Below are positions 1 to 64,000 of a stretch of DNA of 64,000 nt, piece after piece; position 1 is the first letter of the stretch, and each line of letters starts with the position of its first letter. Below the pieces are notes generated by a model. The model was not told the origin of the DNA and did not search any database. It was given only the letters and a program-made list of their open reading frames with translations. Origin of the DNA: Laetmonice hystrix (Eukaryota); assembly GCA_965235115.1 (NCBI GenBank), contig OZ249436.1, positions 3,038,001-3,102,000 of the forward strand, in the 5' to 3' direction. The translations under genes and the position numbers were made by a program.

Positions 1-143
1 TGTGTCAGCAGATGGCCAGGTACCATGTGTCAGCAGATGGCCAGGTACCTTGTGTCAGCAGATGGCCAGGTACCATGTGTCAGCAGATGGCCAGGTACCT
101 TGTGTCAGCAGATGGCCAGGTACCTTGTGTCAGCAGATGGCCA
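1..143. repeat. 25-bp tandem array (TGTGTCAGCAGATGGCCAGGTACC[A/T]), ~5.7 copies, cut by window start
   Basis: Unit recurs at 1, 26, 51, 76, 101, 126; explains ORFs 12..245 and 25..270. Confidence 0.95.
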
Positions 144-3100
144 TGTCCTGCAAACTACCCACATTATACATGTAGTGGGACAAACTGGGCGACCACTACC
201 CCAGAAACTGTTGGGAGGGTTCGGTACCACGGGCCGGACATCTAGGAAGTCATGGACATTAATATGCTGATACAAATGTATTAGCAGCCTTATATTTTGA
301 AGGTCCTAGATATATTGTGATAGTAGTGGCCGTTATAGGAAGTCCTAGATCTATGTTAATATTAGGAGCCTTACAGTATATTAAATTCTGAATATATTGT
401 TATAATAGTGCTCTTAGGTTTAGAAAGTCCCAGATACGATATCGCCACCGTGCCTTTCATGGGGCTAGTTTTGCAGCAAGACACTTCGCCAGTTGCCTAA
501 CACCTGGGAGCAATTTGGAATAGAAACTGGTGTATTTAACACATTTAATTAATAAATTAATTACATTTTTATTAATTACATTTTTATCATAGCATAGATT
601 TCCCATTGTCTAGTCTCAATGGGTAGAGTACAGTTGTGGGGTATACAAACCCACCCTTGGCAGGGTTTCTCTAAGTTCAGGTGAGACAACGGTTGCTCAA
701 AACCAGGTGGTTTAGTTTACCGGGAAGTTATGGTGTTGTTTTCAGTGATAGGGGTGGTAACACACCTGAGATAGGCCCACGGGTAGGGTAATAGAGAGAC
801 AGTGGGGTGTGGGGATGAACCCCCAACCCGACGGCTGTCCCACCCTCGCCACACGCCGGGGAGGTTCTGTGTCAACAGGTCACCCGGCCCTTTACCTCCC
901 ACATCTCCCGACAGATGGCGCTAGTTAACGGCAGCTCCCCTGGCGGCGGTGGAGGATACGGTGGCCTTTCCCCACGACCAGCGGCTCACAATTACAGGCG
1001 CGGAGAAACTACCATTTACTGCTAACGTGGCGTTTTAAACACCTGCCTTTTGTCTGCCACACCTGTATGAAATCATGGCGTTCAGAGTAGAATGAATGAC
1101 TAGGTTACATTTCAACTGGGTAATTGCAATTATCCCGGACATTAAGGGTTAAGTGCCCGTTTTAAGTTTTGATTTCTCAACATTACATGGCCCGTTGCCA
1201 CTGTTGGTCTGCACCTGGCTCCTGCTAACCGCTAGGTTCTTGAATTTCCATCTTCTGCCAGCCAAGGTGAAATCTTCCAGGAAAGGTCAAACATGTTTTG
1301 ACAACAGGTCACCGATAGTTGGGTATTGTCCACGGGCAGTGCCACCTGATATGTTTGACCACTTAACCGACCATATGGACCCGGGTAGGCCTATTTATAC
1401 AGCACTCCGGGCGGGCCCTTATTTTTTCGAATTATTTAACATAAATGTGAGCGGTGGTCTGCACATGATTGATGGCGACATGTAAAACTTAATGTGATCC
1501 CTTGAAGGCTCCAATAGAAGATCTACCCTTCCCTGCACCTTCACTTTAACAATGCCAAACCCCAGGAGCTCACAGGGGGGTTCTGCGGCTTGTACTCAGC
1601 CCCCTTGGACCATGCAGCGTTCCCATTTCCGAATGTCCAATGTTGGCTGGTATGCGGTCACGTCAGTCACACATCCGTCAATGCGGTCACAGTGACCGCT
1701 GGGTTTACTGTGTCCAGCTTGGTTCAATGGTCGGACACTCCGGACTTCTGATAGCATCGTACGGGCCACCTGGGGTCCACCATATGAGGACAGGGTGGAC
1801 CAGGGTCCCCCGACAGTGGGGTGGGGTGGGGGGCAGCACCTCTGAAGCTAACAGAATCTCAGCTTGATGAAAGCGAAGATAGGACCCCACTCCCACGTGG
1901 TGTGGAGTCCACGATTGGGGTCAGTGTCTGCCCCACAGCAGGTGCCCGCTCTCCTGGGTCGGGCGACTGGACATGGAGATGGAGGAAGTGGCACTGGTCA
2001 CTACCGGTCACTTTATCTCCATCGCCTAGGGTCAGTACCTCCTTATACACAGCACCTCACCATCGGCTCTCCCGTCCTTGGGACGGTCACCTGGTGGGAA
2101 ACAGTACTATCGCTACACCTGGCCAACGGGCACATCAAAAACAGGATGTCGAAAACAGTTTGTGAAGATTGAGACTTCATATATAATTCATTCCCGTACA
2201 CTTAGAAATGTTGTTGGCCATCTCAAAACGGCTACCACTAGTGTGGGGATGGGTCTTTGTGTGAGCAGACGTTGGGGAAGGTTAACAGACAAAGTAAAAG
2301 GTCACGGTTACCTGGGGTAACGAGCTTGGGGTAACATTTATTGCTGCTACCAGCAACCAAGGTTCTGATCAGGTCTGTTCAGGTCTGACAGCTGCTAATC
2401 TAAAGATGTTTGACGGAAAACCAATATTTTAGTTGTTAAATAGGAACAAAATACTTTCCATGAGAGGAAAATATCCAGCTGCAAAGCGACAAACCATCTC
2501 AGATTACTAGACAAGGTATATATCTTTGTTCCTATCAGGACGTGCGATTTGAACCATGCGAAAACTTTAACACAGTGAAGTTTTACTCTGTGCAAATAAT
2601 ATAGTCGCAATAACATGGCTTTAAAGGCTGGCATTGCGTTTTTAAGTACGGAGCCACGGAGCCATAAACAACTTAAGTCACCAATTGGCTGGTAGACCGA
2701 CCCAGGATAGAGGCTCTCAAATAGGGCCCAGAGGCGCTGCCTGGTGGCGAGATTGTGAACCAGTACCGGACTGGTGTTGATCCGTAACACTCAAACTCGA
2801 CCCGCAGCGCCTTGATCAAACACTACGGTGGCTCATGTGGACATAATAGTCAATGAAGGGAATCTAGTGCACTATTTAGGCAGAATGTATGGACGTTTTC
2901 GTTAACCCCACACCATAAAGGCTCGCTGCGATTTGCCTTTTTTTACGTTTAGTGGAGTCAGACATTACCAACAAAATCTGTTTCTGCAAGTTTCCTTGAA
3001 GCGTAAACGACAAAAAAAGGACTATAAATATTCAAATGAGCCGGTATGTCTTGTGTAGGACGCAGATATAGCCTGGTATATATTACGGTTGTATAATATT

Positions 3101-3534
3101 GCAGTGAATGAGCTTCAGTCGTTTTGCTATAGTGCAGTTTGTAAAGGCCTATAGATGTGTGCAGTGTGCCCAAAGTTATATGCCTTTATCCAGAAAATGT
3201 GTGCCCGCTATTATGCTGGGGTGAATAAGTTTAAGAGAGAGATTTTGAAGACACGGTATCCTAGATTTTTAAGTACTTTAGGCTTTCAGGTAAAGTGTTA
3301 GACTTGACAGAAAATGGTTGTCAACATAGACTGTAGGATTATAGCAACAGTTTCGGTATCTTTTTCACATGTTATCTTGTTCACGTCAGTGTTACCTTTT
3401 TTCAATATGGCAACTTTATCGTGTCCTGAGTATTGTTTAGTTTTAAATTATTTGGTATCAAGGTTGTCCTAGAATGACATATGATTAATCTGGCAGCCAT
3501 AAGTAATTTATGATAATTGCACTCTAACCGCTTT

Positions 3535-3693
3535 GATCTCAGACCTATTACTTCCGGTTACACGGCGTTCCTCCGATCTCAGACCTATTACTTCCGGTTA
3601 CACGGCGTTCCTCCGATCTCAGACCTATTACTTCCGGTTACACGGCGTTCCTCAGATCTCAGACCTATTACTTCCGGTTACACGGCGTTCCTC
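3535..3693. repeat. 40-bp tandem array x4
   Basis: GATCTCAGACCTATTACTTCCGGTTACACGGCGTTCCTCC at 3535, 3575, 3615, 3655. Confidence 0.95.
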
Positions 3694-3747
3694 TGTATCA
3701 ACAGATTTTGTTCGTTGACGAGAAAATAATCTTTTATAGATGATCTT

Positions 3748-4055
3748 TAATTTGTTCTTTGATGGTTCGGCCTGGATATATTGATGTAGTTACCGATATA
3801 CAGACCGTACCTGGAGGTCGTGTGTATTCTGTCGTGATGAGTGATTGTAAAGTGAATTAACTGGTTTCTACACGACCAGACGTCAGCCGGTAGATGTCAG
3901 TAATTTGTTCTTGGTTAGACCTGGATATATTGATGTAGCTACCGATATACAGACCGTACCTGGACGTCGTGTGTATTCTGTCGTGATGAGTGATTGTAAC
4001 GTGAATTAACTGGTTTCTACACGACCAGACGTCAGTCTGTAGATGTCAGTAATTT
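3748..4055. repeat. ~150-bp tandem duplication x2
   Basis: TAATTTGTTC...GTAGATGTCAG block starts at 3748 and 3901, with a few substitutions. Confidence 0.9.
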
Positions 4056-4471
4056 AGTGCTGCGATACTCAAGATGTCACGATGGATTGAGTCGGACCAC
4101 GGGACGTCCTTGGAGTTTCTTTGAGGTGTGACCGAACAAAATATGCTCGAGGGATCACATCGTTAGTGGTGACAGTCGGCACCAGGGGGCAGACGCCTCG
4201 AGTCGGGTCAGGTCACCAGGTGTCGCTAGGGGTCAGTTGTGAGTGCGTCCCCCGGTAGGAGCCGATTGAAGACTGCGTCTGGTCACTCAGCCAGGGATGA
4301 CCTCAGGCCGGTAAACTGACCCAGTCTCCTCGGAGGGAGACGTTGTCTCAGTCAAACCATTATATAGGTTCCTCTCTGACTTGTAACATTGAGTCTTTTA
4401 GGCAATTCAAGGAAATTAATTTTCAGTACGAGTAGGCCTAGATCTATGCCCCTTCAGCCTTTGTACCTGGG

Positions 4472-4720
4472 CCGAGTGGTCTAAGGTGTCGGCTCCATCA
4501 TGACACCTAGGACCATCGCCTCACACCGCTGCGACCCGGGTTCGATTCCCGGCCTGGGCTGCATGTGTGAAAGGTTTGTCAGTCAGTTCCTTCCCGAAGG
4601 TCGGTGGTTTCCTCCGGGTACTCCGGTTTCCTCCACCAAGAAAAACTGACTTTCATCTCATCTTCACCGCCGTGATATGACCCTGGCTGTTGCAAGGCGT
4701 AAAAACCCCAAATACCCTAC
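4472..4720 (+). mobile_element. tRNA-derived SINE with V/Meta-type central domain and 14-bp TSD
   Basis: A-box-like GCCGAGTGGTCTAAGG at the 5' end and B-box GGTTCGATTCC at 4539-4549. Central GGTTTCCTCCGGGTACTCCGGTTTCCTCC resembles the V-/Meta-SINE domain (recalled). Flanked by direct repeat CCTTTGTACCTGGG at 4458-4471 and 4721-4734. Confidence 0.85.
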
Positions 4721-4894
4721 CCTTTGTACCTGGGGGTAGAAGACTTAAGTAGGAGACTTAAGTAGGAGACTTAAGTTGAAGCAGAAACTTGAAGTTGATG
4801 TATGGACCACTTGATGAGAAAATATGATGTGAGAATGACGGTAATTAGGAGTTGTAGTAAAGCTATGTGAGGAGACCGCCCGGTGCGACTTGTT

Positions 4895-5146
4895 ACACAC
4901 AGTACAGGCGGTCACCACGCCCAGGGTCCGCGCTGTGGAGTTCCACACACAGTACAGGCGGTCACCACCCCTAGGGTCCGCGCTGTGAGGTTCCACACAC
5001 AGTACAGGCGGTCACCACGCCCAGGGTCCGCGCTGTGGAGTTCCACACACAGTACAGGCGGTCACCACCCCTAGGGTCCGCGCTGTGAGGTTCCACACAC
5101 AGTACAGGCGGTCACCACGCCCAGGGTCCGCGCTGTGGAGTCCACA
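4895..5146. repeat. 50-bp tandem array x5 with alternating A/B variants
   Basis: CACACAGTACAGGCGGTCACCAC[GCCC/CCCT]AGGGTCCGCGCTGTG[GAG/AGG]TTCCA; units alternate A-B-A-B-A. Confidence 0.93.
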
Positions 5147-7560
5147 CTGATGGACCTGCACATTTTAAGTCATTAAAGACATTATAATACATCCTTTCTG
5201 ACAGATTGCAATGTCGTTATTTTATTGCTGAATATCTTGTGAAGTGTTTGCTGACAGGTCTCATGCTGGTAAGCTCCTGGCGTTACCTTGACGGGTGACC
5301 ATTGATAGTGTCCACGGCCCTGTCCATCCTATAGTCTGAATAAAGTCATCTTATTGTTCCAATAGTCACCAGGTCCAGCTGGTCAGAACTGACCAGTGAC
5401 CACACAGTAGACATGGGGTCGTAGACCCGCCCCCACAGCACGACCCGCGGGGGATGACCACGCTATTCCTCAACCCAAAGAAACCAAGGGGCACTTTTTC
5501 ATATACAACTACACTAAGAGTGGTACATTTTTTTTTAATTTCAAAAACCAAACAGGATTTTATTTTGGTCACATGGGTCTTGAGAAAATCTGCTGAACTA
5601 ACTTTAAAAAAAGCCATAGCGGCCCCCCTCCGGTATTGAGTGGCCCGGGTCAGTTAGTGTAATGGGGACACTTGGTTCGGTGATTTGTTCTGGCCTATTT
5701 AAAGTTCCCCTGGGGAGATGATTTTTACTTTCTCCATTTACTGAGTCTAGCAATTACCACGCCCATACGTGTCATATATTTGGTAAGTGTCGCTGCAGGT
5801 TATTGAGCAGTTCCAACGCGACAGTAAAGACCTATAGCGGGTTTACGTTGAATGAATTAAATATTCATTAAACTCGGCAAAAATAATTATAAATTGACTG
5901 GTGGTCAGAGGCGAACATTGACCTGAAGTTGGAGGCGAATGTTTGGTAAGTTTTTTTCTGGGGGTCATTCAGTTCACTGTGCTTCACTGATGATCATGCC
6001 TGAGAAATACCCCACCTGGCCCCCTCAACAATACACCCTCATACCCAACCCCATCCCCAGTATCTCACCCCTACCCCGTTATCCAGTCTCATCAATATTC
6101 ATATGTTACTGTAACCTGAGAAAAAGAAACCCTAAAAGCCGTTTTCCTTGAAAAACGATTGTGTTTGGGTTGTAAACCGAGTGCTCAGTGTGGCCGGCCA
6201 GTGTGGGCAGGGTGGGGAGTAGTCTGAGTACACAGGGGATTACCGGCGGGTGGGATTACCAGGGAGATTACCGGTGACGGGTTGGATTACCATTGTGATT
6301 ACCGGTGATGGGGTGGACTGAGATAATCCCCTTACACACCAGGTTTAGTCAGGTGACAGGCACCTCGCTGAGGTCAGGGATTCTTTCAAAGGTCACACCT
6401 CTAATCTGCTTGGTTCCTGCTTAGTGTCAAATCACCCGGTTTTAATCTGTCAAACCCGTCTCAATGTAATTCTTGTCACTTTAGACAAGCTCCTAGGGGG
6501 GGGGGGGGGTGAATCGTACCTGATACGTTCAGGTACAACGATTATTGCACTGTTCAAAATTCATATGGTGACATCCTCAAAACATTTATCCCACTTCGTG
6601 CACTATTGATAGTTGCGTACACTCCTTATTGACAGTTGGGTGTAGACTCTCTACTCCTTATTGATATTTGAGTGCATTACGGTTGATAGCCCTTACCTTG
6701 GGCTATTGAAGGAGTTAATGAGGCAGGACTAGGTAGGACTTCCCAAGGTCAACTGGACAGTGGTCAGAGGAGATGACCCCTAGTCCGAGCGGTCAGTGGT
6801 TTTCAACAGTAGCAGTTGTAGGCCCTGGAGCCTGGTAGGAAATACCCTGGTCAAGGTTGTCCAGCATTGTGTGGGGTTGACAAACGACCAGGTCACCCGC
6901 CCCCAGACAATTGTCTTGTTACCCTCTGACGGGGTATTTACCCTCCCCTGTCGTCATCTTTCACTGACTGGACAGTCCGGCTAGGTCAGGGTACGTGAAC
7001 TGCCCCCCACACACTGGAAAACACCCCCGCGGGGTAACAACCCAAACCCTTGAATTATTTCATTAGGGGTTAGAAGGTGGCGACGGTTTGTTAGTGTCTG
7101 TGACCGGGGTGGCGGTAGTATGCCCGGTTACCCCCACTACCACATTCACACTTCCGTTAATTAACATGGACAGCCCACCAGTTAACTGTTCGCACATCAA
7201 ACCGTGGACACACCTTCGGTTTGTGTAAATGAAACTAGGAAGTTTTCTGTTTATACGAGGGGAGAAAACGCCATAACAATTTTCTCATTGATTCTTGTCT
7301 TCTGTTATCGTGGAATAGATCTATGTACCTCTACAGTTTCCCGCTAGGCGGCTGGAACTTGACACTAGGGGGCAGCACGGCACAGCCGTGATCAGTATTA
7401 GAACCCGCCAGTATTAACCCTAACCCTAAACAATATTATTCACAAGGAAACAAAAAGTCGAACCCTCAGCCTCAGATATTATCTATTAAACCAGATTTGT
7501 ACGAACATTTGGTATTTGAATAATGATCTCATAGAATGTGTTTCTGTTGTCGTGTTCCAG

Positions 7561-7802
7561 GAGAGAAGACGTCCCTCTTTAACAAGATTTTCGGGCGTGG
7601 TAAGACGCGCCGGACCACCAATGCCGAGGTGGTCGGGGAGGATGGGGAGGAGGAGGAGGATGGGGAGGAGGCGAAGGTAGAGGTGGAGTATGCCACCTTC
7701 TCCGCCCAGTTCCCACCACCAGAGTGGGCGTGGTACGAGTCCCAGGTGACGTCATTAATGGGACGCCAACTCCCACGCTCTCACACTTGGCATCACATGC
7801 AG
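7561..7802 (+). CDS. STOX1/2: Storkhead-box protein, penultimate coding exon
   Basis: Acceptor TTCCAG at 7555-7560 and donor GTAAGT at 7803. Encodes SLFNKIFGRGKTRR...YATFSAQFPPPEW, matching the recalled STOX motif FSAQFPP(E/P)EW that follows the winged-helix domain. Ends in phase 0. Confidence 0.85.
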
Positions 7803-8078
7803 GTAAGTCACCAACAGGCCTTCTTTCTGCGACAACTTAGGGGGGTCTGGTGTAAAGAACAGCTTGGCCACGTTAAGATTTGACTTTTAAGCTTAGGCCT
7901 ATAGGCTTAACGTTTCTGATTCGCTGGTTGCCACAGACCATTGAAAAGATTTTGTAGATTGCTAAATTGTCAGGGGACACACACGTTAGTGACAATATTT
8001 TTATTTTACAATTCTATACCGGTGGGGGGGAAATACTGGTTCTTTTGTATCTGAAAATCCCAGTTCTTTGTGTGAAAG

Positions 8079-8293
8079 TATGATGTTTTGTATCTGAGTG
8101 TTATTTTGAATCCCAGTTCTTGGTGTGAAAGTTAATACCGAAATGTTATGATGTTTTGTATCTGAGTGTTATTTTAAATCCCAGTTCTTGGTGTGAAAGT
8201 TAATACCGAAATGTTATGATGTTTTGTATCTGAGTATTATTTTAAATCCCAGTTCTTGGTGTGAAAGTTAATACCGAAATGTTATGATGTTTT
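8079..8293. repeat. 68-bp tandem array x~3.2 abutting the STOX acceptor
   Basis: TATGATGTTTT recurs at 8079, 8147, 8215, 8283; the last partial unit ends in the acceptor AG. Confidence 0.92.
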
Positions 8294-8296
8294 TAG

Positions 8297-10057
8297 GGGT
8301 TGCCACGATTTGACGTCGCCACTCAAAGTGACTGTGATGACGAGGACTACATGACACCGCTGGCGTTACCTAGCAACATGAACGGTTTCAACGAATCAGA
8401 TCACCTCCAGCTCCCGCTGACGTCACGACAGCGGAGTTCGTCCTCCCACTCGTACGAAAGTCGTTCCTCCTCGCACGACGTTCCTGCTCCGACAGTGTTA
8501 GCATCGAAACACGACGTGAGGGAGGCCAAGACGGGCAGGTCAAAACATAAACATCGTAATGATTCCAAGACCCGTCGGCACAGCCACAGACAGCACAGTC
8601 AGCACAAACATAACGTCACCAATCAACATGATCGGGATGATGGCGAGGAGAACGGTCACATCTACTGTGAACCGGCCAGTCCACGAAACCCATACTCATA
8701 CAATCCACAGTATCAGGATTCTGAGACGCCGGACAGTCACGTGAGAGGGGCCAGGAGGAAACAATCCCAGCCACAGGTGGAAGAGGACAGACTGGCTCTG
8801 AACATCCCGAGTTATCTGAACGGTCCACCTCTCAACAACTCACTCAGGGCAGACAGCAGTATCCACACTAAACCACAGTCAAGTCCTCGACCCCGGCACG
8901 GTCACCGTCACAGTCGATACAAGGACCTTCCTTGTCCCACCATCTACGGTAACGATATCAGCATTGAGTATAACGGCAAGATGCCTAGACGTAACACGAT
9001 GTACTCACTCTCCAGGGACAGTGGTGTCAACTGTGTGGGGCTAGCCGACACTAGTGGCGCCCTCCAGTCGGCCAAGGAGAAACGATTGTCCGGGTTGAAC
9101 GTTTTGAACAATCAGACTGGTTGTGCGTCCAGACCGGTAGGTGGCAGCAGTAGCGCTACCAATCTGAACAACCAGACTCGGTCACGTTTTGACACGAGCC
9201 TTGTGAGGCAGTCAGTCCATGGCCAGGGAGGCAATGAGTATGTGTCCCACTCACATCAAGACTCAGGGTTCAGCTCGCCACGGACAGACAATGAGTTTGC
9301 AGCTCATAACGTGAGCTCAGACCTCTTCAATTCCCTTCCCTTGGCCTCTCCCCCGTCAAACCCACTCTCTCAGGAAGCGGGATACAATGGACAGTTTAAT
9401 AGTTTCAGGTTGGCCAGTGGCAAGGAGAACTCCATTGAAAGAAAGCCACAAGGAAATGTACAAAAAACTAGTGAGTCGGGCCCTAGTAAAGACAAGGAGA
9501 ACTGGCTCCGACACCCTGCCGTATCAGTGGAGAGCATTCCAATCACTAGTTCAGAGAAATACCCGTCCTACGGACACTTACACTCATACGATGAGCGAGA
9601 TACCAACACAACTACCAGTAGTTCCAAGTCCAGTTCGAGTAAAGCGACCGTTTTAGAGCGTCGATGTAGAAATGACAGTCCGAATACACCAGTCAGCCAT
9701 GCCCCAAGGTCAAAGAGCAAAGGTTACGTGTCACAGGATCCACCGGCGTCAATCTCAGTGAACGAGTCGCCATATATGGAGATACAACTGCTTCCGGAAT
9801 GTCCTCTCCATGGCGACCAGAATCCTACGTCACGAAACTTGACCAATCAAAAGGAGGAGTTATCCAAACGTCATTCCAACGGGAAGCACCACACAGGGCA
9901 GTGGGACCACCACCGGTCGACAGGGCACCGCTACCACAGTAGTGGTGGCGACCCAGGCGCTAGGAAGGTGTTGGAAGTCGCCAATAGGGGGCAGCATGGA
10001 GCATCCGACCCTCGTCTTGCCTTTCTTGGAGACTGTGAAGTTGTGGGAATTGTGTAA
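8297..10057 (+). CDS. STOX1/2: Storkhead-box protein, large terminal coding exon (586 aa + stop; Ser/His/Arg-rich, low complexity)
   Basis: Acceptor TTTTTAG ends at 8296, in phase with the previous exon. Uninterrupted non-repetitive ORF containing DSGFSSPRT, like DSGFNSPR of vertebrate STOX1/2 (recalled). Stop TAA at 10055-10057. Confidence 0.85.
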   Translation, partial: GLPRFDVATQSDCDDEDYMTPLALPSNMNGFNESDHLQLPLTSRQRSSSSHSYESRSSSHDVPAPTVLASKHDVREAKTGRSKHKHRNDSKTRRHSHRQHSQHKHNVTNQHDRDDGEENGHIYCEPASPRNPYSYNPQYQDSETPDSHVRGARRKQSQPQVEEDRLALNIPSYLNGPPLNNSLRADSSIHTKPQSSPRPRHGHRHSRYKDLPCPTIYGNDISIEYNGKMPRRNTMYSLSRDSGVNCVGLADTSGALQSAKEKRLSGLNVLNNQTGCASRPVGGSSSATNLNNQTRSRFDTSLVRQSVHGQGGNEYVSHSHQDSGFSSPRTDNEFAAHNVSSDLFNSLPLASPPSNPLSQEAGYNGQFNSFRLASGKENSIERKPQGNVQKTSESGPSKDKENWLRHPAVSVESIPITSSEKYPSYGHLHSYDERDTNTTTSSSKSSSSKATVLERRCRNDSPNTPVSHAPRSKSKGYVSQDPPASISVNESPYMEIQLLPECPLHGDQNPTSRNLTNQKEELSKRHSNGKHHTGQWDHHRSTGHRYHSSGGDPGARKVLEVANRGQHGASDPRLAFLGDCEVVGIV

Positions 10058-10802
10058 AAAGTCGACATAGGCTTGAATTTCTCAGACGCTACAATACAAT
10101 TTCCTTGAATTAATCGATATAGGTACCACTATCATGAATTGTGTACATATATCGGCTAGCAATAAACCTGAGTTCAATCAGGGTTGTTAGTATATGTTAA
10201 ACACTAAAAGTATGCCTTAAAAAACTAAAACAAAACACTCAATATGAAAGTACACCAGGTAGCAGCACCAATATAGGTGGCAGCACAGGTTTCAAACCTG
10301 CTTTCAAACACCATGTACACCTTCTAGATGTCACAAAGTTAAAGACGGTGCTTTACGAAATACATAATACATATTCTGTCATTTCTACTGTACATGGTTA
10401 CACTGCTGGGTACATCAGTGGGTGTTTGGTCAGTCCTGATATAAATGAAATGTATATATAAATATCGCGTTCACAAAAGGATGATCTGTAGCTGTAGTCT
10501 ATTTCACATTGAAACTGGCTCACTTTCTTTGTATATATTGTAAACTAGTTAAGCTCTTTTTGTTTTCTTGATCAAATTTATCTTTATCTAAGGCGTTTTG
10601 TTTCTTAAACTTGATGTAATTTATGTTTCGTAATCTGCTTGGCCTTTATTGTAGTATTTATTGTGAAAGCAGTTGTAGGAGATCGGAGAGCACCTGATGT
10701 ATTTATATCGTCAACTCTACCCAATAAATCCTGCAACTTATAAACAGATATCTTTGTCTTGCTGAGTTCTTGGTCGTCGATGATAAATCCTCTAGACGTT
10801 AA

Positions 10803-11142
10803 AGGTGCTATTCGTGAACAAAAATTCATTTTTTTTATTTTTAATTTTGTTGACGTTTATGTGATCCCACCTATCATGGAAATAGATTCACAACAAAGGA
10901 AATCAAAATTTTTCATGGATAACGGCACAAATGGGGCTCTCTCAGAAGGCCTGGGGAGACCCTGACACGCCTCACCATAGGAAATGGCTCTATCTCGGTG
11001 CGCACCGAGATAGGTTTCAAATGCTGCACACAAACTAATAGAAGGTTTATCAGGCCAATGGTATCGGTAGGAATTTTTTCTAGTACTATGTGCACAATGT
11101 ATGATAGGAGATATGCCATTCTGTGCGAGACGAATAGCACCT
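10803..11142. mobile_element. Putative non-autonomous DNA transposon (Kolobok-like MITE)
   Basis: 13-bp terminal inverted repeat (TIR) AGGTGCTATTCGT / ACGAATAGCACCT, with TTAA on the left and TATA on the right. AGG termini with TTAA sites are typical of Kolobok. Confidence 0.55.
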
Positions 11143-12299
11143 TATATAAGCAGTCGTTCAGTCAGACCAGTTTGTAAACACACTGTACCAAACAAAGTAT
11201 GTACCGGTGGTGACAATGCCTTTGCCCAGCAGTACAGTGGGTAAACTCAGAGTGAAGTTTCTTCCTTATTCCACTGGTAGGAGTGGCGACCAGGTGTGGC
11301 TGATGTGTCAGGAAAGTGTTACCTGAGTTTTTTTCAAAGTATCAACAAGGTGTTGTCAAAATGTTAACAGGAGTCCAGATTAGAGCTTTTGCCTGAGATA
11401 ACACCTGGATAATCCAGGCGTATAGTTAACTGTCATATTTGACCTCACCCATTATATATCTTCATGACTGTCGACTTGTCGGCTATTTGTCTTATTAGTC
11501 CGTGCTCCTATAAACGTGACGTAACTTACACCCCCACGCACTGGAAACGGAGACGAGAAGTACATTATTATAGGGGCTCCATTCTTGTCTTCTGCTCATG
11601 TCGAATGAAGCAAGACTCGGCCCACATCGGCGGGTGGGGGGATTTATTGGACATTGATGCAAGTGGGATTAATATACTTTACACGGTTAACGCCGCCAGG
11701 GGGCTGGACCCTCGCCCCTAGCGGCAATTTGCCAACCCCGGAAATTTCTTATTATTGTGGAGCATCGAGTACGTTTTAGATCGGGGGGGGGGGGGGGGTA
11801 ATAAAATGGTTACTTTACCCAAATTAAGATCGAAAACAGAGGTTAGGAGATCCAGCAAACTTTCTTTAGAATCTAATATATTAGTGCCTGGGTCTGCCAC
11901 CAGCTGGTAGCCATGACTTACAGAATGTTGGTGACAACATAAGTTTCACAACGCCGATGGATTTTGTTTTATTAAGTAAAATGAATAAATCGTGTATTAC
12001 ACTAAAGGTGTACATAAAAAACCATTATCACGTTAACAATCAGGAAGTTAATGATACAAAACCAAAACCTGAAGAAGAAAAGATGAACCTCTTCTATCCG
12101 GTGCCAATGGTAGACTACAGGTGCCTCCAAATCTCCCCCCCCCCCGGTCTAGTCACTTCACACATATATACCGCCATCCAACGTTCAAAATATTCACTCC
12201 AAGGATAGCTAATAGGTAACCGTAGTTTTGAATCGGGCCTATAGATTCGCCTCTAGTATTTGGAGGGCGACTGAGAATGTCATATAATTATATCAGATC

Positions 12300-12720
12300 A
12301 ATCAATATAATTAACAACAGCAACATAACTACGTGTTAGTCATGATTGATATGTTTAAAACGAGAAGATCACAATGTTCGAACTTGAAACTTTCATTAAT
12401 TCATCGGCAAAACGTAGACCCGCTGGTGATGACAAAACTGTGTGAATATTGAAAGTTTGTCAGTCGCTGAGATATCAGGGATGTGAGTTCTACGTCGATG
12501 TATCCGTGCAAAACATCGAGCAACTTGTAGATGTACAACTGCTGGCCTCTCCTTGACAACGAGCTCTATCAAAGGCTACCAAGATTATCATAATCTTCAT
12601 GGATTACAAATCATTCAGTTTATAATCTTGATCACAGATTCCTCGTGTCAGATAATAGTACTCAGATTTTCACACATTCTATTAGTTCATCCAAGGTGAT
12701 AATGACGATATGACGTCGGT
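12300..12720 (-). mobile_element. Highly decayed CR1/L2-type LINE 3' remnant
   Basis: Minus-strand translation with stops gives DNLGSL**SSLSRRGQQLYIYKLLDVLHGYIDVELT, resembling the recalled C-terminal motif LGWxSLxxRR...YKILHGxVD of CR1/L2 ORF2. Confidence 0.4.
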
Positions 12721-12733
12721 GGTGACGGGCCCA

Positions 12734-12960
12734 TGTTACACGACCGACCCGCGCCGTCACGTCACAGTGACGTCACAGTGACGTCACGTTACACGACCGC
12801 CGACCGACCCGCGCCATCACGTCACGTCATGTTACACGACCGGCGACCGACCCGCGCCGTCACGTCACAGTCACGTCACAGTCACGTCACGTCACGTTAC
12901 ACGACCGGCGACCGACCCGCGCCGTCACGTCACAGTTGTCCATGGCAACTGACCAATCAC
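12734..12960. promoter_or_regulatory. CpG-rich composite repeat carrying CRE, X-box-like and CCAAT motifs
   Basis: TGACGTCA at 12768 and 12779 plus many CGTCA half-sites; GTTGTCCATGGCAAC at 12935-12949; CCAAT at 12953. The repeat is certain; the regulatory role is inferred. Confidence 0.4.
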
Positions 12961-13819
12961 GCGATTGTAACCCGGGGGATTGATTTGTTTCCAGCCACAC
13001 GCCATCAAGCGTTCCTTTACTGACCAATAACTCCTCAAGGACACCCTCATCCAAGGCATGGCTCTCGGTATAGAACTGTCGACGTCAGGTTTAATCAATC
13101 AATCGCCTCGCTCCCGTTGCCCCGATTCAAACAAAGAGCTGGGCCACAGAATCAGAATGTTCAAAATCACACAAACGTGAAAGCACTTGTGAATCACTCA
13201 TTACGCACGTACACACTCAGTTTTATATCGAGAGAGAATGTTAAACATTGACGGAGAGAAAGTGATCAAAACCTTTAAATCTGTGCCAGTGGTCAAAACG
13301 GACAATTCTGGTCGGCATAGTCAATACTTAACCATATAGAATAATTGTCAGGTACTTTCAATGATCATTTCTGAAAAATTCCCAAAAATTCAGAATAACT
13401 AACTTTCCTAGACATATTTGAAAATTGCAGGCCAAAAAAGTGAGAAATGCTGCAGATACTGGTGACGGTCTTCCATTTTCTGAGTGAAAGGATGAATACA
13501 TTATTATTATGATTAAACAATTCTCTGCCCGGCTCTGGCAATGTTGACAACCTTTAAGGATGTGATTGTAGTTAATTCACAATATGGCAAGATCTCTGTA
13601 CTATCACTCCTATCATGTTTCTGAATCTTAGACTGTCGGTTTGGGCTACTGGTCGATGTGACACTTTGTGTGAAGGTGAATACAAGGACTGTGATTAAAT
13701 AGGTCAGTGATCCAACTATAGATAATCCTGATTTAATACTAGGCCGCTGTCACACCCTGGCCTGAGGTAGTGGCGGCTGTTGTTATAAATCTCCTGTCTG
13801 GGATCCATACCATCTCTAG

Positions 13820-14698
13820 TTGGTCTTCATTAGACAATGTGTGAGGCAGCTAACAAGTCACCTAGGTCTGTCACGGTAACAGACCAAATATTGTTGGTCT
13901 TCATTAGACAATGTGTGAGGCAGCTAACAAGTCACCTACGTCTGTCACGGTAACAGACCAAATATTGTTGGTCTTCATTAGACAATGTGTGAGGCAGCTA
14001 ACAAGTCACCTAGGTCTGTCACGGTAACAGACCAAATATTGTTGGTCTTCATTAGACAATGTGTGAGGCAGCTAACAAGTCACCTAGGTCTGTCACGGTA
14101 ACAGACCAAATATTGTTGGTCTTCATTAGACAATGTGTGAGGCAGCTAACAAGTCACCTAGGTCTGTCACGGTAACAGACCAAATATTGTTGGTCTTCAT
14201 TAGACAATGTGGGAGGCAGCTAACAAGTCACCTACGTCTGTCACGGTAACAGACCAAATATTGTTGGTCTTCATTAGACAATGTGTGAGGCAGCTAACAA
14301 GTCACCTACGTCTGTCACGGTAACAGACCAAATATTGTTGGTCTTCATTAGACAATGTGTGAGGCAGCTAACAAGTCACCTAGGTCTGTCACGGTAACAG
14401 ACCAAATATTGTTGGTCTTCATTAGACAATGTGTGAGGCAGCTAACAAGTCACCTAGGTCTGTCACGGTAACAGACCAAATATTGCTGGTCTTCATTAGA
14501 CAATGTGTGAGGCAGCTAACAAGTCACCTAGGTCTGTCACGGTAACAGACCAAATATTGTTGGTCTTCATTAGACAATGTGTGAGGCAGCTAACAAGTCA
14601 CCTAGGTCTGTCACGGTAACAGACCAAATATTGTTGGTCTTCATTAGACAATGTGTGAGGCAGCTAACAAGTCACCTAGGTCTGTCACGGTAACAGAC
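13820..14698. repeat. 74-bp tandem array x~12
   Basis: TGTTGGTCTTCATTAGACAATGTGTGAGGCAGCTAACAAGTCACCTAGGTCTGTCACGGTAACAGACCAAATAT; near-identical copies. Confidence 0.97.
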
Positions 14699-14806
14699 AA
14701 CACATTTTTCCCTGTCATTCACCTAAATCTTTCACAGTACTTTACGAAATGTTGCCCCTGGAAAAATCACCAAACTCCTTCACAGTCACAAGTATTTTGT
14801 CACTAT

Positions 14807-14952
14807 AAAAGTCACCTAACTCCGTCACAGTCGTGAACAAAATATTTTGTCCCTGCAAAAGTCACCTAACTCCGTCACAGTCGTGAACAAAATATTTTGT
14901 CCCTGCAAAAGTCACCTAACTCCGTCACAGTCATGAACAAAATATTTTGTCC
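14807..14952. repeat. 50-bp tandem array x~3
   Basis: AAAAGTCACCTAACTCCGTCACAGTCGTGAACAAAATATTTTGTCCCTGC at 14807, 14857, 14907. Confidence 0.93.
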
Positions 14953-15695
14953 ACACTGTCATTTCACAGAGACTATACTGTGTACATTACTGTGACAGCG
15001 AGAGTTCGGTGACTTGGAAGCCTTTTTAAACTTGCCTTATCTAATGAGTTGTGGCATTGTGGGTACACACTTTGTTAGGTATGGATCTCCTCTTGAATCA
15101 TCATAGTGTCATGTCACAGACATGTGGCAGAAAACTTCACAAAGTACAGTCCTTACAACTGTTATTAAAAATTCTAAATTCTATATACAGGTGCACTCAG
15201 AGCTGTTTTTAAATGCTATAAAATTCCATCAAATACATGTAGTACAAATGTCCCTTCATCATTGTCATAACACAGCGGGACTTACATTACAACTCCCTAC
15301 ATTCAGTTAGCTGCTATATTTTCTGTAGGATAAAATTTTTACTGTTTTCATCAATGTCTCAATGTTTTCTTCTCTACAATTTTGTGTCCCGCCCAAGTAG
15401 TTTCCCAAGTGACCAGTAGTACATGTATGCACACCAGACCTCAGTGACTGAGGCTGGGCACCCTGAGGTAGCTACATGACCTGGTAGTAGCCTGGCTTGG
15501 GGTCTATTTATTAATTATAACTGACCAATGATTCCATGGCTGTGCCCTGCACAACGTTTTTGATTCGCTATACTTGTAAATGATGATCCCTGAAAGACAA
15601 GACCATGCAGACATACGTCAGTATGGCCTGGGAATGGTTGCTTGCATCAATGTCCTTACAATAAGAATCACAATCTTGATTCATTCGTGCCGTAG

Positions 15696-15818
15696 TTACG
15701 CCTTGCCGTTTGTCACAGATGTAGCTCGCGTACTGTAGTAAGCATCAAAGAAGCCATTGGCGATTTCACTGACGATGGATCGATCAGGGATACTCTGGGC
15801 CATGCCGTAAATGGCAGC
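15696..15818 (-). CDS. SGPL1: SGPL1 coding exon 15 (terminal)
   Basis: [40 protein letters not shown]. Confidence 0.95.
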   Translation of the reverse strand, partial: AAIYGMAQSIPDRSIVSEIANGFFDAYYSTRATSVTNGKA

Positions 15819-18800
15819 CTGTAAGACAACCAAAAGGTTTTAAATAACAAAATATCAGTCAATCAGTTAGAAGAACACCAGTAATTCATAACCTAAATAT
15901 TTTACATTCTTATACAATCTAAAATACCGTGTTTGAACTCGGAAAAATGTGTTTGTGCAGAGAGATTGAGGTTTGTTGGATATAGCCAATCTCTGACATG
16001 ACTAGGAATCTCACCTGGCCTCCAGCCTTTGCTTTAGGATCCTTCATAATTTCAGCAGTAGCCTTACGTACATCCTTGATGAAGCGATCTGCCACACCAG
16101 GTTTGGTATGCAGCAGAGTCACACACAGGTGGATGCTGCCAGGAAAAAATTAAAAATAGTAGATAGTTCACATGGATCAACGGTTCAACAAGTCTTTTAC
16201 TCTTTCCATATCAATTTCTAACTGGAATTGCAAAATGAGTAAAAAGTAGAAAAATAGACAATTCATAGTAATACATGCATTTTTTTTTGTCACGCCAATG
16301 AGACTTCTGGTCAACAAGTGAATAAACTGAACCAGAAATTAAACACACACCCAGACCCCAGCGCAGGTGTGTGACAAAGATCAGAAAATTGTTTCTTACC
16401 TGTACGGGAATTGGAGTGCATTCAGATTCCATCCGACGGCCGTCAGAGCATCAGACAGACGGTAGATGTTGAACTCATCTGAACCAAGACCAATCACGGA
16501 GACCTTGGGGTCTCCGAACACCTTCAGCCCTGGGATCTCCTGCATTCTGCAACACATTGTGGTTCATTTCAATCTCACTACACGTGTGCTGACAGAAAAT
16601 AACAAGTCTAATCTCACTACACTTGTGCTGACAGAAAATACCACGTCTAATCTCACTACACTTGTGCTGACAGAAAATACCAGGTCTAATCTCACTACAC
16701 TTGTGCTGACAGAAAATACCCGGTCTAATCTCACTACACTTGTGCTGACAGAAAATACCACGTCTAATCTCACTACACTTGTGCTGACAGAAAATACCAC
16801 GTCTAATCTCACTACACTTGTGCTAACAGAAAATACCAGGTCTAATCTCACTACACTTGTGCTGACAGAAAATACCAGGTCTAATCTCACTACACTTGTG
16901 CTGACAGAAAATACCAGGTCTAATCTCACTACACTTGTGCTGACAGAAAATACCAGGTCTAATCTCACTACACTTGTGCTGACAGAAAATACCAGGTCTA
17001 ATCTCACTACACTTGTGCTGACAGAAAATACCAGGTCTAATCTCACTACACTTGTGCTGACAGAAAATACCAGGTCTAATCTCACTACACTTGTGCTGAC
17101 AGAAAATACCAGGTCTAATCTCACTACACTTGTGCGGACAGAAAATACCAGGTCCAATCTCACTGCACTTGTGCTGACAGAAAATACCAGGTCTAATCTC
17201 ACTGCACTTGTGCTGACAGAAAATACCAGGTCTAATCTCACTGCACTTGTGCTGACAGAAAATACCAGGTCTAATCTCACTACACTTGTGCTGACAGAAA
17301 ATACCAGGTCTAATCTCACTACACTTGTGCTGACAGAAAATACAGGACAAATGCTTCCCCTGGTACCCTCCTGAATCTAACTTCATTACCAATTATTCCC
17401 AGATCCCACAAACAAATAAAACATATAAAGTACATACGCTGCTGTTATGCTTCGTGTGGTTTTGATGATGCTCCCTGTAGACTTGACATACCCATCCCTT
17501 CCAATACACATCATGGTGGCCCAACACGCAGCAATGATAGCGCCTGCACGACTCCCTGTCACACGCACACACACACACATTATGAGAGACTCAGCTCTAA
17601 TCAAGGAATCTTAACCAACCTAAAGCGGTATTTACAAGCCACAGGATCGGATTCAAATTCAACATTTACCGTATATGTCCCTTTAGCCGCGCACTACCTA
17701 TTTGCCGCGCACCCCCACATTCTTTCAAACAAGCTGTGCCGGAAACCCGTATTCGACACGCCACCTAGTGTAAAATTTTGTAAGCTCCAGGCGCAACCTC
17801 CCTATTGCCGCGCACTGCTTTTCTGCGCACGCACATGCATGGCTAAAGGGACATATACGGTATTAGGTCATTACTTACGTTTCCTTACACATTACTTCAT
17901 TATGATATTACCGATTTCCACAAATAATTTCCATAAAATAGGAAAAATCCTAGAAAATACCTGCGAATGTGGGTGAGGCATAGATGCCGCCAGGCCAGTC
18001 AGGTTGTACAAAGAACTGGTAGCGACGGTAGGCTGGACTACTGTACATTATTACTGAGGATCCCTTGGGTGCAAACCCATACTACAACACAACAGAACAG
18101 GTTTCAAAACCTGAGGATTTATTATTGTTATATACTTTCAACATGGGACTCCTTACAGATGACGTCGTCAATCAAGAGATTAGTCATTACGGTGTAAAAT
18201 TTTGCCATAAGAACAAGGTTCATAATGTAACAAATCATCTTGCTACAGTCTGGACTACCCTTTACCGAGTACGGCCATTTGTAGGACACTAAATTAGAAA
18301 GTGAACTTCAATGTTGAGTCTGGAGGTGTCCTAACCTTGTGTGTGTCAGCAGATATTGACGTTACCCCGGGAAGACTGAAGTCAAAGGGTTCGATAGGGT
18401 AACCAGCCTTCTCCATGAAGGGTACCAAGAAGCCACCGAGACAGCTGTCGACGTGAACGGGTAGGTTGTACTGCTGCCCCAAGGCTGCGATCTCTTCAAT
18501 GGGGTCCATGATTCCGTGGGGGAATCCTGGCGCTGAACCAACCAACTGTAAAATTCAACGTAACAACGTTCACCCACACAGAGACTATCTCAAACACCAG
18601 ACTTGGAACCTGTTTGTTACTTCATAGAACAACATGGGACTGAGACTGTGAAACAATGCAACTTGTATAGAACATCTACGTGTTCACCCACACAGAGACT
18701 ATCTCAAACACCAGACTTGGGACCTGTTTGTTACCTCATAGAACAACATGGGACTGAGACTGTGAAACAATGCAAGTATAGAACATCTACGTGTTCACTC

Positions 18801-21800
18801 ACACAGAGACTATCTCACACACCAGACTTGGAACCTGTTTGTTACCTCATAGAACCACATGGGACTGAGACTGTGAAACAATGCAACTTGTATAGAACAT
18901 CTACGTGTTTACCCACACAGAGACTATCTCAAACACCAGGGACCTACCATACAGGTATTTTTGTTGATGGCACGCCTCATAGCCCTCACGTCAACTCTCC
19001 TCGTCTTCTCATCGACACGTATATGAACTATCTTCATTTTGAAGAACTGTGCTGCCTAAAAAAAATAGAGAAAATGTTTCCTCTTCATAAGTCGTTTTAG
19101 CTCCCTTCTTTCAGAGTTCAGTACTATCAGAAAAAACATTCATGAACGAGGTTTTTTTATTATTACTAGGGAGTTAAATACTCCTGATTATTTTCACTTG
19201 TTTCATTTTGTCAGATCAAGGTAAAATAACAAGAGCGCAATCCTCAAATCCACATACCTTATCAAATGCTGCATGAACGGTGATAGGGACAACCCTGGGA
19301 TGTGAGTAAAATAACATGTTAGGGCATCAGTAATTAACACATCCTGGGACAGGGAGTGATGAAAACTCTATCAGTGAGGGATAATCTGATATCTGGTAAT
19401 TATTACTTACTCCATGAAACATTTCAGGGAAACAATTCAAACTTTCCATGCACTAGAAAATATATTTTATGGTGCTTACATTTCAGCAAATTTAACTCCA
19501 CGTTCCTCATATGCTTTGTCTCTGTATGCTTTACAAGCCAGCATGATACTCTCTGTACCTCCTGATGTCATCTACAACAACAGTCAAAACTTTATAACAG
19601 TTGGCACTGCCACCAAGTTAGTGAGAATATCAGATTAAGAAAGCACATACTTGTAATAGATGTTCCATGTTAAAATCAATGTTCTTTATAACAGTTGGCA
19701 CTGCCACCAAGTTAGTGAGAATATCAGATTAAGAAAGCACATACTTGTAATAGATGTTCCATGTTAAAATCAATGTTCTGCCTACTCACACTAACAGATG
19801 TTCCATGTTAAAATCAATGTTCTGCCTACTCACACTAACAGATGTTCCATGTTAAAATCAATGTTCTGCCTACTCACACTAACAGATGTTCCATGTTAAA
19901 ATCAATGTTCTGCCTACTCACACTAACATATGTTCCATGTTAAAATCAATGTTCTGCCTACTCACACTAACAGATGTTCCATGTTAAAATCAATGTTCTG
20001 CCTACTCACACTAACAGATGTTCCATGTTAAAATCAATGTTCTGCCTACTCACACTAACAGATGTTCCATGTTAAAATCAATGTTCTGCCTACTCAACCT
20101 AACAGATGTTCCATGTTAAAATCAATGTTCTGCCTACTCACACTGCCACAGGAGTCCGATGATCCACGAAACATGTGACATGTCATGCGCACCACCTCAG
20201 CCTCCATCTTCCTGATGTCGGGGAAGACATCTGGGTGAAGAGGATTGGTCCATGCAAACTCCCCATACACCTGAACACAGCACCATCATGAAGATCATTA
20301 CTACAGTGAAACATTTACTGAGGTAGCTAATCCCAGGCCCAACCAAACTCGTTCAGGGTGGTTCACTACGTACCCACACTTACAAACACCCTGGCTATAC
20401 CAAAAATACTCATAATTACAGCATCTTTCCACTAACACTTACAGGCACTTCAAGAGGAGCGAGCATACTTTAAATGTTACATAGCACCATCAATAACATG
20501 ATATTATTTATCCATTTTATCAGCTAGTAATACCAGAGCACTTTCCCATATTGTTTCCAGACTATACCCAGTACAGGCAAGTGTTGTATTATCTTAACCC
20601 TGTACTGCTCACAATCTATGTCTGAGCTGACTTTATACACACCTTGGACATCAGCTGAGACAATCTGTCTTCCCCACTGTAAACTGTCCCTGAACACTGC
20701 CCTTTCTCCCAGCTTACGCCAGCTGAAATAACAACCATTATTTACATTAACAAATATTACGGGCAGTTTAATAGTTGCTTTCTTATACAGAGAATATTAC
20801 ATCACAGTCTGTTTTATAGAAATCAAGCCAAGCTACCAGTATTTATGTTTCTTAAATTTACATATTACTTCAATCTATCTTCACACAGAGAATACAAAGA
20901 CCTTTAATAAATCATTTCAACGGTTAGTTTCCTTAATTAACATATAGAAAATGGAATATACCTGTTATAGTACTTACCTAATGCCTTATATTTCTTTACT
21001 TCTTCTAAAACTCTATCCTATAATTAGACAGAATTTAATGAATTAATAGACACAAATATACAGTTTTTGACATTTTCTTTGAAAGTACATGTATGAGAAT
21101 GATCTGGTCATTCTTAAATGTCCTTAATAACCATCCGAAACGTTGACCAGACAATATAAAAGACGTATTCCTCCTGTAACCTACTTTTTTATCTTGCCAA
21201 AGTTGTCAAGTTGTCTACCATTGCCCAGGTGTCCTTACCTCACCAAGTCCCTCCTCTGGTAGTACACTGATATATCCTTGACCTTGATTGCCCTTAGTAA
21301 AGCTTTCCTCAATGCCCTGAACGGCAGCTCCAAGTTCTTTCTCAATGCGAGCCCGAATAAAAGGTATGCTTTTCACACAGCCAAAGAACCATTTTAGAAA
21401 CCTCTTTTTCAGGCCTGTTGAAACAACAAAGGATATGATAAAATATACAGTAAATAGAAGGTTATTCATGAAAGCAAATATTCAAGACTGTGCCTGACTC
21501 TGGTAAACTGAAAGACTGTTTAAAACACAATTTTCAGAACACTCCTCAAAAAGTATTAAAAGCTGTCTTCCAAATTTATCTGCTTACTGCTTATGACAAA
21601 TTACAGATCTATACCATATTTTTTCCACAACACACAGTAGATCCAAACGGAAGCAGCTGTCTTCTGCTTCCCCTACTCACTCTCTTCTTGGAAGAGAAAG
21701 TCCAGTAGCCACACAGCTAATAAGGTGAAGCTGAACGTGTATGCGATAACCTGCCATGGCTCTAATCCTGTACACGAATTATTCACAAACACTCGTGCCA

Positions 21801-23728
21801 CCTCAGCATATGGATGGACCGTAGCCTGTAACATTCAGATACAATAATACATTCAGGGCTTGAAATAACTGCATTCGCATCGCAATTTGTGAGTGAAAAT
21901 CAGCCTGTTGCGAATCAAATTAACATATGAGTCGCAAAATATTGCCTATTACTGCTTCTACAAACCAGATAACTCAGTAATTATTGCGAATCAAAATTTT
22001 TAAAGTATTTCGCGACCTGAACATTACATGACAATGATCACTAGCAAACACATGCACGATGAGGGAATGTCTTTCAAACAATCAACCATTTTATTAAAAG
22101 AAACTAAGGAGAAGATTGACCATTCCCATTCACAATCTGTATTTTCTGCCGTAGTTGTTGCCATAATTTTATTTTCTCGCAGACATACACCCTCCTTGAG
22201 AGAATGTAAACAAACAATGGCATTGTCAGTGACTAACAAAAGTAAAGAAGTCATAACAATTGTGCAAATCAAGCTACATTATATAGATCATTGGGAGGCC
22301 TTGAAGAAACATGGGATTAAATACTCTGCCACCTTGTGAAAATGTTGAACCAACCCAAGTTACTGAATCTGTGTTTTGACCTTCTAACCACATAGCTACA
22401 CACCAATCCTTGGTCAAGGTGGTACTTGACCTGCAGGCTACTTGTCCTATCAGTACTGCACTGTCTTCTACCATCTAGAAGATATCGGACAACACTGCAC
22501 TGACCTACAACTTCAAGTACTACTACTACTGCACAACACAACGGGTTCAGATATGCTCTGACAACATTTACTTCGCAGAGACAGGGTCTTGTCCACCAAA
22601 ATGTTCTAAATTCTGCAGCACTTGCATCCTTTTCAATTGGTCACAAAAGATGCCAATTGTCTTGCATGGTTTGCAGTGAATCTTGGTGTTATCCATGCTA
22701 AATTCCCACACAAGTCTAATTCATTAGCCTTGTCAAACCATTGGCCAATATAATGGACTGTGGCTGAGCAATTTGGCAGGAGGCTCCAATTTCTAAAAAA
22801 CATACCATGTTCAGGGGGGTGTGCCTATTCTTTATATATTTTTTAAGGTGTGTGTGTGGGGGGGGGGGGAGAGAGGGTGTTTTTGACAGTTTCCTTTAGA
22901 ATATTAGAATTAGAATATTAGAATTAGAATATTAGACTTGTGTACCATATAAAATGTTATAAAATTATACAAGTTTCTGTCTGCTTCTGCTGTGTTAAAA
23001 TTTTTTCAAAGATTAACAAGTACTTCAATAATTCATTTAGTGACTAGACTCTACGATTACATATAATTTGAATATCTATTCTACTTTTTTTCTAGTTTAC
23101 AGAGCCTGACTTAAAGTTAAATTTAAAAGACTAAATGCCACCTCCATCACTAGGACGTATGGCAGGCAACAGGCATGATGATACGTGCTTGTCTGTCCTA
23201 CTGGTCGAGCAACACAACAAGGGCTTGACATCTCTTTGTTCCTGAAGCCCTGGACCTGGCTTACAGAATTATTCACTGTTGTTATGTAATACTCTATTGT
23301 GTACGCGATCGTAAATTGCAAATGCAATATTGCCAATACCACTGGCATTCTAACGTTACTAAGTGACCAGTGTAACCCTCTACAAACTCTCCTGACATTG
23401 CCATTCTGAAATTCGATCATTGTCGTCGATATCGTACTGTAGTCGAGCAGCAAGGTCTCTTTGACAACAGCAACTTGACGCTCAAGTCAAGTGGTAGCCA
23501 GTCCACAGCTGTGGCCTGTGTACTCAGTGTGTCACGGACACAACGCCGCGGCGCTGGCAGTCTTTACTTCCAACTCTGAGTTCGTCCTTCATCCCACAAA
23601 ACCAGTACATTCTTATCTTTGACAGAGACCTAACAGTCCAATTGACGCGTAAAATCTCACTCTTTTCCAACTTTCACAGATATAATGAAGTACTCGCTTA
23701 CCACTATGTTTTTGATGAAGTCGGCCAT
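15696..23728 (-). CDS. SGPL1: Sphingosine-1-phosphate lyase (PLP-dependent, group II decarboxylase fold); 15 coding exons, 557 aa
   Basis: Hand-assembled exons, all GT-AG and phase-consistent, total 1674 nt including stop: 23702-23728, 21681-21825, 21239-21414, 20978-21017, 20643-20722, 20142-20270, 19480-19571, 19258-19294, 18948-19055, 18336-18545, 17961-18081, 17438-17555, 16400-16546, 16015-16135, 15696-15818. Family motifs include EPWQ plus an N-terminal TM segment, [53 protein letters not shown] (PLP lysine), GGIYASPT and AAIYGMAQ. Confidence 0.97.
16015..16135 (-). CDS. SGPL1: SGPL1 coding exon 14
   Basis: [40 protein letters not shown]. Confidence 0.95.
16400..16546 (-). CDS. SGPL1: SGPL1 coding exon 13
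   Basis: [48 protein letters not shown]. Confidence 0.95.
16571..17343. repeat. 39-bp tandem array x~20 in SGPL1 intron 12
   Basis: AATCTCACTACACTTGTGCTGACAGAAAATACCAGGTCT; explains ORFs 16466..17374, 16564..17319 and 16823..17392. Confidence 0.97.
17438..17555 (-). CDS. SGPL1: SGPL1 coding exon 12
   Basis: [38 protein letters not shown]. Confidence 0.95.
17669..17860. mobile_element. 192-bp Tc1/mariner-type MITE in SGPL1 intron 11
   Basis: Perfect 20-bp TIR CCGTATATGTCCCTTTAGCC / GGCTAAAGGGACATATACGG, with TA on both sides (17667-68, 17861-62). Confidence 0.9.
17961..18081 (-). CDS. SGPL1: SGPL1 coding exon 11
   Basis: [40 protein letters not shown]. Confidence 0.96.
18336..18545 (-). 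CDS. SGPL1: SGPL1 coding exon 10 (ends on the PLP lysine)
   Basis: [70 protein letters not shown]. Confidence 0.97.
18568..18939. repeat. 111-114-bp tandem array x~3.3 in SGPL1 intron 9
   Basis: GTT(C/T)AC(C/T)CACACAGAGACTATCTCA recurs at 18568, 18682, 18793, 18907. Confidence 0.93.
18948..19055 (-). CDS. SGPL1: SGPL1 coding exon 9
   Basis: [36 protein letters not shown]. Confidence 0.96.
19258..19294 (-). CDS. SGPL1: SGPL1 coding exon 8
   Basis: [12 protein letters not shown]. Confidence 0.93.
19480..19571 (-). CDS. SGPL1: SGPL1 coding exon 7
   Basis: [30 protein letters not shown]. Confidence 0.96.
19590..20141. repeat. ~95-bp duplication grading into a 44-bp tandem array x~9 in SGPL1 intron 6
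   Basis: CACTAACAGATGTTCCATGTTAAAATCAATGTTCTGCCTACTCA; the last unit contains the true exon 6 donor. Confidence 0.96.
20142..20270 (-). CDS. SGPL1: SGPL1 coding exon 6
   Basis: [43 protein letters not shown]. Confidence 0.97.
20643..20722 (-). CDS. SGPL1: SGPL1 coding exon 5
   Basis: [26 protein letters not shown]. Confidence 0.94.
20978..21017 (-). CDS. SGPL1: SGPL1 coding exon 4
   Basis: [13 protein letters not shown]; 40 nt, bridges phase 0 to phase 1. Confidence 0.88.
21239..21414 (-). CDS. SGPL1: SGPL1 coding exon 3
   Basis: [58 protein letters not shown]. Confidence 0.94.
21681..21825 (-). CDS. SGPL1: SGPL1 coding exon 2 (TM anchor)
   Basis: [48 protein letters not shown]. Confidence 0.94.
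23702..23728 (-). CDS. SGPL1: SGPL1 coding exon 1
   Basis: ATG GCC GAC TTC ATC AAA AAC ATA GTG (MADFIKNIV) followed by GTAAGC; phase 0, matching exon 2. Confidence 0.8.
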
Positions 23729-23779
23729 GCTGAATAGTCACATGATCAAGGCTTCGCGGAATAGTCATGTGGCTTGACC

Positions 23780-24142
23780 CATACTCGCCAGGTGGCGCCT
23801 AAATAATGTGTGGTAGCATGGTAGTCATCATTTAGACGACTTGTCTTAGTTAGAGCTGACTAGTTTACAAACTGGATCGCGAGTGTGGTGGCTTGAGTAG
23901 CCTCAAACGTTCCAGTCGTCCCTTTGAGGCTTTATGGAGCATGCAGTGAAGAAAAGGTTGAAAATATGCCAGGAATCATCGCTAGGTGCCGCACTCGTGC
24001 GAGACGTTATCACACGTTATCCTGTATACGACAGCGACATCTACTGAGAGAAGTAGGATGTACTGTCCCGTGCTTCACCCCGCGCTCCCTCGGATTTCTC
24101 TCAAGGTTTTGAGAAAATAACTGGCGCCACCTGGTGAGTATG
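23780..24142. promoter_or_regulatory. 363-bp segment bounded by a 20-bp inverted repeat; probable shared promoter region of SGPL1 and the + strand gene (or a MITE)
   Basis: CATACTCGCCAGGTGGCGCC (23780-23799) vs CATACTCACCAGGTGGCGCC on - (24123-24142), 19/20 identical; CpG-containing interior. Confidence 0.55.
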
Positions 24143-24423
24143 CACGTACTCATGTTTTTTGTACGATCGACCGCCATTTAGGCTATAGGCCTAACTATTA
24201 TTTGCTTCAGGCCCCTGGTATTACGCTCTATGGCAGCGTTCTGGGTGGGCAGCGTTCTGGGTGGGCAGGTTAGGGGATCACAGTAGCCACACTGTGGCTA
24301 CCAGGGCAGGGGTGAGGCTGTAGGCCTGCTAGAAACCACGCAAAACAGGAATAGCATTTGCAAGTAATGTAGGGCTAAGGCATAGTATAGGCTAATAGTA
24401 GGAAAATAGCACATACAATAGGC

Positions 24424-24710
24424 CTATCATTCACTGACTTGTCCAGGCGTTGCTTAGATCTCTGTATCCTGATGACTGCTTGACAGCACTGTATGTCAAA
24501 CACTGTGCGCAGTGTGCTTTGGAAAATCCAATAAATAATTAAAAAATATTATGGCATGATACATAGGCCTACAGTTTGTTGATAGAAGACTTTTTGTAAT
24601 TCCACCAGAGTTCAGCTGTGTAGGCTTACATAGGGGTGCAATAGAAACGAAACAAGGTTAATTTAACATCAATATTACACATGTGGAATTTCCGCAATAT
24701 AAAGAGGCCT
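24424..24710 (-). mobile_element. Decayed non-LTR retrotransposon ORF2 C-terminal fragment
   Basis: Minus strand reads ILRKFHMCNIDVKLTLFRFYCTPM*AYTAELWWNYKKSSINKL*AYVSCHNIF*LFIGFSK and, after a frameshift, VFDIQCCQAVIR...RLDKSVND. This resembles a recalled post-RT C-terminal region of LINE ORF2; clade not assigned. Confidence 0.7.
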
Positions 24711-24717
24711 ATAGGGG

Positions 24718-24912
24718 CTTCAAAATGAAGATAGTTCATATACGTGTCGATGAGAAGACGAGGAGAGTTGACGTGAGGGCTATGAGGCGTGCCATCAACA
24801 AAAATACCTGTATGGTAGGTCCCTGGTGTTTGAGATAGTCTCTGTGTGGGTAAACACGTAGATGTTCTATACAAGTTGCATTGTTTCACAGTCTCAGTCC
24901 CATGTTGTTCTA
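24718..24912 (+). pseudogene. Inverted 195-bp copy of SGPL1 exon 9 (97 nt) plus adjacent intron 9 (98 nt)
   Basis: Reverse complement of 18850-19044; by eye only one mismatch (ATGTTGTTCTA vs ATGTGGTTCTA); retains the GTAGGT donor at 24815. Confidence 0.95.
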
Positions 24913-25253
24913 CTGCCTATTATGGCAGTGTGGGGAGGACGCCTTTTAGAAGTGTGTATGATGTATAAGTTTTTTTACGCACTGATCTTCCGTACTTGAG
25001 ATTTAGAATTAACTTTTATAGACAAATAACGCAGAAATACAAAGATATGAGATGAAAATATACGACCTCTAAAGGCGCCCTCTATCGTGGAGTTGCCACC
25101 TAGCGGCACAGTGCTGACACACAGTCGGCTGGCACCTGGCAATGGACTGACAGGAGGCCATTTGTACGAAGGATAGAGAGATATAATAAGGAACTCGCTA
25201 GTAGAATCATAAGACGAAGGAAGAAAGGGTCGGGTCGGTGGCGATATTCACAG

Positions 25254-25284
<31 letters not shown>

Positions 25285-26195
25285 TGTCAAAGACCAAATC
25301 ATAGGTCCCAAGTTCCAAGATTTGAAATGCTGGTCATGCGAACGCCGAGGGCGCGAAGCCTGGAGTGGGGGGGGGGGGGGGGGCTGTGGGCGCTCCCCCG
25401 GCAGAACAATTTGAAAAATAAAGTGCCAAATACGCGTTTTCCTGGCATCTGGGAACAAAATCTAGGCCCTCTGACGGTCTGAGCTGGGGGCAAAACTATC
25501 TAGGCCTAGGCCTGCCCCCCATGGAGCTTTTGAGCTGGGGGGCAACGTGCCCCCCTGCCCCCCCCCCCCCGGTTCCGGCGCCTATGATATTTTGTCTGTC
25601 GCCACTTGTGGCGATGTGGCGACCATTTGCCCATCACTGTTAATGGTCAGTTAGCATCTGCCAGTGAGTGTGGTGAGGTCAGCGATCCTGTAGGTGTAGC
25701 GCGTACATCGTTGGTGTGGTGGTACCCTGACTGGTCCCCGGCTCAACTCCTATCGGAGATAGAGACCGGTACACAGCAGCACGTTAGCCCATTTCATTGG
25801 CCGAAGAGCGACTTGCTCTCATTGGCGCACACCGATGCCAAATTGTTTTTTCTACGTCTACTGATTGTGACGCGATAATATCACCATGGTTCCTAAGTCT
25901 ACTGATTGTGACGTGACAATATCACCATGGTCGTACGGCCTGTTGCTAAGTGATCTGTCGTTCCGGTTGTCTTTTTTTTGACGTCAGAATGTAAATTCGG
26001 GCCTAAATTAGCCCGTTTTTGCTGGTGTGTACCTGTCTGTATCTCCGACCGCGGGAGGAAAACAGCAGGGGACCAGTCAGGGTGGTACCCGGCTGGGTGC
26101 GCCCCCTGGTGCAGCCGCGGGAAGTCACGAGCATGCGTGTTACGCTTGAACTACTGTGGCGCCACCAAGCTGCTGTGGGAGCTTGTGAAAACAAT

Positions 26196-26339
26196 ATGGA
26201 GGACGATGTGAAGGAAATAACGTTACAAAGGAGTGATTCATTGGGGTTTGGGTTCTCAATTATTGGCGGATCTGGATCAGAATTACCACCAGTTATCTGT
26301 GACATTGTGGAGGATTCACCAGCTGATCATTGTGACGAG
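26196..26339 (+). CDS. N-terminal half of a PDZ domain; probable first coding exon of a PDZ-domain protein
   Basis: MEDDVKEITLQRSDSLGFGFSIIGGSGSELPPVICDIVEDSPADHCDE contains the GLGF-type loop (LGFGFSIIGG) and the I..I...SPA signature; donor GTAGGT at 26340. The start codon is inferred, since the ORF is open from 26019. Confidence 0.8.
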
Positions 26340-29300
26340 GTAGGTACATCGTTAGCATCGTTAGAAATCCACGATCCATGCTTGTGTTTGGCGGCGAGTC
26401 TGCCTGGGCGTGATGATGCTCGGGTCTCGGCATGTCGAGCAAGACGTGGAGGCTGAGTGAGACTGGCCTGGATTGAGTCAACATCACTGTCATTCGGTCC
26501 ACGAATCTCACATGGGCCCAGTCGGGTGGAGTTAGCTATCCTACCATTATCGTATTGTTTATTGTAACCAAATATCTTGCTGTCCTGTTTTGTGTTGGGC
26601 GTTGAGATGTCAACGCTGGGCCGGGGTTGATACCACCGACGGCCGTCGTGGTGAGATCAGCGGGGACCGAGGTCGGTGCTGACCGTCGTCATGTGGCCGG
26701 GCGGCGGCGGGGAGCGGCAGGACGGGAGGGTGGGAGGCGGGGAGCCGCCGAGATCGATAGAGCTGTCCCGAGTAGCCAGGACAATGACTGAAGCTGTGCG
26801 AGGAATCGGTCTGGAACAAACCCAGCCCATCATCGCGCCCTCCGTCCCTGGGGCAGGGGTGGCATGGTTGGCTTTGTGCTGCCCTCCACGCCTCCCCCAC
26901 ATCTCAGTGACATCTGCCAGGATTAGGGGGCCTACATATGTCATTCACTCATTGGTTTTGTAAAAGGTGGCCATATGGTCGAAAGGCCATGGTATCCAAA
27001 ACAAAATAAACCACATCATTTCAGCACAACCCTGGTGTCTGACTGGAAATACTGCTGTACTGATATTGCTGACTGTGATTGTTGGTTAGCAATATCCAGC
27101 AATTCCAGCAGGCAAATGCAAACAAGTTCTTGCAAATTGAGGTAGACCCCTCTGGCTATGTCCACCCCGTTTAGTTGAGGTAGACAGGCCTGCTGAAGAC
27201 TGAATTTACTAATGGCAATACCATAATAATTTCTGTCAGTTATAGGGTCTAGGCGAGTTCTGACGGTATAATGAGGAGCATGGCCTAAGGCTAGGTGAAA
27301 GGGCTAAAGCAGCCGGCAGGACAGGTGGCTGGGGTTGCGCGTAAATATAGGACACTGGTCAGTCTCTCTGCTGACAGTAGCCCAAATTTATTGTGATGGG
27401 GAGGGGATATTGGTGTCATAGGTTAGCATTTATTTAGCTAGTGTTATCGGCATATTGTTAACAACATGCTGTAGAGACAAGTCACAAATTAATAGTAATT
27501 TTTAATTATCCTGTTGGTTTAAAAGGGCACCTGTTTGTCAAAAGGGGCATCTTTTACAGAATAACTAGGGGAAAAACGACCCGTCCCCGGGTACTCCTGC
27601 AAGGAGAAATTTCCCCTTCCCCAAGTCTGTTATGATTGCATAAAGTTGTTCTACTGGCTGCTCAGGTTATAATCTAACATGATTTGATCTAAAGGTCATC
27701 ACCCATATATCGTTGCTGTTCTCTATGTAACATTAAAAGTGCCATCGTCACATTCCTTGTATTGCCATAATTATGATGACTGATGAGTTCATTAAGAAGG
27801 AAACGTTGCTATATCACCTGGCAACCCACATTGGGGTTGCCGCTGCCCCAAACAATTATTTGAGGAATCCCTCCATGGTGTAACCAACCAGGTTGAACAT
27901 GGAGAGAAATAGACAATGTTCTCTAGGGTGACACTGACAGAACATCATCAGAATCCCTGATTACGGCCGTGAGAACCCCATAGCAAGGACGGTTGGGTCT
28001 AACATGAGCAGTTAATGATACACTCTGGCTCTGCACCCTTTAGCTTTATGGTTTTGCACTTGAAGTTGAACAAGCAGTCAGTCACAGTGTTTGGACAGTA
28101 TGCTGTAGGCCAGGGGAAAAAACAAGACTTGAACTTTTTTTTGGCAACTAGGATGGTTCCAGTGGTCTTGTACCAACTTACAAACATGTTGACCCATTCC
28201 ACACTATTGCTTGTCGTGTAAATTTCCTTGCATCACGTTTCTGTCATTATCAGCTGGAGAACCTTTTCTAATATGGATCAGGAAGACATGAGATTGCAAG
28301 ATTTTTTCAATCTTCTCATTTCTTGGAAGCCTTTCCCTGCAGACCTGTAATAAAGCACTTTCAAATGTTTGTTTATACCAGCGTATGGAAAGAAGTTGTG
28401 GGAATCTGGGGTACATTTAGAAAATATCTGGACATATTTAACATGCATCTGATAAGTTATCATGGGTGATATATTTTTAGTTTGGCTGCAGTCTTGACCC
28501 TTAATATAATTTGGGACTCCTGTTTGCTCATGTTTTACCCATGGCATGTATGTTTTTAATAATTATCGATCCATACAAATGTAAATTCTGTCTCAGTGTC
28601 CACTTGTATCAGGTGTAATCCAAGCACCCTGATGTAATGAGAGACTTTCCTGTTTGTGATGTAATTAGAGAGTCCTGTGATGTTATGAGAGAATACACAT
28701 GGATGTAATTAGAGTACCCTAATATAACCTGTACTCAGAGGTTTTGTAGATCAGATAATCTATTGGATGTTTGCTAACTAGAAGTAACTTACTATTGTAG
28801 TACACACAGCCCTCTTTCAGGCTCTTTGGGTTACTAAGTGCAATAATGCTGGTTTCCATAAATTTGGTTAGAAACCTTTCATTCTGTTGTGTTTTTAATT
28901 AACGAGTTTTAGAGTAGTCAGTAAAAGTCTAAATCTGGCAGAATTCCAGTGATTCTTAAAACACAGCCCATTTCTTAAAAAACAAAGAGGTACAGCCACA
29001 AAAACACAGCCCTGTACAGTCTCAGCCACTGTATATCTGTGGGCCTCAAATTTCGCATCAGGCCTGCGTCTGATTGGTTCATTGATGTGAAGTCATAATA
29101 TTTGCCACTGTCACCAGGAAGTTTGGAGCTGGTGCAACAAACTGATAACAAAAAGGGCAAGCTGACCACACTTTGCTAACTGCAGAAATCTTGAGGCTAT
29201 AAACGACAGAAGTTGACACATGTTGGTGTAATGTGATTTATGATGGAGGTGTACTAATTGAAAAGTCCGGGAGATCGGTGTGATATCTGTGGAGTCCACT

Positions 29301-29398
29301 TACTCAGCACTCGTTGAAGTATTCTTTGTTATCATTATCAGCCCTTCCGACATATATCATGAAACAAATTTCAAGTGGTAGCCTGCTGGTCATGAAAT

Positions 29399-30288
29399 AT
29401 GACAGCCATGAGATGACAGGTTGAATGCAAACCAATTGAACTGTCTAGGTCCAGGTATTCTATATATTATGACAGCCATGAGATGACAGGTTGAATACAA
29501 ACCAATTGAACTGTCTAGGTCCAGGTATTCTATATGACAGCCAATTACCATGAACTGTCTAGGTCCAGGTAATCTATATGACAGCCATGAGATGACAGGT
29601 TGAATACAAACCAATTACCATCAACTGTCTAGGTCCAGGTATTCTATATGACAGCCATGAGATGACAGGTTGAATACAAACCAATTACCATCAACTGTCT
29701 AGGTCCAGGTATTCTATATGACAGCCATGGGATGACAGGTTGAATACAAACCAATTACCATGAACTGTCTAGGTCCAGGTATTCTATATGACAGCCATGA
29801 GATGACAGGTTGAATACAAACCAATTACCATGAACTGTCTAGGTCCAGGTATTCTATATGACAGCCATGAGATGACAGGTTGAATACAAACCAATTACCA
29901 TGAACTGTCTAGGTCCAGGTATTCTATATGAGTGACAGCCATGAGATGACAGGTTGAATACAAACCAATTACCATGAACTGTCTAGGTCCAGGTATTCTA
30001 TATGACAGCCATGAGATGACAGGTTGAATACAAACCAATTACCATGAACTGTCTAGGTCCAGGTATTCTATATGACAGCCATGAGATGACAGGTTGAATA
30101 CAAACCAATTACCATGAACTGTCTAGGTCCAGGTATTCTATATGACAGCCATGAGATGACAGGTTCAATGCGAACCAATTACCATCAACTGTCTAGGTCC
30201 AGGTATTCTATATGACAGCTCCATGAGATGACACTATTGACAGGTTGAATACAAACCAATTACCATGAACTGTCTAGGTCCAGGTATT
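29399..30288. repeat. 70-bp tandem array x~12
   Basis: ATGACAGCCATGAGATGACAGGTTGAATACAAACCAATTACCATGAACTGTCTAGGTCCAGGTATTCTAT; edges are degenerate. Confidence 0.96.
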
Positions 30289-31559
30289 TAATTGGGTCAA
30301 ATTGTCTGCTGTTTAATTATGGTCATTTAGGATGATATATTTAGATATAAGTGCACACATTGCCTTTTTTCTACATAAAGTTAACATCCCTCCTGTGACA
30401 AGAGTTGAATATCATTGAGAACATTGCATGCAACAAAGCTATTAGAGTTGTTATTCATGAATTCTTGGGCCAGTCTTGAACTTACAACATGCAATAGGAA
30501 CTTCCAGAAAGATTGAACATGTATTCACCATTTCTGAAGCCTCGCATGTCCTGACTGGTAGGGACACGCTGGGCTAGGATCGAGGTCAATGACCCACGTG
30601 GGTGTTGGGTCCATGCCCCAGTGAACTGATTTCATGGTTGGTTGGTTTGTGTAGGTAGGTGACCTCAAACTGTTCTAGTTGTCAACCACTGTGGTGCAGC
30701 TTCCTCATCACTGTAATGGATACACACTGTGGTATGGGGAAGTGATTTTATCGGGAAGTGTAGGTTCAACCAGATCGGGGCCACGCCACTGGTCGTGTTA
30801 GATCAGACTGGCAGGAAGTAGGGTACCCTTTTACTGCTCAGTCGTGTACGCATCAGGGCATAACCCGATCACGTCGTTAGAATTTCTTAATCAAGACCAG
30901 CACAGGGAATTAGGAGGAGTGTTCCTCTCAAATAATACTGCAGAACAAAAACAGCATCACTGAGAAATGTTCCATAAAATATCAACACAAACACAGAATC
31001 AATTGATGTTTTCATTGATGCTAAAGAGTTTGTTAGTGGACCACCTTTCAATGTCGACAAAACCACATGAATTCCCCTGAATACTTGTTTGGCCTTGACT
31101 CCGAACTTGGACGTGAAGTTGAAATCCGTCGTTACCAAGAAGAAGGCAAGAACAGGTAAACAATCTGTCATGACATTTCAGGAGGAGGGGGGGGGAGTAC
31201 AACATGACGATCACTATAATGTGGACTTGCAATCAGCTGTTTTATGATTAACTTTTATCTGCTGTTCCCCAGAACTGGTTCCATTTATCACAGTGCAACA
31301 AAACGTTTGTGGGCCGAAACTTGAAAGTTATTTAAGACTTCAGGGTCAGTTCTGGAAATCCCCCCTTCCCGTGTTGGTGAGTGTGATTGGCTATAGACCA
31401 AGCTGACTGTTAACTGTATGATTTCTCACTGTACAGCAGTACCACGTGTCTATTAGGTCCTGGCTACAGGCAAACTTGCCATGTCTGGACAGTGTTAGGC
31501 TAGACAGACTAATACTAAAATCAACCTAGATATAAAATCATAATTAAGATTCTGAGGAA

Positions 31560-31897
31560 TGATACGAAAACAACTCTCAAACTGATAGTGTATCTTTATG
31601 AACAGAAAAGTGTGGAATGTCAGTTGATTTGTTGGATGTGTGATACGAAAACATCTCTCAAACTGACAGCGTATCTTTATGAACAGAAAAGTGTGGAATG
31701 TCAGTTGATTTGTTGGATGTGTGATACGAAAACAACTCTCAAAGTTAAACTGACAGCGTATCTTTATGAACAGAAAAGTGTGGAATGTCAGTTGATTTGT
31801 TTGATGTGTGATACGAAAACAACTCTCAAAGTTAAACTGACAGCGTATCTTTATGAACAGAAAAGTGTGGAATGTCAGTTGATTTGTTGGATGTGTG
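31560..31897. repeat. 81-87-bp tandem array x4
   Basis: TGATACGAAAAC...TATCTTTATGAACAGAAAAGTGTGGAATGTCAGTTGATTTGTTGGATGTG; explains ORFs 31495..31905 and 31588..31911. Confidence 0.95.
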
Positions 31898-32302
31898 AAA
31901 GACATGGCTGAGTAACCTAGCTCTGAAATAGCTTATATTACTCAGTTAACATTGCATGTGATTTCTGCAGTTTCTCCAACTGGCTTTTTTCCCCCAACGA
32001 AATCAAAACATTACTTAACTAGTGCTCGCAGTAGTCATGTCATGTCAAACTGTTTAAAATTCCGGTTGACTTTGTCATCGTGAAACACGGACTGTACACG
32101 TATCATGTCACCATTTTGTATGCCCTCGAAAAATAAGGATATAAATTCCCAGAAACATTTAGTGTTTATAAAATATTACTGGTCCAATAAAATTCATCCA
32201 GATACTTTATTTGGATAATGCAAGCAGGCTGATCCACGGACAACTGCTCAAGTGCTCATGTGGTTGAGTATTGCAACCAACAGACTTACACTACAGTATA
32301 CA

Positions 32303-35136
32303 TACTAGTGTTGGTGTGTGCCCCACCCCAGAGTTCCTCCAGGCCGGGAACTCCAGTATACTAGTGTTGATGTGTGCCCCACCCCAGAGTTCCTCCAGGC
32401 CGGGAACTCCAGTATACTAGTGTTGGTGTGTGCCCCACCCCAGAGTTCCTCCAGGCCGGGAACTCCAGTATACTAGTGTTGGTGTGTGCCCCACCCCAGA
32501 GTTCCTCCAGGCCGGGAACTCCAGTATACTAGTGTTGATGTGTGCCCCACCCCAGAGTTCCTCCAGGCCGGGAACTCCAGTATACTAGTGTTGGTGTGTG
32601 CCCCACCCCAGAGTTCCTCCAGGCCGGGAACTCCAGTATACTAGTGTTGGTGTGTGCCCCACCCCAGAGTTCCTCCAGGCCGGGAACTCCAGTAAATACT
32701 AGTGTTGGTGTGTGCCCCACCCCAGAGTTCCTCCAGGCCGGGAACTCCAGTAAATACTAGTGTTGGTGTGTGCCCCACCCCAGAGTTCCTCCAGGCTGGG
32801 AACTCCAGTAAATACTAGTGTTGGTGTGTGCCCCACCCCAGAGTTCCTCCAGGCCGCGAACTCCAGTAAATACTAGTGTTGGTGTGTGCCCCACCCCAGA
32901 GTTCCTCCAGGCCGGGAACTCCAGTATACTAGTGTTGGTGTGTGCCCCACCCCAGAGTTCCTCCAGGCCAGGAACTCCAGTATACTAGTGTTGGTGTGTG
33001 CCCCACCCCAGAGTTCCTCCAGGCCGCGAACTCCAGTAAATACTAGTGTTGGTGTGTGCCCCACCCCAGAGTTCCTCCAGGCTGCGAACTCCAGTATACT
33101 AGTGTTGGTGTGTGCCCCACCCCAGAGTTCCTCCAGGCCGCGAACTCCAGTAAATACTAGTGTTGGTGTGTGCCCCACCCCAGAGTTCCTCCAGGCTGCG
33201 AACTCCAGTATACTAGTGTTGGTGTGTGCCCCACCCCAGAGTTCCTCCAGGCCGCGAACTCCAGTAAATACTAGTGTTGGTGTGTGCCCCACCCCAGAGT
33301 TCCTCCAGGCCGCGAACTCCAGTAAATACTAGTGTTGGTGTGTGCCCCACCCCAGAGTTCCTCCAGGCCAGGAACTCCAGTATACTAGTGTTGGTGTGTG
33401 CCCCACCCCAGAGTTCCTCGAGGCCTGGAACTCCAGTAAATACTAGTGTTGGTGTGTGCCCCACCCCAGAGTTCCTCCAGGCCAGGAACTCCAGTATACT
33501 AGTGTTGGTGTGTGCCCCACCCCAGAGTTCCTCCAGGCCAGGAACTCCAGTATACTAGTGTTGGTGTGTACCCACCCCAGAGTTTCTCCAGGCCAGGAAC
33601 TCCAGTATACTAGTGTTGGTGTGTGCCCCACCCCAGAGTTCCTCCAGGCCGGGAACTCCAGTAAATACTAGTGTTGGTGTGTGCCCCACCCCAGAGTTCC
33701 TCCAGGCCAGGAACTCCAGTATACTAGTGTTGGCGTGTGCCCCACCCCAGAGTTCATCCAGGCCGCGAACTCCAGTATACTAGTGTTGGTGTGTACCCAC
33801 CCCAGAGTTCCTCGAGGCCTGGAACTCCAGTATACTAGTGTTGGTGTGTGCCCCACCCCAGAGTTCGTCCAGGCCAGGAACTCCAGTATACTAGTGTTGG
33901 TGTGTGCCCTACCCCAGAGTTCCTCCAGGCAAGGAACTCCAGTATACTAGTGTTGATGTGTGCCCGACCCCAGAGTTCGTCCAGGCCAGGAACTCCAGTA
34001 TACTAGTGTTGGTGTGTGCCCCACCCCAGAGTTCGTCCAGGCCGGGAACTCCAGTATACTAGTGTTGGTGTGTGCCCCACCCCAGAGTTCCTCCAGGCCG
34101 GGAACTCCAGTAAATACTAGTGTTGGTGTGTGCCCCACCCCAGAGTTCGTCCAGGCCGGGAACTCCAGTATACTAGTGTTGGTGTGTGCCCCACCCCAGA
34201 GTTCCTCCAGGCCGGGAACTCCAGTAAATACTAGTGTTGGTGTGTGCCCCACCCCAGAGTTCGTCCAGGCCAGGAACTCCAGTAAATACTAGTGTTGGTG
34301 TGTGCCCCACCCCAGAGTTCGTCCAGGCCGGGAACTCCAGTATACTAGTGTTGGTGTGTGCCCCACCCCAGAGTTCGTCCAGGCCAGGAACTCCAGTAAA
34401 TACTAGTGTTGGTGTGTGCCCCACCCCAGAGTTCCTCCAGGCCAGGAACTCCAGTATACTAGTGTTGGTGTGTGCCCCACCCCAGAGTTCCTCGAGGCCT
34501 GGAACTCCAGTAAATTCTAGTGTTGGTGTGTGCCCCACCCCAGAGTTCCTCCAGGCCAGGAACTCCAGTACATACTAGTGTTGGTGTGTGCCCCACCCCA
34601 GAGTTCCTCCAGGCCGCGAACTCCAGTAAATACTAGTGTTGGTGTGTGCCCCACCCCAGAGTTCCTCCAGGCCAGGAACTCCAGTATATTAGTGTTGGTG
34701 TGTGCCCCACCCCAGAGTTCCTCCAGGCCAGGAACTCCAGTATACTAGTGTTGGTGTGTGCCCCACCCCAGAGTTCCTCCAGGCCGCGAACTCCAGTAAA
34801 TACTAGTGTTGGTGTGTGCCCCACCCCAGAGTTCCTCCAGGCCAGGAACTCCAGTATACTAGTGTTGGTGTGTGCCCCACCCCAGAGTTCCTCGAGGCCT
34901 GGAACTCCAGTAAATTCTAGTGTTGGTGTGTGCCCCACCCCAGAGTTCCTCCAGGCCAGGAACTCCAGTATACTAGTGTTGGTGTGTGCCCCACCCCAGA
35001 GTTCCTCCAGGCTGCGAACTCCAGTATACTAGTGTCGGTATGTGCCCCACCCCAGAGTTCCTCCAGGCTGCGAACTCCAGTATACTAGTGTCGGTATGTG
35101 CCCCACACCAGAGTCACTCCAGGCCAGGAACTCCAG
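32303..35136. repeat. 56/58-bp tandem array x~50 with an internal hairpin
   Basis: TACTAGTGTTGGTGTGTGCCCCACCCCAGAGTTCCTCCAGGCCGGGAACTCCAGTA(AA); explains all ORFs from 32529 to 35261. Confidence 0.98.
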
Positions 35137-36208
35137 GCATCCGGAGACTGCTGGGCCTCACAGTCACACTCTCTCACTCTGTACTCGTTAGCCTATGTAT
35201 GCTAACAACCCTGGAAAACTCTTGGGGGGCAGGGGGGCAGGGCATGGTGGGTCATATGTAAGTTTGAAATTGACAGCCTAACGTTGAGAGTGAAGAGGTA
35301 TTAACATAATGGTGGTGACTGTCTGTAAATTACAGATTGTTGGCAGCCGCGGTATGTTTTCTTGCCCTCCCATCTCTGAGGTTACATGGGACGTTGATGA
35401 TTTTATGGAGGTTTGCTGCCACGTACTGACAGTGCCTGGCGTCCAGTGACTCACTCACCCCCATCAGATCCGGGGTGATTGGAAGGGTAATTCAGTGGGC
35501 TGTGATAACAGACCACCAGGTTCATGAACATGATGGTCTGTTACTGCCACGGCCACCTGAATCTTCACCGGATCACTGGAAGTATGACGGCAAGAATAAT
35601 AAATGTGTAAAATCATTCAAATTATGAAATATAAAATTAACATAATGTTTCATTTCCTACAACAAATTGTGGCTAAACACTCTGCACAGTCCAAATAAAT
35701 TAATACCGGTAACTGCAGTTTTGGTTACATGAGTAATATTAATAACATGACCCCCAGATTATGGTTGGGAAAAATTTTGTTGTATGACAACCGTTGTTTT
35801 ATATATTTGATGTCTATACTATTGTCAGATTTAAGTAAAAACAGTACAACATGTATTATATATGGACCACTTATCTTATTCCTACGTTAGTACATGATGA
35901 ACTATTTATGAATTTTTTGTAAAAAGAAGGTCACTTGAAAAAAACGGAATTTGTATATTAATTTAAACCCATTACTGTTGTTTCCACTTTTAATAGTTAT
36001 GAGTCTCATCGAAGTAGATTTAAAATCCTGTTTGTAGGGCGACAAATGTTAAAATGGCGTGGCCTAGCAAATCTAGCACAGTTATGGGACATGAGCCAAA
36101 GGCCTGGGGGCCTGTCACTGCCTATTCCTCATCAGCTTCATTATTATGGATAGGGTGGAGCCGAACAGGTCATGTCGGCAGACTGTCAGCACAGACTGTC
36201 AGCACAGA

Positions 36209-36868
36209 CCGCCGCACCATAGTTAGGTCGTCCCCGGGTGTGGTGTATATTTCGACACTGACCATGCTGTGGCTGCCGCACCATAGTTAGGTCGTCACCG
36301 GGTGTGGTGTACATTTCGACGCTGACCATGCTGTGGCTACCGCCACCATAGTTAGGTCGTCACCGGGTGTGGTGTACATTTCGACACTGACCATGCTGTG
36401 GCTGCCCCCGCACCATAGTTAGGTCGTCACCGGGTGTGGTGTACATTTCGACGCTGACCATGCTGTGGCTACCGCCACCATAGTTAGGTCGTCACCGGGT
36501 GTGGTGTACATTTCGACGCTGACCATGCTGTGGCTACCGCCACCATAGTTAGGTCGTCACCGGGTGTGGTGTACATTTCGATGCTGACCATGCTGTGGCT
36601 ACCGCCGCACCATAGTTAGGTCGTCACCGGGTGTGGTGTACATTTCGACGCTGACCATGCTGTGGCTACCGCCACCATAGTTAGGTCGTCACTGGGTGTG
36701 GTGTACATTTCGACGCTGACCATGCTGTGGCTACCGCCGCACCATAGTTAGGTCGTCACCGGGTGTGGTGTACATTTCGACGCTGACCATGCTGTGGCTA
36801 CCGCCGCACCATAGTTAGGTCGTCCGGGTGTGGTGTACATGTATTTCGACGCTGACCATGCTGTGGCT
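36209..36868. repeat. 62-65-bp tandem array x~10
   Basis: CACCATAGTTAGGTCGTCACCGGGTGTGGTGTACATTTCGACGCTGACCATGCTGTGGCTACCGC. Confidence 0.96.
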
Positions 36869-39800
36869 GTATGTGATACGGTCAACTCAAAGCCAGGTTT
36901 GGGTATGAAATCTTCTGCATGGTTTATTAAGCAGGACACGTTTGAAAAATATGGACTGCAGTTAGCATTTTACTTAAGGTTCATTTCATTTACCTGTTTA
37001 TTGACACAGGTCTATAGTTTACATATATTTTAAAATTTATTTATTGATTTATTTATTAACTTCATTTTAAAATATATCTTCTTGTAGAGTTTGGTAAGTC
37101 TTTTTTACATGATATCAGACTTTTCTAATTGGGTAGCAATTCATGTGTACATATTGTAATTTGTATGTCCAAAATTCTGGTGTGAAAAACATAAATAGAA
37201 CATATGATAGAAGCATTTGAAATAGTTCTATACACGTCTGTAGGGACTACAAGTTAAGTACAACACTAAGTAGACAGCACGCAGTCACAATGTAACAACA
37301 CATTGACTTGCCAAATAGTTTTGACCATAATGGCACAATAATCATGTCGTACGCAGTCTGACAGCTGGAAAGTGGAATGTACTGCCATAGTGTGAATTAT
37401 GATACAGCGTGTTCGAGAAGGCCAGACATCGCATAATAATTTACCGGTATATATATTTAAATATTTTTCATAAAATTGTAATATTTGATACAATACTGTG
37501 TGTAGACAGGATAGGTACAGTTTGAATGGGAAATTGCAATAAGCAGGGGGACCACAGCACAAGAAAAACAGGGAAAACACAGCAGGGAATGTGTAAAAAT
37601 CTTCAAACCTCATGGAAAACGCAGGGAATTTGAAAAGGGGAAAAGTCACTCTGAATAACAAGGATACCGGTACTGCGGTAGTATACAGTATTAGTTGTTT
37701 TGATAAAAATAATGGCTCCAGACATACATGTATTGTACATGTCAGTTGTCGAGTCTAGGGAAGGCATTGATGACCCAGCCAAGCCTGACACTTTAGCAGT
37801 ACGTAGATTAACTTACTGGCATCAAGTACAGCTGGGATCCAGCCATCAAAAAATATCCTCTCCATGTCATTCGTACTTTTGTCTGCAGGCCTTGTCCTAT
37901 CTTCCAGTCTACTGCTCTCAGAATGTAAAACCTCAGACATTTTACATCTGTTGGTGAAATTTTACATCTGTTGGTGGAAGAAATCAGAAGAAAAGATTGA
38001 TATTTGAGTCCTCTCACCTCAGGCCGGAGAGCTAACCTTGGTAGAGCTTCCCTGGTGCGGGTAGCCAGAAGATGAGAGCTAGCGGAGATTAGCCTGAGTC
38101 TATTGGCGATTTCCAAACAATTAACACATTAGTACTAATAGTAGTATCTATTCTAAAGGATACTGTTCCAGTTTTAAAGTCTTTCAAATCATTTACGTTC
38201 ATACTTAATGGGGGTTCATGAAGAAAGGTATGTAAGTGAAAATTAGATTTAAAATTATAAATTTTAAACCTTATTGAAAGAAATCTCCATTTATAATAGA
38301 AATGTCATGAATGTCCCTCAGAATACAACTTACCTGAATTGTCAGTCTGAAAAGATGAAAAGATGCCCAAGAATCCAGGAAAGCCCTGCACTGATCATGT
38401 GATGCTAATAGCACTACTATTGTGTCTAGTCTGGTAAGAGGATTCCCCCTTTTTGTTCCGAACACGGAAGGTTAGCACAGCTGTGGATGGACTTGGTGCT
38501 TGTTGTATGGGGCGACAATGTTCAGCAAAGGTTGTACGCCATGCAATCAATGCAACAGGACGCCTTCTACTAGACCCAGCCAGCTGATGCTAGCCGGGTC
38601 GGCTGCCAAACCTGCACCATCCCTCCAGCTGGTCAAATCAGCCCGATAAACTAAGCCAAAGGCATTGTACACAGGTTCGACAAGGACGTACATTCAAGGT
38701 CATGAAGGCCTCTTCAACAAATTTGCAGCCTTGCAGGATAAATGGAAAATCTTTCATCTTCATTGCGGGTCAGTTGGGGATGTGTTGGTAGGGACCGGGT
38801 TAAGTACTTGGCCAGCCGGCTGTTACTGACCGATGTAAGGTGGTTCAAAAAGGACTAAACAAACACAGTACCATCTGCAGGTTGGCAGACCAGGCAGAAA
38901 CTGACCCTGTGTGCCTGCTAGGCCAGCCATTCTAACCGGAACAAAGAAAACACTGGCTCCTCAGTATAATGATACCTTGGGATCCTTTAGTGGGAGACAA
39001 AGCATACACAGTTAACTACTATACTTCATGAACTTAAGAAATCAGATGAGGTAATCTAGGTGATTTGAAGAAGCATTGTCATAGAACCTGCTGCTGTTCC
39101 TGTTCCTTCCCCTGCTCCTTCTGCAGCTGCTGCCATTATTTTGAAAGAGGGTTGACCCTCTGCAGCCTCTGTCATCAAGACGACAGAACAGTGAAGAATA
39201 GATTTAATATTTATAAGGAGCGAAGACTGAAGATCATCTTCAACCTTGCAATGCGCCAGTGGACTCTTGGATGTACCATTAAATAAAACAGCAAAGGTAC
39301 GTGTTTCAAGGATAAACTACAAGGTCATTGACAATCTTTCTGTGTTTCTTATCGTTTCTTGATAAACTGTTTTCCCCCAGGGTATTAGTCATATTAAACA
39401 AGTTTCTGTTGATTTCTGTCAGACATTGTATACGTTTGGCATGCGTTTCGTTCAGTAATCCTCACAAAACATTGAACCCACCCTTCCATTGGGCATGTTT
39501 GAAGTTTTATTATTCACCTCAGCAGTAGGGATATATGGCATGGCTCTGTCCCTTCCCCAGGGATGGACAGCCGTGACCAAGACCTGGATGGTCAGGAGAG
39601 AGTTGGAGTCACTCCCTACCTGGGTATGTAAGTGCCCATCACTCGGCCTTTCATAATACCGACACAGAGCAGCCAGTGCCATATAGACATGGCCTTGGAG
39701 ATTGTCTGCAGGGCAGCTGGGCCAGCAATCAATCCACCATCAGAGACTTAGTCTGGTCCGTATATACAAGATCAATCGCTTGGCTTCAGTCACAGTCAAT

Positions 39801-40206
39801 CGTGGCCAATCTTACATCACTCTGTGTCGCTTGTCTGTGCGTTTGGTGCTGAGATTCTTGTGTGGAACAAAAGCAACCTTCGCCTGGAAAATATGCAGGA
39901 TTTACTGGAGGCCTGATTTGGAGGGAGGCCTCACCCTCTTATTTTTTTATTTTTTTATTTTTTGTTGGGGGGGGGGGGGGGCTAATAACACCCCCCCCCC
40001 CCGATAAACAGCGGAGATCATAAGAACAATGGTCAAACTTTTTTTAACCGGCAGGCAGAGGGATATTATGTAGTTAGTGTCCTTGATATAACCTTGTGAT
40101 GTGATATTATACACGGAGTAGAAGGAATGTCAGCCTTCTGGCTTCATCTCCACCATTCCTACCCAGCTGCTGGCTCAGGAGTGACATTCTGTCGCTAGGC
40201 AGCTGG

Positions 40207-41328
40207 CTGAGTCCTAGCATTGGGCAGTGATGCCATGAAAGGGTTGCTAAGCATCTGTCTGAGTCCTTAAAAAATGGGAGGTATTGTTGAACGCGTCACA
40301 TATCTAAGCTTCTGTATATAGTATTAAGGCAAGGCCCTTGTATGTTGTGTCGTGTATGTACATGTAAACATGTTTTGTCTTAATTGTAGTGCTGTTATCT
40401 TGTCATCATGTATCATGTCACGTGCATGTATGTCGTGTCTTCGTCCTGTTTTGTAAGTACTTTATGTGAAAAATAAAAAATTTAATAAAAAAAAAAAAAA
40501 AAAAAAAAATCTGTCTGAGTCCTAGCATTGGGCAGTGACGCCATGAAAGGGTTGCTAAGCATCTGGTTGAGTCCAGCATTAGGCAGTGACGCCATGAAAG
40601 GGTTGCTAAGCATCTGGTTGAGTCCAGCATTGGGCAGTGACGCCATGAAAGGGTTGCTAAGCATCTGTCTGAGTCCTAGCATTGGGCAGTGACGCCATGA
40701 AAGGGTTGCTAAGCATCTGGTTGAGTCCAGCATTGGGCAGTGACGCCATGAAAGGGTTGCTAAGCATCTGGTTGTGTCCAGCATTGGGCAGTGACGCCAT
40801 GAAAGGGTTGCTAAGCATCTGGTTGAGTCCAGCATTGGGCAGTGACGCCATGAAAGGGTTGCTAAGCATCTGGTTGAGTCCAACATTAGGCAGTGACGCC
40901 ATGAAAGGGTTGCTAAGCATCTGGTTGAGTCCAACATTAGGCAGTGACGCCATGAAAGGGTTGCTAAGCATCTGGTTGAGTCCAACATTAGGCAGTGACG
41001 CCATGAAAGGGTTGCTAAGCATCTGGTTGAGTCCAACATTAGGCAGTGACGCCATGAAAGGGTTGCTAAGCATCTGGTTGAGTCCAGCATTGGGCAGTGA
41101 CGCCATGAAAGGGTTGGTAAGCATCTGGTTGAGTCCAACATTAGGCAGTGACGCCATGAAAGGGTTGCTAAGCATCTGGTTGAGTCCAACATTGGGCAGT
41201 GACGCCATGAAAGGGTTGGTAAGCATCTGGTTGAGTCCAACATTAGGCAGTGACGCCATGAAAGGGTTGCTAAGCATCTGGTTGAGTCCAGCATTGGGCA
41301 GTGACGCCATGAAAGGGTTGCTAAGCAT
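40207..41328. repeat. 51-bp tandem array x~17, interrupted by a retro-insertion
   Basis: GCATTGGGCAGTGACGCCATGAAAGGGTTGCTAAGCATCTGGTTGAGTCCA; explains ORFs 40482..41482. Confidence 0.97.
40268..40509 (+). mobile_element. 5'-truncated poly(A)-tailed retro-insertion (L1/Tx1-like 3' end) with 14-bp TSD
   Basis: AATAAA at 40472 and 40484; A23 at 40487-40509; TSD TCTGTCTGAGTCCT at 40254-40267 and 40510-40523; begins KKWEVLLNASHI*, resembling an ORF2 C-terminus. Confidence 0.85.
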
Positions 41329-41402
41329 TGGTCTGATTCCTAACCTTCTGCTGGCTCAGGAGTGTCGCCCTCTCCCAGCCTTAGGATGGGCACAGATTAT
41401 CA

Positions 41403-41628
41403 CTGGGGGATCCAGGGGGCCCGGGCCCCCCTTAGATTTTCTTTCCTTTCTTAGTGAAGATGTTATGACTATATTTGAATAATATATATTATTTGAATAA
41501 AATAAAACATTTAGAAGTGTATTAATAGCAATTATTTCGTGTGTGTGCAATGCAGGCACAATCAAATAAAAAAAATCAGAATTTTGTTTCTGGTGGGCCC
41601 TCCTTATCAAAATCTTGGAATCCCCCAG
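41403..41628. mobile_element. Possible MITE with imperfect TIR
   Basis: CTGGGGGATCCAGG on the left vs CTTGGAATCCCCCAG on the right; no clean TSD. Confidence 0.35.
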
Positions 41629-42931
41629 AGATTATACATGAATAGAGGGGAGTATAGGCACTGTCAGAAGTGGGGGATAGTAGAGGAGGCACGCAACGTC
41701 AAGGCTGGAGTAGCTTCACTCCAATAGCGCCGCCAGCATTTTCCTCTGCTAGAAGTTATTGATTGCAAAATGTATGCTTAATTAGACGTGCACGTCGCCA
41801 GAGAGAGTCCTTTGGTGGTGGGTCGAGTGCCCCAGACACCTCCGGCGAGTCAAAGCTCGCCAGGCAGAATGGAGGCATTAAATCAAAAATAAAAGGAAGG
41901 GATTCCTCGCTGTTAATGCCAGTAATGTCATAACGACAGAGCAGGACTAGTCCGACTACACATGGCAAGATCGAAGTTGAATGACAGAATTCTGACGCTA
42001 AAAATCCGGCCTTATGGGCATCCGTAGACGCAGCTATATATAGTATTCGTCTGAAGAGAAACCGATAAGATTCAACTCAAGTTGGGAACACCCTTTTGGA
42101 AGTGGACGTTTTACTCCTCACCTCTTAGGAAATTGATAAGACTGAGCACTGGAGACAGCCATCGGAGATGACTGATGGCCATCATTGAATTCATCAGTCA
42201 AAAAAGTGGCTCATATATCTGACGAATAAATCGAAGTCATGACCGTTTCAATATGGCAGACCGGTTAGACCTAATGACATCGAGTTGACACCTGTATACC
42301 TGTCAATGGTGACACAGGTGAGGTATCGCCAATATCTGAGGTGGGCCCAATGGGCCATCGTACTTGTTTCACCAGAATAAAATGAGCAGGGATTTATTGG
42401 TCACACTGAATATTTTCAGTTCCCGATGTGCTACTAACAAAGTATCCTCATTCACTTTCAAACATGGTCGGAAATTATGCATGGTACTTAAAATAACGGT
42501 TATTCATGAAAGTTGATTTATTAAAACATGGGAAACTTAAATATTAATGATGAATAACATTAATATATATAACCCGGACTGGTTGTTACAAAAGGCGGGA
42601 GCTGTTGCTGAAACGCCAGTTATACACAAAGGTACTGTTGGTGGTAGTCTGGCAACGAGGCAGTCTGTGGGGGCCATTGTTACCGTCCCCCCGTCCATCA
42701 GAGTGTGAGGTTCAATAGGAATTGCATAAGAGTCGCTGGTTAATAACGATCGCATTGGCCAGAGGCCTTCCATTCACAGCCAGGTCAATTTAACCTTAGT
42801 AGACAGACCCCTGGCGTCCTGCTCTGGACATAGTGGTTCCGACATAGTGACCACTTCAGAGTAACCGTAGCCAGGGTGAGTTCCCACGTCTGGGCAGAAA
42901 CCGGGCGCCTTCTGAACGTGGTTGTGATCAA

Positions 42932-43067
42932 GGCATTATGGCTCACAGTGACTGCAGGCGGCGGTGGGAGAGATTAAGGCATTATGGCTCACAGTGACTG
43001 AAGGCGGCGGTGGGAGAGATTAAGGCATTATGGCTCACAGTGACTGAAGGCGGCGGTGGGAGAGATT
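42932..43067. repeat. 46-bp tandem array x3
   Basis: AAGGCATTATGGCTCACAGTGACTGAAGGCGGCGGTGGGAGAGATT. Confidence 0.93.
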
Positions 43068-43324
43068 ACGAGATGATCTGATAGCATCTGGGGCCGGGGA
43101 TTAGGTCAGGGTGAAAGGGGTTGGTGGATGGCGCCGGCCGCTCAGTACATCCATCATCTTACTAGTATCTAGACATCAGGGTGCCGGGGTTAGGCGGTGT
43201 CCCCCCTGGTATGGCCCAGTGGAGGCCGGGCCTTTGATACTAAAGTCGACCCCACACGTGGGGAAGTCAACCCAAACCACTGTTTATTCAATCAGGACAG
43301 AAATCTTCAACTGACTTTATTGAC

Positions 43325-44286
43325 AGTGCAGCGCCATTCATTGCCAGTCTGGATGTGATCGCTGCTCATGTCTGTGTCTGCCAGTGCAGTGTCATTCATT
43401 GCCAGTCTGGATGTGGTCTGCTCATGTCTGTGTCAGCCAGTGCAGTGCCATTCATTGCCAGTCTGGATGTGGTCTGCTCATGTCTGTGTCAGCCAGTGCA
43501 GTGCCATTCATTGCCAGTCTGGATGTGATCGCTGCTCATGTCTGTGTCAGCCAGTGCAGTGCCATTCATTGCCAGTCTGGATGTGATCGCCGCTCATGTC
43601 TGTGTCTGCCAGTGCAGTGCCATTCATTGCCAGTCTGGATGTGATCGCTGCCCATGTCTGTGTCTGCCAGTGCAGTGCCATTCATTGCCAGTCTGGATGT
43701 GATCGCTGCTCATGTCTGTGTCCGCCAGTGCAGTGCCATTCATTGCCAGTCTAGATGTGATCGCTGCTCATGTCTGTGTCAGCCAGTGCAGTGCCATTCA
43801 TTGCCAGTCTGGATGTGATTGCTGCCCATGTCTTGTGTCCACCAGTGCAGTGCCATTCATTGCCAGTCTAGATGTGGTCTGCTCATGTCTGTGTCTGCCA
43901 GTGCAGTGCCATTCATTGCCAGTCTGGATGTGATCGCTGCCCATGTCTTGTGTCCGCCAGTGCAGTGCCATTCATTGCCAGTCTGGATGTGGTCTGCTCA
44001 TGTCTGTGTCAGCCAGTGCAGTGCCATTCATTGCCAGTCTGGATGTGATCGCTGCCCATGTCTGTGTCTGCCAGTGCAGTGCCATTCATTGCCAGTCTGG
44101 ATGTGATCGCTGCCCATGTCTTGTGTCCGCCAGTGCAGTGCCATTCATTGCCAGTCTAGATGTGGTCTGCTCATGTCTGTGTCTGCCAGTGCAGTGCCAT
44201 TCATTGCCAGTCTGGATGTGATCGCTGCCCATGTCTTGTGTCCGCCAGTGCAGTGCCATTCATTGCCAGTCTGGATGTGATCGCTG
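43325..44286. repeat. 55-59-bp tandem array x~17
   Basis: GCCAGTGCAGTGCCATTCATTGCCAGTCTGGATGTGATCGCTGCTCATGTCTGTGTCT with several unit variants. Confidence 0.96.
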
Positions 44287-44872
44287 GTCCTGTCTGCCGA
44301 TCTGCTGGGCACAGAGGCGGGTGATATTGCTCAGACATGTTTGATACTCTCGGCGTCGCCTCGGTCTGACTCTCTCAACACGGCTGATATCCCACCAAGA
44401 CTACAAGGTCCTCAAGGGGCGTTCCCTGAATGTCTATAAATAGCTGCGTACAGATCCTTTAAACTATAAAGTGATAGTGGGTACGGAATCCGGGGAAATT
44501 TTGCACCTGTGAAGGGAGTGACTGCAGCTGGAAGCCGGCTGGGTCCAAACACTAAAACCTCCACCTTTAGTAACAAGTCACGGTAATGGGCTGTCTCTCC
44601 TCCCTTCCTGTCACATCTCCAGTCCAGATGGCAGAAAGATGGATAGACCTCACCTCGCTACACGTGAGGAGGCCAATATGCCATTGATGCCCCCCCCCCC
44701 CAAAAAAAAAGATTGTTCAGCAAGGCCGACTTCCATATGGCAGGTGGCGGTGAGATTAGTGAACTGCTGATGGTAAGGAATCTCGAGGTAGACTTATATT
44801 ATTACACCCAGGGATTAGAACACCCATCTGAGCCAACTGGCTGCCAAGGTTGTAACTCTTTAATAATGTGAC

Positions 44873-45025
44873 AGAAAACAATCCAAGGTTGTAATTCGTT
44901 AATAATGTGACAGTTATCTAGAAAACAATCCAAGGTTGTAACTTGTAACTCGTTAATAATGTGACAGTTAGAAAACAATCCAAGGTTGTAACTCGTTAAT
45001 AATGTGACAGTTAGAAAACAATCCG
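44873..45025. repeat. ~43-bp tandem array x3
   Basis: AGAAAACAATCCAAGGTTGTAACTCGTTAATAATGTGACAGTT. Confidence 0.9.
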
Positions 45026-45356
45026 TGATTCTGCAGCAGGGTTGCGTGAACCGCGGATTTTACACTTGATGTGTGCGTGACGGTTAAACTTGGGGAGTAA
45101 TTGCCTTCCATTTGATTTAGTTTGGTTTCCTGGGTGATTCAAATTATTGACAGTCCCTGTAGGAAAGTTGACACGTGTGTTATAGCCGACCTACCTTCTA
45201 TGATAACAGTTTCTATTTAAACTTCCTTTGGTCCGCAATTTGAGTATTCTCGTGGTTTGTTCAGTCTAACTGCATAGAAACATTTGTCACCATGAGAGCC
45301 AAGAATATTGTGGTGTTTGTATATGTTTTGAGGATATTCTGGAAACTGTATAGGAA

Positions 45357-46787
45357 GTGAGATTTTATTGATGTCCCCAGGAAGGCAATGGAAGCTGTGT
45401 ATGGAGGGATATTTCATTGATGTCCCAAGGAAGGCAATGGAAGCTGTGTAGGAGGGAGATTTCATTGATGTCCCTGGGAAGGCAATGGAAGCTGTGTAGG
45501 AGGGAGATTTCATTGATGTCTCAGGAAGGCAATGGAAGCTGTGTATGGAGGGAGATTTCATTGATGTCTCCAGGAAGGCAATGGAAGCTGTGTATGGAGG
45601 GAGATTTCATTGATGTCCCCGGGAAGGCAATGGAAGCTGTGTATGGAGGGAGATTTCATTGATGTCCCCAGGAAGGCAGTGGAAGCTGTGTAGGGAGGGA
45701 GATTTCATTGATGTCCCAAGGAAGGCAATGGAAGCTGTGTAGGAGGGAGATTTCATTGATGTCCACAGGAAGGCAATGGAAGCTGTGTATGGAGGGAGGG
45801 AGATTTTATTGATGTCTCCAGGAAGGCAATGGATGCTGTGTATGGAGGGAGATTTCATTGATGTCTCCAGGAAGGCAGTGGAAGCTGTGTATGGAGGGAG
45901 ATTTCATTGATGTCCCCAGGAAGGCAGTGGAAGCTGTGTATGGAGGGAGATTTCATTGATGTCCCCAGGAAGGCAATGGAAGCTGTGTATGGAGGGAGAT
46001 TTCATTGATGTCCCCAGGAAGGCAATGGAAGCTGTGTATGGAGGGAGATTTCATTGATGTCTCCAGGAAGGCAATGGAAGCTGTGTAGGAGGGAGATTTC
46101 ATTGATGTCTCCAGGAAGGCAATGGAAGCTGTGTAGGAGGGAGATTTCATTAATGTCCCCAGGAAGGCAATGGAAGCTGTGTAGGAGGGAGATTTCATTG
46201 ATGTCCCCGGGAAGGCAATGGAAGCTGTGTATGGAGGGAGATTTCATTGATGTCCCCGGGAAGGCAATGGAAGCTGTGTATGGAGGGAGATTTCATTGAT
46301 GTCCCCAGGAAGGCAATGGAAGCTGTGTAGGGAGGGAGATTTCATTGATGTCCCCAGGAAGGCAATGGAAGCTGTGTATGGAGGGAGATTTCATTGATGT
46401 CCCCAGGAAGGCAGTGGAAGCTGTGTATGGAGGGAGATTTCATTGATGTCCCCAGGAAGGCAATGGAAGCTGTGTATGGAGGGAGATTTCATTGATGTCC
46501 CCAGGAAGGCAATGGAAGCTGTGTATGGAGGGAGATTTCATTGATGTCTCCAGGAAGGCAATGGAAGCTGTGTATGGAGGGAGATTTCATTGATGTCCCC
46601 GGGAAGGCAATGGAAGCTGTGTATGGAGGGAGATTTCATTGATGTCTCCAGGAAGGCAATGGAAGCTGTGTAGGAGGGAGATTTCATTGATGTCCCCAGG
46701 AAGGCAATGGAAGCTGTGTAGGAGGGAGATTTCATTGATGTCCCCAGGAAGGCAATGGAAGCTGTGTAGGAAGGGAGATTTCATTGA
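45357..46787. repeat. 48/49-bp purine-rich tandem array x~29
   Basis: GGAGGGAGATTTCATTGATGTCCCCAGGAAGGCAATGGAAGCTGTGTAT. Confidence 0.97.
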
Positions 46788-48287
46788 AGCTGTGTCTAGT
46801 ATTTAGGGAGGGCGAATTCATTGATGTCCTCGCCAAGGCAGTGGAGAAGAGCCACTCGTATTAACCACGACTGGCCACCAGAATCAGCCTTGCGATTGGA
46901 CAGACACAGCCAGGTGGCCAGTCAGAATGTCAAGGGGGAGGGGGCCACTCCCGTACCTGGAGACCCGCTGCTCACCTGGAATGGCGCATGCTGGTCTTCA
47001 TAAAAAGTTTGAAAAGTCAAAGACTGGGAGACATGGTGATGGCGTCTCAGATGAATAGGGCCGTGTGGGTGTGATGTTCTGAGTTAGAATTCCTGGCAGG
47101 CAGGTTGTCCCGGATCCTGGAGCCGATGACAGATGCTACGTGGGCGGATTCTCATCGACCCTGGCCATGACATAAGGAGGTGGAGATCAGGTATCACTGC
47201 TCGCAATCAGGTCCCAGCTGTGGTAGAAGAGTTCCCATCATTTCTGGGTTACTGCTTGGTTGGTTGTAGACGATTGAACCAAGATGGGAATAAATGGTAA
47301 CGACCATTTGCTGCGATAATCAGGGTGACAACAGCACAAGGAAAACACAGGGAATTTGTAAAGAAAAATCCAAAACACAGGGAAGGAATTTTGACAACCA
47401 GAAAGAAATTAGGCAATTGCTCTCAGACATCTGGTTGATGGATGAAATGGACGGTTGCCCGGGGGCCATATTTGATGAAAACATCAATTAGCAGTCATAC
47501 CGGATAACAGGGAAAATTTATCATGGGGCAGGGAAACCCCAGGAAATTTAAAAATCGAGACATTTTTCTCCCAAGCTTTGCTCCTATCCCTGGTCTCTAC
47601 AGGCTTCAGTTTGATGGGAAGTTTAGCATGGGGAACTAGGTAACCACTAATAAGAGGGTGAGGGTACATGGCTGAGTGATCGCTCAGCACCTAACGATAA
47701 TTATCAGGTTAGAAAATGTTGGAGGGACGGAGGGAGGTGGTGGAGAGGCCGAAATTGATGTGTAGTTTTTTCCTCCAAGATCTGCGGCTGTTAAACCTTT
47801 CAGCGGCGTATCGTAGTCTCATCTCCCGATTTACCGACCAACTCCACGATCAGGGAGGATTTGATAGAATTATGGGGGTCAGATAGGAGAAATCACGGTG
47901 GTGGGGCCCGCTGACTTTGATATGATCGGATGTGTTAATCTTTCCCCCCAGGCTGCGAATAGTAAACCTGTCCTATCAGTTCGTGTTGAGAGTCTGGTGC
48001 CCGAGCCTGGTTCCCTGTCTGACCTCCAGGTGGCGTGCTCAATCAAAGATTATAGTCGTTTTAAATCGTCAATTAACTCGAGGAGAAGGATCATTTATTA
48101 TTCTTGTCTGGCGGACAGGTAGGTGGTCTATGTGATTAGTGCGTGAGTGCTGATATATGGGTGGGTTTTATGTGAGCTAGATGGTGGAACCTGCCTGTTG
48201 TGTGAGATCATTGTTGGTATGTGTATGTCAAGGAGTTGTGGCTGTGATGACATACCGAACAGTATGGTGATCAGTTTGAGACATGAG

Positions 48288-48424
48288 TGACGTTTGGCTG
48301 GACCCATGGAAGGAGCTGGACCATCATGACATGATTGACGTTTGGCTGGACCCATGGAAGGAGCTGGACCATCATGACATGATTGACGTTTGGCTGGACC
48401 CATGGAAGGAGCTGGGCCATCATG
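48288..48424. repeat. 48-bp tandem array x~2.8
   Basis: TGACGTTTGGCTGGACCCATGGAAGGAGCTGGACCATCATGACATGAT. Confidence 0.92.
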
Positions 48425-49670
48425 TCTGGTTTATTCATGGCTTTAGCAATGGCCACCCTCCATTATTCATACCATGGCCACCGATAGGATAAAAGTTCAC
48501 GGGGTGAAATTTTAGTGGATGTGCCTAATATTAGTAGTACAGGGAGCTTATTGTTAACACAGGGGTTGAGTTGGGAATATTAATTAATGTCATGTACAAC
48601 AATTATCAGTTTCTATCATCACTCAGTGTGATACAATAACAATATATTCATGTGAAATACATAACATGAAAAATTATACGTTTGAAAAATATGTTGGGAA
48701 AACTGTTGACAAGAAATTAGAGATGGCATGAATAATAAAATGGGAATCTAATTTATTAAATAGGCTAACTCAATATTCAGGTGTTGTGTGGTGTTTTGTA
48801 TGCCATGGGACCCAGTGAGGACTAGGGACGGGATGGGGGGATTTGTTGTATGCCATGGGACCCAGTGAGGACTAAGGACGGGATGGGGGGGATTTGTTGG
48901 AGATGGCTGGGTATTGATCCATCGGGGAGGTATGTTAACTCAAGGACCTCTTCACAGGCGTCAGGACACACAGGGCACAGGTTGGTGCTGCCCAGAGAGT
49001 CGGTCTGCCAACTAATCTGTCAACATCGGCCTCACACACAGCTCCCAGTGAACGGTTGGGTCTCACACACAGCTCCCAGTGAACGGTTGGGTCTCACACA
49101 CAGCTCCCAGTGAACGGTTGGGTCTCACACACAGCTCCTAGTGAACGGTTGGGTCTCACACACAGCTCCCAGTGAACGGTTGGGTCTCACACACAGCTCC
49201 CAGTGAACGGTTGGGTCTCACACACAGCTCCCAGTGAACGGTTGGGTCACACACAGCTCCTAGTGAACGGTTGGGTCTCACACACAGCTCGCAGTGAACG
49301 GTTGGGTCTCACACAGCTCCCAGTGAACGGCTGGGTCTCACACAGCTCCCAGTGAACGGCTGGGTCTCACACAGCTCCCAGTGAACGGCTGGGTCTCACA
49401 CAGCTCCAAGTGAACGGTTGGGTCTCACACACAGCTCCCAGTGAACGGTTGGGTCTCACACACAGCTCCCAGTGAACGGTTGGGTCTCACACACAGCTCC
49501 CAGTGAACGGTTGGGTCTCACACACAGCTCCCAGTGAACGGTTGGGTCTCACACACAGCTCCCAGTGAACGGTTGGGTCTCACAGCTCCTAGTGAACAGT
49601 TGGGTCTCACACACAGCTCCCAGTGAACGGTTGGGTCTCACACACAGCTCCCAGTGAACGGTTGGGTCTC

Positions 49671-49709
49671 ACCAACGAGTATAGAATAATTTATTCTATA
49701 CTCGTTGGT
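49671..49709. other. Perfect 39-bp palindrome insertion, copy 1
   Basis: ACCAACGAGTATAGAATAA-T-TTATTCTATACTCGTTGGT. Confidence 0.95.
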
Positions 49710-49960
49710 CTCACACACAGCTCCCAGTGAACGGTTGGGTCTCACACACAGCTCGCAGTGAACGGTTGGGTCTCACACACAGCTCGCAGTGAACGGTTGG
49801 GTCTCACACACAGCTCCCAGTGAACGGTTGGGTCTCACACACAGCTCCTAGTGAACGGTTGGGTCTCACACACAGCTCCCAGTGAACGGTTGGGTCTCAC
49901 ACACAGCTCCCAGTGAACGGTTGGGTCTCACACACAGCTCCCAGTGAACGGTTGGGTCTC

Positions 49961-49999
49961 ACCAACGAGTATAGAATAATTTATTCTATACTCGTTGGT
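49961..49999. other. Perfect 39-bp palindrome insertion, copy 2 (identical)
   Basis: Same sequence at the same register of the 31-bp unit, 290 bp downstream. Confidence 0.95.
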
Positions 50000-51815
50000 C
50001 TCACACACAGCTCCCAGTGAACGGTTGGGTCTAACACACAGCTCCCAGTGAACGGCTGGGTCTCACACACAGCTCCCAGTGAACGGTTGGGTCTCACACA
50101 CAGCTCCCAGTGAACGGTTGGGTCTCACACACAGCTCCCAGTGAACGGCTGGGTCTCACACACAGCTCCTAGTGAACGGTTGGGTCTCACACACAGCTCC
50201 CAGTGAACGGTTGGGTCTCACACACAGCTCCTAGTGAACGGTTGGGTCTCACACACAGCTCCCAATGAACGGTTGGGTCTCACACACAGCTCCCAGTGAA
50301 CGGTTGGGTCTCACACACAGCTCCCAGTGAACGGCTGGGTCTCACACACAGCTCCCAGTGAACGGTTGGGTCTTACACAGCTCCCAGTGAACGGTTGGGT
50401 ACAGTTCCCAGTGAACAGTTGGGACTAAGATACAGTTGAAAGTAAACAGTTAAATTGATGGAGAAAGTAAAATAAAAGATGACTTCATTATATGATTGGA
50501 ATGTGTGTTTTCTTTTTTAGAAATAAGTCAGAAAAGTATCGAGATGAATTTAAATGGGAGACAGAGTATCGAAATTCCTTAATATTGGTGCATTTGATTT
50601 TGACCATCCTACTTTGAATGTATAGTTATTCTTTAATACTAAAGAGCAAGAACAGTCAACAGAGGCAAGAAACGCTTCTGTAGTGGTCACGTGACCAGGT
50701 AATGTACTCAGCGCCATCTACTGTTTGATGTTTGTGATACCAGCACTGAATGACACCATGTCTCTGGCTATGATCTCCATTGATAAGGCCTATCTTGTGT
50801 TATGTATTGATCAGTGAAACAGTTTTGACACGTAACCTTGTCAGTACCGTACATAACAGGCTGTTTTAGGTTGCCTCATGTGCAAAGACGGAATTTTGAA
50901 CACCAAATAACAGATATGGATCCTACATTCTTTTGCTTTTCAACCTACCATCTTCTTTTGTGCACCAAAAAGAAAGATGACGTACAGCAGTCTGTGGTGG
51001 AACATTTAGGAGATCCTGAGGAATTGCTGTCGTACGATATGGAAGTGTATTTTATGGGAGTGCAAATGAAAAGAGACTGATTGCTTAATTCTAAACCACG
51101 ACTTTTATTAAAACTTTTATTTTTCAGTAAAAAACAGTGTATAATCATTTATTATCTGCCTTGAAAGTTGCATGGAAGTGATCCAAGCACTTGCACAAAG
51201 CACAAAGGCGGAGAATTTGAGAGTGGTGTGAGGAGAAAATTCACAGCAAAGATTCATGAATCCAAAGTTAAAGCTGACATGTTGGTACAAAACGACATGT
51301 CAGTAAATGTGATTCATACGTGTGGCTGTGGTTTTATATTAGATACCCGAGAGAGCGTTCCTCACGGTTAGAACGCTATCATTGAGTTAGTTTTATGCTT
51401 TCAGCCCCTGTGGCGGCTCAGGCAAGGTATCACCACCCTAATTTATGGATTACTCTCTCTGTTTTGCTGTCAGTTAGTGAGTAGTACGGTTACCTATGCT
51501 CCGGTATGCTCCACTGGGATTTCAGTCCAGGGAAGAGTGATTGGGTGTTAAATGATTCATGCTTCTCCCGCTAGATGGAGCTATTACGTGAGATTTCCTA
51601 TGTATTTCTGAAACGATAAGTACTGATTACAAACTGATAGATCGTTCCATGATCTTTAGATGATTGCACAAAGGAGTTAATTCTAATAGGGAGCAGGCAC
51701 TGAATCTTTTAATAATGTGTAGGGTCCATATAAACATTTGAAATGGCATGCATCAGACAACATTACCCTATGGATCTAGTTCACCAAAATCTAGTATACT
51801 ACCGAGCCGCCGACA

Positions 51816-53051
51816 GAAACTGGTTAGTGGACAGAACGAAGCCATGTTCTGAAACTGGTTAGTGGACAGAACCAAGCCATGTTCTAAGAACTGGTTAGTG
51901 GACAGAACCAAGCCATGTTCAGAAACTGGTTAGTGGACAGAACGAAGCCATGTTCTGAAACTGGTTAGTGGACAGAACCAAGCCATGTTCAGAAACTGGT
52001 TAGTGGACAGAACCAAGCCATGTTCTAAGAACTGGTTAGTGGACAGAACCAAGCCATGCTCAGAAACTGGTTAGTGGACAGAACCAAGCCATGTTCTGAA
52101 ACTGGTTAGTGGACAGAACCAAGACATGTTCTGAAACTGGTTAGTGGACAGAACGAAGCCATGTTCTGAAACTGGTTAGTGGACAGAACGAAGCCATGTT
52201 CTGAAACTGGTTAGTGGACAGAACCAAGCCATGTTCTGAAACTGGTTAGTGGACAGAACCAAGCCATGTTCTGAAACTGGTTAGTGGACAGAACCAAGCC
52301 ATGCTCAGAAACTGGTTAGTGTACAGAACGAAGCCATGTTCTGAAACTGGTTAGTGGACAGAACCAAGCCATATTCTAAGAACTGGTTAGTGGACAGAAC
52401 CAAGCCATGCTCAGAAACTGGTTAGTGTACAGAACCAAGCCATGTTCTGAAACTGGTTAGTGGACAGAACCAAGCCATATTCTAAGAACTGGTTAGTGGA
52501 CAGAACCAAGCCATGTTCTGAAACTGGTTAGTGTACAGAACCAAGCCATGTTCTGAAACTGGTTAGTGGACAGAACCAAGCCATATTCTAAGAACTGGTT
52601 AGTGGACAGAACCAAGCCATGTTCTGAAACTGGTTAGTGGACAGAACCAAGACATGTTCTGAAACAGGTTAGTGGACAGAACCAAGCCATGTTCTAAGAA
52701 CTGGTTAGTGGAAAGAACGAAGCCATGTTCTGAAACAGGTTAGTGGACAGAACCAAGCCATGCTCAGAAACTGGTTAGAGTACAGAACCAAGCCATGTTC
52801 TGAAACTACATGTAGTTAGTGGACAAAACGAAGCCATGTTCTAAGAACTGGTTAGTGGTACAGAACCTAGCCATGTTCAGAAACTGGTTAGTGGACAGAA
52901 CCAAGCCATGTTCTGAAACATGTTAGTGGACAGAACCAAGCCATGTTCTGAAACATGTTAGTGGACAGAACGAAGCCATGTTCTAAGAACTGGTTAGTGG
53001 TACAGAACCTAGCCATGTTCAGAAACTGGTTAGTGGACAGAACCAAGCCAT
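51816..53051. repeat. 35/37-bp tandem array x~34
   Basis: GAAACTGGTTAGTGGACAGAACCAAGCCATGTTCT(AA). Confidence 0.97.
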
Positions 53052-54254
53052 GTGAAGGTGAGTCAGACGGATTCGTGAGGAGTAGTTTAAATATCAATGA
53101 TTTAATCCAAACAGATCTATAGGCTGTCACTGGCTGACCACTCAGTCCAGGCACCTCCTGCCCTTATACCCTGGGAGACAGTACAATTAAATAGGACGTC
53201 ATTGGTGGCATAAAACATTGTATTGGTGGCATAAAACATTGTATTGACCTTTCAACAGATGGTGTGGCTTTTCACTTATAATTTTGATGGTCAAGTAGCA
53301 AGAAAAGAATTGCTCCGTAACTGGCCGATGATTGTAAGTTTCATTTATGTTACCGAATCCGATGGAGAAGTAGCTGTCAGAAATATTCATGAGAAATGTG
53401 AGAGCTGTGAATTTATGATTCATGGCCAATCCGAGTAAAGGTCTCGGTAGAATTGTAACATTTCATAAGGTGTTGACAAGTTTGGAGGGTGAACCTACAC
53501 AAGTTGGCCACTGATGATAGCAGTTGTGTTGGTGATGTGAGTTGTAATGGCTGTGTAGCACACTCTAAGCGGTGGGCAGGGTCCCCAGTGTGTTTAAACC
53601 GCCCATACATATCGTCCTATTGGGATCAGGCATCATCAAGTTTAGAGGTTGGAGGCCTCGTGTATCGATTCCAAGTGGCAAGGGACCAGAAAGCGGGTTG
53701 TGCAAGCGGCGGTTGTCCCTAATACCCGGGCCGGATGAAATGATCGATGGTACTGTTTCTTCTCTGAAGTAGTTATTTATTAATCAGGTTTTGTTGTTTT
53801 CTGTGGTTTGTACATGGATTTTCATCATCATATCCTTATGAATTCATATGAGTGAATTCCTCTCAGAAACACACAACTGAGTGGATTCGAGAGACGGTCA
53901 GAACTGTGATTTTTCCGGGGTTTTTTGCCGGATTTAGATTGCACCATTTTAAAGTACATGAAATTGTCAATTTTTTCGCCAAGGGAGGGGACACCCCTTC
54001 CAAGTTGCGCCACAAAAGTTCAGGTTTCTTTTCTCCGTCACCTGGTCACACCCCTGCACTGTTCACTTGCAATGGAAGGAGAAATTCATTTTATTGGCCT
54101 TCGGCAGTTTGAAAAGGTGAACTCGTCGGGTTCAGCTTACGCTCAGTATAAATAGATTAGATCCTCATGTGTTACAAGCATTAGATATTACACTACCACG
54201 TGTTTTGTCGCTGCCGGTGACCCTTCACCTCTGACATTTGACCTGTAATGAGAC

Positions 54255-54320
54255 AGGTAGCCGGATGTACGTGAGGTCACGTGGTGCACAGCCGGAACGG
54301 TTGTTGATTGGCGGAAACCC
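54255..54320. promoter_or_regulatory. Promoter-like motif cluster with no assigned gene
   Basis: CCGGATGT (ETS) 54261, GTCACGTG (E-box) 54276, CCGGAA 54292, GATTGG (CCAAT) 54306, GGCGGAAA (E2F-like) 54310. Confidence 0.4.
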
Positions 54321-54852
54321 AGAAATCGATTGAAGGACGCAGCGTCCCCAGCTGAGTGGCCTCTACCGTTTTGGTGGTTTAAAAAAAAATAATGTAGACT
54401 AGAACAGAGGTAAAAACAGTACTATTCACCATTCAGACACATAAAGGTCTGACAGGTCATTGGTCTGACAGGGATTGGTCCAAGATTTGTCAAGGGGACA
54501 GCAAAAAGTGTGTCCAGCAGTATCCAACTAATATCTATGACCAAAAAAATGAAAAACTTGTACAACCTGTCAAGGGGGAAGGGGGGGGGGGCAGACCCCC
54601 TGAACCCTCCTCGATCCACCGGTGCCTCATGATAATTGTAATACATTGGAAGATCTAGATTTGATTCAACATGGCGGCAGTGACCTTTGTTTGATTCAAC
54701 ATGGCGGCAGTGACCTTTGGACACTCTGTGCCCTGATGTATGAACTGCATGAGTTGTTTACAGAATGGAAGTGTCAAAGGTATCGGTGTAATGATGGTTA
54801 GCAGGTGTCAGGGAAACCCCAAGTTCACTCTGAGTAAATAGATTTGTATTTC

Positions 54853-55412
54853 ATGCCACCAGCATGGAGTAATACTACTGTGATTTATGCCACCAGCATG
54901 TAGTAATACTACTGTGGTTTATGCCACCAGCATGTAGTAATACTACTGTGGTGTATGCCACCAGCATGTAGTAATACTACTGTGGTTTATGCCACCAGCA
55001 TGTAGTAATAATACTACTGTGGTTTATGCCACCAGCATGTAATACTACTGTGGTTTATGCCACCAGCATGTAGTAATACTACTGTGGTTTCTGCCACCAG
55101 CATGTAGTAATACTACTGTGGTTTATGCCACCAGCATGTAGTAATACTACTGTGGTTTATGCCACCAGCATGTAGTAATACTACTGTGGTTTATGCCACC
55201 AGCATGTAGTAATACTACTGTGGTTTATGCCACCAGCATGTAGTAATACTACTGTGGTTTCTGCCACCAGCATGTAGTAATACTACTGTCGTTTATACCA
55301 TCAGCATGTAGTAATACTACTGTGGTTTCTGCCACCAGCATGTAGTAATACTACTGTCGTTTATACCACCAGCATGTAGTAATACTACTGTGGTTTATGC
55401 CACCAGCATGTA
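54853..55412. repeat. 34-bp tandem array x~16 with internal palindrome
   Basis: TGCCACCAGCATGTAGTAATACTACTGTGGTTTA; contains GTAGTA-A-TACTAC. Confidence 0.96.
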
Positions 55413-57505
55413 GTTAGGGATAAGGTCAGGGCTAGGGATAGCGATAGATCTTTACTTCTAACCAAATTTCGTAGGGGTTGAGTTACCATGAATAATATAC
55501 CAGTGTTTCTTTGCTTGCCTTGATGGCTGCGCCAGTGCCTGTCAAAAGGACTTCTGTTAGTGCTAGGGTACCTGTCCAACCCCTTTCACGTTACAATTTA
55601 TCTTGTCGAGTCTTCCCCTCCTCCTCCCGAGTAGAGAGATTTATCACCGAGAGAAACTGCATTTCCTTTGTGGATCGATTGAGTTTTGATTGCCACGCTA
55701 GATTCCTGTATAAAATCTTGCCACTTTATTTCTCCTACATTTTAAATACATTGTGCCTCACATCTGCGCCAGAGAGGGGGGGGGGACTTCTTCCTGTTTT
55801 CAAAGTGGTAACATCAACAGAGTCCCTGAAAGGCTAAAAAAATAACAAACAAACAAAAACAAAACAAAACAAAAAGAAACAGAAGTGTTAAGCAAAAGCA
55901 AGATTGATTACGTTTTTACGAACTGATCCCTGGCCACATCCCTTCGAAACGTTGGTCCTCGTATATAACCTAGTTTTAACGTACATCCATTCTCTGGGTA
56001 CATGGTGTGTATGAAAAACACGGCGGGTCATAGAATTATTTATGGCTTGCCTTGATAAGTGATCGAGTTAGAAAGGTTTCTTCATTTACTGCGTGGCGGT
56101 CACAATGAGGTCCGGACGTGGAGCTCGCGCCCCTTGTGTGGGAGCTGGAAGTGGTGGTGAATGTTAGCAAGCTCTACTGGGGGTTTTAGGTTCTCCACCA
56201 TACACGAGGTTCGCTAGGGACCGAGGCACGGTCGGTATACATGTCTGTGAAGGATACTCTAAGGGTCAGAAAGGTGATGGCCAGTTATAGGATAGTGCCC
56301 AGGGTAGAAACGGTCCATCAGCCCAACATCTAGCACCTTCGTGTGGCTATTGTGACCATCGGACCATTCATTGTCTGTGCCTGTTGTCAAAGTTCTCCAT
56401 CAGCCCTGCACAACATACTGACCGTATTTATACAGACTAAATAAAAATTACAACAGGCAGTGTCCACATATAATAAAAGATATTGTTTAAATAGCGTGCA
56501 AAGGTCATTGGCAAGTTATGCCCCCACCATTCTTCATGTCGTCGTTGTTGCATGTGTTGGGAAAGAAGCTCCCCCAGAAGTAAATGATCATATCGTGATG
56601 TACCCCAGGGACTCATTTAGCTGTCTAGCTCTTGTCCTCCTCCTGAATACTACAGATACTCGGAAGCTGATGTTATGTTGAAGAGGTACCTCTAGATCTT
56701 GACATCTAAAGAGGACACAAGCAAACTGTTCTATCTATGTTATATTGTCTCCCTAAAGCTTTGTCAGAGGGAACCCAGCCGGTTGTAAACTAGAGATAAC
56801 GATATTTACAAATGATTTTTGTTACTAGTAGAGCCATATTATTGTGCACAGCTATTATAATACATTTTTATGATCACAACGAGACATTAATTCTATGATG
56901 TATAACGTCTACCACGAACCAAACGCCATCAGTTTATGACCCCGCATGTTACATTGAACGTTTTGTATCAATTTGTCTTTCTGTGACTGACATTTATGAT
57001 GCTGAGAGAGAGATTAAATCGTATTAGTTGGACAAACATCATTACGTGTGCATCTGGAGAAAACAGTTGGCTGCAAGATTATCCATGTGTTGTTGGTCCA
57101 GTATGGGGGGGGGGGATTGTTAGGAGATGGAAATAGTTTGTTTTGATAAAAGTGGGGAATAATAAATCTAATTTATCCTGATTCAAAGGAAAGTTTTATT
57201 GAAGACAGAACTCATTCTTGAACGAAATGAAATGAAACTTGGAGAAGGGGGGGAGGGGGGTACGTGGCGGAGGTGTCCACTGGGCCGCTAGATGGCGTTA
57301 CAACCAACCGGGAAGATGACCCCCCAATAACCCCCAGCTGACCTCCTCCAGTGTGAGGTCACGGCCATCACCCAGGAGAAAGTTTTCATTACGATCTCAT
57401 TGGCTCTGCTTGTCCAGACTAACCACCTGGTGGACGGCTATGGTACCACCGTGCGGACAGGGGCAGGATGATGATGGAGCAGCAGTGTACTCTCACACCG
57501 GACGG

Positions 57506-58436
57506 CGTCTGTCACAGCACACCTGTGGGCCCCACCTCAGCCGGTGGTGGCCACTGCGTCTGTCACAGCATACCTGTGGGCCACTGCGTCTGTCAAGCAC
57601 ACCTGTGGGCCACTGCGTCTGTCACATCACACCTGTGGGCCCCACCTCAGCCGGTGGTGGCCACTGCGTCTGTCACAGCATACCTGTGGGCCACTGCGTC
57701 TGTCACATCACACCTGTGGGCCACTGCGTCTGTCACATCACACCTGTGGGCCACTGCGTCTGTCACATCACACCTGTGGGCCACTGCGTCACTGTCTGTC
57801 ACAGCACACCTGTGGGTCACTGTGTCTGTCACAGCACACCTGTGGGTCACATCTCACCTGTGGGCCACTGCGTCTGTCACAGCACACCTGTGGGCCACTG
57901 CGTCTGTCACAGCACACCTGTGGGTCACTGCGTCTGTCACAGCACACCTGCGGGCCAGTGTCTCTCACAGCACACCTGTGGGCCACTGCGTCTGTCACAG
58001 CACACCTGTGGGCCACTGCGTCTGTCACAGCACACCTGTGGGCCACTGCGTCTGTCACATCACACCTGTGGGCCACTGCGTCTGTCACAGCACACCTGTG
58101 GGCCACTGCGTCTGTCACAGCACACCTGTGGGCCACTGCGTTTGTCACAGCACACCTGTGGGCCACTGCGTTTGTCACAGCACACCTGTGGGCCACTGCG
58201 TCTGTCACAGCACACCTGTGGGCCACTGCGTCTGTCACATCACAGCTGTGAGCCACTGCGTCACTACGTCTGTCACAGCACACCTGTGGGTCACTGCGTC
58301 TGTCACAGCACACCTGTGGGCCACTGCGTCTGTCACAGCACACCTGTGGGCCACTACGTTTGTCACAGCACACCTGTGGGTCACTGCGTCTGTCACAGCA
58401 CACCTAGGGCCACTGCATCTGTCACAGCACACCTGT
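57506..58436. repeat. 30-bp GC-rich tandem array x~30
   Basis: CACCTGTGGGCCACTGCGTCTGTCACAGCA; explains ORFs 57353..58496. Confidence 0.96.
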
Positions 58437-58658
58437 CCCCGCCTCAGGCGGTGGTGGCCACTGAGCAAGGCGCCCACTAATAATAATGTGTGTTAAAGGT
58501 AGTCTCGGGTTAAACCAGAGACAGAGATATATCAATCTCTTTACTTCGTCCTCCAACTTTGTAATTATATATCCATATCAGAATTATTTTTATAGGTTGA
58601 TATTGACGCACGCCTTCAGAGCCCCTGCGAAAAATCCTGCACGTGCACCTGAAGGAAT

Positions 58659-58742
58659 ATGTGGATTGTGAGAATGTGGATTGTGAGAATGTGGATTGGG
58701 AAAATGTGGATTGGGAAAATGTGGATTGTGGATCGTGAGAAT
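58659..58742. repeat. 15-bp tandem array x~5
   Basis: AATGTGGATTG(T/G)GA(G/A). Confidence 0.9.
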
Positions 58743-59823
58743 GCAAATCCGATAAAGATCCGATTTTTTTCTTGCTGAACGTCTTTTATTTGTGCAGCAT
58801 GTGCTGAATTACCAAGTTCCGGACATTCTTGGTGTTATAAAAACATATGATGTTTTTGCATGGCAGTTCACTGAGTGCAAGCACCGCCCACATGGTACGA
58901 TGGTAGGTCGATAATAGAGTATTCACCCCATATCATCGCCACCCCACGTTTTTATTATTATCCAGGGAGATATATCTTTGAAATGTGTGTTCATCCTTTC
59001 TAGAGGGGTTACATTAAAGGCTATGATAGAAACATCCCTTGATTTTTACCTGCTCAGTTAAGTTGGTCTCACCTGATGTGGTTACCTGGTACCCTGTAAT
59101 CCATGGTTCCAGAGAACCAATGATGTTGTTACCTGGTACCCTGTAATCCTGTGTCCAGGGAACCAATGACAACCTACACCTGTGTCTCATGTGAATATCC
59201 CGACAATGTAGGTGATTATGGTAGCCAAGCTGAGTACTGGATGTCACTGTGTAGAAAGCAACCTTAAGTTCCCGGGACTCTGCATTCTCAGTATTAAATC
59301 TTGAAAGGAACCCAAAGTGATACATTATTGCATTATTTGCGTTCAGTCAGTTCGCTGTCCACTCCCCACTCCAGACTGAATATCCTTAAAACATAGTTGT
59401 TGTGAACCCCATGCGTAATGCCCCAATCTATCTATACCCTCCACATATAACCCCGCTCCGTGGCAGCAAGAGGGCGTAGTGTCGGAGAGACGTAGAAGGA
59501 CCAACAGGAGTTACCTCCTTCCTACCCTAACAAGGTCAACACGTGTAACTACTTACTGACCCTGTATACCAGGGTAGAAATATCCAGGCTCCTAACTGAA
59601 GGTGGCTGGGTCCCAAATAATCTGCAGGGTATTTGTTAGAGTGGGTAGTTTGAGGATATGCGTAAAAACGGCTGGACTCCAACTATGTGCACATAATTCA
59701 GTTGGCAGCACCCGCCAGTGGTCCAGGGTCCATCGTGATGTACACAGCAACATCAATCTGATGATGTCAGGTGGAGAGTTTCTGCTCCGGGTAAGTGACC
59801 TCAGGGTCAGGTTTCTTTAGTCC

Positions 59824-61634
59824 TGACGAGCCGTGTTACACTGATGTGGTCATAGATTCATACATTATGGTTTCCTTAGTCCCGGCGGGCTGTGACGAGC
59901 CGTGTTACACTGATGTGGTCATAGATTCATACATTATGGTTTCCTTAGTCCTGGCGGGTTGAGACGAGCTACAATGATGTGGTCATAGATTCATACATTA
60001 TGGTTTCCTTAGTTCTGGCGGGTTGAGACGAGCCGTGTTACACTGATGTGGTCACAGATTCATACATTATGGTTTCCTTAGTCCCGGCGGGTTGAGACGA
60101 GCCGTGTTACACTGATGTGGTCATAGATTCATACATTATGGTTTCCTTAGTCCTGGCGGGCTGAGACGAGCCGTGTTAAACTGATGTGGTCATAGATTCA
60201 TACATTATGGTTTCCTTAGTCCCGGCGGGTTGAGACGAGCCGTGTTACACTGATGGTGTCATAGATTCATACATTATGGTTTCCTTAGTCCTGGCGGGTT
60301 GAGACGAGCCGTGTTACACTGATGTGGTCATAGAATCATACATTATGGTTTCCTTAGTCCTGGCGGGTTCAGACGAGCCGTGTTACACTGATGTGGTCAT
60401 AGATTCATACATTATGGTTTCCTTAGTCCTGGCGAGACGAGCCGTGTTACACTGATGTGGTCATAGATTCATACATTATGGTTTCCTTAGTCCCGGCGGG
60501 TTGAGACGAGCCGTGTTACACTGATGTGGTCATAGATTCATACATTATGGTTTTCTTAGTCCTGGCGAGACGAGCCGTGTTACACTGATGTGGTCATAGA
60601 TTCATACATTATGGTTTCCTTAGTCCCGGCGGGTTGAGACGAGCCGTGTTACACTGATGTGGTCATAGATTCATACATTATGGTTTCCTTAGTCCTGGCG
60701 GGTTGAGACGAGCCGTGTTACACTGATGTGGTCATAGATTCATACATTATGGTTTTCTTAGTCCTGGCGAGACGAGCCGTGTTACACTGATGTGGTCATA
60801 GATTCATACATTATGGTTTCCTTAGTCCCGGCGGGTTGAGACGAGCCGTGTTACACTGATGTGGTCATAGATTCATACATTATGGTTTTCTTAGTCCTGG
60901 CGAGACGAGCCGTGTTACACTGATGTGGTCATAGATTCATACATTATGGTTTCCTTAGTCCCGGCGGGTTGAGACGAGCCGTGTTACACTGATGTGGTCA
61001 TAGATTCATACATTATGGTTTTCTTAGTCCTGGCGAGACGAGCCGTGTTACACTGATGTGGTCATAGATTCATACATTATGGTTTCCTTAGTCCTGGCGG
61101 GTTGAGACGAGCCGTGTTACACTGATGTGGTCAGAGATTCATACATTATGGTTTCCTTAGTCCTGGCGGGTTGAGACGAGCCGTGTTACACTGATGTGGT
61201 CATAGATTCATACATTATGGTTTCCTTAGTCCCGGCGGGTTGAGACGAGCCGTGTTACACTGATGTGGTCATAGATTCATACATTATGGTTTCCTTAGTC
61301 CCGGCGGGTTGAGACGAGCCGTGTTACACTGATGTGGTCATAGATTCATACATTATGGTTTCCTTAGTCCCGGCGGGTTGAGACGAGCCGTGTTACACAG
61401 ATGTGGTCATAGATTCATACATTATGGTTTCCTTAGTCCCGGCGGGTTGAGACGAGCCGTGTTACACAGATGTGGTCATAGATTCATACATTATGGTTTC
61501 CTTAGTCCCGGCGGGTTGAGACGAGCCGTGTTACACTGATGTGGTCATAGATTCATACATTATGGTTTCCTTAGTCCTGGCGGGTTGAGACGAGCCGTGT
61601 TACACTGATGTGGTCATAGATTCATACATTATGG
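59824..61634. repeat. 69/64-bp tandem array x~27 with a local dimeric higher-order repeat
   Basis: GACGAGCCGTGTTACACTGATGTGGTCATAGATTCATACATTATGGTTTCCTTAGTCCTGGCG(GGTTG)A. Confidence 0.97.
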
Positions 61635-62142
61635 TGACAGTGGTAGGAACACCCACTGCCACACTCACAAAACCTAGTTACCCGCCACAAACATTGTTAG
61701 GACGGCAAGAGGACATACACCATGTGACATGATTGTATTTGGTCACGTCTTTCCGGGGCCAGGCAGAGTAAGGTCTTGATGAGTTCCACTGCCTACCAAA
61801 CGGCTCAGCCATGATCGTACTCTTGTAGTCCGTGATAATCCTCCATATAATCTCTACAGCACACTAGTTCATCGCTTTCCCACCAGGTGGACCTGGAGAT
61901 AAGGCGGAGAATCAGTTGTAGAAATGCTAATAACCAAAACTGATGAAATATTCGGCGGGTTGGGGTTCCGTACGATTCTATTTCACAAACAGTTGTTATT
62001 ATCGTTCGTGTGTGTGTTTGTGTGTGTTGAAAAAGAAGAAAGAAAAGAAAATCGGGTTGGTCAATATTATATTTATTGCTCATTCCTGGTTGATGTAGTG
62101 GGTGAGCGGATTACATAAACTACCGCAAGGTGGCGAGCCAGA

Positions 62143-62916
62143 ACATTTTGTGGAGGTCAGAGACTGGACGTAAAGACAGAAACATTTTGTGGAGGTCAGA
62201 GACTGGACGTAAAGACAGACACATTTTGTGGAGGTCAGAGACTGGACGTAAAGACAGAAACGTTTTGTGGAGGTCAGAGACGTGACGTAAAGACAGAAAC
62301 GTTTTGTGGAGGTCAGGGACGTGACGTAAAGACAGAAACATTTTGTCGAGTCAGAGACTAGACGTAAAGACAGACGTTTGGTTAATGTCAGAATGGCATG
62401 TTGACCGGGCAGAGACCGGAGGGAGTGGCCAACACTTGCTGTCAGTCATTTTGATAAACATTTTGTGGAGGTCAGAGACTGGACGTAAAGACAGAAACAT
62501 TTTGTGGAGGTCAGAAACGTGACGTAAAGACAGAAACGTTTTATGGGGGTCAGAGACTGGACGTAAAGACAGAAACATTTTGTGGAGGTCAGAGACTGGA
62601 CGTAAAGACAGAAACATTTTGTGGAGGTCAGAAACGTGACGTAAAGACAGAAACGTTTTATGGGGGTCAGAGACTGGACGTAAAGACAGAAACATTTTGT
62701 GGAGGTCAGAGACTGGACGTAAAGACAGAAACATTTTGTCGAGTCAGAGACTGGACGTAAAGACAGAAACATTTTGTGGAGGACAGAAACATGATGTAAA
62801 GACAGAAACATTTTGTCGAGTCAGAGACTAGACGTAAAGACAGACGTTTGGTTAATGTCAGAATGGCATGTTGACCGGGCAGAGACCGGAGGGAGTGGCC
62901 AACACTTGCTGTCAGT
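62143..62916. repeat. 39-bp tandem array duplicated together with its unique flank (~470-bp period)
   Basis: AAACATTTTGTGGAGGTCAGAGACTGGACGTAAAGACAG; unique segment GACAGACGTTTGG...ACTTGCTGTCAGT at ~62369-62446 and ~62839-62915. Confidence 0.93.
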
Positions 62917-64000
62917 AACAGGCGAGCTCTACAATCAAAGCGAATACGTCGTTAACTCTGCCCTCAGGTGGTACGCCAGCGTCTGATGATGATGGCATTC
63001 TGAACGTCATGTAAAGTCAGCGTAAGAATGGTAGAATAAGAACTTCACTTACACAGGATTAAGAAAACTGACAAGTATTGTTTCGTATTTTCTCAAGAAA
63101 TCACTCATTACTTGCAATATGAACCTTCAAACGGTGAACATTCTCTAATGTTTTGGTCTGTTACCTCAAAAGACATATATAATTATTATTTCATGAAAGC
63201 ACTTTATTTCTGTTGATGGAAAAGAGTCCGATTTTATGTTGAAGTCGCAAGTGTTCGCCCGACGGTACGGCTGGAAACAGCGCTATCAATATGGAGGGAG
63301 GTGATTTATGAAGCAAGCACATTGCTCCACACTGTGACCGACTGAAGGAAGGGGGTACTGGGGAGCCATAAAAACTGGTGGGGGGGGGGGGGTCAGGAGG
63401 AGGGGTCAGTATGGGGTTCGGGCCGACACCCATTGATCATACCCTTTCAGCAGCAGCAATATTTTGCAGGAATATTGTGGCCGGGAATTTTCATTTAAAG
63501 TCCTTTGATGCGGTATGGTAACGTGTTGGAGGATTGCAGAAAATATTGAATTTAGCTGTGTTTAGTAGTCACCATAGCAGCAAGATAAAGAAATATAGCC
63601 GGCCCGTCACTGGTGTGAGCTTAGTCTAATCTAGTTTAGAGGGTTGTTTGTCGCACAAGTGAAAGTTGCCAAGAATGGCCTCGGACGCAGTGTTACAAAG
63701 TCGAGCTGAAAGATAAGCAACCCAGTAAAACTCATGTCCAGGGTTGTGAAATGGTGAAACGTCATAATTATGGATCTATTGGAAGGGTTCAAAAAATGCA
63801 ACGCCTCGATTGATCCAGCTTGCTGACCTCACCGATTCCCCGGCCTGCCGTCGAGCACGCCCTCTCGTGGCCGAACGAGGAACTTATCAGGTCAACACAG
63901 TACTGGAAGCCATGACGTTGCCATGACGATTGTCGATTGGCTAAATGAATATTTTGATATATTTGGTATAAATGAATACGTAAGTACCTACTGATAGATC

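What the first reader, a model, noticed from the sequence alone, without database searches (positions are those of the whole stretch)
18850..24912. Inverted near-perfect copy of SGPL1 exon 9 plus intron, joined to a LINE stub ~1 kb upstream of the gene
Sequence: 24718-24912 is the reverse complement of 18850-19044 (195 bp, one mismatch by eye). It includes intron sequence, so it was not copied from spliced mRNA. Its left end lies within 8 bp of the 5'-truncated end of a minus-strand LINE ORF2 fragment (24424-24710), with AGGCCTATAG at the junction. The LINE piece is decayed while the SGPL1 piece is almost pristine. On + the copy keeps its donor (GTAGGT, 24815), gains an AG at 24713-14, and holds an ATG-initiated 30-codon frame ([11 protein letters not shown]...NTCM). 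Known: LINE template switching, twin priming and templated insertions at breaks can capture local sequence. Inference: (a) a potential 100-nt cassette exon for the divergent + transcript; (b) inverted repeats 5.7 kb apart bracketing SGPL1 exons 1-8 and the promoter, so recombination between them would invert that block; (c) the age mismatch favours a recent templated repair event or ongoing gene conversion over LINE co-insertion.
Basis: partly seen in the sequence, partly recalled or inferred. Interest (0 to 1): 0.75.

Follow-up and report, generated by a model that had tools for sequence, protein, structure and literature searches.

The report
Inverted SGPL1 exon copy: repair patch
A 195-base piece of the SGPL1 gene (most of one exon plus the start of the next intron) was recently copied backwards into a repeat about 1 kb upstream of the gene, most likely as a patch laid down during repair of a DNA break, and nothing shows that it has a function.

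Summary
24718-24912 is the reverse complement of 18850-19044 (195 nt, 1 mismatch). It is the only inverted repeat of 70 nt or more in the window, and the genome has only these two copies.

The source is a 108-nt SGPL1 exon (19055-18948, minus strand). The copy lacks its first 11 nt and keeps the donor plus 98 nt of intron.

Twelve bases of a high-copy repeat ("Y", 24701-12) and AGGGG lie between. After the copy come CT and the rest of Y, with GCCTAT on both sides.

So a 202-nt patch was inserted into an older Y copy, independently of the LINE and recently.

Read-derived contigs from one sample bridge the left junction at single-copy depth, and the shared arm has about 1.6x depth. An assembly artefact is therefore unlikely. 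RNA contigs match only the true spliced exon.

The same spot in other Y copies carries TA-GGCC-TA scars, which are very common in this genome (also noted by the scan elsewhere). The break may therefore have come from transposon excision.

Verdict: an ordinary, cleanly documented templated insertion. The cassette-exon and inversion ideas are untested or unsupported.

The parts
18850..19044 (-). Source arm: nt 12-108 of an SGPL1 coding exon (19044-18948) plus the first 98 nt of the downstream intron (18947-18850).
   Evidence: The exon peptide aligns to human SGPL1 (4q6r), E 6.6e-5.
18948..19055 (-). The complete source exon: 108 nt, 36 codons ([10 protein letters not shown]...NKNTCM), acceptor AG at 19057-56, donor GT at 18947-46.
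   Evidence: Sequence. An RNA contig of run X4 aligns to the copy only up to 24814, which is the donor boundary.
18568..18939 (.). A tandem repeat of about 112 bp (3.3 units) in the intron. The copy's intron half is one partial unit. The other units carry the copy's base at the single mismatch position.
24718..24912 (+). Inverted copy, SGPL1 sense on the + strand: exon part 24718-24814, intron part 24815-24912. One mismatch, at 24906.
   Evidence: The shared-arm contig has depth 67.5 against about 40 for flanking single-copy contigs in run X1.
24713..24717 (.). Left junction filler AGGGG. It matches neither Y nor the donor.
24913..24914 (.). Right junction filler CT.
24707..24712 (+). Left copy of the duplicated target GCCTAT.
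   Evidence: Uninterrupted Y copies read AAAGAG GCCTAT TATG.
24915..24920 (+). Right copy of the duplicated target GCCTAT.
24701..24712 (+). Twelve nt of repeat Y (AAAGAGGCCTAT) to the left of the patch.
   Evidence: Identical to the 12 nt that precede the breakpoint in other Y copies. There are 78 exact genomic matches to the uninterrupted 22-mer.
24915..25240 (+). The rest of the Y repeat fragment, 86-93% identical to many genomic copies, with one 36-nt deletion after 25210.
24405..24700 (-). A 5'-truncated, decayed non-LTR retrotransposon piece: the ORF2 C-terminal tail and 3' UTR. It carries three 6-nt AGGCCT/AGGCTT insertions.
   Evidence: 83% identical to C6 and C4 paralogues. The paralogue ORF has RVT_1, E 2e-28. 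The tail is 85% identical over 27 aa, E 3e-14.
15699..23600 (-). SGPL1 gene body. Coding exons seen near 21825, 21481, 20741, 20285, 19571, 19326, 19055, 18554, 18081, 17610, 16563, 16149 and 15839. The 5' end is not located; a CpG-rich stretch lies at 23400-24200.

Best explanation
This is a real and recent templated insertion, a repair patch.

The target was a copy of the high-copy repeat Y, lying 12 nt from the 5' end of an old LINE fragment in the repeat-rich spacer upstream of SGPL1. It suffered a break in its TA-rich motif GCCTAT/TATG. The break was closed by copying 195 nt from the SGPL1 exon-intron boundary 5.7 kb away, in inverted orientation. The patch was joined with a few extra bases (AGGGG on the left, CT on the right), and GCCTAT ended up on both sides. 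The donor stayed intact.

My preferred sub-mechanism is DNA-templated, synthesis-dependent end joining or a replication template switch to nearby DNA (about 0.5). The break itself could be a staggered cut or the excision of a TA-targeting cut-and-paste element (about 0.35-0.4 for excision).

Shown: the anatomy, the insertion into Y, the independence from the LINE, the young age, and the presence in reads.

Inferred: the kind of break, the kind of template, and the absence of function. The patch most likely does nothing. It is a neutral scar that also creates a 195-bp inverted repeat around the 5' part of SGPL1.
For: - The arms are 195 nt with 1 mismatch, have sharp ends, and are unique in the genome.
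- In 11 of 11 inspected Y copies, and in 78 exact genomic matches, the sequence runs straight through AAAGAGGCCTAT-TATG. In the window the 202-nt block splits it, with GCCTAT on both sides.
- The Y fragment is 86-93% identical to its family and the LINE 83% to its nearest paralogues. The patch is 99.5% identical to its donor, so the patch is younger than both.
- There is no poly(A), no inverted terminal repeats, and the intron is retained.
- A nearby donor in cis and an inverted orientation are the hallmarks of template switching (PMC5453318, PMC7954356). Short untemplated bases at junctions are typical of DSB patch repair (PMC5110952, PMC2943611).
- Reads: 164-nt contigs in runs X1 and X3 cover 24584-24747 without a difference, at depths 38 and 28, near the single-copy level. 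The shared arm has depth 67.5.
- Break origin: 7 of 85 Y copies with exact anchors have small insertions at this same motif, including TA-GGCC-TA, TA-GGCGCC-TA and TA-CATG-TA. TAGGCCTA occurs 57 times in 131.6 kb, against 1-6 for control flanks.
Against: - All four runs come from one sample, possibly the one that was assembled.
- The left-junction contigs reach only 30 nt into the copy, which is one short of the tool's own bridging rule, though it is what a k=31 graph gives at a repeat.
- No listed contig piece covers the right junction.
- There is no microhomology at either junction, which a pure microhomology-driven template switch would predict.
- A 6-bp duplication is not a classic feature of NHEJ patches (class 2 TSIPs lack it), and 195 nt over 5.7 kb is larger than typical short-range template switches.
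- The patch lies only 17 nt from the LINE end. I treat this as chance.
- DNA and RNA templates cannot be told apart from the sequence.
- Absence of function rests on one small RNA data set kept as contigs.
Confidence: 0.8

Rival explanations
1. RNA-templated insertion. A fragment of unspliced SGPL1 pre-mRNA was reverse-transcribed, either by a LINE enzyme acting in trans at a nick (as in a class 1 TSIP) or as a cDNA patch at a break (class 2).
For: - On the + strand the copy is in pre-mRNA sense and contains exon plus intron.
- A target duplication of 5 bp or more is the class 1 hallmark, and extra bases at junctions occur in both classes (PMC5110952).
- The genome holds LINE copies with long open RT frames.
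- The gene is expressed.
Against: - There is no poly(A) or other tail, and the implied nick site (AGGC/CTCT) is not a TTTT/A-type site.
- Both ends of the fragment are internal to the pre-mRNA.
- Reported TSIP donors are scattered over the genome (PMC5110952), whereas here the donor is 5.7 kb away in cis. That fits a DNA template, or would need a nascent-RNA special case.
Confidence: 0.2
2. Co-insertion with the LINE. During the LINE's integration the reverse transcriptase jumped template (or twin priming occurred) and captured local sequence. The high identity is kept by gene conversion from the exon.
For: The copy lies only 17 nt from the LINE's 5'-truncated end. Extra sequence at LINE 5' junctions is a known phenomenon (own knowledge).
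Against: - Twelve nt of Y and 5 nt of filler separate the two.
- The patch is bracketed by a duplication of Y sequence, not of the LINE's target.
- The LINE has three 6-nt insertions and broken frames and is 83% identical to its paralogues, while the patch has 1 difference in 195, including 98 nt of unconstrained intron.
- On the LINE's strand the captured piece would be antisense SGPL1.
- There is no decayed homology beyond the sharp arm ends, which an old converted duplicate would be expected to show.
Confidence: 0.04
3. Assembly artefact: a chimeric or misjoined read placed exon sequence upstream of the gene.
For: The runs found come from a single sample and are not independent of the assembly. 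The right junction is not among the listed contig pieces.
Against: - The left-junction words are present at full single-copy depth in two runs.
- The arm has about 1.6x depth.
- The insertion is biologically coherent: a precise split of a known repeat with a 6-bp duplication.
Confidence: 0.03
4. A functional element: a new cassette exon or small ORF for a + strand transcript, an antisense or hairpin RNA partner of the exon, or a substrate for a regulated or recurrent inversion of the SGPL1 5' block.
For: - A native donor at 24815, an AG at 24713-14 and a 30-codon ATG frame are present.
- The two arms bracket the 5' exons and the CpG-rich putative promoter.
- Inverted repeats can drive inversions and RNA pairing (own knowledge).
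Against: - The only RNA contig on the copy is the true spliced exon. No RNA contigs lie on the copy's flanks, and the + gene's first contig starts 1.3 kb downstream.
- The acceptor context is purine-rich.
- The copy is too young for conservation to say anything.
- An inversion would separate exons 1-8 from the catalytic exons, giving a null allele.
Confidence: 0.05

Closest known systems
Templated sequence insertions / TSIPs (Onozawa et al.; review PMC5110952)
   Same: A short stretch copied from elsewhere in the genome is inserted while the donor stays intact. It may contain intron sequence, has untemplated bases at the junctions, and has no known function.
   Different: This case mixes the two classes. 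It has a 6-bp target duplication (class 1) but no poly(A) and no TTTT/A site (class 2-like). The donor is local (5.7 kb, in cis) and inverted, whereas TSIP donors are scattered. An RNA origin is not shown here.
Replication template switching (short-range template-switch mutations, PMC5453318 and PMC7954356; FoSTeS/MMBIR at larger scale, own knowledge)
   Same: An inverted copy of nearby sequence is written into the nascent strand, and returning slightly behind the leaving point can duplicate a few bases.
   Different: The length (195 nt) and distance (5.7 kb) exceed typical short-range events. No microhomology is seen at the switch points, and filler bases are present.
Filler DNA at transposon excision sites and synthesis-dependent MMEJ (PMC2943611; the plant and Drosophila excision literature is own knowledge)
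   Same: The target duplication is retained on both sides, a few bases that could be element-end remnants (G-run on the left, CC on the right) are present, and a templated filler lies between. The same motif in other Y copies carries TA-GGCC-TA scars.
   Different: The responsible element is not identified. The left junction has an extra TA compared with the canonical scar. Fillers are usually much shorter than 195 nt.
LINE 5'-junction chimeras and twin priming
   Same: The patch lies next to the 5'-truncated end of a LINE, and the orientation is inverted relative to the donor.
   Different: The patch does not abut the LINE, the ages differ greatly, and it has its own target duplication within another repeat.
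Inverted-repeat-mediated gene inversions (for example F8 intron 22; own knowledge)
   Same: Inverted repeats, one inside the gene and one upstream, bracket the 5' part of the gene.
   Different: The arms are only 195 bp, against kilobases in the known cases. No inverted allele has been observed.

Membership tests
Templated insertion (donor-copy patch) | The insert has a unique donor elsewhere that remains intact. | tested here: met
   There are only two full copies in 627 Mb, and the donor exon is in frame and expressed.
Templated insertion (donor-copy patch) | An empty-site equivalent shows precise interruption of the target. | tested here: met
   Paralogous Y copies read straight through the site: 11 of 11 loci and 78 exact 22-mers. 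The orthologous empty allele was not seen.
Class 2 TSIP (NHEJ patch) | No target duplication; microdeletion, microhomology or untemplated bases at the junctions. | tested here: not met
   Untemplated AGGGG and CT are present, but GCCTAT is duplicated.
Class 1 TSIP / LINE-mediated retro-insertion | Target duplication of 5 bp or more. | tested here: met
   A 6-bp GCCTAT lies on both sides.
Class 1 TSIP / LINE-mediated retro-insertion | A poly(A) tail after a polyadenylation signal, and a TTTT/A-type target. | tested here: not met
   The insert ends GTTGTTCTA-CT. The implied nick is AGGC/CTCT.
LINE 5' chimera / twin priming with the neighbouring LINE | The captured sequence abuts the LINE, has the same age, and shares its target duplication. 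| tested here: not met
   There is a 17-nt gap, of which 12 nt are Y. Identity is 83% for the LINE against 99.5% for the patch. The duplication is of Y sequence around the patch only.
Replication template switch (FoSTeS/MMBIR-like) | The donor is nearby in cis and inverted. | tested here: met
   5673 nt separate the arms, which are in opposite orientation.
Replication template switch (FoSTeS/MMBIR-like) | Microhomology at the switch points. | tested here: not met
   There is 0-1 nt of shared sequence at either junction, and filler bases lie between.
Transposon-excision scar with filler DNA | The site is a target of the element, and scar letters flank the filler. | tested here: inconclusive
   Other Y copies carry TA-GGCC-TA, TA-GGCGCC-TA and TA-CATG-TA at this motif. 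The window reads TA-TA-GGGG...CC-TA, which is close to the canonical scar but not identical. No element was found.
SGPL1 (sphingosine-1-phosphate lyase), the donor gene | Sequence homology to solved SGPL1 and to the PLP-dependent decarboxylase fold. | tested here: met
   4q6r E 6.6e-5 on the 36-aa exon. PF00282 on the next exon at 26.8 bits, just under the cut-off of 27 for this single-exon fragment. Other exons were recognised by eye.
Non-LTR retrotransposon (LINE), stretch 24405-24700 | Homology to an element that encodes a reverse transcriptase. | tested here: met
   No Pfam hit on the window's own frames. Paralogue L007 has RVT_1, E 2e-28, and its ORF tail matches the window at E 3e-14. 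The clade was not determined.
Alternative (cassette) exon | Spliced reads that use its acceptor and donor. | tested here: inconclusive
   One small RNA run, kept as contigs, shows only the true exon's mRNA.

The most novel reading that the evidence does not exclude
The patch sits inside a split TA-G(n)...C(m)-TA scar. It would then be a caught-in-the-act example showing that the very abundant TAGGCCTA motifs of this genome come from two break ends that each carry TA plus G's. Such ends would be left by an unidentified, highly active TA-targeting element or break process, and they can capture long templated filler from nearby genes, scattering gene fragments and creating inverted repeats around promoters.
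Probability: 0.25. Interest if true: 0.55.

Novelty: new member of a known kind. Interest (0 to 1): 0.3.

Why it matters
This is a clean natural example of a templated insertion whose full anatomy can be read: donor, target, duplication and filler. The target's uninterrupted state is known from dozens of paralogous repeat copies.

It shows how a fragment of an essential gene can be placed, inverted, next to that gene's own promoter. That creates raw material for inversions, for gene conversion into the exon, or for RNA pairing, although none of these is shown here.

It also links to a genome-wide peculiarity, the TAGGCCTA scars at TA sites, and may help explain the break process behind them.

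For annotation, the copy should be flagged as a gene fragment. Short reads from the true exon will mis-map to it.

Tried and rejected
- Pfam on the window's own minus-strand frames of 24378-24916 gave no reverse transcriptase or endonuclease hit. I first concluded the LINE call was wrong, then reversed this when paralogue L007 showed an RT ORF running through the homologous part.
- My first reading of 'a common end at 24700 in all copies' was an artefact, because the window's own truncation sets the alignment ends.
- A tRNA/SINE-head scan of 23000-26500 found nothing.
- I first took the CCAAT boxes at about 25800 as a bidirectional promoter, which would have put the copy in SGPL1 intron 1. They lie inside a 363-bp insertion that is absent from another allele in the reads, so I dropped the idea. 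The SGPL1 start remains unlocated: the RNA contigs are patchy and do not cover several sure exons either.
- A look-up of the ORF spanning the right junction in public assemblies found nothing on record.
- A search for a TA-flanked element with GG...CC termini and inverted ends in 131 kb found nothing convincing.
- A literature search for TAGGCCTA found only incidental primer or sequence hits.
- Scan notes for other inverted exon copies returned none.
- Gene conversion as the reason for the high identity was rejected as unnecessary, because the insert is simply younger than its target.
- The filler letters (TATAGGGGC, TCTACTGC) have no informative second source in the window.
Full report
**Observation**

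The window holds a 195-nt inverted repeat. 24718-24912 is the reverse complement of 18850-19044 with one mismatch (18856 C against the copy's base at 24906), and identity stops abruptly at both ends. It is the only inverted repeat of 70 nt or more in the 64 kb window. A search of the whole 627 Mb assembly finds only these two full copies. The intron half also matches the neighbouring units of a local tandem repeat of about 112 bp at 18568-18939. Those other units carry the copy's base at the mismatch position, so the single difference probably arose in the source, or the donor allele had that base.

**The donor**

SGPL1 lies on the minus strand, with coding exons from about 21825 down to about 15700. 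The exon concerned is 19055-18948: 108 nt, 36 codons, acceptor AG at 19057-56 and donor GT at 18947-46. Its peptide aligns to human SGPL1 structure 4q6r residues 191-226 (E 6.6e-5), and the next exon hits the PLP-decarboxylase family PF00282. The copy starts 11 nt inside the exon, runs through the donor site and ends 98 nt into the intron. It was therefore not made from spliced mRNA. An RNA-like run (X4) has a 277-nt contig that matches the copy only over 24718-24814. That is the true spliced exon of the mRNA, and it confirms the donor boundary. I could not verify the exon number. The first coding exon and the transcription start were not located: a CpG-rich stretch lies at 23400-24200, the exon at 21825 begins after a good acceptor, and the RNA contigs are too patchy to help.

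**The flanks**

To the right, 24915-25240 belongs to a high-copy repeat that I call Y. It gave 1538 first-look candidates, and the scored copies are 86-93% identical. Y also occurs in tandem arrays with a period of about 1.05 kb on contig C21. Other Y copies extend beyond both ends of the window's fragment.

In those copies the sequence at the breakpoint reads AAAGAG-GCCTAT-TATG without interruption. This holds in 11 of 11 loci inspected, and the uninterrupted 22-mer has 78 exact genomic matches. In the window the order is:
- AAAGAGGCCTAT (24701-12)
- AGGGG (24713-17)
- the 195-nt copy (24718-24912)
- CT (24913-14)
- GCCTAT-TATGG and onward (from 24915)

So a 202-nt block was inserted into a pre-existing Y copy, and GCCTAT now stands on both sides.

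To the left, 24405-24700 is 83% identical to two other loci. Its own frames give no Pfam hit. In paralogue L007, however, a 376-aa open frame with a reverse-transcriptase domain (RVT_1, E 2e-28) runs through the homologous part, and its tail matches the window's minus-strand frame at 85% over 27 residues (E 3e-14). Its homology ends at 24700, and 12 nt of Y plus 5 nt of filler separate it from the SGPL1 piece.

**Age and independence**

The LINE fragment has broken frames and three 6-nt insertions relative to its paralogues. The Y fragment differs by 7% or more from its family. The patch differs from its donor at 1 of 195 positions, half of them unconstrained intron. The patch is thus much younger than its surroundings and has its own target duplication. 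LINE co-insertion is rejected, and gene conversion is not needed to explain the identity. There is no decayed homology outside the arms, which an old converted duplicate would be expected to show.

**Is it an assembly artefact?**

Four public runs hold the region. All come from one sample, possibly the assembled one, and all are kept as contigs. I laid them on 20401-26400, with these results:
- Runs X1 and X3 each have a 164-nt contig covering 24584-24747 without a difference. Depths are 38 and 28, close to the neighbouring single-copy contigs (about 33-52).
- These contigs reach 30 nt into the copy. That is what a k=31 graph yields at a repeat boundary, but it is one short of the tool's own bridging criterion.
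- The shared arm contig (24718-24837) has depth 67.5 in X1, about 1.6 times the single-copy level, as expected for two copies.
- The right junction is not among the pieces listed, because the flank is a high-copy repeat and only the longest pieces are shown.
- No joint that skips the patch is among the joints listed, but the list is truncated, so zygosity is open.

Together with the precise split of a known repeat, an artefact is unlikely (about 3%).

**Mechanism**

The firm part is that this is a templated patch inserted at a break in Y. The insertion has:
- no poly(A)
- no terminal inverted repeats
- no microhomology at either junction
- short extra bases at both junctions
- a 6-bp duplication of the target

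Compared with templated sequence insertion polymorphisms (PMC5110952), it mixes class 1 features (the duplication) with class 2 features (no tail, no TTTT/A site, untemplated bases).

The donor lies only 5.7 kb away in cis and is copied in inverted orientation. That is the signature of template switching to nearby DNA (PMC5453318, PMC7954356) or of synthesis-dependent end joining (PMC2943611), whereas RNA-derived patches have donors scattered over the genome. I therefore prefer a DNA template (about 0.5) over reverse transcription of nascent pre-mRNA (about 0.2). The sequence alone cannot decide between them.

**Origin of the break**

This genome is full of TAGGCCTA, also noted by other first-stage readers (s1-349243, s1-344665, s1-349264). 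In 131.6 kb of window plus fetched loci it occurs 57 times, against 1-6 for the same core with other flanks. The LINE fragment here has three AGGCCT/AGGCTT insertions at TA relative to its paralogues.

Among Y copies with exact anchors, 7 of 85 carry small insertions at this very motif. These include TA-GGCC-TA, TA-GGCGCC-TA and TA-CATG-TA, so TA-associated breaks recur at this spot. The window's junctions read TA-TA-GGGG...patch...CC-TA, which is close to a split scar with the patch as filler, apart from one extra TA.

A rough likelihood comparison does not separate this reading from a plain 6-bp staggered break with random filler. I give the excision origin about 0.35-0.4. I could not find the responsible element.

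**Function**

Nothing supports a function.
- The AG at 24713-14 follows a purine-rich stretch.
- No RNA contig lies on the copy's flanks.
- The neighbouring + strand gene's first RNA contig starts at 26203, downstream of the copy.

The arms do bracket the 5' exons and the probable promoter. Recombination between them would invert that block and cut the gene off from its catalytic exons. This is possible in principle with 195 bp of identity, but it was neither observed nor testable with the stretch laid. If some transcript ran through both arms it would fold into a 195-bp duplex. That, too, is only inference.

**Verdict**

It is improved by the finding that the patch is inserted in another repeat with a target duplication. 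The event is an ordinary member of a known class of mutations, well documented here. It has a possible and more interesting link to the genome-wide TA-GGCC-TA scars.

Noticed in passing
window 24420-24425, 24565-24570, 24622-24627; also 1386, 4433, 7894, 24186, 25501: The LINE fragment has three 6-nt insertions (AGGCCT, AGGCCT, AGGCTT), each at a TA, that its paralogues L007 and L008 lack. TAGGCCTA occurs 7 times in the window (0.9 expected). In 131.6 kb of window plus loci it occurs 57 times, against 1-6 for the same core with other flanks. This fits scars of a TA-targeting process, but the element is unidentified.
   Followed up: partly
L030-L036 (for example G000:C1:44753947-44753974, C3:40989806-40989835, C4:5694922-5694949): Among Y-repeat copies with exact anchors, 7 of 85 have 6-18-nt insertions in the motif CCTATTATG. 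They include TA-GGCC-TA, TA-GGCGCC-TA and TA-CATG-TA, so two scar types occur at one site.
   Followed up: partly
window 25718-26080: A 363-bp MITE-like insertion with perfect 12-bp terminal inverted repeats (TGACTGGTCCCC) and a 10-bp target duplication (GGTGGTACCC). DNA contigs of runs X1-X3 also contain the form without it (joint 25717 to 26081), so it is polymorphic or heterozygous in the sample and probably recently mobile.
   Followed up: partly
G000:C21:1458122-1476776: Repeat Y, dispersed with more than 1500 candidate copies, also forms tandem arrays with a spacing of about 1,050 bp. Full units begin with a long palindrome (GGAAACCCGACATTTCAGAATTCCGC...GCGGAATTCAGAAATGTCGGGTTTCC). Its class is unknown.
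   Followed up: no
L007:637-1767 (G000:C6:23277917-23281199): A LINE copy with a 376-aa open frame covering the reverse-transcriptase domain and the C-terminal tail. The family may have been active recently.
   Followed up: no
window 18568-18939: A tandem repeat of about 112 bp (3.3 units, up to 97% alike) lies directly after the donor of the duplicated SGPL1 exon. Its units occur nowhere else in the genome.
   Followed up: partly
window 20640-24462: Contigs of runs X1, X2 and X3, all labelled as one sample, differ from each other and from the assembly at about 20 substitutions and several indels over 4 kb. One example is an 11-nt insertion after 20640 in X2 and X3. Heterozygosity is high, or more than one individual was sequenced.
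   Followed up: no
window 25262-25285, 25368-25383, 25550-25571, 22846-22877: Long G or C runs, some preceded by (GT)n, are frequent in the spacer. GGGGGGGG is the most common 8-mer of the window (68 occurrences).
   Followed up: no
window 26198-26340: The divergent + strand neighbour begins with a PDZ-like first exon (MEDDVKEITLQRSDSLGFGFSIIGG...), supported by an RNA contig at 26203-26339. The gene was not identified.
   Followed up: no
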